A DNA stretch of 64,000 nt from a virus. Numbering within the stretch: position 1 is the first letter of the stretch; each line of letters begins with the position of its first letter. The translations under genes and the position numbers were made by a program. Location: the IMG/VR virus record IMGVR_UViG_3300025655_000017. The stretch is one strand, 5' to 3'. The notes beneath the pieces were generated by a model. It saw nothing but the letters and a program-made list of their open reading frames with translations, was not told the DNA's origin and ran no database searches. Positions 1 to 64,000 of this stretch are shown here, in pieces.

Positions 1-1224
1 TGCATGTAAAGAATCATGATCACTCAAATAATTTAAGATTTCTTTAAATCTTTTATTGTCCACAACAGATGTAGGAATAAAAGTTTTTTCGTTAATATCG
101 TGACACCAATATTCTAGTTCTTCAACTTTTATTTTAGAAACATCAATATTTAAAGTTTCTGAATATAATAATCTCAAATTAGCTTTAGAATTATATTTTA
201 CTGCCATGTCTTGAAATTGCCAAACTCCTTTTAGATTGGTAATCCACACTATGGCAAATCTCATTTTACGTTTCCCTCTAATTTCTCCTAATTCACCATT
301 ATTTAATTTTAAAATATTATTTTCATAATAATTTGTTTTTGAAACAACAAAATCACCCGGCTCAAAATGAAAAGGTTGAGGATTTAGTTTTGATCTAATA
401 TACCGGCCAGCTTCTTTATAAGAGTACTGTGTATAAGAAATAAACTTACAACCTAAAGGGTTTTTCTTAAATTCTTCAATCATTTCTTCAGCAAACTGAT
501 ACTTATCATAAGTTATTCTTAAATGTTTTAATTTTTGGTTTTCGAGTTGTTTCCAGATTAAAGGATCAAATTCTTTTCCCTCCAAACCTTTGTAGATTTC
601 AGTACGAAATAATTTACCAATCTCTGAAATTTCACCACCATAGCGATAAGGATATAATAACTCAAATGTTTTCAATTTAAAAACAGGTGAAAACAATTCG
701 CCGTTTTTCCGTTCGATGGGAGGTAATTGACAAATATCTCCAACAAAAATTATAATAGAGTCTGCTCTTCTTATTTTTTCGATAATCATTAATTGTCGAT
801 GACTTACTTGTGAACATTCGTCAATGATAATATATTTAGCAAGTGCCAAGGGTGGCTTTACCAATGTTCTTTTACCCTTTTTACTATATGTATATTTAGG
901 AACTGGAACAAAATCAGTAACTCCATCCTCATTTGTAACTGGTCTACATTGTAGTGCAGCAGCAATTGTTTCAGCAGAATATTCATATTTAAAATTACCT
1001 AAGAAATTCTTTGCTACCCCCAACGCTTCATGTGCTAATGCACACACCAATATTTTATCATCTGGCTTTGCGACAGACTCAACAATTTGTCCACATACAT
1101 GAGATTTACCATGTCCAGCAGGGCCAATAATTACAATATCTTCTCTTTCGCTGAGAATATATTGACAAGCTTCGCGTTTAACTGTTTGCTGATTTTCATG
1201 TGATTTTTTTTGTAAATCAGTCAT
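1..1224 (-). CDS. Dda/RecD2-like SF1B DNA helicase (runs off the window start; not in ORF track)
   Basis: ATG at 1224; manual translation gives Walker A GPAGHGKS, Walker B IIIDECSQ and motif III VGDICQLPP. Confidence 0.85.
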   Translation of the reverse strand, partial: MTDLQKKSHENQQTVKREACQYILSEREDIVIIGPAGHGKSHVCGQIVESVAKPDDKILVCALAHEALGVAKNFLGNFKYEYSAETIAAALQCRPVTNEDGVTDFVPVPKYTYSKKGKRTLVKPPLALAKYIIIDECSQVSHRQLMIIEKIRRADSIIIFVGDICQLPPIERKNGELFSPVFKLKTFELLYPYRYGGEISEIGKLFRTEIYKGLEGKEFDPLIWKQLENQKLKHLRITYDKYQFAEEMIEEFKKNPLGCKFISYTQYSYKEAGRYIRSKLNPQPFHFEPGDFVVSKTNYYENNILKLNNGELGEIRGKRKMRFAIVWITNLKGVWQFQDMAVKYNSKANLRLLYSETLNIDVSKIKVEELEYWCHDINEKTFIPTSVVDNKRFKEILNYLSDHDSLHA

Positions 1225-1809
1225 TTTCTTTTTGTTTTATTTTGTTGTTCTAAAAGTTTTTTCTCACATTCAAATTTTTGGTCTAGTTGACTACATTGGG
1301 TATTAAACTGCCCAAATAAGTCGGGGAAATGTTTTTTAACCATTGCAGGTCGTGATCCATCTTTATAAGTCCATGCCCCACCTTTAAATTCTACATGATT
1401 TGAATAATCAATAATTTTTTGACCTATTTTGATTTTAAATTTATTACTTGAACTACACATATATTACAATGTTAATTTATTTAAAATGTAAAGAAATCCA
1501 TGTTTTTCACTTAATTCGTTAATTTTATCCACAACATCTTCTTTGTCGAAATTGTATATATCTGAGTCTTCAATATTATCTATTAAAGAAAGTTTATTTC
1601 TTAGTGATTCTATGTCACAGGTATATTTAACATAAGTTAAAATATCATCATCATCTAACCTAGATAATATATCACTACTATCAGAATTATTTGTAACATA
1701 TTTTGTTAATACGTCATCATCTATATTATCTAATACTTGACTTATAAAAGAAGTATCTGTAATATACTTTATGATTACTTTTACATCTATTAAATCTAAT
1801 ATTTGTTCG

Positions 1810-2877
1810 TTAGTTATTTTCTCTCTCATATTTTATAAAGTTTTGTCGAATTGTAAGAAAAATGATTTTAATTATTTCTTCATCTATATTTTCACGTAAA
1901 TTACTATTAGCATAAAGAAGTTTAATTTCATTAACGCTTTGCTCTGATTCTTCTAATAATTTCTCAAGGGTGAGATCGCCTCTGCGAATTGAAAGTAGAT
2001 AATTAGCATCTGGACGTTTAACAATTAATCCTTGCCCTAAAGCAATTTCTTTTGCCATAGTGAGTAATCTCACACAATGCATAAGATTTTTTCCATCAAT
2101 TTGCTGGTTGTGATTTTTTACATCAACATATCGGTCTGTATTTCTTTCTTTTAACCATTGTTGATATTCTCTATAATCTTTGCAATGTTGAGAATAAGAA
2201 TTTTTATTAAAGAAAAGATTGCAAATGAATGTATAAACCTTTTCTTTTGGTATAGATGAAAGCTTAACCTCATTAGATTCAGGGCCGCATAATCCCTTGA
2301 AAGAAGGATTATAAAAAACAGCATATCCATCCATGATATTAGGAATTTTCACCAAACCAAAATTATCTTGATTAAGGCCATATTTTTTAATATATTTTTT
2401 AAGAGAGGTAGATTTACCACTGTCCAAGAGAACAAAACAAAAATCCTCAATCGTTTTACGTTTAATTTTTTCTTTATCCCAGTTCATCTTTTTGTTAGTA
2501 CCTTTAGCTTTAGACATATTAGAAAACGCAAAACCTAAGAAACTATTACCACATTTTTTACTGAGAAATGCAGCTCTATTTTCGATGAATGGTTTAAAAT
2601 CATCATGGATATACATAATATCCTTTTCATTAGCAAAAACCATCTCTAGAATAGTAGAATTACTTGTTTTAAGTAGCTCTACGAACCTTTTAAGTTCAAA
2701 CGCTACATCATCCTTAGAAAATTCTATTTGGGGCATATAGCCATCCGTGAGTACAGACTGTGCGCTTTGACAATAAACGTGTTTATAATCATAGTCTGAA
2801 CCTTTGTGGTTTGTACCGTAAGCCCTTGAACCTACCAATACACTGTAAATGATTGTTCCTTCTTGTATATTTTTCAT
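1810..2877 (-). CDS. Pol-beta superfamily nucleotidyltransferase (RlaP/Nuc-transf-like)
   Basis: GSRAYG...SDYD motif; C-terminal KNLMHCVRLL...IRRG. Confidence 0.8.
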   Translation of the reverse strand: MKNIQEGTIIYSVLVGSRAYGTNHKGSDYDYKHVYCQSAQSVLTDGYMPQIEFSKDDVAFELKRFVELLKTSNSTILEMVFANEKDIMYIHDDFKPFIENRAAFLSKKCGNSFLGFAFSNMSKAKGTNKKMNWDKEKIKRKTIEDFCFVLLDSGKSTSLKKYIKKYGLNQDNFGLVKIPNIMDGYAVFYNPSFKGLCGPESNEVKLSSIPKEKVYTFICNLFFNKNSYSQHCKDYREYQQWLKERNTDRYVDVKNHNQQIDGKNLMHCVRLLTMAKEIALGQGLIVKRPDANYLLSIRRGDLTLEKLLEESEQSVNEIKLLYANSNLRENIDEEIIKIIFLTIRQNFIKYERENN

Positions 2878-4218
2878 GATACAAAGATAAGTTATTTATA
2901 CCTCAATAACAAATTTATTAGAGATAATATTAAAAAAAAATGTTATTTGGAAGTTAAACTAACTGTTTAATATTAACAGTTAGTTCATTTTTTTGTAAAG
3001 TCAATTGATTTAAATTTTCAATTAACAGAGTATAAAATTTTGATGAGTCGATTATTCCTGCTTCATTTAAAAGTTCTAATTCTTCCAAATCAATTTCATC
3101 ACTTAGAATATTAAAATCCTGTAAGATTCTAAGTGATGTTGCAGCACCATTATATTCATAGCAAGAAACTACTCCCGCAAATATAGTAATAATTTGATTA
3201 ATGTTCATATTTACTTTGTAAATTGATAGGTTAAATAATAATTTTCACAAAGATATATCATTTTTTGTAACTATGCAAACTATATAGATAAAATGATATA
3301 TTTAATCGACGAAATATAATTCCCTTGAAAATCTTTCAAAATAGTTGCCTACTAAGTATCTGGCCTCTGAAAATTCTTTGATAGAAAACTCCTCCACCGC
3401 TTTATAGAAACCTTCATATAAATATATTTCTTTAATTTCCTCTTGTGTAAGATCATCTATATTTAGTACTTTATATTTTTTTGATTCTAAGTTAATTTTA
3501 CGTATATCTTGTATGGGTATACCTAATACAACCATAACACTTATAGAAAGACCATCATGGCTAGGTTCAACAAAAAGTATTTCATCCATGAATTCGTTAA
3601 ACCCAGATAAAATATAGAATTGCCGATCATTTATTATAAGTTTTTTATTATTCATGTTTATTGAAAAAAGTTTTTTACACCCATTTCAAAAATAATGGGA
3701 TTTATATATTTTCCGTCGCTAAATAGAGAATTACTATTATATCTTTTCCCATGAGAAATTTCACAGCCAACGTATAACTCTGTATTTTTATAGAAAAAAT
3801 TCTTGTAAAGAGTTACCTCTATTTGTGCTCCCACGGTAACCCGTTGATGTTGAAAATTATATCTTGTAAAAGCATTACCTTCAATCCATCCCAATAACTG
3901 ATTTCGCATTAGACCTATATCAATCGTCATAGTATTGGCGCGTTCCTGATCTTTTTTAAGTAAATCATAAAAACTTTGATAACCAATTTGGATACCATAG
4001 GCCAATGATCGTTATTTCCAAAAATTAAGAGGTGTCAATTTTCGAAAGCCAATTTCAAAACTAACTCCATTAGCTCCTACCTCTGGTTCATTATTTACGA
4101 TGATGTTATTTACCCCTACGTTAAAGTATGAAGTATAACGAAAATTATCGGTTTGTCCTTTTAAAGAGAAAGAACAAAAAACTGCCAAAATAATAATAAT
4201 GTTTTTCATAAAAATTGT

Positions 4219-4950
4219 TTATTGCTTGACTATTTGTAGCCAGCGAGTTTTAATAAATTTAAAATAATCATCAGGATTAAGACCATAATTTCCTATTGAC
4301 CATCCATCCTGCAATTCAACTAATACGGTTTCGTTTTTATCAGTTACAGCAACATCAATACTATAAGCTTTAATTCCAATATTCATTATCTTTTCACTGA
4401 TATATAAAATATCGTTTATAGTATCAACATTAGGAAATAACATAACAGCACCACTATAATTACAAGCTTTTAATATTTCTGCATTGAGTATATAAACTCT
4501 CCATTCACTTTTTATATTTATAACATCTTGAAATAAAGCAATTATATCTTTATTTTCCACATCTTGAGTATACATTAGATAATCATCCTCTTTTTTTTGT
4601 ACAAAGGGATAAAATTCTTTATGTTTACCATAAGGTTTAACAAATATAGGTTTTTCATGTAAATTACAATTAGATATTTTATCTAACCATAATTTACGGC
4701 CTAAAAGAAAACTATTTAGTTCTTGAAATTTCAACATATCTATAGGAGCTGGAACATTAACTCCTAACTCTTCTAAATATTGACTTGCTGATTCAACTGA
4801 TCCACAAATAATGTTTTCATCATTAATAGGCACAGTATCAATTGTATTAAAATGTTTTACTTCAATATCGTTATTTATTGCCCCAATTTGTGCAGATGTA
4901 GTGAAATCCCATATTGGATTTTTGTCGTTTGTTTGTATGTATAATTTCAT
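4219..4950 (-). CDS. ATP-grasp protein (R2K-clade-like)
   Basis: PIFVKP, SEWRVYI, AYSIDVAV, LVELQDGWSIGNYG motifs. Confidence 0.7.
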   Translation of the reverse strand: MKLYIQTNDKNPIWDFTTSAQIGAINNDIEVKHFNTIDTVPINDENIICGSVESASQYLEELGVNVPAPIDMLKFQELNSFLLGRKLWLDKISNCNLHEKPIFVKPYGKHKEFYPFVQKKEDDYLMYTQDVENKDIIALFQDVINIKSEWRVYILNAEILKACNYSGAVMLFPNVDTINDILYISEKIMNIGIKAYSIDVAVTDKNETVLVELQDGWSIGNYGLNPDDYFKFIKTRWLQIVKQ

Positions 4951-4953
4951 AAA

Positions 4954-5328
4954 TTAATAAATTGATAATCTTGGTAAAATTTTGTTATATGATATAATAT
5001 CTTTTTCTATCAATATATATTTCCGATTAAGTTGTTCACATGCTTCTATCCAATTAAAAACAACTGATGAATAGAATGTTATAATGGCATCCTTATCATT
5101 CTTAGTCAAGTCAATAACATTATACCTATTTTTCAAAAACATCACAATAGTATACGGTGATATTTTAGTACCATGTAAAAATAGTTTACTATTTGCTATG
5201 TTAGTAGCCCCATTATTGGGATCAACAAACCATTTATTAAACTCATCAATGTTTAACATTTCAGGAGTTAATACTATAGGTGGTTTCTTTTTAAATATTT
5301 TTTCAAAAAAATTTTTCATAAAGTTCAT
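4954..5328 (-). CDS. Hypothetical protein, paralog of 5325..5630
   Basis: Shares TPxMLNIDxFNxWFVDPxNGAT with its neighbour. Confidence 0.7.
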   Translation of the reverse strand: MNFMKNFFEKIFKKKPPIVLTPEMLNIDEFNKWFVDPNNGATNIANSKLFLHGTKISPYTIVMFLKNRYNVIDLTKNDKDAIITFYSSVVFNWIEACEQLNRKYILIEKDIISYNKILPRLSIY

Positions 5329-5630
5329 AGTTTACTTATTTTAATTTTCCAATCTTTAAGAATTTCATCGCGAAAATTCATGACATCAGTTTCATCTATT
5401 TCTATTGGCCCATATATATGCTCTAAAAACTCACCTATTTGTGACCTACTTAGTTTATCACTTCTTAGAAAAATACCCGCATGAGCATATGTTGCCCCAT
5501 TTTCAGGATCAACAAACCACTCGTTAAACTTATCTATGTTTAACATATCAGGGGTTATTTTAGTTTTTATCATCGGTGGAATTTCCTCTACTTTAACAAA
5601 AACCCTGCAAAACCAATTATATAACTTCAT
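5325..5630 (-). CDS. Hypothetical protein, paralog of 4954..5328
   Basis: Shared TPDMLNIDKFNEWFVDPENGAT block; ATGA overlap. Confidence 0.7.
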   Translation of the reverse strand: MKLYNWFCRVFVKVEEIPPMIKTKITPDMLNIDKFNEWFVDPENGATYAHAGIFLRSDKLSRSQIGEFLEHIYGPIEIDETDVMNFRDEILKDWKIKISKL

Positions 5631-5676
5631 ATTTTTATTTTTTGTAAATATATAAATATATTATGACAACTCCTAA

Positions 5677-6237
5677 TTATTTTTCAATTTTTTGTTTACC
5701 CCATCCGACGTTAATCTTTCCCTCATCGTTAAAGGTATATGACAAAAGATCGTTTAAGATGTTTTCATCAAATCCTTCAGCAGCCAGAGAACAATCTTCT
5801 CTTTGTTCGGTAATATTAACAATATTGTCTTTCGCATTAATTAGAGCGAATACATTTGATTCTATTGTATCAATATAATTAACAAAATATACCTCAGTAG
5901 TATTTGTTTGATCAATTCTAATGAACCGAAAATACCATTGTGAAATAGCTGGCATATTCCAACGTAATCCCTGTACTATTGCCACGTCAACATAGCCCAT
6001 ATTTTTACCAGCTTTCAAGCTTTGTTGAGTACAGATTAAGATACCATTTTCACTTGCTTCATATTCTTTTAATACTTTTTCTCGGCTTTTTTTATCAATT
6101 GATCCCGTATAGACAAAAATTGGCCGATCAAACATTTTATTAAATTGAGTCTCATAAAAATCTACAACGTCTAACCTTGTACAACCAATGGCTATTTTTT
6201 CATTAGGGTGGCTTCTACAAATATCAACACATTTCAA
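5677..6237 (-). CDS. SNF2 helicase C-terminal domain (-1 frame continuation of 6234..8513)
   Basis: TQQSLKAGKN, WN...QWYFRFIRI helicase-C-like motifs. Confidence 0.7.
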   Translation of the reverse strand: MKCVDICRSHPNEKIAIGCTRLDVVDFYETQFNKMFDRPIFVYTGSIDKKSREKVLKEYEASENGILICTQQSLKAGKNMGYVDVAIVQGLRWNMPAISQWYFRFIRIDQTNTTEVYFVNYIDTIESNVFALINAKDNIVNITEQREDCSLAAEGFDENILNDLLSYTFNDEGKINVGWGKQKIEK

Positions 6238-8513
6238 TAATTTGGTATTAATTCCCCCTTTAATTCTTCAAATCGTTCTGGATAAATTGTTGTTTCAATC
6301 AAAAGATTTAGTTGGCGAATAATTCTAAGCGCAGAATCTTTACGGGAATTGCCAGTGCTGTCATAATATGCACGAATATAGTTACCAGTTTGTTCCAAAA
6401 TATCTTCGTGTAACATTTTTTCGTCAAATGTCGGATTAATCAATATATGGTTGATATTGTACTTATCTGCTGCAATGTCCTTAAATTTTCGAATAAGCAA
6501 TACAGTGTCCAACAAATTAATTAATTCAGTTTCATTGTAGATGTCTTGGTTTTGTTTACTAATCCCAAATACTGACTTTTTAGCTGGGCAAAAACATCTC
6601 TTAAAATCACTAAATCCCTTATATGATTTGAAAGGCTGGCCTATTTTATCATTTTTAGTTTTAATAATTTTGTTTGGTTCTCCTTTTACTTTTTGCTCAA
6701 TATACCAATTTTCGCAATTATTTATGTATGTTCCATTATAAAGAAAATCTATTAATGGGAAATATTCTGCAACATTGTTACTTATTACAGTTCCTGACAT
6801 ACATAGCTTTCTTTTAGCTGAAACAAACAAATTTCGCACAGCTTTATAGGTATTGGAAGTATAATCATTCATGTCTTGACATTCATCAACAATAACATCA
6901 AAATCAAATGATTTCATATATTTTTTAATCTGGCGAAAACCAAATTTACTAGTATTATCACCTGCTTTATTGCGCTTTATTGTTCGTGCCAAAAGCTCTG
7001 TTGTAAAAATATAATAATCAACATCTTTTTTAATGTCAGATGGTGTCTTAACAATAACAAATGATTTTTTATTAGCTTTAAGAAAAGACAACCAATCTTT
7101 TTCGACTACTTTAGGAAAAACCAAACATTTTTTTCTATGTGTATATTCTGCCCATACAAATGAAGTTATAGTTTTTCCTAAACCTTGTTGGTGTCCAACT
7201 AAACTATAAGGTTTAGACAAAATTTTAACAATATCTTCACTTTGATACCAAAGAGGGTTGATTGATTTTCCACCGTGATTTTTTAAAGTACAATTGTTAA
7301 CATAATTTTTTACTTCCTCAGAAACAACAATATCCTTATACTTTGTTAATTGATTAGGATCAACAATAGTTCTAAAACGCTCACCCTTACGTTTTTTCTT
7401 TAGACCTATAATTTGCTTCAACCTAAAAATAACTTTGGGTTTTGTTAATTTGATTTTTTGCCATTCTTCTGAAGATACCGTTGGGGGTTGTTGTTGGTTA
7501 GCAAATTCGTTGAGGATATAAATTGCCTTTGTATATTTTTCTTCTCCTTGGTGTGTTTTAATTTCAAACAGTAATTTTTTTACAACAAAGGGGAAGGCTA
7601 ATTCTTCAGTGATTTGGCCCAACTTAAAAGAAAAATCATTTTCATTTAAACTGTCGGACAAAGTACTAACCGTATATTTTTTGCGATCAATTTTTAGTGC
7701 AGCGATTTCGTTTTTAATATCTAAGTGATTGGTATAATCATCACTCATGGTATTATTATCAAATTCACGACCTTGACAGTTTTGGAAAAACAATACTTTT
7801 ACGGGATACTTTAAATCATAAGCTGCAAACGCATTTTTCATCTTATAAGCCCCTAAAAAATTTAAATTTTCATTAATAAATTTAATTTGTGCAGAGTAAT
7901 AAAAATCATCCATCAAATATGTATCGGGAACAATCAATACAATAAAACCATATTTTTTTGTCCAGATAACAGATTTTTCCAATATGTAGTTTTGTGCTGT
8001 TTTATTTCCGAACTTCAAATTGAAGGGTGGGTTGGCCACAACATAATCAAACTTCTTTTCTTGATTGAAGTTTAATATATCACAGTTTATGATTTTTTGA
8101 TTGTTAAAAAGATATGAAGCAATAGTAAATACTTCCTCATCTTTCTCTACCCCAGTAAAATTACCTGACTCCACGTTATTGGCAAAAACTCCAATTCCAC
8201 AAGTAGGATCAAATAACGTAGCGTGTTTTTCTACTCCTAAAATACTAGTAATAGTGTTGGCACTATCAATAGAAGTAAAAAACTGTCCTTGCTCTTCATC
8301 ACGTTTTGCCCTAATAAAATCAGAAAAGGATGAATGCTTTTTCCGCTCAACCCCTGAAATTGCCCCATGACCACTATATACACTGAAAATATTGGCTTTA
8401 GTTAGAAGTTTTTCATCACCTCTAAGATTGTACCTTGCTTGTTTAATACAAGCTGCATTTAATAATGCCCGTTGTTCTTGAGGGATTGTTTGGGTTGATA
8501 TGTTATATCTCAT
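6234..8513 (-). CDS. N6-adenine DNA methyltransferase fused to SNF2 ATPase N-domain (DarB-like)
   Basis: GQFFT, FDPTCGIG, ANPPF; QQGLGKT, VDECQ, MSGT. Confidence 0.8.
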   Translation of the reverse strand: MRYNISTQTIPQEQRALLNAACIKQARYNLRGDEKLLTKANIFSVYSGHGAISGVERKKHSSFSDFIRAKRDEEQGQFFTSIDSANTITSILGVEKHATLFDPTCGIGVFANNVESGNFTGVEKDEEVFTIASYLFNNQKIINCDILNFNQEKKFDYVVANPPFNLKFGNKTAQNYILEKSVIWTKKYGFIVLIVPDTYLMDDFYYSAQIKFINENLNFLGAYKMKNAFAAYDLKYPVKVLFFQNCQGREFDNNTMSDDYTNHLDIKNEIAALKIDRKKYTVSTLSDSLNENDFSFKLGQITEELAFPFVVKKLLFEIKTHQGEEKYTKAIYILNEFANQQQPPTVSSEEWQKIKLTKPKVIFRLKQIIGLKKKRKGERFRTIVDPNQLTKYKDIVVSEEVKNYVNNCTLKNHGGKSINPLWYQSEDIVKILSKPYSLVGHQQGLGKTITSFVWAEYTHRKKCLVFPKVVEKDWLSFLKANKKSFVIVKTPSDIKKDVDYYIFTTELLARTIKRNKAGDNTSKFGFRQIKKYMKSFDFDVIVDECQDMNDYTSNTYKAVRNLFVSAKRKLCMSGTVISNNVAEYFPLIDFLYNGTYINNCENWYIEQKVKGEPNKIIKTKNDKIGQPFKSYKGFSDFKRCFCPAKKSVFGISKQNQDIYNETELINLLDTVLLIRKFKDIAADKYNINHILINPTFDEKMLHEDILEQTGNYIRAYYDSTGNSRKDSALRIIRQLNLLIETTIYPERFEELKGELIPNY

Positions 8514-8601
8514 GGAATCTCATTTTGTTATTTGATAATAGCAAAGATACAAGATATTCACAACTTTATCTAATTTTTTAGCAATATTTATATAAAAAAA
8601 T

Positions 8602-9297
8602 ATGAACTACATAAAGTATATTTTAATAGGGGTGGGGCTTTTACCTTTTATTTTGTTTGCCCAACAGACCTATCTTTTTGATGCAACATATTTAGAACCA
8701 ATAAATGATTCTATTTCTCTATATGAAATAAAAATGGCTAATTTTGAAAATAGCTATCAGAATTTTCTCTACTATGAAGTAGAGGGAGAAACTTTTGATT
8801 ATTCAACTAATTCTAGTAGGGAAAAAATAGTAGGTACTTATGATGAAAGAGGCTATTCATTTTATCATTTTAATAATGATAATTACTTAGAACGTTTGGA
8901 TAGGAACATATTTAATGGTTCTTTAAATCGCGTAATAGATGGGGACACTTATTGGATGAATATACTAGTACCAACGTCACAGGGGCGTTTTAAGACAACT
9001 AGATTAAAAGTAAGACTCTATAACTGTGATGCTTATGAAAAAACAACCATGACCCTTTACAATAAAGATTTAAAAAGAAGAGAAACAGATCAGGAACATG
9101 ATCAACGACTGGTAAAAGCAAAATTAGCTAAAAAATATGCTGAACATTTGTTGACAACAATCCCCTTTACTATTGTTTATAAACATAAATATAGAAATTC
9201 AAGGATTGTTGCCACGATAATGTTTAATACTGGAAAAACCATGAAACAATATTTACAAGAAGCAGATTTGCTGACAGGTAAATATGAAACATTTTAA
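8602..9297 (+). CDS. Signal-peptide-bearing hypothetical protein (late-motif gene)
   Basis: Hydrophobic N-terminus ending LFAQQ; TATTTATA at 8585-8592. Confidence 0.6.
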   Translation: MNYIKYILIGVGLLPFILFAQQTYLFDATYLEPINDSISLYEIKMANFENSYQNFLYYEVEGETFDYSTNSSREKIVGTYDERGYSFYHFNNDNYLERLDRNIFNGSLNRVIDGDTYWMNILVPTSQGRFKTTRLKVRLYNCDAYEKTTMTLYNKDLKRRETDQEHDQRLVKAKLAKKYAEHLLTTIPFTIVYKHKYRNSRIVATIMFNTGKTMKQYLQEADLLTGKYETF

Positions 9298-9299
9298 CT

Positions 9300-9860
9300 A
9301 ATAAGCTTATATAGACTTTTCTTATTTATGTTAGAAATAGCTTCATCAAAAGTTATTTCATTGTTATCATTTAGATAAGAAAAAATAGTTAACAAAGGTT
9401 TTTTATTTTTATCAAAGTTTATTGATTTACTTGCTTATATTTTCTTTTAAGAATTCAAACTTCTCTCTGACAGGAGTAATAATGGTTTCATAATTTCGTG
9501 CAAGTTTATCTAATTGTACCTTTAAATCTGGAAAAGATGCTACTACCTCTTCAATTTCATTATTAAGAATAACAACAACTAACCGCCATTTTGAAGCAAT
9601 ATCTCCATTAAATTGAGAAAAAATAATATAACTATTAGACTTTACTTTTAACCTATTAAAATTCTCATCAATGATGACATATCCTTCAAAATTTACGTCA
9701 CCATATTTTACGTTTTTCAGAGAATCTACCATTTCTTTTTCGTCTTTAAAAAAATATTGTTTAGGTCGTTCAATATTGTGTTTTTGAGCAAATTCATCTA
9801 ATGCTTTCTGATCTCTTTCAATGAAAGAGTCAAGCTCTCGAATTGCTAATAAAACAAAAG
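9300..9860 (-). pseudogene. C-terminal remnant of an Rnl1-type RNA ligase
   Basis: FEGYVIIDENFNRLKVKS parallels FEGVILVDKNGNRIKVKN of 60223..61398; the upstream frame reads VLLAIRE; no motif I. Confidence 0.7.
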
Positions 9861-10000
9861 ATTACTCCTCTATTTTATCAATAAAAAACATCTTTAGAAT
9901 ATCACTTAGAAGTATATCTTCTTTAGTGCCATCACTAAATTCTTGATACATCCATGCATTGAAAAAACCATTATTTTTCAACCAGATTATTATCTCCTCA

Positions 10001-11056
10001 TCAGATATTTTCATGTAGGTATGCCTTAAAAATTGCAACAGTTTCCTTTCCAATTTGATTTTTTACATCACCACCCTCTAATTTATTTGCAACTAAAGCA
10101 TCCATTTCCTCTTTAAAGACATCTTGTATAACCCATTTTACAATGTCACCAGTATCTTTCATAGTTGGTTGACGATCTTCACAAATTGTTGTAATCGCTT
10201 GAATTACCCTATTTTTAGTAACTGCATACTCAACAAATTCTTTTATTGAATTTAGTTTTTCAATTTCAATTGGATTAAAAGTCTTTTCTTTTCCTTTGGT
10301 ATTTTTGTGTTCTTCACCCTTAGATTTAAAGATTAAAAATTCATCCTTATACATTGCCGTACAAACAATTCCTTCACCAATACCACTAATTCCAAAATAC
10401 CTTCCAATGGGGCATTCATTTTCAACATCTTCAACAATAGTATCTAATGCAATTTGACCTGCTTTAGCATCATTAAAGTCAATAGTGACTTTATAGGTAT
10501 CAAAACAATATGTATTAAAACATCTAATTGACTCATTAAAGGGTAGAAGAGTTTCAATTTCATCTGTCACCCAAATTCTTTTATAAGGTTCTCCGACTGT
10601 TTTACCGTCTTTTATAAGACAAATGGAATAAGCCATAAAGAATTTAGGCAACCCATTGATTGCAACTTTTGCTTGGATATTTCCACCAGCCCATTCACCA
10701 TATAACACAATTTCATCATACTCTATTTCAGAAAATTGATTATCGTTTTGGATAGATTCAAAATATTCTGTAAAATATTCAAGGTTTGCATAAACCCACT
10801 CACTGAACCCCATGTGCCCAGTCCATCCATCTAACACAGCATTTTTGCTAAGTGTTTTAATTTCTTTTGTGAGAGGGTTATAACCAAGACCTGCGTTTGT
10901 GCCATGTGCCTTTACGGTACACATAAAAGTAATAACTGGAAGAGGGATTGTTTCATCATAAATGACAAAACCATTTTCTACACCTTTGAACCAAGTTTTA
11001 TGTTTTACAGTGTTAATAATATTTAAATAGCCTTCTGTTTTTATATATGTTTTCAT
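10001..11056 (-). CDS. RNA ligase 2 (Rnl2 family)
   Basis: Motif I KAHGTN, LYGEWAG, GEGIV, FKSKG. Confidence 0.85.
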   Translation of the reverse strand: MKTYIKTEGYLNIINTVKHKTWFKGVENGFVIYDETIPLPVITFMCTVKAHGTNAGLGYNPLTKEIKTLSKNAVLDGWTGHMGFSEWVYANLEYFTEYFESIQNDNQFSEIEYDEIVLYGEWAGGNIQAKVAINGLPKFFMAYSICLIKDGKTVGEPYKRIWVTDEIETLLPFNESIRCFNTYCFDTYKVTIDFNDAKAGQIALDTIVEDVENECPIGRYFGISGIGEGIVCTAMYKDEFLIFKSKGEEHKNTKGKEKTFNPIEIEKLNSIKEFVEYAVTKNRVIQAITTICEDRQPTMKDTGDIVKWVIQDVFKEEMDALVANKLEGGDVKNQIGKETVAIFKAYLHENI

Positions 11057-11224
11057 TTGTTTTATTTTTGTAGTTTAAAAATTAATTCATTATATTTGTT
11101 GGGAATACTATTGTACCAACCAATATAAATTTCCGATTCAAATTCCATCCACTCCCCACTATAATACAAGTCTTACAACTTTTAATAATAAAAAATAGAA
11201 AAATGTTTAATTTTATTATTTTTT

Positions 11225-11824
11225 ATGCTATTTATTATTATGGAACAAAGATACAAAAAACTTTCTAAATATGCAAGAGATAATGGGATTAATTATCGCA
11301 CAGCATGGAATTATTTTAATAAAGGGCTAATCAATGGAGCTTTTAAAAACGATATGGGAACAATTCTTGTTCCTGTTATTGAAAAAAAACCTGAATTAAC
11401 TAATAATAAAGCAGCGGTATATGCTAGAGTTTCCTCTAATGATCGAAAGCAATCTTTGATTGAACAATTAGAACGACTTAATAATTATTCTGTTAATAGT
11501 GGTTATCAAGTCGTACATTCTGTAAAAGAAATTGGTAGCGGTATGAATGATAACCGACAGAAACTTTCTAAGTTACTTAATCAAGATGATTGGAATGTTT
11601 TAGTAGTAGAAAATAAAGATAGATTAACCAGATTCGGTTTTAATTACTTAAAATTACTTTTAGAAAAACAAGGTAAAACCATAGAGGTAGTAAATCAAGC
11701 TGAGGATGATAAACAAGATTTAATGGCAGACTTAATCAGTGTTATTTACAGCTTCTCAGCAAGAATGTATGGATTAAGACGTAAAAAAAATAAAGAAGAA
11801 ATAATAAATTTTTTAGAAAATTAG
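11225..11824 (+). CDS. tnpA: IS607 serine recombinase transposase (true start probably Met at 11240)
   Basis: N-terminal HTH, VYARVSS, DRLTRFGF, SFSARMYG. Confidence 0.92.
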   Translation: MLFIIMEQRYKKLSKYARDNGINYRTAWNYFNKGLINGAFKNDMGTILVPVIEKKPELTNNKAAVYARVSSNDRKQSLIEQLERLNNYSVNSGYQVVHSVKEIGSGMNDNRQKLSKLLNQDDWNVLVVENKDRLTRFGFNYLKLLLEKQGKTIEVVNQAEDDKQDLMADLISVIYSFSARMYGLRRKKNKEEIINFLEN

Positions 11825-13047
11825 TGTATTTAGTCGAAAAACATATAGTCGGGCAAAGCCATAAATATTACGATGAATGTGATAAGTTATCATATTTATC
11901 CAAGAATTTATATAATGCCAGTCTGTATAAAATCCGACAGCACTATAAGGAAACTAAAAAACATTTAAGCTATCCAGAAGTCTATCATAAAGTTAAAACT
12001 AGCGTTGACTATAAAGCACTACCTGCTAAAGTTAGCTGTCAAACCATTAAAAAGTTAGCTGAAAATTATAATTCTTTTTTTAAACTAGTAAAGGCTTTTA
12101 ATGATAAGAAAATTGAAAACTTTCCATCAATTCCAAAATATAAAAAAGAAAAGTACGGTCAGCTAGAACGGTTTTTAGTAGTTTATCCAAAACAAGCTTT
12201 AACGCTTAGAACTTTTAAAAAAGAAGGCAAAATACAACTTAGTAAGACTAATATAAAGTTAACCACTAAAGTTAGTAATTGGAATGATATAAAAGAGGTA
12301 AGAATAGTACCAAGGAAAAAATACTATATAGTTGAAGTAGTATATTTTAAACTTGAAAAGGAGTTAAAGCCTGATAATGGAAACTATGCTTCAATAGATG
12401 TTGGAATTAATAACTTAATGACTGTCGCTTTTAACAATAAAAGTATAAAGCCTTTAATTGTTAATGGTCGTCCTTTAAAGAGTTATAACCAGTATTTCAA
12501 TAAGAAACTAGCAAGTTTTAAAAGTGAGTTAGAGGTTAAGAATAAAGTTAAAACTTCAAAAAGGATTTCTTTATTAAATCTAAAAAGAACTAATAAGATA
12601 AACGATTATTTGCATAAGGTTACGACCGAGTTAGCGAATCAAATAGAGCTTCAAGGTGTTTGCCGTGTAATTTACGGACGCAACAAAGAATGGAAGCAAG
12701 ACGTTAATATAGGTAAGAAAAATAATCAGAATTTTGTCAGTATCCCGATGGATAAAATGCGAAGCATGTTGGAATATAAGTTAAAGCTTCGCGGTATTGA
12801 GATGGTTGAACAGGAAGAAGCTTATACATCAAAGTGTAGCTTTTTGGATTTGGAACCAATAAAAAAGCATGAAAAATACGCTGGTTATCGGAAGAGTCGT
12901 GGCATGTTTAAGAGCCGTGAGAAAGGCTTAATAAATGCCGATTTAAATGGAGCGTATAATATAATGCGAAAGGCAATCCCGAATGTTTATTCGGACGGGA
13001 CAGAGGGCTACGGAGTTAGCCCAGTGGTGTTGAAGATAAAACGATAA
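11824..13047 (+). CDS. tnpB: IS607-type RNA-guided nuclease TnpB
   Basis: SIDVGINN (RuvC-I), EEAYTSKCS, NADLNGAYNI (RuvC-III). Confidence 0.92.
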   Translation: MYLVEKHIVGQSHKYYDECDKLSYLSKNLYNASLYKIRQHYKETKKHLSYPEVYHKVKTSVDYKALPAKVSCQTIKKLAENYNSFFKLVKAFNDKKIENFPSIPKYKKEKYGQLERFLVVYPKQALTLRTFKKEGKIQLSKTNIKLTTKVSNWNDIKEVRIVPRKKYYIVEVVYFKLEKELKPDNGNYASIDVGINNLMTVAFNNKSIKPLIVNGRPLKSYNQYFNKKLASFKSELEVKNKVKTSKRISLLNLKRTNKINDYLHKVTTELANQIELQGVCRVIYGRNKEWKQDVNIGKKNNQNFVSIPMDKMRSMLEYKLKLRGIEMVEQEEAYTSKCSFLDLEPIKKHEKYAGYRKSRGMFKSREKGLINADLNGAYNIMRKAIPNVYSDGTEGYGVSPVVLKIKR

Positions 13048-13816
13048 ATTTTATCTTCAACCCACAAACAAAATATATTTCTATATATTTTGATACTCTT
13101 CATCTGAAAGATATATAATGTGTGTATTTTCATCTTCTAAGTAATGAAAATCAACTAGTGGATATTTTTCTTGACATTTCCCAATGATTTCTTTCCCAAG
13201 ATTTTCATAAATATCAAAATATGAACAGTATGGCTCATAACTTATATCAAGTGCCAAACATAAAGATACAAAATCTTTTTTTGTTATAGCATACTTGTTT
13301 ATTAGACTATTCAATAATGTTTCCATAAAAATCTTTATCTTTTAACAAAGATAAAATAAAAAAATGATTATTCCAAGTAATAGAGGTTAAAATAATATAA
13401 AAAGAGTGAATTTTTATTACTTTTTGAAAAACCATAGTGTTTTGTTCTGGATGTTATTGTGGAGCATAATGAACAAATTCTTTGCTCTTCTCGCTCATAT
13501 TTTTCACCACATATTTTTTCTCTGCACCTATCTTCATAGTCATATTTGTCATAAATCCATTTATGAGAATGAGTAAGAGACTCAGATATTTTTGTTAGTT
13601 CTGGTTTTATCGGTGATGTTGTAAGCACCCAATTAGAATAATATTCATAATAAATACATTCATATGTTTGTGCCGGAAGAAGATTTATGGTTAAGATTAA
13701 AAAACTAATTATATTTAAAAGCTTCATAGGTTTTTCTTATAATTAGGGTTGCCAACAGTTTTTATAATAAATGATTAATAATGTTTTTTTATGAAATTTA
13801 ATGCTATTTATGGATA

Positions 13817-14386
13817 ATGAAAAACTCAATAAAATTATCAGAATTTGCTAAAAGGCAGAGTATTACTTATCGTACTGCTCAAAATTGGTACTATAATGGT
13901 AAAATACCTAATTCCTATAAAGTTAATAATCATATTTACATTGAAATAAATGAAATAGAAGAATTTATTAACCCTAAAATAGTAGTATACGCAAGAGTAT
14001 CTTCTAACGATCAAAAAGATGATCTTAATAGGCAAATTGAAAGATTAAAATCTTATTGCGCTGCTAAAGGTTATATCATCTCTAAAGTTTATTCTGAAAT
14101 TGCCAGTGGGTTAAACGATAATCGTAAACAGTTTAATGCTATGCTCAATGATAAAGATGTCAATAAAATAGTAGTAGTCTCTAAAGATAGACTCACTAGA
14201 TTTGGGTTTAACTTTATTAAACTTTTAACCAAAAGACTAAACATTGAAATTGAAATTATTGATCAAACCGAAAAAGAAGAAAATTTAATAGAGGATTTTG
14301 TATCTATTATTACTTCTTTCTGCGCTAAAATTTACGGTAAAAGAAGTGGTAAAAATAAAATTAAAGAAATAACTAATATCCTTTGA
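13817..14386 (+). CDS. tnpA: IS607 serine recombinase transposase
   Basis: VYARVSS, DRLTRFGF, SFCAKIYG. Confidence 0.92.
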   Translation: MKNSIKLSEFAKRQSITYRTAQNWYYNGKIPNSYKVNNHIYIEINEIEEFINPKIVVYARVSSNDQKDDLNRQIERLKSYCAAKGYIISKVYSEIASGLNDNRKQFNAMLNDKDVNKIVVVSKDRLTRFGFNFIKLLTKRLNIEIEIIDQTEKEENLIEDFVSIITSFCAKIYGKRSGKNKIKEITNIL

Positions 14387-15591
14387 AGTTAACTGAAAAA
14401 CATATAATCAAAGCTAATCATTCTTTCTTTAAAGAATGCGATGAACTATGTTTCAAAAGTAAAAACGTCTATAATAGCAGTCTTTATTATTTTAGACAAA
14501 ATTTTATCCATAATAACGATTATAAAAACTATTATGAAACTTATTACGAATTAAGAACTAGTGAAGCTTATCAAGCATTGCCTGATAAAGTTAGCAAACA
14601 AACACTTAGAATGCTTGAAGGAAATAAATCTGCTTTCATTAGAGCTATTAAAGATTTTACTAAAAATCCCTCTAAGTATAAAGGTCGCCCTAAACTTCCA
14701 AAATATAAACATAAAACAGAAGGTCGGTTTGTTTGTGCTTATGAAAGAGGTTCAATTAGTAAAAAAGTATGGATTAAAGAAGGAAAGATAGGATTATCTC
14801 AAACTAATATAAAAATTAATCCTTATAAAGCTACATTTGATAATATCTGTCAAGTGAGAATAATCCCTAAAAAAGGTTATTTTATTATTGAACTTGTTTA
14901 TGAAGTATTATTGAAAGATAGAGTATCAGATAATAGAAAGTATGCAGCTATTGATTTAGGATTATCAAATTTATGCACAATAACTTTTAACGAAAAAGGC
15001 TGTCAACCGATAATCATTAACGGAAACGGATTAAAGAGCATTAATCAATTTTACAATAAGCGCAAAGCGGAATTACAAAGTAAACTTAAAAAAGAAAAAA
15101 CAAGTAAACAATTAAGAAAAATAGCATTAAAGAGAAACAACAAAATTAACAATCAGATACACAAAATAAGTTCTTATATAGTGAACCAAATAGTTTCAAG
15201 GGGAGTAAGCAAATTAGTAATTGGTTATAACCCGGAATGGAAACAAGGCATAAATATAGGGAAGAAAAATAATCAGAATTTTGTTAATATACCGTTCAAA
15301 AAATTGACAGATCAACTTCAGTATAAGCTTGATATTAAAGGAGTAGAATTAATATTAAGAGAAGAGAGTTATACTTCAAAATGTAGTTTTTTGGATTTGG
15401 AGGATATAAAAAAGAAGGAAAAGTATTGTGGCTACCGAAAGAGCAGAGGCATTTATAAGAGCTATGAATATGGTGTAATAAATGCTGACGTTAATGGCAG
15501 TTACAATATAATGAGAAAAGCATTCCCCGATATTTTTATGGAGGGGATAGAGGGCATTGCCGTATGCCCAGTGCGCGTTAACGTCGCATAA
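14383..15591 (+). CDS. tnpB: IS607-type TnpB nuclease
   Basis: AIDLGLSN, REESYTSKCS, NADVNGSYNI. Confidence 0.92.
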   Translation: MKLTEKHIIKANHSFFKECDELCFKSKNVYNSSLYYFRQNFIHNNDYKNYYETYYELRTSEAYQALPDKVSKQTLRMLEGNKSAFIRAIKDFTKNPSKYKGRPKLPKYKHKTEGRFVCAYERGSISKKVWIKEGKIGLSQTNIKINPYKATFDNICQVRIIPKKGYFIIELVYEVLLKDRVSDNRKYAAIDLGLSNLCTITFNEKGCQPIIINGNGLKSINQFYNKRKAELQSKLKKEKTSKQLRKIALKRNNKINNQIHKISSYIVNQIVSRGVSKLVIGYNPEWKQGINIGKKNNQNFVNIPFKKLTDQLQYKLDIKGVELILREESYTSKCSFLDLEDIKKKEKYCGYRKSRGIYKSYEYGVINADVNGSYNIMRKAFPDIFMEGIEGIAVCPVRVNVA

Positions 15592-15965
15592 ATTAAATTG
15601 CATGGTTTTTCATGTAATTTGGAAATGGTAACGCCAATATAAAATATTGTTCCCAAAATATAGGCATATATATCCATTATGTCATAAGTTTTAGATGGTA
15701 TATATATTTGTAAAATCTCGTAAATAATTAATAATAATAAAGTTAAGAAACTATGAAGATAAAGATTATACTTTTTTTCATTAGTGAAGGGATAAAAAAG
15801 TGCCATTATTCCTCCACTTGAAAAGAAATCTGAACCTTGAAATCTTAAAATAACATTATATTGATCTGAACCTTGAATATATATTTCAAAGATAAGCCCC
15901 ACTATTAAAAAAATATTTGATATTACAATTGAAGGCACAAAATTTTTATTCATATTTTTCTCCAT
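15501..15965 (-). CDS. VanZ-like membrane protein, C-terminus interrupted by IS607 copy 2
   Basis: YEILQIYIPSKTYDIMDI motif plus TM segments; native tail lies at ~13724-13753. Confidence 0.55.
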   Translation of the reverse strand: MEKNMNKNFVPSIVISNIFLIVGLIFEIYIQGSDQYNVILRFQGSDFFSSGGIMALFYPFTNEKKYNLYLHSFLTLLLLIIYEILQIYIPSKTYDIMDIYAYILGTIFYIGVTISKLHEKPCNLIYATLTRTGHTAMPSIPSIKISGNAFLIIL

Positions 15966-16118
15966 TTAAACGCTTTCGAATTTGTTCAGTATTAAAGTCG
16001 CTTTTCACTGGCTCATCACCAATAGTATATATTGGCAACTGTTATTACACAATTAATATCCATAATTCTCTGACTTAAACAATCTACGCAAACCTCTTGC
16101 TTAATAATTTCTTTCATT

Positions 16119-16547
16119 TTAATATATTTTATTCGCTGTGAATTCTTTATCAAGTGCATCCCAATCAACCATCATATTATTAACCATAGCAGCTTTCTTT
16201 AATGGAATTAACGGAGTAATGTCATCAATAAAGATTGTTTGTTCTTCTTTCATTTCACTCCAATCCCACCTCATATAAGGATTGATCTTTTTATTTAAAA
16301 CTCCTGTTAATGGCAATAACTCTATATTTTTGTTTTTAGAAAATCTTTCTGACCAATGAAACCAATTAGTTGCTTTTAAAAGATCATCCATAGATAGGTC
16401 AGCCCGATAAGAATTTAAAAATACGTCGTGCCCAGCATCTTGTATTTTTCTAATTACTTCAATGCATCCAAAATTGCATCGCCCCATTCTAGGGTAATCA
16501 TGTTCAACGCAAGTGCCATCGAAATCTAAATAAAATGTATAAATCAT
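16119..16547 (-). CDS. HAD-superfamily phosphatase
   Basis: LDFDGT motif I, FIDD motif IV. Confidence 0.75.
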   Translation of the reverse strand: MIYTFYLDFDGTCVEHDYPRMGRCNFGCIEVIRKIQDAGHDVFLNSYRADLSMDDLLKATNWFHWSERFSKNKNIELLPLTGVLNKKINPYMRWDWSEMKEEQTIFIDDITPLIPLKKAAMVNNMMVDWDALDKEFTANKIY

Positions 16548-17807
16548 TTGTCGAAATAATTAAAAAATGTGGTAGCTTCTGCTGAATTAACAAAAGTTAT
16601 TTTAAAATTTGTATTTTGAAACAATTGAAATTTTGAAATCTCACCTTGTTCATAATTCTGAATTAAATCATGATTATAGTAGAATCGACCTCTATTATCC
16701 ATGAAAATATTTTTGTCAAAGGTTTCTTTAAAATGAGTATAAAAATGTCCCATAAACTCTATTAATTTATCAAACTTGCGTTCTTCGGAAGAGTCGAAAC
16801 GGCTATTATCATTATACCGTGATGCATTAACAAACTTTACTATTTTTCCATTTAGTTCTACTTTATAACACTTTACATCATCATAAATTTGTTCATATCT
16901 ACCAACGTGAAAAGTAGTAATTTTTAAGTGATCTTTTAATGAGAAGATAATTTCGTCAAGATCATTTTTATAATGATAATGATTCTTTTTATCAATACGG
17001 GAATAATAATCACTTTTGCTAATGAATTGATAATATTTCTCTAAGTTGTAGAAATTTATGATTTTCATAACAACTTTATCTTTGATTTTTTCATTTTTCT
17101 CTTTAACCTCAGCCACAACAGCAGCTTTAAACAATTTTGTTTGATCCTCAAGAAAATCATTTAAAATCAAATTTTCAGAATAGTTTACTTTAAAACTATC
17201 TTCAAATGATTGTAAGGCATCATTGTTTCGTGCAATTTGGGCAAAAATATCCCTACACTGTTCATAAAGATCAGCATCCATCAAAGGTTTAGCAGAGATT
17301 TTTAAATCTCTGGATTTTTTAATTACTGCATCAATATCAATCATAATTATTATAGTTTGTTACGATGTAAAGATAAGCATTATTATATTAATAACCAAAA
17401 GATTATTTACCTTTTGGAGTTAATTTTTCTTTTATATTATTATTACGACCTTTTAAAATTACAACCTGTTGTACAGGCATTATAATTTTACCCTTGGCAT
17501 CTAAAAATTTTGGTTTATTTTTTACTTCACTCATGGTAGCTTTGTTTAAATTTTTTATTAATATTGTTTAGTAATTTAATGATTTTTTGTAACGATCCAA
17601 GGCAGTGATAATAAACATCTTCCTTAAAACCATACGCCCTATCATGAACGGTGGAATATAATTGTAAGATAGAATCATCAATTACCAAATTTATGATATA
17701 TTCCTCACCATTAGTTTCTAGAGAACAATAAACGTTATAATTGGGATCATAAATGCCCTCTATTGATTCGTTTATTTTTTTTACAATTTTTAAATAATTC
17801 ATATTAG

Positions 17808-18602
17808 CTATTTTTTGAAAATTTGATAAATTGTTAAAACTCTTCCATTAGAGTGGTCTGATCCATCATAAAGCTGACCATCTTTTAAACAAAGTACATG
17901 ACCACTTATATCAATGATATATGTTCCATTATTGAGGTATTTTGCCACTGATTTTACTGTTGTACCGTTGACATCATCTAGTTTAGTTCCAGTTATTTTA
18001 TAACTGTCTTTCACCCAGATTTTACTCATATAGTAACAATGTTTACTGAAAATATAATCCCACCTAGAAATTTTCGTATTTGGGATAAGGGTATCAATAT
18101 CACCTATATTTTTAAGCTTATCATTATTCCACCCCAATGATTTCATTTCAGCTAAAACTATGTCATAATGAATATTCATTGCACTGGCAAGAGTATTGAT
18201 TTGACATCCGTTTTTTATCGCAGTATCATGTATGTCAAGATGAGGTAGTCTGATGCTCATACGTTTTTTCAGTGTTTTTTCAGGTTTCCCATCTGGATAA
18301 TAACGACTAAAATATAATGACATTTTATAATTCCCTATATAAAAACCCAATATATACATTTTTTCACCTGCTGCAATTATAAACAAATCATCATTATAAA
18401 GAACAAAAGTTTTGTAAGGATTGGGAAAATTAATAGAATTACTATTTACCTTAATAATTTTATTATAACCTAATGTCTTATACAAAGATATTTTTTCATC
18501 AATTTTTTCATAGCAAAAAATTTTAAATGGAAATACTATATTGCTATCAATATAATTTGTAAAATATTGATAAATGTTTTGAGGTTTTGTTAGTTCAAAC
18601 AT
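17808..18602 (-). CDS. Hypothetical protein with possible C-terminal papain-like (C-H-D) domain
   Basis: NGCQINTLA ... GHVLCLKDGQLYD. Confidence 0.35.
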   Translation of the reverse strand: MFELTKPQNIYQYFTNYIDSNIVFPFKIFCYEKIDEKISLYKTLGYNKIIKVNSNSINFPNPYKTFVLYNDDLFIIAAGEKMYILGFYIGNYKMSLYFSRYYPDGKPEKTLKKRMSIRLPHLDIHDTAIKNGCQINTLASAMNIHYDIVLAEMKSLGWNNDKLKNIGDIDTLIPNTKISRWDYIFSKHCYYMSKIWVKDSYKITGTKLDDVNGTTVKSVAKYLNNGTYIIDISGHVLCLKDGQLYDGSDHSNGRVLTIYQIFKK

Positions 18603-19227
18603 GGAAAAAATATAATGGTGGGTTAAATCTAATAATTTAACCCACCAGTTTGTTTGCTAATTAATTATCATGCAAATCAATCATTGTATTTTCATACTCC
18701 AAGTCTTGTAGAGAATTAAAATGAGTAGCCATACTCTTATCGTCAAAAAGCTTACGATAAGATTCAACCATATCAGCCAGTTCCTGTTTTTGTGCAGGTG
18801 TACCACTATGAATGTTAATCACTGGCATAATCCGGCATGATTTCCCATTCATAAAGCGATTTGCAATAAACTTTACAATTGTTGTACCATCTTCCCCATG
18901 AGGAAGAGAAATAACATCTGTATTTTCCAAACCCTCATCTCGGATGAGAAATTTAAGATCATCAATATCGTTGAATGTTTCAAACTGAGCTGGAACACTC
19001 AAATTAGTTTTATTAAATACAATAATCATAATAGAATGTTTTAAAAATAAATAATTTTGGTTATTTTGATAAGTCAAAGATAGTAGGAATATTTCCTAAT
19101 TCCCTATAACTTTTTTTTATTTTAGTTGTTAAGAATAGAACAAAGATAATCACAAAATATGATATAAACAAGAAAAGCTGCAAAAAAATTAATCTTTGCA
19201 GCTTTTTCCCTTCAGTAATGATATGTT

Positions 19228-19965
19228 TTAATAATCTTCTTTTAATGTCTCTTTAAAATCTTTTGATTTTCTACCATCCCAGTTTTGCCCCCACACTCTT
19301 TCCGATGCTATATGTATTGCAATAATTTCGGGGATTAATATACGTCGGCTCCTGTGCCACATTTTTGAAAACAATAAATCACAATGATCGAAGCCATTTT
19401 TTTCTGTGAAGGGATATTTTTCAAAATAATCCATGTGAGCCATTTGAAAAAATCCTAGTGGATTCCAACCATCAAATTTACCACCATCTCCCTGCTGACC
19501 ATAATAATGACATATCCTTGCACCAACAGACAAATTATCTAAATCAACAAGCCAATTATCCTTTATTAATTTATTAGGGTTATCAATGTATTTCAAGAGT
19601 TCAGGCATATTATTAAAATTCACTCTATCACACCCATAAAGATTTTGTTTGTTCCAACTCATTTCGGAAAAAACTCTTTTAGTAATAGGAGGAAATAAAA
19701 TATCAGAGTCTAAAAATAATACCCAGTCATTTTCTTTTATTAGTTCAAGTGCTTTGTTTATTCCCTTGAATTTATTAAATTTCCCGTTATCATTGAAATC
19801 ACAAAAGACAGGTGTTAATCCATATGTGTGGCATATATCAATTGTAGCTTTATCTTCTTTAACAGTGCAGATATACCACTTTTTAAAAAGGTTTTGGTTT
19901 ATTAGCGCACTCCACGCTAAAAAATCAGAATAGTTAACGCAGACAGTAATTGCGATTGGCTTCAT
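19228..19965 (-). CDS. Glycosyltransferase, GT-A/GT2-like
   Basis: FNKFKGINKAL, WVLFLDSDI (DxD); late motif at 19972-19979. Confidence 0.75.
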   Translation of the reverse strand: MKPIAITVCVNYSDFLAWSALINQNLFKKWYICTVKEDKATIDICHTYGLTPVFCDFNDNGKFNKFKGINKALELIKENDWVLFLDSDILFPPITKRVFSEMSWNKQNLYGCDRVNFNNMPELLKYIDNPNKLIKDNWLVDLDNLSVGARICHYYGQQGDGGKFDGWNPLGFFQMAHMDYFEKYPFTEKNGFDHCDLLFSKMWHRSRRILIPEIIAIHIASERVWGQNWDGRKSKDFKETLKEDY

Positions 19966-20042
19966 TTTTATTATAAATAGAAAATTTATATGCCATTAGC
20001 ATATTTTTATTATAAAAAATCAATATTTATAATAAAAATATT

Positions 20043-20396
20043 ATGTTGAATATTTACAAGATAAATAAAAACTTTGAAAAAATATTTGAAGGTGTAATTT
20101 CTAATAAAAAAATTCTTAGTGAGGGAAGATATGACAACGATGCTGACGAATTTACACCTCATGGTTATTATACAGTAAGTAATAGCGGAGGATATGAAAT
20201 AGAATTACATGTTAGTGGCGATGCCGCTAGATTGAGAAGTTTTAATGGTGGGCAACCTGTTGTAACTGATTGGCTTGAAATAGAACATGTTCAAATAGAT
20301 GATGTTGATGATGAAGGTGACCAAGAATCCATTCCTGTAATTGACCCAAACGGTTATAATATTCCTTTAAATATGGTAATGAGAATGCATAGATAA
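20043..20396 (+). CDS. Putative head-packaged late protein
   Basis: TATTTATA at 20024-20031; N-terminal IFE/LSE motifs. Confidence 0.5.
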   Translation: MLNIYKINKNFEKIFEGVISNKKILSEGRYDNDADEFTPHGYYTVSNSGGYEIELHVSGDAARLRSFNGGQPVVTDWLEIEHVQIDDVDDEGDQESIPVIDPNGYNIPLNMVMRMHR

Positions 20397-20431
20397 AAAA
20401 GTCCCAATATTATTAATATTGGGACTTTTTT
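20395..20431. terminator. Bidirectional intrinsic terminator
   Basis: A6-GTCCCAATATT/AATATTGGGAC-T6 inverted repeat between convergent genes. Confidence 0.85.
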
Positions 20432-20436
20432 ATCTA

Positions 20437-21051
20437 TTAAAAATACAATAATGTCATACCATTTTTTTTAACATCTTTATCGTTAAAACCAAATTCTCTT
20501 AAAGAGTCATATAGTTTATCCATTCTTACTGGGTCAAAAATAATATGATAACCATTTAAAGTATTATTGATAATTAAAGCACTACCCTCATTTTTACAAT
20601 ATAATTTTCGATTATCGTATAAAATTTGAATAAGATCAAGGCGCAATTTTTCATTATTTAATTCATCTACATCTAAAATAAATTTTTTAAATAATGAGTT
20701 ACATTGACCATAAGCTTTATGATAGGCACCTTCATAGGTTCTATAATTATTTTGTTCAGCATATTGTGCTAGAATAACCATTAGTTTCTTAGCTACTGCT
20801 ACATAGCTCTTGGGATTAATTTCTAAATAAGCCCTAGCATTTTTAGTTTCACATTGATCTATAATTTTACCAATTAATTTATCATAATCAGCCATAGAAA
20901 AAATGTAATAAAAACGAATGAGTTTTTCACCAGTTTTCATTTCCTCATTACCAGCATCTTTACGACGCTTAATAATTTGAATTCTATAACAAGTATGTTC
21001 ATTGGTAAAATCTAAAAAATTATGCAGAAATTCTATATTATTTACTTTCAT
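20437..21051 (-). CDS. Archaeo-eukaryotic primase (AEP)-like protein
   Basis: ARAY, FILDVD, TLNGYHII motifs. Confidence 0.5.
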   Translation of the reverse strand: MKVNNIEFLHNFLDFTNEHTCYRIQIIKRRKDAGNEEMKTGEKLIRFYYIFSMADYDKLIGKIIDQCETKNARAYLEINPKSYVAVAKKLMVILAQYAEQNNYRTYEGAYHKAYGQCNSLFKKFILDVDELNNEKLRLDLIQILYDNRKLYCKNEGSALIINNTLNGYHIIFDPVRMDKLYDSLREFGFNDKDVKKNGMTLLYF

Positions 21052-21909
21052 TATATTCTGTTAAAAAAACGTGATAAAATTGTGGATAATTTTTCTCCAA
21101 GTACTGTTGAAAATTATCACTTTCTTTTTGTTCGTCATAAAAATCAAAAAAATCCATATCTCCCATCACATAGATATAATGGTCTATGATTTGATCAGGA
21201 TTCATTTTCTTATAACCGTAGAAATCTAACTGGGGTACTCCACTGCTATCATAATATAAACAATTCATGAACTGTTTATTATATTCATAAAATTTGGGCA
21301 GATACTGAAGATGTACTTGATAGCAAATTTCCCCATTATTATCTTCGGTATCTTTTTTTATGGAGATAAAACGCAAAACCACACCATCATCTATATCCTG
21401 ATCATATAAACCATAATCAGAACAATTTTTTACTTTGAGTAAAACATTCTCTTTTTGTTTGAGATTAATTAATTTTTTAGCTTTCATAAAAGTTCTTTAG
21501 TTTTAAAAATATGGTTTTTAATATATTATTTTCACTTTTAATATTTATTACTTCTTTTTCGTTCAAATAAACATATTCTGAGCTTTCGCAGAATGCATCT
21601 ATTTCCTTTATTTTTTTGTTCTAACCGATAGTAAGATTCAATCAACAAAAGATGATTAACAACCCTAATTATTTCTTTATCGCTAAAGCTGGTTTTTAAA
21701 AAAATAGGTTTATAAAAATGATCATATAAATAATTATTCCAAGCCTTATAGGTGAAAACTTCTTCAATGAATTTAGCTTGTTTAAAGTTGGCTAATAATT
21801 CATTATTTGCCATTGCACCAACATTCAAATAATGAATAATTCAACATCATTAAAAGTTTTCAAGATAGGTTTTAAGCTATCTGATAATAATTCAGTGATA
21901 TTGCTGGCA

Positions 21910-22299
21910 TCAGTTTTTTTTGAATTGGTCATAATCGTAACATTTTACTTCGTTGTTAATAAAACCTACCTCACCATTGCATGAATTAACAAATCTAATT
22001 TCAGCAAAGGTTAATGGCCGACCTATTTGTTCAATTTTTTCTACATATTCTTGTTTTAACCACCCATTATTTAATAATTCCGTTTTGGCAAATTGTGGAT
22101 CATCAATTTTTGATTCTTTCTGATTGTGGTTAAAATCATTAATATTTATTAGAATTTTAATTACAAATGTTTTATTTTCATTTGCATAAACAATTCTAGT
22201 ATTTCCCTCATTTTCATAGAAAAACAATTCACCATCAACAATTACACATTGTTGTTTAAGATCATTAATTAAACTTTCTTGTTGAATTTCATTTTTCAT
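21910..22299 (-). CDS. Small kinase-like protein
   Basis: EGNTRIVY...FVIK...NQKE...CYDY pattern. Confidence 0.35.
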   Translation of the reverse strand: MKNEIQQESLINDLKQQCVIVDGELFFYENEGNTRIVYANENKTFVIKILININDFNHNQKESKIDDPQFAKTELLNNGWLKQEYVEKIEQIGRPLTFAEIRFVNSCNGEVGFINNEVKCYDYDQFKKN

Positions 22300-22380
22300 A
22301 ACTAAATAATTTTTTTAACAAGTGAATTACTATTATTATGACATAAAGATACAATTAAATTTTGTTAATTCCTAATTAAT

Positions 22381-22947
22381 TTAGAAAAACAGTAAAAATA
22401 CATTCAGGAAAAAAGAACTAACAATAGCTCCCTGAATCCATTTATAATAACTCTTATCTATTTGTTCTTTTTCGGGCAATCCATAATAAAGATGGGCAAC
22501 TCCATAAAACAAATCACCCAGTAATTTATTTGTTAGTGCCATATTCACAAAAATAGAATTAGGTAGTTCTTGATTGATTAAAATAATGGCCATTAAGCAT
22601 GTTACAAACCATGCGAAGCCCTTCACGCTACTTTTATTCACATGTTGAGTCAGTATGAACTGAATCAACAAAAATACCCCAAAACAGCTTAAAAACCATA
22701 TTAAATGGCTACCTTCATTAAGGTGATAATATACAATGAAAATATCTAGCATGAACCAAATTCCATTCCTTAAACGTTGACCTTTACTATCTGCCTTTAT
22801 GGAATAAAGAAGCTCGTAAGAAATATTGTAACAACAAACAATTAGGGGGATCATCGCATATTTTTCATTGACAGCAATCAATATAAAAAATATGTATGTT
22901 AGTGCCCAACATATTGCACCCAACCATTTAAGATGATTATATTTCAC
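22381..22947 (-). CDS. Multi-TM protein resembling Pyr4/PaxB-type membrane terpene cyclases
   Basis: W..TY, MIPL..CYNISYE.LY, WFMLD pattern. Confidence 0.45.
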   Translation of the reverse strand: MKYNHLKWLGAICWALTYIFFILIAVNEKYAMIPLIVCCYNISYELLYSIKADSKGQRLRNGIWFMLDIFIVYYHLNEGSHLIWFLSCFGVFLLIQFILTQHVNKSSVKGFAWFVTCLMAIILINQELPNSIFVNMALTNKLLGDLFYGVAHLYYGLPEKEQIDKSYYKWIQGAIVSSFFLNVFLLFF

Positions 22948-23670
22948 GTTTGTAACATTTAAGTTTACAACCAGTAAACTAGGAGATTATTTTGAGCATC
23001 TTGTTCATACTCTTTTTTAGCTTCTGAAAATGCTTCTCTGCCATACCAATAAGCACTAATCTTAGCGGGTTTTGTTGCATCTAAAGCATGATATGCCCTA
23101 TTTGCTTCATCAGTAGTTTCAAACACAAATGTTTCTTCACAGTACATCTGTGTTACTGCAATAGGATTAAACCCAGCATTTTTAATTATGGAGATACCTT
23201 TGTCAAAGTCCTCTAATAATAATTTGTGATTATATTCCATAGTAGTTTTTTTAGTACTCAACAAAGATAGTGAATTTCGTTTAAAATACCAATTTATTGA
23301 CAAATTTTTCTTAAAAAGAAAATAAACTAAAAATGGAGATATTGTGAATAAAATATCAGGGATTGAATTTTTAAGATAAAAAGCTCCCATTACGATAATG
23401 CTGTCATAAGCTTCTTTTAATAGGGCAATAACAAAACAGGCTAAAAAAGCATAACTTATTTTGTTATTATGTATTCCGATCACAAAAAAAAAATAATCCT
23501 ATGGTGAAGTGCCTCCCCCATCCGTTTGGATCAATTACCCACTTATGAAAAATAATATCCATTTTAGTTGTATTTTAGATTAAAAATAAGAAAATTTAAA
23601 TGGAAAGACAAATAAAAAAACATCATTTAAATTAATAAATGATGTTTTAAGTTATAGATTAATACAACAT

Positions 23671-24240
23671 TTAACGATGCATTGCTATATCATCTACATC
23701 GAATATTTTCAAATTACCTTTATTATCATATCCTAAATTTTCTGCTGATATGTCAGGGGCTTGAACCCCCATTCTTATTAATGTACTATATATATCAGTA
23801 ATTTCTTCAGCAAATTTGGTTAATTCGTCATCACTTGTAATCTTTAAATCATCTTCTAAATCTGTTCCCGGAAGATCAGCTATACTATAACCTATATCAT
23901 CCAATGCCCCCATTAATTGTGAAAAAAGATTTTCTATCTCAGAATCTTGATCTAAAAGTTCAACTATTATATAATAGTCATCATTAACAATATCTGCATG
24001 ATATATTTTTGCAACAGATGGTATATCCTCCCCTACAATGGATTTGGCTATATCGTATTCTGATTTAGACGATGTTATTTTTAAAACCTTTCCTGTTTCA
24101 CCAATAGTATAAGCAGTTCCAAACTCGCCTGATCCCATATAATGTAAATCATCTCCATCTATACCTAAACTTCTTAAATAACTATCTTTAGTTTGTTCTT
24201 CTTTTATAAAAGAAAACATCTCAGAAATAATATTTTTCAT
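23671..24240 (-). CDS. Protein-kinase-like protein (late-motif gene)
   Basis: GSGEFGTAY, VLKIT, DISAENLG, KIFD; late motif at 24242-24249. Confidence 0.7.
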   Translation of the reverse strand: MKNIISEMFSFIKEEQTKDSYLRSLGIDGDDLHYMGSGEFGTAYTIGETGKVLKITSSKSEYDIAKSIVGEDIPSVAKIYHADIVNDDYYIIVELLDQDSEIENLFSQLMGALDDIGYSIADLPGTDLEDDLKITSDDELTKFAEEITDIYSTLIRMGVQAPDISAENLGYDNKGNLKIFDVDDIAMHR

Positions 24241-24311
24241 TTATAAATAAATAGTTATTACAACAACCTTCTTTCACTATTTATTAAGGTAAAACAAAAT
24301 AATATATACCT

Positions 24312-24782
24312 TTGATAATATATATAAATGAAAATATTTCTTCTGATTCAATAATTGTTTATCACGGAACTAATAATCAATTTCAAAAATTTAATGATAA
24401 TGCTCCCATATTTTTTGTAGATGATATAGAAATAGCTCGAACATATGGGAGATATATAATTAAAGCTATATTAACAATGGATAATCCTATATATTTTGAC
24501 TTTAATAATGGGTCAACATTTTATTTTCAAGATCGTTGGTTTGTTCCATCAGCTTTAGCACTTTTCATGAGAGAGATTCATAACGACATGAAAAAATTTT
24601 ATAGTTTGGACGATGATCTAATAGATGAGCTAGAAAGCCATGACTTTAGTGCCCTCTCAGGAGATTTAGATGGGATGGTCATGGAAAATATAAAAGATAG
24701 TTCAGGAGAGTTATTTTCTTCTCATAATTCTGCTAATAATTACGTAGTTTTTAATACCAATCAAATAAAAATTATTAAATAA
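24312..24782 (+). CDS. ADP-ribosyltransferase-like (ART-PolyVal-type)
   Basis: VYHGT, FF.DD..A.TYG, L.M.NP, DG...NI.D, YVVFN.NQIK. Confidence 0.7.
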   Translation: MIIYINENISSDSIIVYHGTNNQFQKFNDNAPIFFVDDIEIARTYGRYIIKAILTMDNPIYFDFNNGSTFYFQDRWFVPSALALFMREIHNDMKKFYSLDDDLIDELESHDFSALSGDLDGMVMENIKDSSGELFSSHNSANNYVVFNTNQIKIIK

Positions 24783-24790
24783 AAACCCAT

Positions 24791-25837
24791 ATGCCATTAA
24801 CAATATTTTTTAAAAGCTTTGAAAATACCCGTATTCTGGAAAATGTACAATTAGCCGATAAGTTATATTTTAAAGCTGGGAAACTTACCAGTGAAGATAA
24901 AGATATAATATTAAGTATTACAAAAGGTGATAATTTCACTAAAATAATTACAGATTTTTTTTATTATTATAAGGAGACTAAACCATTTTTAAGTATTAAT
25001 AAAATTATTAAAAATCTTGAAATACTTTACATTGAGGTTAAAAATTATGACAAAAATGTTTACCCAATTGAAGGATATGATATTTTAAATCCTTTTCCAG
25101 TGGGATCAATAATTGATGCTATTGAAAAAAGGAAAAAAATTATTTCTTTTATTAATAGTCTACCATCTATTGCAAAAAGAAATATGAAAAATGATATACG
25201 TGAAATGCGTAATCCATCTAAATTGAAAAAATATTTTGATCAATTTGAATATTTCATAGCACATTATAAATTACTCTCTAATAGAGATAAATCTATACAG
25301 GTTGGTATATTAAAAAAAATGTTTAATGGGAATAATACTACTTTAAGTGATTTGCTGCAATTTGTTGAAGATAAAGAAAACCTTTTAGGTGGTGCAGATT
25401 TTACAAAAAATGATATAATAAAAATGGCTGAATCTAATGACTTTCATATAATATATGAAAGTGGAAATCACATGATAGTAGAAGTTAATTCAGCACAGGG
25501 TATAAAGGCAATAGGATGTAATTCATTTTGGTGTTTTACTTACGGTTCAGGTTTCCAAGGAGCAATGAGTGATTGGCAAAAATATAGTTATAATGATATT
25601 GTTTACGTTATTATTGACTTTAGTGAAGATTCTGACTCAGCAGATTTTATGCATGTTGTAATCAAACCACTTATGGAGGATAATGAATTGATTGAATATG
25701 ATGATGAATTTTACGAGCAACATCCAATTTTTAATATGGCCAATGAAAACTATTCTAATCCTTATTTTATATTAGAAAATTTATTTGGTTCAAATTACAT
25801 AGATATAATAAAAAAATATTTAAATTTCGATGAGTAA
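24791..25837 (+). CDS. Hypothetical protein, probably virion-associated
   Basis: Co-oriented with the ART gene; N-terminal FKSFE..ILE; GCNSFWCFT motif. Confidence 0.5.
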   Translation: MPLTIFFKSFENTRILENVQLADKLYFKAGKLTSEDKDIILSITKGDNFTKIITDFFYYYKETKPFLSINKIIKNLEILYIEVKNYDKNVYPIEGYDILNPFPVGSIIDAIEKRKKIISFINSLPSIAKRNMKNDIREMRNPSKLKKYFDQFEYFIAHYKLLSNRDKSIQVGILKKMFNGNNTTLSDLLQFVEDKENLLGGADFTKNDIIKMAESNDFHIIYESGNHMIVEVNSAQGIKAIGCNSFWCFTYGSGFQGAMSDWQKYSYNDIVYVIIDFSEDSDSADFMHVVIKPLMEDNELIEYDDEFYEQHPIFNMANENYSNPYFILENLFGSNYIDIIKKYLNFDE

Positions 25838-25894
25838 AAAAACCACCATCTAAATTAATAGATGGTGGATCATGAAATATATTAAATATAAAAA

Positions 25895-27721
25895 TTATGT
25901 CATAAGGTCAATAATTGTATTTTTTTGCAACGTTTCATAGCGCAAATCAATATCGACCTTTTCTTCATTGATCAATTCACTTTCATCATAAATGATGTTG
26001 GCTCCTGCATCAATCAAAACTTGTTTCATAGAAATTGGTTTTGACCACTGAGCAAACAGTGCATTTCGTGCTTGCTCAGATTTTCCACCCGGCATACTTA
26101 CTGGGATATTACCAAAGTTTGCATCAAGAATAATAAAAGAAATTCCATCGTTTTCAGGCAAAAACAAACCTACGATTGTACCTTTTCCTTTTGTTTCAGT
26201 TCGCACTTCAAACAAAAGATCATTAGGATCAAACATGTGATTCTTTTTAACTGAAGAAGCTCGGCCTACTACAATCTTATAGCTGCTTTTTTTATCACCT
26301 GTGAAAACATTCAACATGGCTAATGTTGGTTCACTTAAACCTTTACCTACGTGCAGTAGTTCAGTTGCTCCATTTGGAGCATCGGTAATATCACCACTGT
26401 AAGTCAAACTGCCACTATTATAAGTGGAATTCCAACCAACTTTCTTACCAAGACCAATTGCACTTAAGTCTAAATCTGTTCTACCATTTTCGGAGTTTTC
26501 CCAATAAACACCAGCAGCCATGTTACCATCTACTGTAATTTTTGTTCCAGTCGGAACATTTCCAATAAACATTTTTTCTGTACTAGGTAAAGCATAATCA
26601 ATATTTGTTGGATAAAGAATATTCTTACCTTTTACATTCAATGATTCAATAAATGAATAGTAAACCTGCATAAAAGAACGTTCGTAGTGTTCTTTTGTAT
26701 TATTGCCCTTAGTCACGTAACTTTTTCCATTACGGATGCGGTAAAACATATCTTGTGGGTTATTCATGCGTGTATTTAAAGCGTACAAAAGACGGATTTT
26801 CCGAAAATTATTAGCTTTTTCCAAAGCTTTAGTCAGCTCTTCACCATGAAACTCATTAAGTGCAGTAACACTATTCAAAAAGTCAATAGACATAGGAACA
26901 TGGTGTTCTTTAGACAATTTAGACAACTTATTGATAATGCTAACATTATTTTTATTAGCTTTTTTAAATGCTAGGAATAATGGTTTATACCGATTGAAAA
27001 TCCCAGCTAACTTAATAAGATTATACTGCTTAATGTATTGTTCTACATCAATTTTCGAAGTAAGAATAGCTGCAATAATTGCAGGGTTCTTAATAAGAGT
27101 TGTGCTATCAGTTGCCTTGTAAACCAAATATCGAACGAATTCCATCGGATTCGATGGAAATACATTTTGGTCATCCATTACTCGAATAGCAGCTTCTTTA
27201 TTTTTGATATTATCTACACTTGCAAACTTATAATCCAAAGCATTCAAGATGTCAAAAACATCCTTAATTGTTTGTTCTTTCAGTGCAATTCCTGATTCAA
27301 ATAAAGACACACATAGTTGCACTAGTTCGTCTTTTGAAACTCCACAGATCACACGAATAGGAACCTTGCTTAGTTCAGGTACTTCTAAAATTTCATTAGG
27401 AAGGTAAATATAGCCATTTTGAATACCCAGAGCATCCATGCCATAAGTACTAAAATAATGCAATAACTGATGAACCAACAGTTCTTCTTCTGTGGAATCC
27501 ATAACAGTTGACCATGACTTGTGGAAAGTGGCATTAAGCTGATTTCCGTTCAACATTTCTTGATGGTAATATTCCATAATTTCTTTAGCACAATGAAGTG
27601 CAGAAGGATCAATAATATAACCAAAAGGTAAAGTCTGTGAAACAATAGTTTCACTCAAACTAGAAGATGTAGTTTTATCATTAAGTACTACATTAAAAAG
27701 ATTCAAAGTTGTGTAAGTCAT
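25895..27721 (-). CDS. ROT/TROVE-like helical repeat + C-terminal TerD-domain protein
   Basis: TFHKSW, QLLHYFSTYG; TerD-like RTDLDLSA...GWN...YSGDITDAPNGATE; no RING cysteines. Confidence 0.7.
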   Translation of the reverse strand: MTYTTLNLFNVVLNDKTTSSSLSETIVSQTLPFGYIIDPSALHCAKEIMEYYHQEMLNGNQLNATFHKSWSTVMDSTEEELLVHQLLHYFSTYGMDALGIQNGYIYLPNEILEVPELSKVPIRVICGVSKDELVQLCVSLFESGIALKEQTIKDVFDILNALDYKFASVDNIKNKEAAIRVMDDQNVFPSNPMEFVRYLVYKATDSTTLIKNPAIIAAILTSKIDVEQYIKQYNLIKLAGIFNRYKPLFLAFKKANKNNVSIINKLSKLSKEHHVPMSIDFLNSVTALNEFHGEELTKALEKANNFRKIRLLYALNTRMNNPQDMFYRIRNGKSYVTKGNNTKEHYERSFMQVYYSFIESLNVKGKNILYPTNIDYALPSTEKMFIGNVPTGTKITVDGNMAAGVYWENSENGRTDLDLSAIGLGKKVGWNSTYNSGSLTYSGDITDAPNGATELLHVGKGLSEPTLAMLNVFTGDKKSSYKIVVGRASSVKKNHMFDPNDLLFEVRTETKGKGTIVGLFLPENDGISFIILDANFGNIPVSMPGGKSEQARNALFAQWSKPISMKQVLIDAGANIIYDESELINEEKVDIDLRYETLQKNTIIDLMT

Positions 27722-27747
27722 GATAGTTATTTTATTGTGTTTAAAAT

Positions 27748-27802
27748 AAGAACGAATAGTATTTTTTTAGAAATAAATTTTTTAGGAACTATTTTTGTCC
27801 TT
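27748..27802 (-). ncRNA. Bulged-stem RNA motif, copy 1 (Y-RNA-like candidate)
   Basis: AAGGAC-AAA-AAUAGU-UCCUA...AU-ACUAUU-C-GUUCUU. Confidence 0.7.
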
Positions 27803-27815
27803 TGTGTATTTTAAA

Positions 27816-27865
27816 AAAGCGAACAGTATGTATCCAAGTTTTATATAGGAACTGTTTATGCCTTT
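27816..27865 (-). ncRNA. Bulged-stem RNA motif, copy 2
   Basis: AAAGGC-AUA-AACAGU-UCCUA...AU-ACUGUU-C-GCUUU; compensatory change versus copy 1. Confidence 0.7.
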
Positions 27866-27868
27866 GTG

Positions 27869-27982
27869 TGATGGGGGATGGATTCGAACCACCGACCTAG
27901 AGATTATATTTTAAAGGAAGTTTTTTTGATAAATTCGAAAACTATTTGAGTTCTCCTGCTCTACCAACTGAGCTACCCCATC
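27869..27982 (-). ncRNA. tRNA-like RNA with ~48-nt insert in place of the anticodon loop
   Basis: Acceptor GAUGGGG/CCCCAUC, D arm GCUC-AGUUGGUA-GAGC, T arm GGUGG-UUCGAAU-CCAUC, anticodon stem GGAGA/UCUCU enclosing a long loop. Confidence 0.8.
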
Positions 27983-27994
27983 ATTTTTTAAAAA

Positions 27995-28750
27995 ACTCCT
28001 GATTGATCAGAGTTGAGTGATAACATTTTTATCCGTTTCCAGATATTACAAACATCAAGTTAATTGATAGTTATCATAATCAATGAAATTACGGTTTTCA
28101 TCAACCTACTACTAAATGAGTTATAAAGTACTTTTCTCGTTCACCATCCTTGCAAGGATTCACAATCTGCCGACTGTTAGGTTAGAACGAAAATTTTCCC
28201 TCAGCTTCAAACTTGCGAGTCATCGACTGCCACTATATTTCAAATGGATAAGATTATTTTCCTCATTTTAGTGCTACTCACTTTCGCTTTTTATTTTCTG
28301 TTAAATAGAAAGTTTTTTTGATAAATTCACTGTGAAGGAAGCGGAGTAGCTTTCCACCTTGCTTGCTTTTGACAAGTTTAGGTCAAACTCCCTTCTGCTT
28401 TCGGCTGGCAACCTAATAACTTCTATGTTTTGTATTCACGGTATTTCTACCAACAAACTTTAAACATAAATTGTATATGCAATTTTTTTCGCCAAAAAAA
28501 TCTCACATATACTCATTGTTTTCCTTATTGCATTTCTGCTCAACAAACCGTCGAAATTATCATAAACGATTCGTTATTAAATCTTCATTGTCCTTATCTT
28601 TCAATACGAACAAATACCCAATTTAATAATTCTCACAATGGCTTTCATATCAACTGTGCATAACACAGCGCAAAATTTAACTCTTGCTTTCATCAAGTTG
28701 CCCTGACTTATTGTTTATTGCTCATAGAGCAAATGGAAAAGAAGCCCCCC
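27995..28750 (-). ncRNA. Large ornate ncRNA (ROOL/GOLLD-class candidate)
   Basis: No credible ORF; many GNRA-capped hairpins on the minus strand (AUCUG-GAAA-CGGAU, GGUA-GAAA-UACC, CAGG-GCAA-CUUG, GCA-GAAA-UGC); tandem promoters upstream. Confidence 0.7.
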
Positions 28751-28787
28751 CATTAATTCTTAATTAGTTCTTTAACTAATTGATGTC

Positions 28788-28946
28788 ACAAAGATAAAAA
28801 ACTTTTTTTAATAATGCAAGCTTTTTATCAGAAAAATAAAAAATATTTTTTCACCTTTTATTTTTCTTTTTAGTTGACAGTACAAATATAATAACTTTTT
28901 TTTAATAACGCAAGCTTTTCACTAGAAAAATAAAAAATATTTTTCC
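28788..28946 (-). promoter_or_regulatory. Tandem duplicated Bacteroidota-type promoters
   Basis: Two ~65-bp direct repeats, each with TTG..N..TA(T/C)nTTTG. Confidence 0.7.
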
Positions 28947-29334
28947 GTTAAATATTCTTGTATCAACAAATCTAATCCTTCAAATACCCCTACTAGATTT
29001 TCAATCTGTTTTTCCTCATCAACGTTGGGCATTAAGTTGCATTGCAACATAATTTCACAATATCGACGCTGGTTATTGGTCAAACTAAAGTTGCCAACAG
29101 TATTTAAAAACTTGCAAAATCAATATACAAATCACTCATGTTTTTTTGTTTAAAGGTAACCTTCATTTTCTTCATAATCATCGTCATCGTTTCGTGGATT
29201 TCTTCTCCAACTCTGATTTCTACGAAATGTTTCCTCAATGTCTGTTTCTTCATCATTTGTAAAATCATTGTCATAAAATATATGATGAAGCAACCCTAGA
29301 AGAAAAAATATGGCCAACATAATATAAATATAAT

Positions 29335-29889
29335 TCATAAATTATATGGTTTTAACATGTTATCAATTTCTGCAAATTCATCTAATAGTAAAAGTTCATA
29401 TGGTGTTAGTGAAGCCGCATATTTTTCTTGTTTGCTTAGTTTCATCCCACCTTTTTCACCCAATAATCCTTTTTGATATGATTTGTGAACCATGTGATTA
29501 GCTACAACATTTTTAACCACACTTACATTTGCCCCATTTTCTACAATCCATTTTTGAATTTCAGGATTATCTTCTATGAAACGCATTGCTTGATATGGAT
29601 GATCAGGGTTACTATGGTATGTGCAACTTTGGCCATTGGCCATAACAATGTTTTTTGTTCCTCCACTTGACTTAACTGGTTGTAATCCCTTACAAATATC
29701 ATGAAGAGCGGCTACCATAATTAAGTCGTTATTAGCATTCGCCAAAGCCCTACCTACTGTAATTTCAATATGTCCACCTAAAATACCCTCTGGGTGATAG
29801 TCTAAACGCTCAGGTGAGCCATAAAATGTGGTAAGCATAACCTGATAAACTTCAGGAGCCTTTGCTAAAAAAATCGTTATATCTTCCAT
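29335..29889 (-). CDS. HD-domain phosphohydrolase
   Basis: YHPEG...H...ALHDICK...H...HM...D. Confidence 0.75.
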   Translation of the reverse strand: MEDITIFLAKAPEVYQVMLTTFYGSPERLDYHPEGILGGHIEITVGRALANANNDLIMVAALHDICKGLQPVKSSGGTKNIVMANGQSCTYHSNPDHPYQAMRFIEDNPEIQKWIVENGANVSVVKNVVANHMVHKSYQKGLLGEKGGMKLSKQEKYAASLTPYELLLLDEFAEIDNMLKPYNL

Positions 29890-30403
29890 CTTTTTCTAAG
29901 ATTTTAATGTTTTTTGAAAAATCAGGGTTAGCTTCAATAAAATCGTGCAAAGAAACTAACAATGTTATAAATTCCCGGTATTGTTTCAAGATTATTGTCT
30001 CACCAACAATTCTATCTCTTTTTGCGTCTCTGTCAATACAAAGATAAGGATCAAACGATGCACCAGTGATGATAACATCTACCATATTTCTACCTCTCAA
30101 TGCTTTTTCCAAAAAGTGCCATGATAAATTAGTATTATCATCAATTAAAAAATCATTTGATAATTCAATTGCTTTCAAAAGGTGAGAAATTAAATCCTCC
30201 CGATCTGCACGAAATTCTTTGTGTTCTTCGCTATACCATTTTTCATTATGATTAGGCACAAATGCTTCTCGCAACGCATCTCGGTTACAACGTATATATT
30301 TTGGATCGTTAATGACCAATTGCTCAGTAAGAGTAGACTTACCTGACGCACTGATACCAACAATATAAGTAATATTTTTCATCATTTTTTTTTTAGATGA
30401 CAA
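29852..30403 (-). CDS. Polynucleotide kinase (PseT-like P-loop domain)
   Basis: GISASGKST, NRDALR, DNTNL, RDAKR. Confidence 0.8.
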   Translation of the reverse strand: MSSKKKMMKNITYIVGISASGKSTLTEQLVINDPKYIRCNRDALREAFVPNHNEKWYSEEHKEFRADREDLISHLLKAIELSNDFLIDDNTNLSWHFLEKALRGRNMVDVIITGASFDPYLCIDRDAKRDRIVGETIILKQYREFITLLVSLHDFIEANPDFSKNIKILEKDGRYNDFFSKGS

Positions 30404-30758
30404 AGATAGTAATTTTTTTCATACAATCCTAATTTATACAAGAATTTCATGCTGAATATTTTCCATGATAAAACTCTTACAAGAATTATTAGTTTTAAAG
30501 AAATCGTTCTCATTATTGAAAACCATTTCTTTTCCATTAACTTCAATAATAATTTTAGGATCATCACCTTTTTTCACTCCAAAAAAAATAAAAAGAGTAA
30601 TAACTTCCCAAGGGTTAATATTAAAGGCTAAATTTAACCAATTAAATTGTTTTAATTTAGGATCAGGTGAAAAAATTTCTAGTTTTTTCACCCAGTGTCA
30701 AGTTTGGTTATTTTTTCTTGTTTCTTCCAAAGAGAAACTTTCTTTGATTCTGGCTTGC

Positions 30759-30794
<36 letters not shown>

Positions 30795-31374
30795 ATGTGA
30801 ATGTAAAGATTCCAAAAAACTGTCAATGAAATTAATGATTACTTCAACATCACGCTCCATTTTGTTACTGACAGATGCCGTAGAACTAATAACATAAATA
30901 AAATTAATGTTATTCTGTGAATCAAAACTATCTAAACCTTCAAAAGTAATCTTAATAGTATTCACTTGTCCATAACAGTTCTTATCTTCTTTGATGAAGA
31001 AATTTCCATAAGCCTTAAACCCTAAAGAAGTCATGTAATCAGTAATGACTAATTCTTCAAAACTTCCAGTTCTTAAAAGTGGATTATAATAAGAAGAGTC
31101 AAATTTATAAGAATCCATTTTTCCTCGGATTTGATGACAAAAAATAGATAATGTTCTCGTCCATTGTTGAAAACCTTTTACTCGAAAAGAATTATTTTTT
31201 TTCTCAGCAGTAAAAAGATATTTGTGCTCAAATCTAGTACAACTTTGAGGGTTTTTATCATAGAAATGATATTGACCATTAGTTTTTTCAATTTTGTAAA
31301 TACCACTAAGGGTTTTTAAACTAATCATTGTAAGATGTTTGGTTATCTAATGATGTAAAGATACAATAAAAAAA

Positions 31375-31653
31375 TTACTTTAACAAATTTAAATGATAAA
31401 TAATCTCTCTATCATTAACTTCCAAGGCACCTAACTTAAAAGCCATTGTTTTATTTGTTTTGCAAATATCATAATGTGGCTTACCGTTTTTATTTTGAAA
31501 ATGTTTTCGATCAATTCCTAATTGATCTGCCATTTCATGTAGTTCATCTATGGTACTTGCAATCATATGCGACATTTTCATGCGCCCTAACTTGTACTCT
31601 CTTGTTCCTACATATACCATTGTTACAAAATAGTTTTGTTTAGTTGTTCCCAA
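31375..31653 (-). CDS. DUF4031-like protein
   Basis: SHMIA...ELHEMA..LG.....FQ....PHYD. Confidence 0.7.
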   Translation of the reverse strand: MGTTKQNYFVTMVYVGTREYKLGRMKMSHMIASTIDELHEMADQLGIDRKHFQNKNGKPHYDICKTNKTMAFKLGALEVNDREIIYHLNLLK

Positions 31654-31705
31654 TTAACTAGAAATTCACTTTCACTATAGGGGAGTAATTCTTCCATTTT
31701 ATTAT

Positions 31706-32035
31706 TTAAAATATGTTATTAAAATTAGTTAATAAGCCCATAATGTTCTCACTACCAACTGGATTAGCCGAATGAACAAAAAATCTTGGAGAAGGGATAT
31801 TATTATCCAAGCATTGTTCTACCAACCACTTTGCACAATCATATCCAGTTTCCCCCTGACCTAAATCATGATCAAAAGAAATAAGATCGGGTGGGGGATT
31901 ATTTTGCATCCAAGATACAAATTCATAATAATTTTTCGCCCATACAATCTTGTATCCTTGTGGTACTTTTCCCTCACTATTAATATGCGGATTTCTCATA
32001 TCGTCAAGCCACAGGAGAATTTTAAACGTATTCAT
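31706..32035 (-). CDS. Cyclic-phosphate-processing receiver domain protein
   Basis: LWLDDMR.P, ISFDHDLG, TGYDCAKWL, VHSANPVG. Confidence 0.8.
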   Translation of the reverse strand: MNTFKILLWLDDMRNPHINSEGKVPQGYKIVWAKNYYEFVSWMQNNPPPDLISFDHDLGQGETGYDCAKWLVEQCLDNNIPSPRFFVHSANPVGSENIMGLLTNFNNIF

Positions 32036-32152
32036 CTTGATATAGATTTAAATATTTATTAATGATTTTAACAAAGATATGAAATTTCACTAAAATATAA
32101 ATTTATTTCAGTGAAATTTTTTAATGGATATGATTAACCGCTAGTTTTGTTG

Positions 32153-32223
32153 TTACCCATAAGGGACTTGAACCCCTATTATCTCTTTAGCGGGGGTCTA
32201 TTGACCAATTATAGTAATGGGCG
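32153..32223 (-). tRNA. Degenerate tRNA (anticodon arm unpaired)
   Basis: Intact D arm CUAU/AUAG and T arm AGGGG-UUCAAGU-CCCUU; 15-nt weak anticodon arm. Confidence 0.5.
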
Positions 32224-32328
32224 AAGCATCAACAAAAAAAAATACCTATCTGCAAATAAGTAAATCTTCATATTAACAGTATCAAAAAACATAGTAAATC
32301 GTTACAATGTTTCTAATTCAAGCTATTT

Positions 32329-32630
32329 TTAATGGCTTTTTAAAACCAATAACTTTGGGTTCACTGCTAAACCCTCTATCCCGTCAGCGTAAGCTTTCGG
32401 GATTTCTTTTTGCAATATATTATACGCTCCATTCAAGTCAGCATTTATAATTACCCCCTTACCACTCCTGAAAAGACCACGTTTAATCCTCCTACCAATA
32501 TAAAATTCACGCTTTTTTGGGTACTCACCATCTAAAAATGAACATTTACTTGTATAGCTTTCCTCCCTAATAATTAAATTTATTCCCTCTAGCTTTAATT
32601 TATACGATAAAATATCTATAGCCCTACTGT
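32329..32630 (-). pseudogene. tnpB: TnpB C-terminal remnant with right-end (omegaRNA) region
   Basis: Translates REESYTSKCSFLD...INADLNGAYNILQK...DGIEG. Confidence 0.85.
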
Positions 32631-32661
32631 TATTACACTTTCTGTTGCATCTAATATTTTT

Positions 32662-32952
32662 TTAAAAAATGTAGAAATTTAATTCAACTCTACCACTTTT
32701 CATTTTGTATAATTGTACTTGTAATTGTTCTTTTAAAGGTTTATTATTTTTTGTTATTTGAAATGAAATTCTTTGAGTTTCTTCTATTGGGACAATAAAA
32801 TTTAATGCTTCATTAAATTCTCTTTCATTGATTTCATACCCCTTAGCTGTTATTTGTTCAAAAACATAATTTAGTGCCTCTTTTTCAGAGTTAAAATATA
32901 TTTCTGCATGTTCTTTTTCATATAAAAAATTCTCTGATAATAATATTGTCAT
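32662..32952 (-). CDS. Putative late/head protein
   Basis: Late motif at 32962-32969; N-terminal ILLSE. Confidence 0.45.
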   Translation of the reverse strand: MTILLSENFLYEKEHAEIYFNSEKEALNYVFEQITAKGYEINEREFNEALNFIVPIEETQRISFQITKNNKPLKEQLQVQLYKMKSGRVELNFYIF

Positions 32953-33035
32953 AATTTTTTATATAAATATAACAAAGTATTTCTTTTTGTTTATCAAAGG
33001 ATTGTTATTTTTGTTCATAGATTTTAGGTATTTAA

Positions 33036-33106
33036 AAAACTATATAGGATTTGAACCTATATTACTTTTCTCAGCGAAAAGCGTCCTCCCGTTAAACGAA
33101 TAGCTT
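33036..33106 (-). tRNA. tRNA-Glu-like body with atypical anticodon loop CGCUGAG
   Basis: Cloverleaf paralogous to 33125..33196; G at position 33. Confidence 0.6.
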
Positions 33107-33124
33107 TTTAACATTTTTGATTTG

Positions 33125-33196
33125 AAAACTATGTGGGATTCAAACCCGCGTTTCCTCTTCGAATGAGAAGCGTCCTGTCCACTAGACGAATAGCTC
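33125..33196 (-). tRNA. tRNA-Glu(UUC), slightly degenerate
   Basis: Cloverleaf; loop CAUUCGA; T-loop UUUGAAU. Confidence 0.7.
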
Positions 33197-33275
33197 TCCA
33201 TTAACTTATTTGCCTTAGTTGCAACAGAACAGAATAATTAATACTTTTTTAAATTGCAATTTTAAAAAAATTTCG

Positions 33276-33401
33276 TAAGAAATAAAGGACTTGAACCTTT
33301 GACCTTTTCTAGTAGCACAACAAAACATACTTGTTAATTTAATAACTGCACATGGCGTATGTTGTGCGTTCGAAACGCTCTACTAACTGAGCTAATCTCT
33401 T
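33276..33401 (-). ncRNA. tRNA-like RNA with long hairpin replacing the anticodon arm
   Basis: Acceptor AAGAGAU/AUUUCUU, canonical D and T arms; extension GCACAAC/GUUGUGC and AUAC/GUAU. Confidence 0.8.
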
Positions 33402-33412
33402 ATAAAAAATTG

Positions 33413-33492
33413 TACTGATGGAGGGATTTGAACCCCCGTTTTCAACGACCGCTACAGTTCTGGAAGGTATAAGCTTCCGCTGGTACATCAGC
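33413..33492 (-). tRNA. Non-canonical tRNA-like RNA with UAU anticodon hairpin and no normal D arm
   Basis: Acceptor GCUGAUG/CAUCAGU; GGAAG-CUUAUAC-CUUCC close to the acceptor; T arm GGGGG-UUCAAAU-CCCUC. Confidence 0.7.
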
Positions 33493-33500
33493 ATAAACAC

Positions 33501-33581
33501 CACCCTAACGTCTCTGGTGAATATGTAAGAAGATTACGACTAATTAATTGGCTAAGACTTATAATTAATTAGTACTTCTTA
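33501..33581. ncRNA. Repeated structured motif, copy 1
   Basis: CACCCTAACGTYTCTGGT..GAAGATTRCGAC-hairpin-GTACTTC shared with 33777..33834. Confidence 0.55.
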
Positions 33582-33776
33582 TTTTGTTATTGAAAAACTA
33601 TATTTTTCTTTGTGCTTTCGCCTACTAGATGATAACCGCACCACCTATGTATTTTAAAAAAAAGTGTATTTTACAACGCTCGTTACGTTAACTCTTTGGC
33701 TACTTTTTTCTTCGATGTAAAGATACAAATAACTTATGACTTTTCAAAATTTATTTTCATCTTTTGTAAAAAAAAT

Positions 33777-33834
33777 CACCCTAACGTTTCTGGTAATTAT
33801 GCCGGAAGATTGCGACCTATAAAGGTACTTCTGG
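33777..33834. ncRNA. Repeated structured motif, copy 2
   Basis: Same core with compensatory outer stem and shorter inner hairpin. Confidence 0.55.
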
Positions 33835-34354
33835 TTTTTTTGAGTGAGAGGCTTTACCTCTCTTTAATTTCGATGTCAAACTCACCGATCATATTTTTTG
33901 TAAAGATAAAAAAGTTATTTCATAAAACCTAATATTTTAGAAAACTTTTTTTAGTTCTTCATTAATATTATTCATTAGTTCATCTAACTCGGTTCTATGA
34001 TTCTCTCGATAGTAATCAATGCTATTTGTCTTTGATCTGTATTTTCCACCAAACCCAAAGAACCCTTGAAACCTCCATTCTTCACACATTAGATCACTAT
34101 AAACATGTTCATGAACAAATAAGTTTCGTAAATTGTTACTTGCACCTCCCATAGTAACAAGTATATCGTAAACTTGTTCAGCATTTTCTCTAGTAAACAT
34201 AAAAAATATTTATTTTGAATAATGTTTGTTAAAAACTTCTTTTGTTAATCCATAATCAACAAAGATAACAGAATCACTACCCTCTCGTTTGACGATTCCC
34301 CACTTAATTATTTCACCTCATGTAAAACAATCTTATCTGGATCAGTTGATTTAG

Positions 34355-34426
34355 TGAGAGTAGAAAGATTCGAACTTTCATCGTGGGTTTAGAAAACCCA
34401 TGCACTATCCCTTGTGCTATACTCCC
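34355..34426 (-). tRNA. tRNA-Arg(UCU)
   Basis: Canonical cloverleaf; stem UGGGU/ACCCA, loop UUUCUAA. Confidence 0.9.
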
Positions 34427-34573
34427 ATATTGGTTATAACGTTACCAACGCAGCAAATCTACAAGTAGATTTTTACTGGAATGCTGCATCTATCACTTTT
34501 AATCTGGCTTTCATCCATATCCAGAAGTGGCTTTCATTCTACGTCCCTGAAAGCATTAGGACAAACTTTATTG

Positions 34574-34647
34574 CGGGAACAGAAGGACTCGAACCTTCGA
34601 CCTGATGATTAACAGTCATCTGCTCTAACCAACTGAGCTATGTTCCC
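34574..34647 (-). tRNA. tRNA-Asn(GUU)
   Basis: Canonical cloverleaf; loop CUGUUAA. Confidence 0.95.
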
Positions 34648-34660
34648 ATCTTTAAAAATA

Positions 34661-34933
34661 AATCAATTGTGCTGTTACGCCAAAGACTCTAAGGGTCGTA
34701 ATGATCTGCTAAATTATCATTTAAAGAACTTATGATAATTAGCCTAAAGCTTTGCCTTTAGTTGAATACATCATTACACTGTACTTGTCTTTCCCCCGTT
34801 AGTAGCTTTTGATGGATTTCTTTTTGGCTCCATTTAAGACTTTTCATTAGGTATTGCCTATGCCTGTATTAGCACCTAACACTAACTCGTCACTCATTAT
34901 CAGATGGCTGCTCTTAAGCCTACTGCTTTGATT
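34661..34933 (-). ncRNA. 23S rRNA GTPase-associated-centre (H43-H44) mimic RNA with internal insert
   Basis: 5' GUAGGCUUAAGAGCAGCCAUC..UAAUGAGU and 3' GCGUAACAGCAC, closed by AAUCAA/UUGAUU. Confidence 0.75.
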
Positions 34934-35099
34934 TTTTATCTTAATGTAATTAAACTTTTTTAATTACTATTTTTAAAAATTAAACAATGACAGTTTTGAA
35001 CTGCTAAATAGCTTTTTTAATTAGCCATAGTTTTCATAATAACATGAAAAATTTATCTAGGGTAAAAAATACATGTATTATAACTTCCCATTGTTTAAA

Positions 35100-35152
35100 A
35101 AGACGAACGGTATTTTTCGTTTGGTTTTTTTTATAGGAACCGTTTTTGTCTT
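35100..35152 (-). ncRNA. Bulged-stem RNA motif, copy 3
   Basis: AAGAC-AAA-AACGGU-UCCUA...AU-ACCGUU-C-GUCUU, just downstream of the TATCTTTG promoter at ~35166-35173. Confidence 0.7.
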
Positions 35153-35614
35153 ATTTTCTTAGTAACAAAGATAAAAATAAATATCTTATAAAACAAATTT
35201 TTTATCAATTATAAAAAAAAAAATTCTCCACTAATATATTACCTCTTGAGCAAGATAACAACGGACTGTTATCACCACCTTTAAAGAAGCTTAAGATTAA
35301 AGTACTAATGAAATCCCCAACATATCTTTTTTAGTATCAGATTTTATATACCATTGCTCAGAAGTAATTATTCCTGCAATACCTAAACCGCTCAATTCTT
35401 TTGTTCTATCGACAATAGTCTCACTGTTTATTTTTATCTGTGGATATGTACCAGTGTAAATTGTGGAAGGCATTAAAAATGCTTGCCCTTCAATTATCGT
35501 TGGTAAATCTTCCCCTAACATATCATCAGGAATAACAGCAACTAATATTGTTTTACCTTCTGCTGTTTTTTGTGCAATAAACTTAAAATATATCGTTTTC
35601 ATATTTTTTTAGTT

Positions 35615-35731
35615 AAAAAAGTGATTTGTTAATTAAACAAAGGTAATAAAAAAACTTGAAAAAAGAAATTTATTTTACAACGCTTTTTACGTTAACTCTT
35701 TGGTTATTTCTTTTGACATATCAAAGATACT
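35615..35731 (-). repeat. ~115-bp promoter-bearing direct repeat (copy B)
   Basis: Near-identical to 36941..37057; core also at 33667..33726. Confidence 0.85.
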
Positions 35732-35739
35732 TTAAATAT

Positions 35740-36393
35740 TTAAGATAAACAAATAATTGTCACATCTTTTTTTTCTTTTAACAGTGACCACCGATGCCGA
35801 CCATCAACCAATTTGTATACGTTTCCTTGGTTATAGTAAATGCCAATAGGAATGTTTTCAATTTGACAATAATCCAATATTGGTTGTATCTTCATATTTT
35901 CTGTAGGATATAAAATTTCACTCGACACATTTTCAATCGTTACTTTAGTAAAGTTACAAATGTTTTTTTGTAAAAACCCATATTCTAAATGAAGAATATA
36001 TAAAATTTTATCAAAATCACTAGTAAAAGATTTTAAATGGTTGAGGTATTCATTAATTAAATGCTGACCTGTAAAATAAATACCTTCTACTTCTTCTCCA
36101 TAATAACCATGACAAGTTTCAATATTATAATTATCTTTATTATAAATCCCTTTCAATCGTAAAATACGATCTAAACAATAAAGATCAACTATATTATCAA
36201 AATAGCACTTTTTAACATAAGTGTTAAATATGGTCGTATAATTTATTGTATCTACGTATAATCCATACAATCTTGAACTTCGACACATATCATTACCTGT
36301 TTGACAACCACAATTTTCATCGTTACAACTATAACTTTCATAATCATAGTCACAACCATTATATAAATAATCCATAGTTATAATATTTAACAT
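35740..36393 (-). CDS. Protein with C-terminal ParB/Srx-like motif
   Basis: PI......YKLVDGRHRW. Confidence 0.5.
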   Translation of the reverse strand: MLNIITMDYLYNGCDYDYESYSCNDENCGCQTGNDMCRSSRLYGLYVDTINYTTIFNTYVKKCYFDNIVDLYCLDRILRLKGIYNKDNYNIETCHGYYGEEVEGIYFTGQHLINEYLNHLKSFTSDFDKILYILHLEYGFLQKNICNFTKVTIENVSSEILYPTENMKIQPILDYCQIENIPIGIYYNQGNVYKLVDGRHRWSLLKEKKDVTIICLS

Positions 36394-36940
36394 TCATTAC
36401 TTTCATTTCTGTGGCTAGTTCAGCCACCATTGGGATACCACAAGTTGTGAAAAAAACAATTTCCCCATTTTCGTAAGATGCTACTTTTACTGCTTGATTT
36501 GCAGTATTCACGCTTTTTTTATCTCTGTATCTTACTGTTTTACCTAAAATATATAGGTTTTCATCTAACTTAAGAAAAAGATTAAAAATAGGGATGATTT
36601 GTTCTAAAAAAAAATTTTCATCTTCTTTATGCCTTTTTTGTGCTTCTTCTTGTAGCTTCAAATAAATAAGTTCTTTTGCCTTGAATTCATTTTTACGTTC
36701 TTTCACAGCTTCTTCAAACAAATCTTTATCATGAATGTATTTAGCATCAATTTTTAAAATAGTATCTCCATAATATCCATCCCGGTCAGTATTTTCAATG
36801 CAATATTTGCCATCTTCAATAAAAGATTCATTGATTGAATCGACAGAAGGGCTAAAGTCACAAAAATGTTTTACTACTCTATTAATATGTGAATAAACAG
36901 GATAAAGAATTAATGTTTTCATGTTATTGTTGGTTTAATT

Positions 36941-37057
36941 AAAAAAGCGATTTGTTAGTGAATCAAAGGTAAGAAAAAAACTTGAAAAAAGAAATTTATT
37001 TTACAACGCTTTTAACGTTAACTCTTTGGTTAGTTCTTTTGACATATCAAAGATACT
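36941..37057 (-). repeat. ~115-bp promoter-bearing direct repeat (copy C)
   Basis: Near-identical to 35615..35731. Confidence 0.85.
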
Positions 37058-37100
37058 AATTTTTTTTCATTTATCCTAATGTTTCTAAAAAAAATATTAG

Positions 37101-37174
37101 TTCCGTGAACAGGATTTGAACCTGTGATCTTCGGGATCGCGCCCGACGAGATAGACCAACTTCTCCACCACGGT
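37101..37174 (-). tRNA. Initiator-tRNA-like body with non-canonical 6-nt anticodon loop (CGCGAU)
   Basis: 1:72 mismatch, UCGGG/CCCGA anticodon stem (three G-C pairs), T arm ACAGG-UUCAAAU-CCUGU. Confidence 0.7.
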
Positions 37175-39818
37175 AATATAATAAAGCTTCCACCTTATCA
37201 CATATAAGCCTAATTAAGTGCTGCCACAGTGCTATAGTATGGCTCTTTATAAAAGGCAAATTTCTTTAATCAACATCCGAAAGAAATAAATTATAATTTC
37301 CATCCCCGACAGGTTCAGAAAAATATTTATACTCTCCCGCCACAAGATTACCCTTAATATCAAAGGTAACTTCACCAATGGTTAGAGTTTTGCCCAGCTG
37401 AGAAATGGCACAAACCCCTGTGTGGGAACAATTCATTCCATCTAAATCAACCAATGAAACATTTTTATTAATAATCTGCATAATTTTAAATTTTTACAAA
37501 GATAAGAAAATATTGTTATAAAACATAATTTTTTAATATTTTTTTAAGGTTGTGGATCACCTGTCAAATGAATGATTGAAGGAACCCAATCAGGATGATA
37601 AATTCTGTATCCGTCTTGTTCGTGCATCATTGGCATAGCCGTATCTTGGGGCAAACTTTTAGAACAAAAACTTTCTACATGATCAGACTTTATCCACATT
37701 TCATACCCGTTTATATGAGTATATTTTAGGGTTTGTTTGGGTTCTAAAATTTGTTCTAGTCTTACCTCAACCAAACCACAAGCTCCAACAGAAAACATTT
37801 CAACTCTTACAATAGAACAGTCGGTTGTATTTGTGACTGAAACTACTTTTTGACCATAGCATGATATAGTAGCAAGAAAAAATAAATAAGTTATTGTTAG
37901 TTTTTTCATATATTGTTTTTTATTGAAAAATACCACCCTGTTAATTTTGTTGAATAAACGTCATGTGGTTGTCTCACCCAATTATAGCTTTATTTAAGCA
38001 TCTTTAAAAGATCAAATCTTTTTTAAATTAATCGCTATTATCCGTAAGCTAGTTTTAATTAAAATCCGAACTGACTAATTTATACTTCCTAAATCTAATA
38101 GATTATTATAGGATTGTGCTTTTCAAGATGCAGAAAAGCCAAAGATCAACGTGATTTTTCTTTAACAACTTTTAAAATAAAAGTTGTTGGGTAATTTATT
38201 TTTACAGGCATTCCCAATAGGAAATAAACCCTGCGAATCTTCCATATCTCCATCAGAGGAAATTAATTCTCCTGACGTTAGTAGATGAACAAAATATGTG
38301 GGATTTTTAATATTTTTTCCACAACAAATACATGGGTTATCACTTTTACCTTCCTCATAAGAATCTTCTTGAATATCTTGTAAAGAAATTTTAAAAAGCC
38401 AATTCATCATGATTTTCGTATTTTAGTTATAATTAATTAACATCACAAATATAATGCTTATATTTTAAATAAGCAAATAATATTCTATTTTAATTTAGAT
38501 AATTCTTTTTCAAGTTTCTCAATTATATATTTCACATCATAACTAATTTGTTCCATTCTACTCCCCTCACCCTCATAATACCTATAACTATGTTTAATAT
38601 GAGGATTATACAAATTTCTGATTGCATTTAATGCGTTCTCTTTTTTTATCAATATAATTTCTTCTTTTGTCATAAATTCATTATTATACTCTAATAGATT
38701 CAATCCACTTAATTAACCTACCATCCATTTGATCGCGACATGCCTGAAGTGTTGTTTCAAACACTTTCTGATAATCCTCTTCATTAAATTTCATGTTATG
38801 ATCAAGCAGATCAACTAAGGTGAAAAATGGGGCTAATCCTCCCCGAACAGCAGATTTAGCATGTTCGTTTGGGTATAACTGTAGTTTTTTATTAAGGCAC
38901 AAATTATCCAAAATTTGTTCTTTTGTTAGTGCTTCACCATTTTTCCCATTTTTATTATAAATGAAAAAATAATTGACCAACAGCCCGGTATCTATAACAG
39001 TAGATGAACCATATAAATTCATGTCTTGCAAAATGGCACCCAACTCTGCCAAGTTTTTTGTTCCATTTTCTTTGATCCATTTCACTCTAAATTCATCTAC
39101 TGTCAGTCCCTGACCAATAAATTTAGAAGATTTAGTATCGTATTCCAATACCCAATCTGTAGAAAAATCCTCATCTCTTACTTTTACGTAAATAATCATT
39201 AGTATGCTTTTTTTAAAATTATATGGTTAAATTATATCTCAAAGATATGACTAATATTTCAAATAAGCAACTTATTAACCTAATCTTTTTGGAAAAAAGA
39301 CAAGTGCTTTAATCCTGCAAAATAGTCTCTCTGCTTAAATTTGTGGGAAATATCTTCATATATCGGATGAATTTCAATAGTTCTTTTACCCACCTGATTA
39401 CTAATGGTAATTTTCAGGAAATTACCATTTTTTAAATCCACTCTATCTTTTAATAGAGCAATATCAAAACTTCTTTTTTGAAAATAGGGTTCTGGATCAT
39501 TACTTATAATACAATTAATGATAACAGTATCTTCTAGCACTTCTAATATTTCTCCTAGAAAAGCTACTCCCTCACAGTGAATTTCACTGATTTCATTCAC
39601 GTCATATCTAGAGATGAAATCTACCACTTTAGATTCATAGTTAATATTATCCCCAGATAACTTAATAAACTCAGCTAAAAAGTTATTAGTTAATTGTTGA
39701 AGTTGTTTATTTAAATTATCCATTAAACGAAGTTTAATAAAATTAATAATAGAATAAACCCAATAGCCATAAAGATAAACCCTGTTTTGGCACCCTCAAA
39801 AAAATGTTTCATAAGTTT

Positions 39819-40472
39819 TTAATATTTGAATTCTTTTATATTATTACTGTTTAACAATAATTGAAATAATTCATTTCTCACAGGTTTAATATAATATGAT
39901 TCTATCTCCCCGGCATTAAACATATTATTCAATTTTTCTCTTAGTTCTTTTTCCTTTCCTTTATCTACCTCATTACCTTTTAGAGTTTTTATGTGAATTA
40001 ATTCAGGTAAACGGTTATTAATTAATTCTTCAGCTATATAAAGACATCTATTAACATGAAAGTTTTTATTTTTATCTTTCATATCTCTTTTGGCAAAACC
40101 CAAAAATGCCTTGATAACTTTGTATGTTCTACAATAATCTAACTTATTTTTTTCTGCTATCATATCAGTAAATAATAATATTTCTGTATTTATAGCAGAA
40201 TCACCACTTGTCTGATTACGCCAAAACTGATCAATTGTGGTAAAAATATATTGTGTGTTATCTTCTACATCATCATACTGAAACATATGATTATTAGGGT
40301 AATAATTTATCTCTAACCAAGCACTAGGAGGAGCATAAATACATAAAACATCAGTATCTGAATGTTCGCCAACAGTGCCGTACATATTTGAACCAAAAAT
40401 ATATTGCTCATAAACACGATGATTCAAATATGTAAATGCTTCATTATCTATTTTAATATTCATTATATCCAA
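39819..40472 (-). CDS. Pol-beta nucleotidyltransferase
   Basis: FGSNMYG...SDTD. Confidence 0.75.
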   Translation of the reverse strand: MDIMNIKIDNEAFTYLNHRVYEQYIFGSNMYGTVGEHSDTDVLCIYAPPSAWLEINYYPNNHMFQYDDVEDNTQYIFTTIDQFWRNQTSGDSAINTEILLFTDMIAEKNKLDYCRTYKVIKAFLGFAKRDMKDKNKNFHVNRCLYIAEELINNRLPELIHIKTLKGNEVDKGKEKELREKLNNMFNAGEIESYYIKPVRNELFQLLLNSNNIKEFKY

Positions 40473-41407
40473 TTTTTAAAATTAGTTTCATTAAATGAAA
40501 AGGGAGTTTCAACAGATTCCCACTTTGTTCTGATAATAGGATTGATAATATCTTCCCACTCTAATGTTTGTTCATTAAATAAGGCATAGTTACCAGTATC
40601 TGGAAAACGCTCAATAACATTATTTCCATTTTTGTTTTTAGCTTCAATGGAAATACCATTAATGTATTTGTTCTTAATAATAAACGTTCCTCTCTTTTTT
40701 GAAAAATGTAAATCGTTCCAATTTAATCCTTTTTCGTGAATCATATCCTGCATCATAGATTGATTCTTATTCTTTAATTCATCAGGACTATACAATGATT
40801 GTGCCATCATAGCAATACTGTTTTTTACAGCATCTTTTTGACGGGCTAAAAAATAATTAGCTACCTCTTCTTTAGGGTAATTAGCTACTCTTGAATCAAA
40901 ATCTGCCAATGGCTCATCATTAAATGACTGAGTTAACAATTGAAATGATCTCAATTTATCTTCTATATCTCTTTTTGCTATCTCACAATCAGTATTAAAT
41001 TCATTATAAAATTGTTCTCTTAGACCTAAAAAAACATTACGTCTAACTCGCAATTGATTGAACTTTCCAGATGCCATACTTGCACTAACAGAAGTCATTT
41101 TTTGAACATTATAATCAAACCAAGCTTCCGAAGCTAATTTATCATAGTCTGTTATAAGAATAGAAATTTCATCGCTTTGTACATATGCACATTTAGCCCC
41201 CTGAATTTTACTACAAAGAGATATTGCAGTATCTGCCATATCTTCAATTAAACCCTCATCAAAAGGTTTAATTAACTTATTAGTATACGTGTGAAAAGCT
41301 TTACCATCAAGTCGCATGATAACAGGAACTCGTTTAGTTAAAAACGTTTTACTCCTATTCTCATAGTTCTTTTTCATTCTGGTCATAATAGCACAATTCT
41401 TACTCAT
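40463..41407 (-). CDS. thg1: tRNA-His guanylyltransferase Thg1-like (3'-5' polymerase)
   Basis: RMK.YE, RLDGKAFH, YVQSDEISIL, FDSR, RQ.D...N, KRG. Confidence 0.92.
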   Translation of the reverse strand: MSKNCAIMTRMKKNYENRSKTFLTKRVPVIMRLDGKAFHTYTNKLIKPFDEGLIEDMADTAISLCSKIQGAKCAYVQSDEISILITDYDKLASEAWFDYNVQKMTSVSASMASGKFNQLRVRRNVFLGLREQFYNEFNTDCEIAKRDIEDKLRSFQLLTQSFNDEPLADFDSRVANYPKEEVANYFLARQKDAVKNSIAMMAQSLYSPDELKNKNQSMMQDMIHEKGLNWNDLHFSKKRGTFIIKNKYINGISIEAKNKNGNNVIERFPDTGNYALFNEQTLEWEDIINPIIRTKWESVETPFSFNETNFKNWI

Positions 41408-41408
41408 G

Positions 41409-42122
41409 TTAGTTTTCTTTTGTTTGATGAAATTTTTTTACCTCAATAATATTCATCAAATTATTAAGTTCCCATTCTAATAAAGCACGATCTTCCCAAT
41501 AAAACATTTTACCATCAGCTTTTTTTCGATTAATAAAAACAGCAAGTTTGGGTGTTCTATTCTTTGCTTGTTCCTTTGTATAGACTTCACGGCCATACAA
41601 CAAAGCTTCCATTTGTATAACTTGAAAGGCAATTGTTTTAAAAGCATCAACCATACTCATGTTCTTTTTTGAAAAGTCATCTTCACATAAATTGTAAAAA
41701 TTAAAATCTTTTAAACATTTAATTTTTTCGTAGATGTCTCCCTTCAATGCTTTTTTCACTTCTTTGCGCCCATCCGGATTATGTGAGATTAAAGAAAGAA
41801 TTATTCTGCACCCCCTAATTAGTTTCAATTCCACATTTCGTTCAACCAAGCGTAAAACTGGACAAACATCATAGTTTTGACTGTGTAATTCAAAGGTACA
41901 AAAAATACTGTTATTTACTTCATCAATTGTACCTTTAAATACATCGGTCACAATACCATTTTCTATCACACAAAGATTTATATTTGCATCTGAGTTGAAA
42001 AATGGTTTGTATGATAAAACCATATCTTTATTCTCTCGAATAGATTTACCCAATTCAGGAAGAACAATCATTATGTCATCGTCTAGTGAATCTCCCGAAC
42101 CAAATCTTAGAAAGTCCATCAT
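41409..42122 (-). CDS. Nucleotidyltransferase-like protein
   Basis: FGSGDSLDDDI (GS...DxD); KG..DEVNNS. Confidence 0.55.
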   Translation of the reverse strand: MMDFLRFGSGDSLDDDIMIVLPELGKSIRENKDMVLSYKPFFNSDANINLCVIENGIVTDVFKGTIDEVNNSIFCTFELHSQNYDVCPVLRLVERNVELKLIRGCRIILSLISHNPDGRKEVKKALKGDIYEKIKCLKDFNFYNLCEDDFSKKNMSMVDAFKTIAFQVIQMEALLYGREVYTKEQAKNRTPKLAVFINRKKADGKMFYWEDRALLEWELNNLMNIIEVKKFHQTKEN

Positions 42123-43902
42123 TTGTTTTTTTATTTAATATGACAAAGATAAGCTTATTATCCTAATAAACCTATTTTTTAATTAATGATTTTTATGAAA
42201 AATGCCACTGTCAATAAAATAACAAGCAACGTAGTTGGAGGAAAAAATCGACTTGCTTTTTGTATTTTTGCTTGATCTAGTTCTTTATCTTCAATCAAAT
42301 TATCATAAATTAGGTCATGCCACAGATGTGATAAGATAAGCCAAACAGATAAAATAAAAATAATTACTTTCATAATGTTTTTTTTTAAGTTTAAGAAATA
42401 ATTAAAAAATATAGCTCCAAAAATTAATTTTGATAATCTTTACTACCAGCAAAAATCATAGTGAAATAAAATGTAGCAGTAAGTAATCCAATAAAATAAT
42501 AAATTGATTCTAACATGATCAGATTTTTTAAAAAATTGAGAAATTAATTCTAAAGAAAAATTTATTTAAAAACACAAATAATATGAATAATATTTGTATT
42601 GATAGCATTAGATATGTGAAAAAATTTAATTTATGTCTATCGCCGTATTTTACCCGAATTTTTTTACTGATTACCCCCACTAAAATCATGTGAAACAAAA
42701 AAACATAACCATTATATGTGAATAATCCAGTTAAAAACCAGAGTGGAATCATAAAAACTAAAAAAAGTTTACCATAGTAGATTTTATCATCTTTTTCTGG
42801 CTTAAAAAAAAATAATGCTCCTTTACCCACACATATAGAGAAACCATATATATAAAGGATTATTAATCCTATAAAATAATAATTAAATTCCAGAATACTC
42901 ATATATCTAGTTATTTACATATTTATAATCAATCCAAAATGACCTAATAAATTCACCTTTCATTAATGTATCTAAAACATTATCTCTGTGATCTTGTTCT
43001 AAGATTGTAATTATATTGTTTTCTATCTTATATAGAACTGCCCATCCTCTGCCCATTTCTTTATCTCTCAGTAAACAATAAGAAATACCATCATCCGAAA
43101 CAATTAAATCATTAGGAACAGAAATATCAAAAAAATCTAATTCACCGCATGATTCGCCAATTGACATATCATCAACTGTATTTACAGTTGTAACATTAAG
43201 AATTATTCCGCTTGATTTTAATACTTTTATAGCGAAATCTAGTTGTTTTTGATGATAAGGATGTATTTCATCCTGAAACCCATTGAAAAAAAATTCTATT
43301 TCTTCTTCATGGATAACTCCATTATCGTCACACTGAAATTTAAAGAGGTCATCTTCCTCTATAGCAATATACTTCATATTTATGTATGTTTTTAATTGTT
43401 TATTGAATGAAATGTTACTCTTAATATAGAAACTAGCTCCCAAAAATCTTTTAAATCTTTCCCCCCTACTATTAGATTATAATCCCGCAGCAACATAAAA
43501 CGATCACTGTCGTATGTATTTTCAACTATAGATAAAGAAGGATCAGCATATATTTCTATTGCAATCTTAAATAAATCTAAATCACTATTAGAAAAATACC
43601 CCAATGAAACTGGGAACAAATTTTCTTGGAACAAATTCATGAGTTTTTTTATAAGGTAAAGATAACCTTTTTTCAGTTACCATCCAAATTATTTTGTAAT
43701 TTATATTCCTGAATTATTTCCCTTACTGGTAAATAAGGAACATTAAACATCCAATGAAAATGGAATGCAAGGTTTAATGAACAGGTATCTATTTTAGATA
43801 ACATGTTGGTAATATCCGTTTTTGATGTAAGTGGATAATGTTCTACTAATCTGTCTGTTAGTGCAACAATATCCTGTGGTGATAATATATTTGTCATAAT
43901 GT

Positions 43903-46134
43903 TTAATTTAAATATGCTGCGAAAATTGGTTGTTCTGAACCTTTATCCAAAAAAGGATTAATAAACATAAGCAACCCTTCTGTGAAATTGGTTTTATTTT
44001 TATCCTTAGCCGATTCATCTAGTAATTTTATTAATCCTCTATCCAAATAAATAAAGCTATGTGAAACATAATTTTTTAATATTTCTACTAAAACCTTATT
44101 ATCCTTTGGCGGCATTAAATAATGATAATTTGTTCTATTAGAAAACGATAAAGAATATTTCTGATATGTACCAAATTCATAATTAAAAGCCCCTGATTCA
44201 TAACGTCCTTTATTAAGAATATTATTATAGTAAAAAGAATTTGATTTACCTACTTTAAAATAATTCTTTAATCCGTAATTATCAGCTACTGCATTTAGTA
44301 CTTCATTTAATGAATTGTAGGTTGTATAATTAACTGTTTCATTTTCAGGGCAAATAAAAAATGAATAGAAATTTAATACTTCCATATCTTTATTTACAAT
44401 TCGCTGATTATTATTCAATACCAAAAATTTATCTTTATAAGAAATAACTATATTGGCATTAGCGGAAAAAACATTTGATTTATTTTCTTTCACTTCAAAT
44501 TTATCAATATTAATTAATAAATCATTAATAGTTGTTTCGGTTAAATAATCTAATACAAGATTAGATTCATCTATCTTGTTTATATTTTTATCCACAAGTG
44601 AAATAAGTGAATCAATAAAAAAAGGAGCTTGAAAAGTTACTACTTCGATGTCCTTTGGATTCTGACATATTCTGTTAATCCTACCTTCACGTTGAATAAT
44701 CCTAGAAGGGTTCCACTTACCATCGTAATGGTACAACTTATTAGCATAATGTAAGTTTGTACCCTCTGCCAATACATCAGTACATAACAAAACATTATAT
44801 TTATCAGTCTTATGTAAGTTAGCATCAAATTCATCTGTAATAGTATCTAATAACTTTTCAGGGCTATTAGAATCAAAACTGATATGCTTAATTTCATTGG
44901 CCGTCAATATTTCACTCAAATGATTTAAAGTATCACTATACTCGGTGAATACAACAACTTTTTCACCTTTTTCTAAAAAAGAAATAAATTTAAGTAGTTC
45001 ATTAGCTTTATAATCATTTTCAATTTTAAGGAGTTCTAAGGCAATATTATCTATATACTCTATATCCTTTAATAGATCATCTATAAAGAGATTTGTAAGG
45101 GTATAAGTAGTTTCACCAATCGTAATTTCACCATTTGATAAACATTCATTAATGTTATTTTTGGTATTCTGTAAAGTTTTAGAAAAAGAAACAACAGAGC
45201 TTTCTAATCTTTTAAATAACGTACTTTTATATAAAAAACCAAAAGAACCATTCATCTCTGGTAAAAAATATGCTACCTGATTTTGCCAAGCAAAAGACAT
45301 TTTATTGATAATAATCAAAATATCTCGAACAGCTTTCGTTTCTACATCGTTAGATGTTATTTGATATTCAATTTGATTTTTTGCGACGGTGGGAAACTTC
45401 TTTAATAACTCTTCATTAGAATCAATAACAATAGATGAACGCTTATTCCTAATAGTTAAAATAGAAAATAATTTTGTAAATTCACTTATTCTATTATTTA
45501 ATTCATGGGTTAATTCACTACCTTTGTTTATTGCTTGGAAAGAGATATACTTACCATCTTTCTTATTAAATTGATTGAACTTTTTATTTTCTTTGTTCAA
45601 ATATGTTATGACCGAACACTGAATATCTATAACAGTTTTAATCTCTTGTGGAAGATTTGTTAACATAAATAATTCTAACAATGAATCTATATCATTATTA
45701 TATGGAGTAGCACTAACAAGTATTACACTACTTTTGTTGTATCTTGATAATTTAAAAATCTCCATGAAAGTTTTACCTCCATATCGGCCAATTCGATGGC
45801 ACTCATCAATTATAATATGATCGTATTTTTCCTGATAGTTAGGTATATTCCTATTACCAGTAATCTTATAATTTATATCACAGTTAGATAAAACATTATC
45901 CCAACTTTTTTTGTTGGCGTTGGTTGTAATAACCAATAATTTTTCATCATATTTGATAGAATTAAGAACAATGGTAGATGAGGTTATTGTTTTCCCTAAA
46001 CCTGTTTCGTCCAATAAAAACAATGTTTTGAATTCATTGTAAATATCTAACCCTCTTTCAACAGATAATCTTTGAAAGAGGTACGGACTGAAGTTATTTA
46101 TTGTTTTCATTTCTAACTGTTTGATGAACAACAA
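43903..46134 (-). CDS. SF2 (SNF2-like) helicase
   Basis: DETGLGKT, IIDECH, SATP, TDVLAEGTNL, WNP....QREGRINR. Confidence 0.85.
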   Translation of the reverse strand: MLFIKQLEMKTINNFSPYLFQRLSVERGLDIYNEFKTLFLLDETGLGKTITSSTIVLNSIKYDEKLLVITTNANKKSWDNVLSNCDINYKITGNRNIPNYQEKYDHIIIDECHRIGRYGGKTFMEIFKLSRYNKSSVILVSATPYNNDIDSLLELFMLTNLPQEIKTVIDIQCSVITYLNKENKKFNQFNKKDGKYISFQAINKGSELTHELNNRISEFTKLFSILTIRNKRSSIVIDSNEELLKKFPTVAKNQIEYQITSNDVETKAVRDILIIINKMSFAWQNQVAYFLPEMNGSFGFLYKSTLFKRLESSVVSFSKTLQNTKNNINECLSNGEITIGETTYTLTNLFIDDLLKDIEYIDNIALELLKIENDYKANELLKFISFLEKGEKVVVFTEYSDTLNHLSEILTANEIKHISFDSNSPEKLLDTITDEFDANLHKTDKYNVLLCTDVLAEGTNLHYANKLYHYDGKWNPSRIIQREGRINRICQNPKDIEVVTFQAPFFIDSLISLVDKNINKIDESNLVLDYLTETTINDLLINIDKFEVKENKSNVFSANANIVISYKDKFLVLNNNQRIVNKDMEVLNFYSFFICPENETVNYTTYNSLNEVLNAVADNYGLKNYFKVGKSNSFYYNNILNKGRYESGAFNYEFGTYQKYSLSFSNRTNYHYLMPPKDNKVLVEILKNYVSHSFIYLDRGLIKLLDESAKDKNKTNFTEGLLMFINPFLDKGSEQPIFAAYLN

Positions 46135-46198
46135 AGATACAAATGTTTTTTAACATTCTCAAATTTATTTTCACCAAACTAAAAAAAAATTGTATGAT

Positions 46199-49100
46199 TC
46201 ACTTCTCATACAACTCTATAATTTCTTTCAACGTCATGTTTTCTATTTGCTCTATATCAGATACTTTCCATTTAGAGCCTAAATATTGAGTCATATATTT
46301 CTTAAAAGATGTATTCTTTTTTTTCTCATTGAGATAATCACCACTAACAAAAGAAATGGCACTAATAACTGCTGCTATTCTTTCTTTAAGAATAAGAGTA
46401 TCTATATATCTTTTTTTAGGCATAATTTTTTGAGTTTAGATTAATTATTTACTATGGTAAAGAAACAAATTAATATCTAAAAATAATGTTATTTTAGATA
46501 TTGGGGATCAATTTGTCTAAAACTTCCCAAAATTTATAATTACTATCCCTCCCATCTTTTGAGGAATAAAGAGCAGAAAAATTAGTAATTATTTCTCCAT
46601 TAGAGTCATAAGCGACTGGAAAAATAAAAATATTTGTACAATCCGACATCAGAATAGCCCTATTATATAGGAAACTTTCACTGTCAGGAAAGTTTTTTAT
46701 CAATATAAAATTAGATAAAAATGATTTTTTATTGTTTTTCATAATCTTTTAACATTTTTTAAAAATTAATTAATGTTTTTTTTTTGTAAAAATACTATTT
46801 AATTTTTAAAAAAACAAATTATTGAGAAATTAAATCTCCAACAATAACAATATTTGCCTATTATAGTAATCATAAATAATTTTTAGTTGGTGAAAATACT
46901 CTTCATCTCTTGTACTTTCTAACATTCTTTCAGCAATATTTTTTCTATTTTCTAATAATTGAACAAGCATAGGAATAGATGACTTAATATCTCCACTGGC
47001 ACATCTTTTTAACTTTATTAATAATTCTGACATACTTTCCATAAAATATTTTTTTTAAATTAAAACGTCTTCAACAATAATTGTTTTCATGTTTGATTTT
47101 TTTATAAATATGAGTAGGATTTCTCCATTATTAGATCATTGGCTTTACTCTATTTAAAGAAACTGGTGGCTATCGCTCCATCGTCTTTACCGCTACCGCG
47201 ACCTGTATCGAATAATAGTTTGTTAATTCAAACTTACTCATGTTTTTTTTTATATTTAATATCCTAAAGTGGAAAAAATGTAAGTAAAAAATTCCATCAA
47301 TAAAAAAGGAAAGCCAAGCCCTGCAACAATAATCAAAAAACCAAAATCTAAATAAACCTTATATCCTTTGAATAAAGATGATAAAGTAGATAGGCCAATT
47401 GAAATAAAAATTATTGGCATTAAAAATTTCGTATTTTCACCATCACTAATATTAATGATAAATAATATCATATTAGATAGTGCCAACGGATAAAAAATAA
47501 TCTTAGATAAATTCATGTTTTTTTTTTATATGTCTGTTAAAACCCAACTACCATCTTCAAAATATTTTTTTACATCATCGAAAGAATAAGTAGTTTTAAT
47601 TAATTCTCCATCTTCTATCCAAACTATTGTAGCTTTATCTTCAATTATAGATTCAACTCTATAATTGTAAGAGTAATCAAAATTATCATCATTTAGATAA
47701 TCTATAACTTTTTTACCTATAACAAATTGCCAACCTATATACTCTTCTTTTCTATACATTTTCCGTTTTGTTTATATTTTCGGTAAGTATAAAATACTGC
47801 CTGAGAGTAATAGTTTGCGTATGAACTTGACCCTCATAAGGAATATCTCGATGGGCCACAAACCATAACTCACCCTGTAAGAGTTGTAAAGAAATTGAAT
47901 CATACTCTCCATACAACTCGTTTAAAAAAATAAAAGCATTTTCTAAATAGGGTATACTAAATTTATTATTTTCTCCCTCCATTTCTTTTTTCATTTTTTT
48001 GTTTATTAGAAGGCAGTAGTTTACCAATACCCGTAATGGGATCATTGATGATTTCTACATCTCTACGAATTACAGGCTTTACTTTTTCTTTAGTAGTTGT
48101 TGACATGATTTTTTACGTTTATTTAATTAAATAATTTTATTACATAACAAATGTACAATAGTTTTCCCGTAAATCCTAACTTTTCTTTAAATTTTTTTCA
48201 CTTGAATATCATGATAGTATGTATATTCTTGTGCAGGAAGAATATAAGTTCCATCAGAGGTTTTAAATTCTGAACTAACATCCAAGGATTTAATTCCACT
48301 ATTAATATATAAAATTCTCACCTTGCCTCTAAATCTACTATTAAGATAATTTACCTTAGTTTCCAAATTAGCATCGGGAAAATTATTATTAAACCAATCC
48401 CCATCTACTATTGTATCTATAAACATAGTACTTCCAATTTGAGGTAAAATAGCACTTTCTATGGTAACCAAATGCCTGTCACCAGTATCTTCTAACAAGA
48501 AGAAATTTAATTCTGTTTTTGTCATTTTAATTATTCGTTTTTTTAATAAAGATTAATCAAAAACATGATCAGGATAAATTTTCTCTACTCTATTTTTATC
48601 AATATCAACACGATATTCATAGTATTCACCCTTGATAATACCACTTGGACATATATGAACAATACGTTCATCAACATATTGTTCATATAAATTAATCATA
48701 GAAACAATCCTGCGTCGTGATATTGACAAGTTATTACGTTTTTTTTGATCTATTTTTTTTAAGGACATAATTCAATTCACTTTTTAAAGTAATTAATAAT
48801 TTGATTAATTAAAGATACTTTAACTTTTTTTGTTTCTACAAGATTATCTAATTCTTTCCACTTATCAAATAAAATATATAGTTTGTTAATATCTTCTATT
48901 TCATAAGTCAAATAAATATAATATATATCATTTATTTGAGAATAATAAGGATTGCCTACAAACCTAGCAGTAGGCATATTATTTTTGATAAAGTTTTGTA
49001 ACTCAATCATTCGCGCTGTTGTTTTTACAGTAAAACTCTCAGTAATCATAAAACATTAGTTTTTTTATATGATCAATAAATATTAGCGATTTAATTTAAG

Positions 49101-50898
49101 TACGTTTACGAACTATTTCTGAAACGATCTCTATACAAAGATAATCTATTTAATCCTAATATCCTAATTTTCCCAATAAAAAAACCTTCTATGATTTATT
49201 ATAGAAGGTTTCAAAATCACCATCATTCACTTCTAGGAATTATCCATCTCCCAAATGAAAGTTACCCCCACTAGTTATTACAGAACCCATCATAATATTC
49301 TTCTCACCAATGACGTTAGGAATATCAGTAATAGAATTTTGTATGTGCAGGTTATTATCTATAAAAGGTGGAGTAATACTTGATCCATCCTTAAAGATAA
49401 TATTAGTTACTTCTTTTCCATCTATGGTTAAACAACCATCTTCAAATTTTATGTTCATGTTTTTTTTTATTTAATTAAATGAGTATTATATTCTACAGTA
49501 TTTATTTTTTTCCTTCAATTTTTATAGATTCTACATTCATAAGTATTTCTACAATATCTGGTTTTTGTGAAATCTTCTTTCGACCAACTAATTGTAATTT
49601 ATTTCCATGTAACTCAAGTTCAATTGAATTATAAATAAAACTTGATTCAATTATACTAGAGAGAAATTTTTCCACTTTTTCTGAATGTTTATACTCCAAA
49701 AAAACTATTGCTTCAATATAATTAAATCCATTTGACATTTTTTTTCACCCAATAAAACAAAGATTATTTCCATAAGGAACATAAAATCCCAAAGAAATAT
49801 TGTCATAATATCTTTTGTAAAAAGAAATAACTTCTTTAAAAATCTTTTTGATTTGCTTAATATATTTCTCTTCCATAATATTTAATGATTATCCCCATAA
49901 AGGTTTTTTGCAATTCTCCTGAAAAAATCATCTTTATCACCAGCACTAACAACATTGAATGGAATTGTATTTTTAGTTTGAATCCGAATAATTGATTCAA
50001 CAATTCCCCTCAACATGTTTTCATCATTTATGGATTTAAGAGGAAATTGATCCATCTCTTTCATTTTACCTTTCTTTGTCTTAAAAATAAAATAAGTTTT
50101 GCCATCACTTAATAGTGAGAAATTTTTAAACCCCAATTCATCTTGAATCCAAGAGTTTATTTTAGACATTTCATTTATGTTTTTCATTTTTATTTTTTTA
50201 AAGTTTAGAATAAATCATATGTTTAATAGAACATAACATACCAATAGTCCACCAACATATAGATACTAACAAAGGAACCCATGTAAATAAATCTTTGTCA
50301 TAGGTATAATCTAAGGCAAAGATCACAAAAAAAATAAATGCCGAAGAAAAAGAAAATAATGCATTTTTTAGGTTTTGCATGTTAGTTTTTATTAATTAAT
50401 TAATAATGTAAAGATAAGTTATTTTTTTTATTTTTCCAAGAGAAAGGGAAAAATAATTATTCTATGGGCATGAATCTAATAACATTATATAAAGGTGATT
50501 CATAGTACTCTTCTATATAAACCCTATTTTCCCCCCCATAAGTTTCATAAAAACGAGCTACGTGAAAACGGCCATTAGAGGTTTCTACTAGTACCCTATT
50601 ACTCCGTTTACCCTTCCATTCCCCTACTTGAATAAGTTCAGGGAAATATTGTATTTGATCATTTTCATTTTTTACTCCTATCCAGTATGGCATATTATTT
50701 CTTTTTTTTAGCTTCCAATAAAATAAGTTCATTGTTAGTTTTTATTGCAAAAACTTTTTGGTTAGGGTTAGGATGCCCTGAAGAATAAGCCACGGTTTCA
50801 CCATTTTTTTTAACAGGGTATCCATGAGTACCACCCTTCTTTTGTAAATTTTTGGGGATAGGAACTGCCCGGTCATCTATTTTATCATAATCATCCAT
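46199..50898 (-). other. Array of short hypothetical early genes
   Basis: Tightly packed 60-110 aa minus-strand ORFs, many preceded by TAnnTTTG. Confidence 0.7.
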
Positions 50899-50950
50899 AA
50901 GATATATTTATTTAAAGCAAAGATAAACTATTTTTTCCACTTTTCCAAAT

Positions 50951-51544
50951 TTATATTTTCTCTTTTTCAAGATAAAATATTTTATCTGAATCAATAATAT
51001 TTATTTCATTTTCATCATACCCATCATCAGTTCTTGAGAATTGATACCAGAGTTTTAAAGTATTGTTCCAATCAACATTATCAAATTTTGTTTTTGCAAT
51101 TAATAAAACATTACCTCCCGCCTGATTCTCGGCAAAGTTCACAGCAGATTGTTTATCAAAACTCCAAGAATCACCTAAATTATCAAAATTAATATCAAGC
51201 ATAGATTTAACCTTGATAGAACGATATATAGGAATAGGATTTGGTAAGTTGTTAAAAAAGTGTAACGTTTTGTTTACATCATTATAAGCATCCTCTTTTG
51301 TTTCGAAATAATAATCATCCTCATATTCATTTTCATAATCTGAGTAGCTTGGATATAAATCTTTGTAAGAGTCATGATATTCAATCATATTAAATACATC
51401 CTCACTTTTCAAACCAATATTAGAAAAGAATTTTGATTGTGATGGGATTCTTTCTTCAAGTAATAATCCGCGCATACTTTCAATTATTAGTTTGCAAACT
51501 TCTTTATTTTTATCTCTCATTTTATGAATAAATATTATCATCAT
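50951..51544 (-). CDS. R-S-E-type ADP-ribosyltransferase-like protein (start probably Met at 51520)
   Basis: IYR...SWS...ENE; TATTTAT upstream; IIES..LLLEE N-terminus. Confidence 0.55.
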   Translation of the reverse strand: MMIIFIHKMRDKNKEVCKLIIESMRGLLLEERIPSQSKFFSNIGLKSEDVFNMIEYHDSYKDLYPSYSDYENEYEDDYYFETKEDAYNDVNKTLHFFNNLPNPIPIYRSIKVKSMLDINFDNLGDSWSFDKQSAVNFAENQAGGNVLLIAKTKFDNVDWNNTLKLWYQFSRTDDGYDENEINIIDSDKIFYLEKEKI

Positions 51545-52229
51545 CTATATCCCAACTACCATCATTTTGAACTGATTTTATTTGGTTTGCTTTTAAAACG
51601 ATATAGGCTTTAGGATGTTTATTATAATGGCTAACTCCTACTTTATTGTATGGCTCATGAAAAACTCCATCAAACCCATACTCTAGTAAGGCATTGTATA
51701 ATTTATTTGAAGGTATTTTATCAATAACGAAATTACTGAGAAGAATACACTGAACATCTTTTTGTTTGTCACCATTCTTATCATAGTAAAAATCTCCATT
51801 TATTTTAAATTTATATGTTTTCACCACAAAATCTAAATACTTACTAAATGTTTTTTCATCATCCTCTCTGTAAAAAAGTTGATTTGTATAAAGTGGATTT
51901 TCTATGCGTAAAAATGTTTCGTATATCTTAGATGTTTTTTTATCACCCGCATAACCCTTAGCATAATCTTTTTCTATGGAAAAATGAGAACCTAAATCTA
52001 CTTGCTGTTTGGAACTACCCTTGTATCCTATCTTAGGTTTAAATTCTGTAAAACCTCCGTTGGGCGTACCGTGATAACAAATCATTGGGTTGCCACTCTT
52101 ATCAATAACTTTGCTATTACCAAACCACTTTATGAAATTATCATTAAAGTTGATTTTATCAAACGATTCCTGTTCATTTAGAAATTGACGTATATTAGTC
52201 GCTATAATCCTAGACATATCTTTTTTCAT
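51522..52229 (-). CDS. ADP-ribosyltransferase-like (ART-PolyVal-type)
   Basis: F..WFG.SKV.D..G.P...YHGT, G.HFS....A.GY, L.I.NP, GFDGV, NQIKS. Confidence 0.8.
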   Translation of the reverse strand: MKKDMSRIIATNIRQFLNEQESFDKINFNDNFIKWFGNSKVIDKSGNPMICYHGTPNGGFTEFKPKIGYKGSSKQQVDLGSHFSIEKDYAKGYAGDKKTSKIYETFLRIENPLYTNQLFYREDDEKTFSKYLDFVVKTYKFKINGDFYYDKNGDKQKDVQCILLSNFVIDKIPSNKLYNALLEYGFDGVFHEPYNKVGVSHYNKHPKAYIVLKANQIKSVQNDGSWDIDDDNIYS

Positions 52230-54201
52230 ATAAAAAACTTTGTATATAAATAAGCTTCAACAAACTTAATCTTCAAAGTGATGGAGATCATATTTAGCTA
52301 CAATCTCATCAGCATTTTCTACCTTAAAAGTGAATTTTGTTTTCATTAGATTTTAATTTTAGTACGTTTGAGGAAAAACCATTGGGGAGTTCCAGCCCAC
52401 TCAGCATCATTGCAGTAGACACAATTCTCCCATAAGTTAATTCCCCTTACATTCATATCTAACCACCCTATCTCTTCTCCTATATTCACAGAGATAGACA
52501 ATCCATTAGTTAGAAAAGGAATAAGTTGATTTATATTTGTTACTTCCATAATTTTATTCATTTTTTATTTAAACAAAGATATTAATAATAATTGATTTAT
52601 GCGACATTTATATGAATTAAATAAAATTATTTCACCTTATTAAAAAAATCGTTAAAAAATACTGTGAATCCAGATAAAACGTTTTTAAAATAGCAAAAGA
52701 ACAAACTTTTACCGTTTAATTAGTAATGGGTAGTTTGTTCTTTCAATGTTAATTTAATCAGTATGTTTATTCCACAAATCATCAAAATCATAGGTATGTC
52801 TAATGACTTTTAATTCCAATTTATGTTCCCAACAAAAGGTGCTCAAGTGATAAGCTTCACTTTCAAAATAAACTGGTTTACCATCTTTATTTTGAAGGCC
52901 ACTGATTTGTATAGTATCACTACAATCTTCACAGCTTGCATAAACTTTTTTGCCAAAGCTATCTTTTACCAGATAAATTCTCGTTAATACTTCCATAATT
53001 TTTTGTTTTTATAATGTGTTTTTAGTTTTCCAACTATCAGGAGATTGATACTCTCCCTCTAAAAAAGATTCTCATTTTTTAACCATCTGATTGCTTCACT
53101 AAAAGATGGAGCTGAATAAATATATTCATCATATATATTGTGGTTCATCTTTTCACCTTTTTTTGTTTTCTTTAAACCACTAACCGAAAAGGGTAAATCA
53201 GATGCTTGCCAATAATATTCACATGGTTTTGAATATCCTTTTTCTTTCAATCTTTTAGCTAATTCTAAATCAACAAGTTGCTGTTGTCCCATGATTAAAA
53301 ATTTTAATGGATTAATTAATATTTGAATTATGCAAGTTTAATTTAAACCTAACATAATCATTACCCTATCAAAATCAGTTTCAGTTTCTATGAATCCATC
53401 GAAGAAAGTATTCCACTCACATAAACTTGGTACATACATTTGTATTTTTATTTCTATACCTTGCTCATTTTGTTGATATATAATTATTTCAAATGCCCCA
53501 TACCCCTTTTTAGCTAAGTTCTTTTTCAAATTAATTAGCGTTCCACACCCCAACTCATCTTTTTTTCTAGTAGACCACATTCCGTAATATGAACCCCTCC
53601 CATGATAGGTGAAACGATCATCAGCATTTATTTTTTCTCTTATCTTAGTAATAAGATTTTCCATACTCTTAATAGTTTGTTCTTACATAATTTAAAATAT
53701 CAACTACACTAGCTAAATTATGTTCGTTATTTTTTAACAAGCGTTCCCAATATTTGTGATTGCTCTGATTTTCATATCTATTTCTTGCATCTCCAACCAC
53801 CATTCAGGTTCTGTATTACTCCAAGGAACCTCTCTATCAATAATATCAACCTGAGTTAAAATATATTTTTTAAGATTTTCCCATTTCTCAAATGGATTAT
53901 TACCCTCTATGTTTTCCATTGTTTGTTTTTTAGTATTCATTTTGTTATTTTTTTTATTTAAAAATTCCTTTATATCTTTATCACTGTGAATTATACCTAA
54001 AGGATAATCATTTGTTTGAATTTTTTCTTCTGCTTTATTGAACAGGCAAGTTAACAATTCATCATAATTTACATTAGGATTTTTTTTAGAAAAATCATTT
54101 GCTCGTTCAATGGTTATATTAAGCATTTCTTTTAATTGTTCTTCAGACATAATTTTATTTATTTATTTTAACAAAGATATAGATAAAAATTGATTTCTGT
54201 A

Positions 54202-54873
54202 CTAATATAACACTTTACAATTAAAAAGTTCACTATTAATAGTTGTAAGCTCATTATTGTATAAATCTAACATTTTACATTTTGGAAGTAGGGTATTAAA
54301 AGTAGTAAGTTTATTATTGCTTAAATCTAGTTTTTCACAATTAGGTAATTCAGCATTAAAAATAGTTAGTTTATTATTGTATAAATCTAACATTTTACAT
54401 TTTGGAAGTAGATAATTAAAGGTAGTAAGCTTATTATTATATAAATCTAATTCTTCACAATTAGGTAATTCAGCATTAAAAATAGTAAGCTTATTATTGT
54501 CTAAATCTAATCTCTCACAATTTAGAAGTTGGGCGTTAAAACTTGTAAGTTTATTATGGCTTAAATCTAATTTTTTACAATTTGGCAATTCAGTATTAAA
54601 AGTAGTAAGTTTATTATGGCTCAAATATAGTTTTTCACAATTTGGCAATTCAGCATTAAAAATAGTAAGCTTATTATAACGCAAATCTAATTCTTCACAG
54701 TTAGGCAGTACAGCATTAAAAGTTTTAAGCTTATTATCACATATATTTAATTTTTTACAATTAGGAAGCTCACTAATAAAAATTTCAACTATTTTTTTAT
54801 TAGTGATGATAATTTCCACTTGATCTAAAATTTCAGTCTTTTTATTATTTAGAGTAATATAATAATTCTTCAT
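54202..54873 (-). CDS. Leucine-rich-repeat protein (20-aa repeats)
   Basis: About nine LPNCExLDLxxNKLTxFNAE units (60-bp DNA repeats). Confidence 0.9.
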   Translation of the reverse strand: MKNYYITLNNKKTEILDQVEIIITNKKIVEIFISELPNCKKLNICDNKLKTFNAVLPNCEELDLRYNKLTIFNAELPNCEKLYLSHNKLTTFNTELPNCKKLDLSHNKLTSFNAQLLNCERLDLDNNKLTIFNAELPNCEELDLYNNKLTTFNYLLPKCKMLDLYNNKLTIFNAELPNCEKLDLSNNKLTTFNTLLPKCKMLDLYNNELTTINSELFNCKVLY

Positions 54874-54907
54874 AAATTTACTTTATTTTAACAAAAAACA
54901 TTTTTTG

Positions 54908-54991
54908 CGGTCAAAATAGGACTCGAACCTATAATATCAAGTCAAGTAAATATTACCCAACCTTAGCGTCTACCAATTTCGCCATTTGACC
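54908..54991 (-). ncRNA. tRNA-like RNA (Leu-type D arm) with extended anticodon hairpin
   Basis: GGUCAAA/UUUGACC acceptor, UGGCGAAAUUGGUAGACGC, T arm AUAGG-UUCGAGU-CCUAU; no 7-nt anticodon loop. Confidence 0.75.
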
Positions 54992-55164
54992 GTTTAACTT
55001 ATCTTTATAAGCTTTTTCGTTTGTACAAAGATAAAATATTTATTTCACTTTTCCTAATTTAGTTAAAACAAAGATCATCTAAATATTTGAATTACGCAAA
55101 TTTTACAGGAAATAAAAAGCACAAACTAAATTAAGTTTTTAGTTTGTGCTTTTTTGCGTCAGCA

Positions 55165-55248
55165 GCGTTAAGGATAGTAGTGGCTTGTCCCGCAGGGATG
55201 AGCGAACAGCGAACCACGAATAGCCTGACCCCTGAAAGGGGGAACGCC
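55165..55248 (+). ncRNA. Flavo-1-like RNA/repeat, copy 1
   Basis: GCGTTAAGGAT...AGCCTGACC...GGAACGC. Confidence 0.65.
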
Positions 55249-56104
55249 ATCATTCTATTAAATCTATTAAAATACTCCAATAACTAAAACAATACTTCCT
55301 TATCATACTAATACCAATAACCAATACCATAAGAATCACCAAAATTAATTTCACTTGCCTTCATAACTCTCAACCTTTTGTTCCAATTCTAAAATATATC
55401 CAATCAAATCAGTCATAGTATCATAATACCTCTTCTCACTTTTATCCACCTCTTTACCATAACCCTCTTCAATCATAAGACCCCAATTCTGAGCAGCCCT
55501 ATCAAATGCATCTACTAAACTAACCCCACTACCCGAATTTCTAACCTCCGGTACATAATCAATAACAACCATATTAAAATGACTTCTCAATATATCACCA
55601 ACACTCCACACCAATTCCTTACCAATCCAAAACTTACAATATTTTACGTCACGGTAAAATATCGAATCCGCAACATCCGAACAAATTGCCTTTAAAAAAT
55701 TCAAAACCATCTTATTGTCCCCAGAATCACGTACACAAATATATATACACTCCCCATCCTCAATCACAAAATATTTCTCAACTTGACCTCTCATAATTAA
55801 TTAGTTTTTATAACATTTACCAATATCACACAACTCCAAATACTTAACATAACTTAAACTCATATTGCCAACAACTCTATCAGGCATTACTTCAATCCCA
55901 ACTCTAGGAATCGTAGCATCATCAACCCGATAAGGACAATCAGACATCCATTCTATAAGCTCCAACCCCCTTTTACCCAATTCAAATAAATCTAATACAT
56001 AATCACAACCCTCATCAATAGTTATTTCACCATCAGATACCAAACCCAATATTACCACTAATTTTTCTCTGTTCATCATTTTAAAATTTTAACACCCCTT
56101 GGTT

Positions 56105-56345
56105 GTTCTACATCTTTAGCTTGAAATTAAGGGTTTTAGTTGAAATATTTTTTTTGTGCTTTGTAGAATCTTTTAGCTTCAAATTACTAAGCTTCAAATT
56201 AGGTTTTTTTGTGCTACATCTTTAGCTTCAAATTACTAAGCTTCAAATTAGGTTTTTTTGTTCTACATCTTTAGCTTGAAATTTACTAACTTGAAAATTA
56301 CTAACTTGAAAATTACTAAGCTTCAAATTAGGTTTTTTTGTTCTT
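56105..56345. repeat. Iteron-like tandem repeat block (putative origin)
   Basis: About nine (AG)CTTSAAA(A/T)TTA units nested in ~49-bp higher-order repeats. Confidence 0.8.
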
Positions 56346-57652
56346 TAAGTGACTAGAACAAAAAAAATATTTTTTTAATAAGGGGGGAACAAACAATTTT
56401 CCTCTGAAAAAAAATACTCTGAAATCATCTATCGTAATGACCTCTGTTTGTTCCCCCCGGCCAATCTATACTATCCACTACTAACTTTGGCACTAACTAA
56501 TATTCCTAAATCCATTTTAAAGCGTTTTAAAGAGTTATTATTAATTTAATGTAGATGGTGTTACAAAACTTATTATGTGTTCTTAGAACAGACCTTAGCC
56601 TACAACTGTTCACTTTTTTCAATCCAAGTTAAACCTTCTTGGCCATAGAACTGAACAATAACTGTTTTTATAAGTTGTTGTGTCCAGTTGACATCTTTTT
56701 TTATTTAGAATAAAAAGATAATGATTTTATTTTGTATGTGCAAATATTTTTGTATATTATTCGCACCAAACAGATTTAATATTTAGAACTCTGAATACAA
56801 ATTTCACTTGTTGCACAAACGAATTTGGATTAAAATTATTTTGAGTTTGTTCGAATATGGCATTAGCCAAGATTACTTCTTCCTTTGTAAGGAAGTTATA
56901 TGATTCAATTTCTTTGATGGTGGAGTGATAGTATTCTATTTCCCCTTTAGAGAATTTGATACCAACAAATGGATAATCATTTTTATAGAATTGACTAAAT
57001 GTTGAACTGATATTACCGATGTCATTCATTCCTACATTATGATTTTCCATTAATTTCCATGCTTGTTCTTCGCGTTCTCTTAATAGAACATCTGCATGAA
57101 GTAGTTCTACTTGACGTGGGGATAGTGTGTCCCAAGAGATATTTCTATCCCCAAGATTTTGAACAATATGTGTGGTCTTTTCTTCTGGTGAAAGAGCAAG
57201 CCACCAATTTACTGCTTCTTTTCTGGTTAAACTGTTCATGTTATTTATTTTTTTTATGGTAATTATACATTTTTAAAGCATCTCCATAATTTATTCCAAG
57301 GATATTTTACAATCTACAAATATCCGTACTTTCCTTTTCATTAGGATTATATGCCACATCTATAATAAATTTTGCTTCTCTGAGAGAAACCCCATAAAGG
57401 TCTTTTAATAGCTTTATGGCTTTTAATTTTTCTGTTGGTAATTCTTGTGCTATCAAATTAGCACAATGTTCTATATCAGGTAAATGAATAATAACTCCTA
57501 TCTTTTTTAGGAGTTCTTTATTCTCTGATATGTTTTGTATGTTTTCCATAAATGTATTATTTATTTTTGTTTAGTTATTTAACAATGTAAAGATAAGCCT
57601 TTTTATTGGTTTGTGCAACTATTAGCACCAATTAATAAATATTTTTTTGTCT

Positions 57653-57744
57653 GCGTTACCCTTTCAGGGTCGGGCTGTACATGGTTCGCTATTCGCTCAT
57701 CCACTTCGCTGCGCTACGGGACAAGCCATTACCATCCCTAACGC
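57653..57744 (-). ncRNA. Flavo-1-like RNA/repeat, copy 2
   Basis: GCGTTAGGGAT...AGCCCGACCC...GGGTAACGC. Confidence 0.7.
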
Positions 57745-59632
57745 CGTTAACACGTCAATGTGTCCAATAACGAACATAAACCAAATAATATTCGTTAAAA
57801 CCCCTATGTGATTTATAGGAACTAAATAAAGAATTAACGAAATATTATTCGGTACGAAGTATTTTCTTCTAAGGAAAAAAGATTAATTTCCCACTACGTT
57901 ATTTTGACAAGGAAATCAATATGGGTATAAGCCATATAGGTATAAGCTTTTATTTCATTTTTATCTTTATCAATTTCAAACGAACTGATAGTAGCACTTC
58001 CAGCAGTTACATCTTGGTGTCATTGTAGTTTTCCATAATTAAATTTTTTAATTAGTTTAAATAAACCAAGCATCAGGAACAAACCTTTTTATGTCTGCTT
58101 CCATTTCTTTTTGATTATTCCACTTAATAAAAATTGATTGGAGGTATTGGTTTGTATTATCTTTTCCTTCAACATTAAACTTAATGTACCTCTTTCCACC
58201 ATCAAATGTAATAACTGGTGATACCATCATATAACAATCAGATTGATTCTCAAACATGCTTTTTAGCTGCGAAACTTTTATTAGTCCTCTATTAATGGCA
58301 TCATCAATATTTACAACTTCACTTTTCTTGATAAAATCTTTGTCATGAAAGACTTCTCTTATTTGATCTTTCTCAAAAGATTTTAGCCCTGCTGTGATGG
58401 TATTAGAACGTAAATCATTGCAATACATGTTAGCATCGTCTGCATACAAGATAACATATTTAATCTCTGGCTCAACTTGAGAGATTAATATTGTTTCTTT
58501 TTGGCCTCGAAGATAACTATCTTCGCTATAAGAAATATTGTACGAAGAACCTACGATGAAATCTTGTTTAGTTATTTCCATTATTTAATTTTATTTAATT
58601 CGTTTACGATTATTCGTTTCATCTCTGCTTCAGCATCCTCATTATGGATGGGCAATCCATAACCATAAGAATCATAATCTGATCCACAGTTATCTAAATA
58701 AGTAATAATATTATCAAGCACAAAAGGAAAGTAGTCTTTTATAACATCTCCCACTAGCACTTCTTTTCCATTTTCATCGTAAAGTTTCATATTAAAATGC
58801 TTTTACTTCTTTGTTTTTTTTATCTACAAGATACCATTGGATTTGTTCGCTCTTGAATTTAACCATAAATCCAACACGCCATTCAAATCCATATGAGGCT
58901 CTTTTTTCTTCTATCCATTCATCACACTCCTTTTTTGATTTGAAGCCCATTTCGATGTGGATAGTATCATTTATTCTCCAATGGTACTTATTCCCTTTTT
59001 GATAGTATCCATAAGACCCTGTAATTTTTTCGCTATTCATTATTTTATATTATTAGTTAATTTGACTTTCCTTCAATTAAAGATTTAACTTTCTCACTTT
59101 CTGTTTTACCATGACATTCTTTAATTAACTTTAGTGTGTCCTCATATGACTGAGTAAATTGGTAAGGAGATCGCTCTCCTGTTTCGAATGATGTAACCAC
59201 AGAATTAACTCTTTCAGCTATTTCCTTTTTTGCATCATTTGTCCATTCTTCTATGATTTCTTCTACAGACATATCATAGTGAGTAATATTATCTACATAT
59301 GTTGAGAAGATGCAATACTTCCCATTAGGCTGTGCAATAATCCGTGTTGCCATTATTGTAATATTTAAAATTGTTTGTTAATAAAATTCACGATTAATAT
59401 AAACTAATAATGCAATAGAACAAATTAATATTCCAATTGCTATTAATAGTTCATAAGCTACCCAATGGTAGATTAGATTTATGTTAGCCCATAACATTGC
59501 AAACATTGCAATAATTAACAAAACCCGAATTGGAGTACTCATAAAAATTTGTTTTCATCATAAAGTAACTCTCTATGATAAGTCAAAGATAAGAATAAAA
59601 AATGATTTGTGCAACTATTTTTATTTAGTTGT

Positions 59633-59755
59633 GCGTTACCCTTGCAGGGTCGGGCTGCGCTTGCGCCCTTGTAGGAGCGCAGCGACCTACAGGTTTTCGG
59701 GGTTCGCTATTCGCTCATCCCTGCGGGACTATCGCCCCCTTTCAATCCCTAACGC
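59633..59755 (-). ncRNA. Flavo-1-like RNA/repeat, copy 3
   Basis: GCGTTAGGGATTGAA...AGCCCGACCC...GGGTAACGC. Confidence 0.7.
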
Positions 59756-60222
59756 TGCTATCGCATCTATGTGTTCGATAATGAACATAAACCAAACAAT
59801 ATTCGTTAAAACCCTTATGTAATTTATCTTAACTTTTAAGGGTCTTAACGAAATATTGTTCTGTTATCCTTCTTTGTTGATGAGTTCAAGCAAAGATTGA
59901 TGAAATTCTTTTTGTCTGTTTTTTACAGTGTATTCACCACATACTCCCCAGCCATCTGGTTGGCCTTGAATGTTAAGATAACCACGCTCTAAGTTTTTAA
60001 CCCATACCTCACATGAAACTGTGATAGTTTGCCCCTCATCATTGTCTGGCCCATATAATGTTACCTGAGCGTCACTACCTGCAACTTCTTGCCATTCTTG
60101 CCACTTTTCATCACGACGAAAACTGTATGTGAAGTTCTCGGACTCGTCTGCACCAATTATTTCTTCAAATTCTTCTCTGGATAATGTTACTGTTTTGATC
60201 ATAAATAATTTTTAAAAGATAT

Positions 60223-61398
60223 TTAATTAAATTCAGAATCAAGAAACTTAATATATTTTTTAAGCTTCTCATTTTCCCCATTTTCAATTGCTTCAACAAT
60301 AGAGTTGAATAGGGGAATACATTGATTCAATATTGCTGATTCAATTTCATGCTTAAAGATAGCCAATTTTTTTCGATCTTGCAAAAAATAATCGAAAAAG
60401 ATTCTTTTATCTTGCAGAATAGTCTGATGCAGTTTATTATAATAGAAATACACTAATAGACACAGACGTATATGCTTATCTATCATGTGTCCAAGAGTAT
60501 TAATACGTGCTTGGATATGTGGGAAATAAACAATTGCTTCATCTATCTCATTAGTATAAATTAATTTAATTAGTGCAAGATCATTTATATCAGAGATATT
60601 ATGATGCCATTGAACATAATCAGCGTTTTTAACTTTGATTCTGTTCCCATTTTTGTCTACTAAAATAACTCCTTCAAAGGTGTGTCCCGGTTGTGAGTTT
60701 ACCACATCCAAAATTTCTTCTCGATTGGAAACAACAAATACCTTTACAGTATCTACTTTAAATGAATTAGCAATTTGCTTGATTTCAGTTTTTGTTAATT
60801 CACCATAGTTTGAAGTTGTAGCTATTTTAGTTCGATCTCTGACATTTAATAGAGTAACGTGAGGAATTGTATGTGCCACTACTACTTGATTCTCTAAAGA
60901 GCACAACTCGAACGAATAAACATAATCTTTATTAAGATCAGTTGTATAAAAATCCGTTAATTCCCAGAAGTATTCTGCGAATGTTTTTGCAGAATCTTGA
61001 GGTAATGTGGCATTTCCATATATCGTTCCAGAAGTGGCTGCTTGCCACTTGTTATTGTATGTGTCCCAATACATTGTAATAATAGACCCATCCTTTTTTT
61101 CTTCAATTGAATAATTATCCCAATCAAAGTTATCAATTTCTTCCTGAGATTCCCCAAGATTAAAAAATCGTTCGTAAGAGAACGAAATAGGTGTGTCCAG
61201 TACTGAGTTTTTATTGTTAGGATCAATCTCTAAGATAATTCCCCTTGCTTGACGACAAGCTTTCAGAAACCGAAATTCATAAGAATCAATTTGTGAATAC
61301 TTTAACAGTACTTTGTTATCCATAAATTTAGATAACAAATTATACTTGCGTATAATTTCTGTTAATCCATATGTCTGAATTTCTTTTATTAGTAACAT
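60223..61398 (-). CDS. RNA ligase 1 (T4 RnlA-like)
   Basis: ARGII, ERFFNLGE, motif I EKKDGS, SFEL, EGVI, KVKN. Confidence 0.88.
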   Translation of the reverse strand: MLLIKEIQTYGLTEIIRKYNLLSKFMDNKVLLKYSQIDSYEFRFLKACRQARGIILEIDPNNKNSVLDTPISFSYERFFNLGESQEEIDNFDWDNYSIEEKKDGSIITMYWDTYNNKWQAATSGTIYGNATLPQDSAKTFAEYFWELTDFYTTDLNKDYVYSFELCSLENQVVVAHTIPHVTLLNVRDRTKIATTSNYGELTKTEIKQIANSFKVDTVKVFVVSNREEILDVVNSQPGHTFEGVILVDKNGNRIKVKNADYVQWHHNISDINDLALIKLIYTNEIDEAIVYFPHIQARINTLGHMIDKHIRLCLLVYFYYNKLHQTILQDKRIFFDYFLQDRKKLAIFKHEIESAILNQCIPLFNSIVEAIENGENEKLKKYIKFLDSEFN

Positions 61399-63310
61399 GA
61401 CTTTTTATTTATTTTATGTGAAACCAATTCCTTGGTAAAAAATAATTTATGTTTTTTAATGCAACGAACTCTTGACATTCTAATTTGTCCAGAGTTCGTT
61501 TTTACACATTGTAAAGATACAATAAATATTTTGTTTATCCTAATTTTTTCGATGATCTTCAATTAAATGATCTAAAATATCTTTGTCTTTTAGTGACATC
61601 TGGCTATCAAAGTGCTTCATCAAAATAACACACGAAATATAAACTAGTGCAAAAAGTAAATTAGAAACACCCCATATAGGGTAATTTGGCCAGTCATAAA
61701 TACCCACCATTATTATTAGATATAAACCTTTAATGATAACTAAGTTACCTGAAAATAATCTAATAAAATTGAGTTTCGGAAAGAGTAATTTTGTTTTATC
61801 GTTAATGATAAAAAAATCTAGAATATTCATAATTTTTATTTAGTTGCTAACCTAGCTTTAATTGAATCAATAGCGGCTTGATGTTTAGCAATAAAAAAAT
61901 TAGCTTCAAAAACTTCGTCGAATTCACCCATAAACCATTCACCTGTGAATCCTTGATGGTAGGAAATGTAAAGCCATTCTAATTTTTCGCCAAATGAAAA
62001 AATTAAGTATCTTTCATTGCTAGGCATAAGCCCGACATAACGATAAGAAATCAAATTAAACCCTTCTACTTTAAAAACTCGATCACCATACTGAAGACTT
62101 TTCATATCTTCATTAGTCATTAATTTCATTGCTTATAGTTTTTATTTACGATAAGAATTGTTTCAGCATTGACATGCCCACTAAATGGAAGCCAATATTT
62201 GTTGTTATCAAAGGTGAGAATGCCACGTAAAATGGCACCCCCAAACCCTACATACTCTAGTTCTGTCCCGACTAAGTTAGATAACTCTTCACGGGTAAAG
62301 TACTTAGTCTTAGTATCCATAGAGTAAAACATTTACAAGATCATACAAAAACCAAATGAAAAAGATACCCATGCCAATGAGACTTTGTCTATTTTTTATT
62401 TTTTTTAAATTTATTTCTTTCCGTTGTTGCGTCGATTTGCAGCCCGACGTTTTTTTTCAGCTTTGTTAAGATGTGGGCTTTTTTTGGCATCATCAAAAGT
62501 TATGTTTTGGCCATATTTTTCATTGACCTCCTTAACAACTCTTGTTACAGCATTGATGTCTTCTCTTCGTTGGTGAGAGTCACCATCAATGGGAACCCTA
62601 ATTTTTCCATCTTTTGTCACTACTGCTTTTATCTTTCTTTTACTAAAAAGCATAGAAGCAATTATAGGGCCAAAAATTAATCCTGCGCCAACAATAGTAA
62701 TCATACTGGTTAACAGTAAAATAGTCATGATTTTTTGATTTTAATTTGTTATATAAAAAGTTAAAAATTATTTTTGATCTTGAATCAGGGTATTAACAAA
62801 CCGACGATACATATCTTCAAATCCCGGTAGATCATACAACATAGACATCGTTTCAGTTATTGCTTTCATTTCTAATTCTTTTTTATTAGATACAATAACA
62901 AGTTTACCATTTACTAATACCGGGCTAATAACTCGATCATAGAAACTTGTATGTTCCAAGTTATTTTGCAATTCAGCCTCTGGATAGCCATTGGCTAACA
63001 AAAAATCAGTTATAAACAAACTACCATCATATGGTTTGGGAAAACCATATTTCCATCCATGAGGAGGGTCAATGTATGTTTCAACATTGAACATAACATT
63101 AAGTTCCACCCCATCTTCTACTCCCTCCGGTAAGATAGATAGCGGATAAATTTCATATCCATCCACTAAAAGGACGAACCCTTCAGTGGTTACAGCAATT
63201 TTAGTCTTTAATGCTACTTCTTTCATTTTTAAATTTTTTGATTAAATATGTTTGCGATGTAAAGATAATCTATTTATTTTATTTTTCCAAATATTTATAT
63301 AAAAATATTT

Positions 63311-63595
63311 ATGGATACTCCACAGAAAGTTTCACAAAAGGTTAAAGAGGTTGAATCAGAAATAAAAGATTTAACTTACGATATTGGCCAAAAACAATCT
63401 TTTATCAAACAATCACAGGATAAAATGATTGAGTATGCTGAACAAAAAGTTTATTTTACCGAGAAAGAATTAATGGAAAAACAATCTATTGAGGCGGCTA
63501 ATGTTTTTTTAAAGGAAGATTTTGATCTCATGCTTGATCTTCAGGCTCGATTAAAAGAATTAAACGAAAGTTTTAATCAACTCTTCCCAGAATAA
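63311..63595 (+). CDS. Coiled-coil hypothetical late protein
   Basis: TATTTATA at 63292-63299; heptad-rich sequence. Confidence 0.55.
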   Translation: MDTPQKVSQKVKEVESEIKDLTYDIGQKQSFIKQSQDKMIEYAEQKVYFTEKELMEKQSIEAANVFLKEDFDLMLDLQARLKELNESFNQLFPE

Positions 63596-63601
63596 TAATT
63601 T

Positions 63602-63639
63602 AAAAACCCTGTTACAATTACAACTGTAACAGGGTTTTT
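63602..63639. terminator. Bidirectional intrinsic terminator
   Basis: AAAAACCCTGTTACA/TGTAACAGGGTTTTT inverted repeat between convergent genes. Confidence 0.85.
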
Positions 63640-64000
63640 AAATTATTATTCTTCAATTTTCCAATACATGCTACAATAAGTAGGGTTTTCCTTTTTCTCA
63701 ATAGTGCTACGTTCTGCACTAACTCTTTTCATTTTGTCAAAATCTGTAAAGGTGAGTAAGAAATAAGGATTTCTTTCTTCATACTCCTGCTCATTCACAT
63801 ATTCACAATATAACCAAAATGTCATATAATTAATTTTTTGAATTAAAGTTTTTAATGCTAATTTTTAACAGGAAAAACAATAAAAAGATAAATAAATAAA
63901 ACCCTACCATAATATATGTTGCGCTATCTGCTTTATTTATTTCTTCAAGATAATCTGTATATTTTGAAATAATTAAAGTACAAACAACGCCACTAATAAA

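Follow-up and report, generated by a model that had tools for sequence, protein, structure and literature searches.

Small stable RNAs, the species 1 and species 2 RNAs, are encoded within the tRNA cluster of phage T4. The thrS operator of E. coli mimics the anticodon arm of tRNA-Thr, and ribosomal-protein leaders are similarly autogenous operators that mimic an RNA substrate. In vertebrates, the stem of the Y RNAs resembles a helix with a single bulged C and a 3-nt bulge. GOLLD and ROOL RNAs sit near tRNAs in phages (PMC5737381). The described system closest to the locus considered here is that of Ro60 (Rsr) and its Y RNAs, YrlA and YrlB, which are organised in Salmonella as the operon rsr-yrlBA-rtcBA and of which phage-encoded Rsr and YrlA are also known (PMC4201824, PMC7790460). 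The 5' strand of the Y RNA terminal stem carries a conserved GNCGAA(N)G or GGUCCGA motif (PMC4201824).

The stretch of viral DNA analysed here (the window) is 64 kb long, and blastn of the region against deposited phages gives no match. The earlier note reported three copies of a small covarying RNA motif in it, which we call the handle hairpin. The relevant features are as follows.

25843-25868, minus strand: intrinsic terminator closing the unit past the 608-aa protein gene (terminator scan)
25895-27721, minus strand: gene of the putative partner protein, 608 aa (ORF)
27748-27802, minus strand: handle hairpin copy 1 (exact pattern, fold, model match of 63.4 bits)
27815-27865, minus strand: handle hairpin copy 2 (exact pattern, fold, model match of 50.3 bits)
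27869-27982, minus strand: tRNA-like RNA whose acceptor, D and T arms are normal (Rfam tRNA, 54.5 bits, 48-nt insert)
27996-28744, minus strand: large ornate RNA that begins the unit closed by the terminator at 25843-25868; its 3' half is GOLLD-like (72 bits and E 3e-18 with the Rfam GOLLD model, whose gathering score of 150 it does not reach)
35100-35152, minus strand: handle hairpin copy 3 (exact pattern, fold, model match of 69.7 bits)
35166-35197, minus strand: Bacteroidota-type promoter (TTTG, 20 nt, TAnnTTTG) driving copy 3 (pattern scan)

The three copies are present as reported, with the pattern search, the minus-strand folds and a covariance-model search all in agreement. An exact pattern search of the 64 kb returns just these three sites (none expected, from 100 shuffles), and a model search with filters off reveals no fourth copy in the window, the next-best match scoring 16 bits against 50-70 for the three. 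Each copy folds on the minus strand into a 5-6 bp outer stem, a 3-nt bulge (AAA, AUA and AAA in copies 1 to 3) facing one C, an inner stem of 6 bp and a ~27-nt loop; the A-rich bulge and the UCCUA at the start of the loop are found in all three folds, and a comparison of the sequences bears out the description of the inner-stem variation as fully compensatory. The minus-strand folding energies are -6.5 to -10.6 kcal/mol (z -1.5 to -2.6), compared with z-scores of -0.1 to -1.3 for the plus-strand folds. The G-U pair that had been taken to favor the minus strand lies in the outer stem of copy 1, and would be A-C on the plus strand.

Copy 1 ends 27 nt before the ATG of the 608-aa gene, copy 2 begins 3 nt past the tRNA-like RNA, and the window shows no evident promoter in the interval from the hairpins to the ORF. 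Copy 3 is 7.4 kb away from that gene and begins ~7 nt past the expected start site of the promoter at 35197-35166, a pattern with 16 matches in the window against 7.2 expected. It is the first structure of that transcript, with a ~270-nt ncRNA and a tRNA cluster downstream, and heads a separate promoter-driven ncRNA/tRNA unit. A short T-run trails copies 2 and 3, which is consistent with the hairpins being intrinsic terminators or attenuators of tRNA/ncRNA operons. However, such terminators have a G+C-rich stem and a short loop ahead of a U-tract, whereas here the loops are long and the stems weak, many homologous hairpins are not followed by a T-run, the loop and bulge nucleotides are invariant, and the terminator scan makes no call at the hairpins; moreover, arrays of them stand directly before a co-oriented gene, and in the window this gene lacks an evident separate promoter. 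We therefore regard a terminator role as extremely improbable.

To place the hairpins in a wider setting we used a covariance model trained on phage copies, searching loci whose sole selection criterion was a gene for a homolog of the 608-aa protein. The 80 viral loci contain 122 model matches, all on the gene strand, with the motif present in 73 of the 75 loci that have upstream flank. The 80 bacterial species-genome loci likewise contain 122 matches, 121 of them on the gene strand and within ~360 nt upstream; 70 loci are positive and the other ten show short-loop variants by eye. The motif is thus linked to the gene, and 243 of the 244 matches across both sets are co-oriented with it. A second route, a DNA pattern scan of viral contigs, yielded 108 loci, about 15 of which contain genuine copies, in many cases more than one; in 12 of these 15 the motif adjoins a gene for a homolog of the 608-aa protein, and where whole contigs were searched such a homolog was found in four of five (E 1e-127 to 1e-245). 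The genomic coupling of motif and protein is therefore near-obligate. The homolog contexts L111/L112 and L115/L116 contain no motif that we could find, a point against a dedicated particle of protein and RNA.

Among 36 family copies, 96.2% of cells are paired, all 12 pairs show compensatory change, and the first A of the bulge, the UCCUA and the bulged C are invariant in every copy. For 107 distinct copies, from loci picked by protein alone, 94.7% of cells are paired with 347 double changes, the covariation score is 0.683 versus 0.242 in shuffled alignments (0/500), and slid registers pair only 36-50%. G-U and U-G combinations outnumber A-C and C-A by 7 to 1 on the sense strand. Folds, covariation and G-U bias thus establish that the motif is a genuine structured RNA and that it is read from the minus strand. 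A dispersed inverted repeat in AT-rich phage DNA could also be a DNA-level element such as a mobile inverted repeat, a recombination site or a protein-binding palindrome, but the compensatory changes preserve pairing, G-U occurs only on the gene strand, and the copies are co-oriented with the gene almost without exception and with tRNA genes in every locus checked, which leaves this explanation with scarcely any probability. The Rfam scan that the earlier note had called for returns no family for the hairpins, YrlA included, at gathering or permissive thresholds. The three repeats are members of a widespread, uncatalogued family of folded small RNAs in Bacteroidota and their phages.

The tRNA-like RNA at 27869-27982 also carries the motif. 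It does not have the 7-nt anticodon loop of a cloverleaf, which is replaced by the 48-nt insert (~27951-27904), and this insert contains the handle in circularly permuted form, a small loop closing off its outer stem; ARAGORN calls no tRNA at this position. Homologous chimeras in L109 (Chryseobacterium), L113 and L117 can be aligned with it and their inner helices covary, the permuted handle is also found in a tRNA-like RNA in L134, and a chimera precedes the gene in six of 15 other bacterial loci. A tRNA at 33401-33276 was considered as a further carrier of the motif and rejected, its long insert being a different hairpin.

The GOLLD-like RNA is context and lies outside the motif. It is abundant, with RNA contigs from four metatranscriptomes covering 28006-28744 at depths of 41-224, and 27748-27982 is uncovered in these contigs, which do not capture RNAs this short. 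Like the T4 species 1 and 2 RNAs and GOLLD/ROOL, the handle RNAs are co-transcribed with phage tRNAs, whose processing would release them, and a GOLLD-like RNA starts the unit in the window; in contrast, there is no sequence or structure relationship to any of these RNAs, and no GOLLD or ROOL RNA is present near the protein gene in seven other loci.

In the window and in nearly all of the bacterial and phage loci the last copy is positioned 15-30 nt before the start codon. This near-constant site, together with the lack of an evident promoter between hairpins and ORF in the window, is what would be expected of a purely cis-acting leader, a 5' UTR operator or riboregulator mediating translational feedback or a ligand switch with no RNA acting in trans, and for most copies it fits such a leader as well as it does a partner RNA of the protein. 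However, copies are situated between tRNA genes with no homolog of the protein nearby in L032, L083 and L066 (in L032 and L083 a copy occupies the whole space separating tRNA-Ser from tRNA-Gly), and just past the gene in L070, L122/L280, L268 and L238. Phage L062 has an array of seven, copy 3 in the window is behind its own distant promoter, and the permuted handle is grafted into a tRNA-like scaffold. The association of the motif with tRNA arrays is thus established and the motif is not merely a 5' UTR element, in line with the earlier argument, and a purely cis-acting leader appears unlikely. A cis-regulatory role of the hairpin beside the start codon is nonetheless likely in addition. The situation recalls the thrS and ribosomal-protein operators in that the hairpin just upstream of the protein's start codon looks like the 'anticodon arm' of the tRNA-like partner RNA; it differs in the multiple copies, some of them distant, downstream of the gene or in tRNA arrays, and repression is hypothetical here.

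The 608-aa protein consists of a helical N-terminal domain of unknown family and a TerD-fold C-terminal domain (residues ~397-555). Its AlphaFold model (pLDDT 82.7) matches 2kxt and 3ibz with a Foldseek probability of 1.0, and the C-domain aligns with 2qz7 (VIA Z 10.4, rmsd 3.1, 142 aligned) and 2kxt (VIA Z 9.7, rmsd 3.0, 140 aligned); the Pfam TerD profile does not match the protein. Searches of Pfam, PHROGs, NCBIfam, PADLOC and PDB sequences assign it to no family, and the ESM atlas returns uncharacterised viral clusters only. Homologs are nonetheless numerous: clustering at 90% identity gives more than 2200 groups, the N-domain by itself gives 1381 at 50% identity, and the system is spread over at least 284 bacterial species genomes and at least 127 viral contigs. 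The protein had been labelled 'ROT-TerD'; the fold match confirms TerD, but the TROVE part of the label is not supported, with no relationship seen by Pfam (neither TROVE nor vWA), a PDB-sequence profile, two fold searches or a whole-library profile search. Fold searches with the whole model and with the N-domain alone give no Ro60 match (best N-domain Z 7.1, a helical hairpin only), and a TROVE model matches other genes in two of five of the same genomes and never the 608-aa homolog. In Ro60 a vWA domain follows the TROVE ring; the C-domain here has the TerD fold instead. The N-domain has no recognisable RNA-binding fold and TerD domains are Ca-binding modules; both observations count against an RNA-carrying role.

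The comparison with Ro60 and its Y RNAs is nevertheless close in organisation. In both systems a large protein gene, RNA-associated in the Ro60 case, has small structured RNAs of its own on its flanks, one kind being a plain bulged stem (as in YrlB) and the other an RNA with a tRNA-like domain (as in YrlA); both have a link to RtcB and a regulator that is transcribed divergently, and each is found in bacteria as well as in phages. A tRNA-like domain in at least one RNA of the locus, a mark of Y RNAs, is present at 27869-27982 and in the homologs, although the topology is unlike that of YrlA: the chimera has its ends at the acceptor stem, with the handle in place of an anticodon loop, whereas the ends of YrlA form the Ro-binding stem. 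The protein here has an unknown helical domain and a TerD fold and no TROVE or vWA signal, the RNA has an AWA/C loop and UCCUA rather than a GNCGAA-type motif, arrays reach seven copies, the regulator is of the WYL type and not RtcR, and binding is a prediction only.

These RNAs could alternatively be true Y RNAs of the YrlA/YrlB family with a very divergent Ro60, as the operon logic with RtcB and a tRNA-like RNA and the resemblance of the helix, with its bulged C and 3-nt bulge, to the vertebrate Y-RNA stem might suggest. But there is no Rfam Y_RNA or YrlA match at E up to 5-10 for the window copies and one Chryseobacterium locus, the GNCGAA-type Rsr motif (PMC4201824) is absent from the sense strand, Pfam and the fold searches give no sign of Ro60, and some of the same genomes have a genuine TROVE gene elsewhere, making this very improbable. 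A likeness of antisense GRCGAA to the Rsr-binding motif was dismissed as an artefact of the first search pattern and of the covarying stem; it is seen only in a subset, because the covarying stem there happens to be AA/UU.

A protein-independent decoy or sponge has also to be considered, in which a host factor, such as an anticodon nuclease or a tRNA-modifying or -processing enzyme, is titrated away by the hairpins and by the tRNA mimic that lacks an anticodon, and the protein is just co-regulated. The copies in phage tRNA arrays and the replacement of an anticodon loop by the motif would fit, and a decoy role has been proposed for YrlA (PMC7790460). We consider it distinctly unlikely, as the near-obligate coupling to one protein family, in phages and in bacterial species alike, is hard to explain without a direct partnership.

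We favor, with some reservation, the reading that the motif is a handle by which Y-RNA-like small RNAs are bound by their partner, the 608-aa helical and TerD protein. The 6-bp helix and the AWA/C internal loop belong to the handle, as do no fewer than 2-3 bp of the outer stem and, unpaired at the top of the helix, the flanks UCCUA(U) and (A)AAU. The apical region is variable and can take the form of a simple loop, of an additional hairpin or, when permuted, of a whole tRNA body. Handle RNAs are co-transcribed with tRNAs, the protein gene or both; where tRNA genes flank, tRNA end-processing would free hairpins of roughly 55-70 nt, the chimera being roughly 115 nt long. The protein is predicted to bind the handle, with plain hairpins perhaps in the part of YrlB and the chimera in that of YrlA. 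Such RNAs are inferred to be processed, in line with the ~55-nt species of the earlier note, and to act in trans, and the particle might serve in tRNA or RNA damage control or be an uncleavable tRNA decoy, used by phages to protect translation and by bacteria jointly with RtcB. The hairpin that precedes the start codon probably has a second function, as an operator through which the protein exerts feedback control.

By analogy, the module looks like an undescribed counterpart of the Ro60/Y-RNA particle. We give an even chance to the broader proposal of a new RNP class, in which a helical and TerD protein carries modular handle RNAs (variable-head hairpins or anticodon-less tRNA mimics) as a tRNA-damage surveillance, repair or decoy particle of Bacteroidota, with RtcB, and of large phages, in tRNA arrays, independent of Ro60/Y RNA and convergent in design. 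The pair has no Rfam or Pfam entry, with ~1400 protein clusters at 50% identity. If the partnership is real it would represent a second, independently evolved Ro60/Y-RNA-like system, providing a function for a large family of 'hypothetical' proteins and for unexplained non-tRNA elements of phage tRNA arrays, in a window whose unit is headed by an abundant GOLLD-like RNA. One protein and a short hairpin, in genera that can be cultured (Chryseobacterium and Flavobacterium), would also make a simple test bed for the use of tRNA mimics, by cells and by phages, in repairing RNA and in tRNA-cleavage conflicts.

The coupling to the RNA ligase RtcB is established from the neighboring genes, and this RNA-repair setting speaks for the favored reading. 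RtcB adjoins in 52 of the 80 genome loci, comprising all of Chryseobacterium together with Flavobacterium salilacus and Aquimarina, and phage L062 likewise has it next to the module. Of the 80 loci, 48 have a divergent WYL regulator and 30 have RlaP, and in Chryseobacterium and relatives the module lies within a WYL-regulator/RtcB operon. Because one genus dominates, the RtcB linkage represents few independent events, which weighs against an RNP acting with RtcB. Thg1-like, nucleotidyltransferase, AAA_33 kinase and HD proteins, further elements of the RNA-repair setting, are among those encoded in the window.

The hairpin motif occurs in the window in three copies, at exactly the positions that the earlier note had reported, and neither a pattern search nor a model search of the 64 kb found any other sequence resembling them. 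All three fold on the minus strand: the outer stem has 5-6 bp and the inner stem 6 bp, a single C faces an A-rich bulge of 3 nt, and the loop of ~27 nt starts UCCUA. The inner stems differ among the copies in a compensatory manner, a G-U pair in copy 1 is compatible with the minus strand only, and no consistent plus-strand fold of the three was found. Copy 3 lies at 35100-35152 (minus strand), and copies 1 and 2 form part of the following layout, listed in order:

near 28790-28900, minus strand, promoter(s), upstream of the GOLLD-like RNA
27996-28744, minus strand, GOLLD-like RNA of ~740 nt
near 27995-28010, minus strand, hairpin and T-run 3' of the GOLLD-like RNA
27869-27982, minus strand, tRNA-like RNA carrying a rearranged copy of the motif (the chimera)
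27815-27865, minus strand, copy 2 of the hairpin motif
27748-27802, minus strand, copy 1 of the hairpin motif
25895-27721, minus strand, 608-aa ORF encoding the putative partner protein
25868-25843, minus strand, terminator past the ORF

The contig is phage-like, with a G+C content of 28%, nearly every gene on the minus strand, numerous Bacteroidota-type promoters (TTTG/TAnnTTTG) and several tRNA genes, and blastn gave no match to deposited phages. The RNA-handling proteins that it encodes form a gene set in the style of RNA end healing at 29335-30403 and 39819-41407 (minus strand): an HD-domain protein, an AAA_33 kinase, a Thg1-like tRNA-His guanylyltransferase and a nucleotidyltransferase whose RlaP-like match is weak.

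When viral contigs were scanned with a degenerate DNA pattern, 108 loci came up; the majority were chance matches, but about 15 contain clear homologs that show the outer stem and the bulge, features absent from the search pattern. A covariance model (R1) built on 16 of the pattern-found copies located further, pattern-independent copies near the seeds, in many cases in tandem (seven in locus L062, four in L121, and three each in L011, L070 and L077). Among 36 copies, 96.2% of cells are paired, all 12 of the 12 pairs show compensatory change, and on the sense strand there are seven G-U for each A-C; no copy departs from UCCUA, from the bulged C or from an A at the first bulge position, and the apical region varies freely, with an extra hairpin in some copies. 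The apparent GRCGAA of the antisense strand was rejected as a likeness to the Rsr-binding motif: it lies within the stem that covaries, and the first search pattern had favoured it. No Rfam family matches the motif. A DNA repeat is a very unlikely alternative reading, against which this strand-specific, covarying structure stands.

The 608-aa ORF comes after copies 1 and 2, and in phage L062 the seven-copy array is directly followed by an ORF of 635 aa with 38% identity to the 608-aa one (E 9e-132). Full-length homologs are encoded in four of the five whole phage contigs first found via the RNA, where motif copies abut the homolog, and the gene adjoins the motif in 12 of 15 RNA-found loci. In the reverse search, loci were selected on the protein alone, blind to the RNA, and comprised 80 viral loci and 80 species genomes (Chryseobacterium, Flavobacterium, Pedobacter, Aquimarina, Saprospiraceae, Chitinophagales, Roseivirga and Calditrichia). 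The viral loci gave 122 model matches, all on the gene strand, with 73 of the 75 loci that have an upstream flank being positive. The species genomes likewise gave 122 matches, of which 121 share the strand of the gene and fall no more than ~360 nt upstream of it. Of these 80 loci, 70 are positive, and by-eye inspection showed short-loop variants in the ten misses. The 107 distinct sequences of the protein-chosen viral set show 94.7% pairing and 347 double changes, with a covariation score of 0.683 versus 0.242 when shuffled, and slid registers pair in 36-50%. Two further readings are weighed against this association: a decoy RNA acting independently of the protein, which is unlikely, and a terminator, which is very unlikely and would have to stand repeatedly ahead of the gene on its own strand. 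No recognisable motif was seen upstream of two homologs, in the stretches L111/L112 5810-6000 and L115/L116 4442-5000; these motif-less homologs are 43% (L115/L116) and 48% (L111/L112) identical to the 608-aa protein, and L115 has ~560 nt of other non-coding sequence upstream of the homolog and TnpB-like genes on the flanks.

The AlphaFold model of the 608-aa protein is confident (pLDDT 82.7) and contains a TerD fold at residues ~397-555, with matches at Z 10.4 (rmsd 3.1, 142 aligned) and Z 9.7 (rmsd 3.0, 140 aligned). The N-terminal 395 residues are modelled as helical and gave no convincing fold match, either within the full model or as a separate query; the top score, Z 7.1, falls on a helical hairpin. 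Pfam, NCBIfam, PHROG and PADLOC hold no family for the protein, and the ESM atlas returned uncharacterised viral clusters only. A profile of the N-terminal domain recovered 1381 clusters (50% identity), which consist almost entirely of ~600-aa proteins. The earlier designation of the protein as ROT/TROVE is unsupported, because two of five genomes that carry it have a genuine TROVE gene elsewhere.

Within the chimera the motif is circularly permuted inside what appears as a tRNA with a 48-nt insert, in the order 3' half, small capping loop, and 5' half ending UCCUU. Equivalent chimeras are found in phage-like L113 and L117, in Lewinella (L134) and in Chryseobacterium rhizosphaerae, where the chimera separates RtcB from the protein gene; six of another 15 bacterial loci have one as well. 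In four aligned chimeras the motif helix covaries and the D and T arms are nearly invariant. The chimeras thus place the conserved core in the helix, its AWA/C loop and the two single-stranded flanks; the apex is interchangeable. A reduced tRNA-like RNA precedes the homolog on a bacterial chromosome at L119 4893-4976, with CCA encoded at its end and only the 5' half of the motif present. A second tRNA-like gene in the window, at 33276-33401 (minus strand; Rfam tRNA, 47 bits), has an anticodon-arm insert of ~55 nt, which was rejected as a copy of the motif and is instead a long plain hairpin.

The motif shares the strand of the tRNA genes in every locus that has them, and in L032 and L083 it occupies the gap between tRNA-Ser and tRNA-Gly, which suggests that it would be released as a discrete RNA by tRNA end-processing. 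The protein gene usually lies within tRNA arrays in phages. In Chryseobacterium the order is a divergent WYL/WCX regulator, HopJ, RtcB, the chimera, a pair of hairpins and the protein, in many cases followed by RlaP. RtcB adjoins in 52 of 80 genome loci, representing few independent lineages, and also in phage L062. This genomic context mirrors the layout of the rsr-yrlBA-rtcBA system (PMC4201824, PMC7790460). A true Y RNA is a very unlikely identity for the motif; a tRNA-like partner and RtcB linkage are shared with Y RNAs, and no other defining feature is present. We read the motif as the handle of a particle that would be Ro60/Y-RNA-like yet unrelated. A purely cis-acting leader is a less likely alternative, to which the position ahead of the gene is suited and against which the chimeras and the tRNA-gap copies are to be set; the handle probably doubles as an autoregulatory leader. 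A literature search found no publication describing this RNA-protein system.

The 3' half of the GOLLD-like RNA, which is ornate, matches Rfam GOLLD at 72 bits (E 3e-18), below the threshold of 150. This RNA is assembled in four freshwater metatranscriptomes, each from a different study, at a depth of 41-224 versus 2-7 for the ORF, and its 5' end is marked by adapters at 28742-28744. The small RNAs have no cover in these assemblies, which do not capture transcripts so short. An exact 19-nt repeat, checked by script, occurs in both the chimera insert (27918-27936) and the GOLLD-like RNA (28310-28328). One RNA-library contig (depth ~8) joins 34655 back to 35205 (minus strand), a span of 551 nt that includes copy 3 and a ~270-nt ncRNA at 34661-34933; the joint could come from an RNA that is circular or permuted, or from a related strain in which the span is tandemly duplicated. 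The ncRNA/tRNA region also contains a 54-nt element in three copies of 83-85% identity (33656-33709, 35660-35713 and 36986-37039) and a 139-nt repeat of 89% identity (35593-35731 and 36919-37057). Nine tandem 60-nt units with 61-79% identity are present at 54073-54843, mostly within an ORF at 54202-54873.
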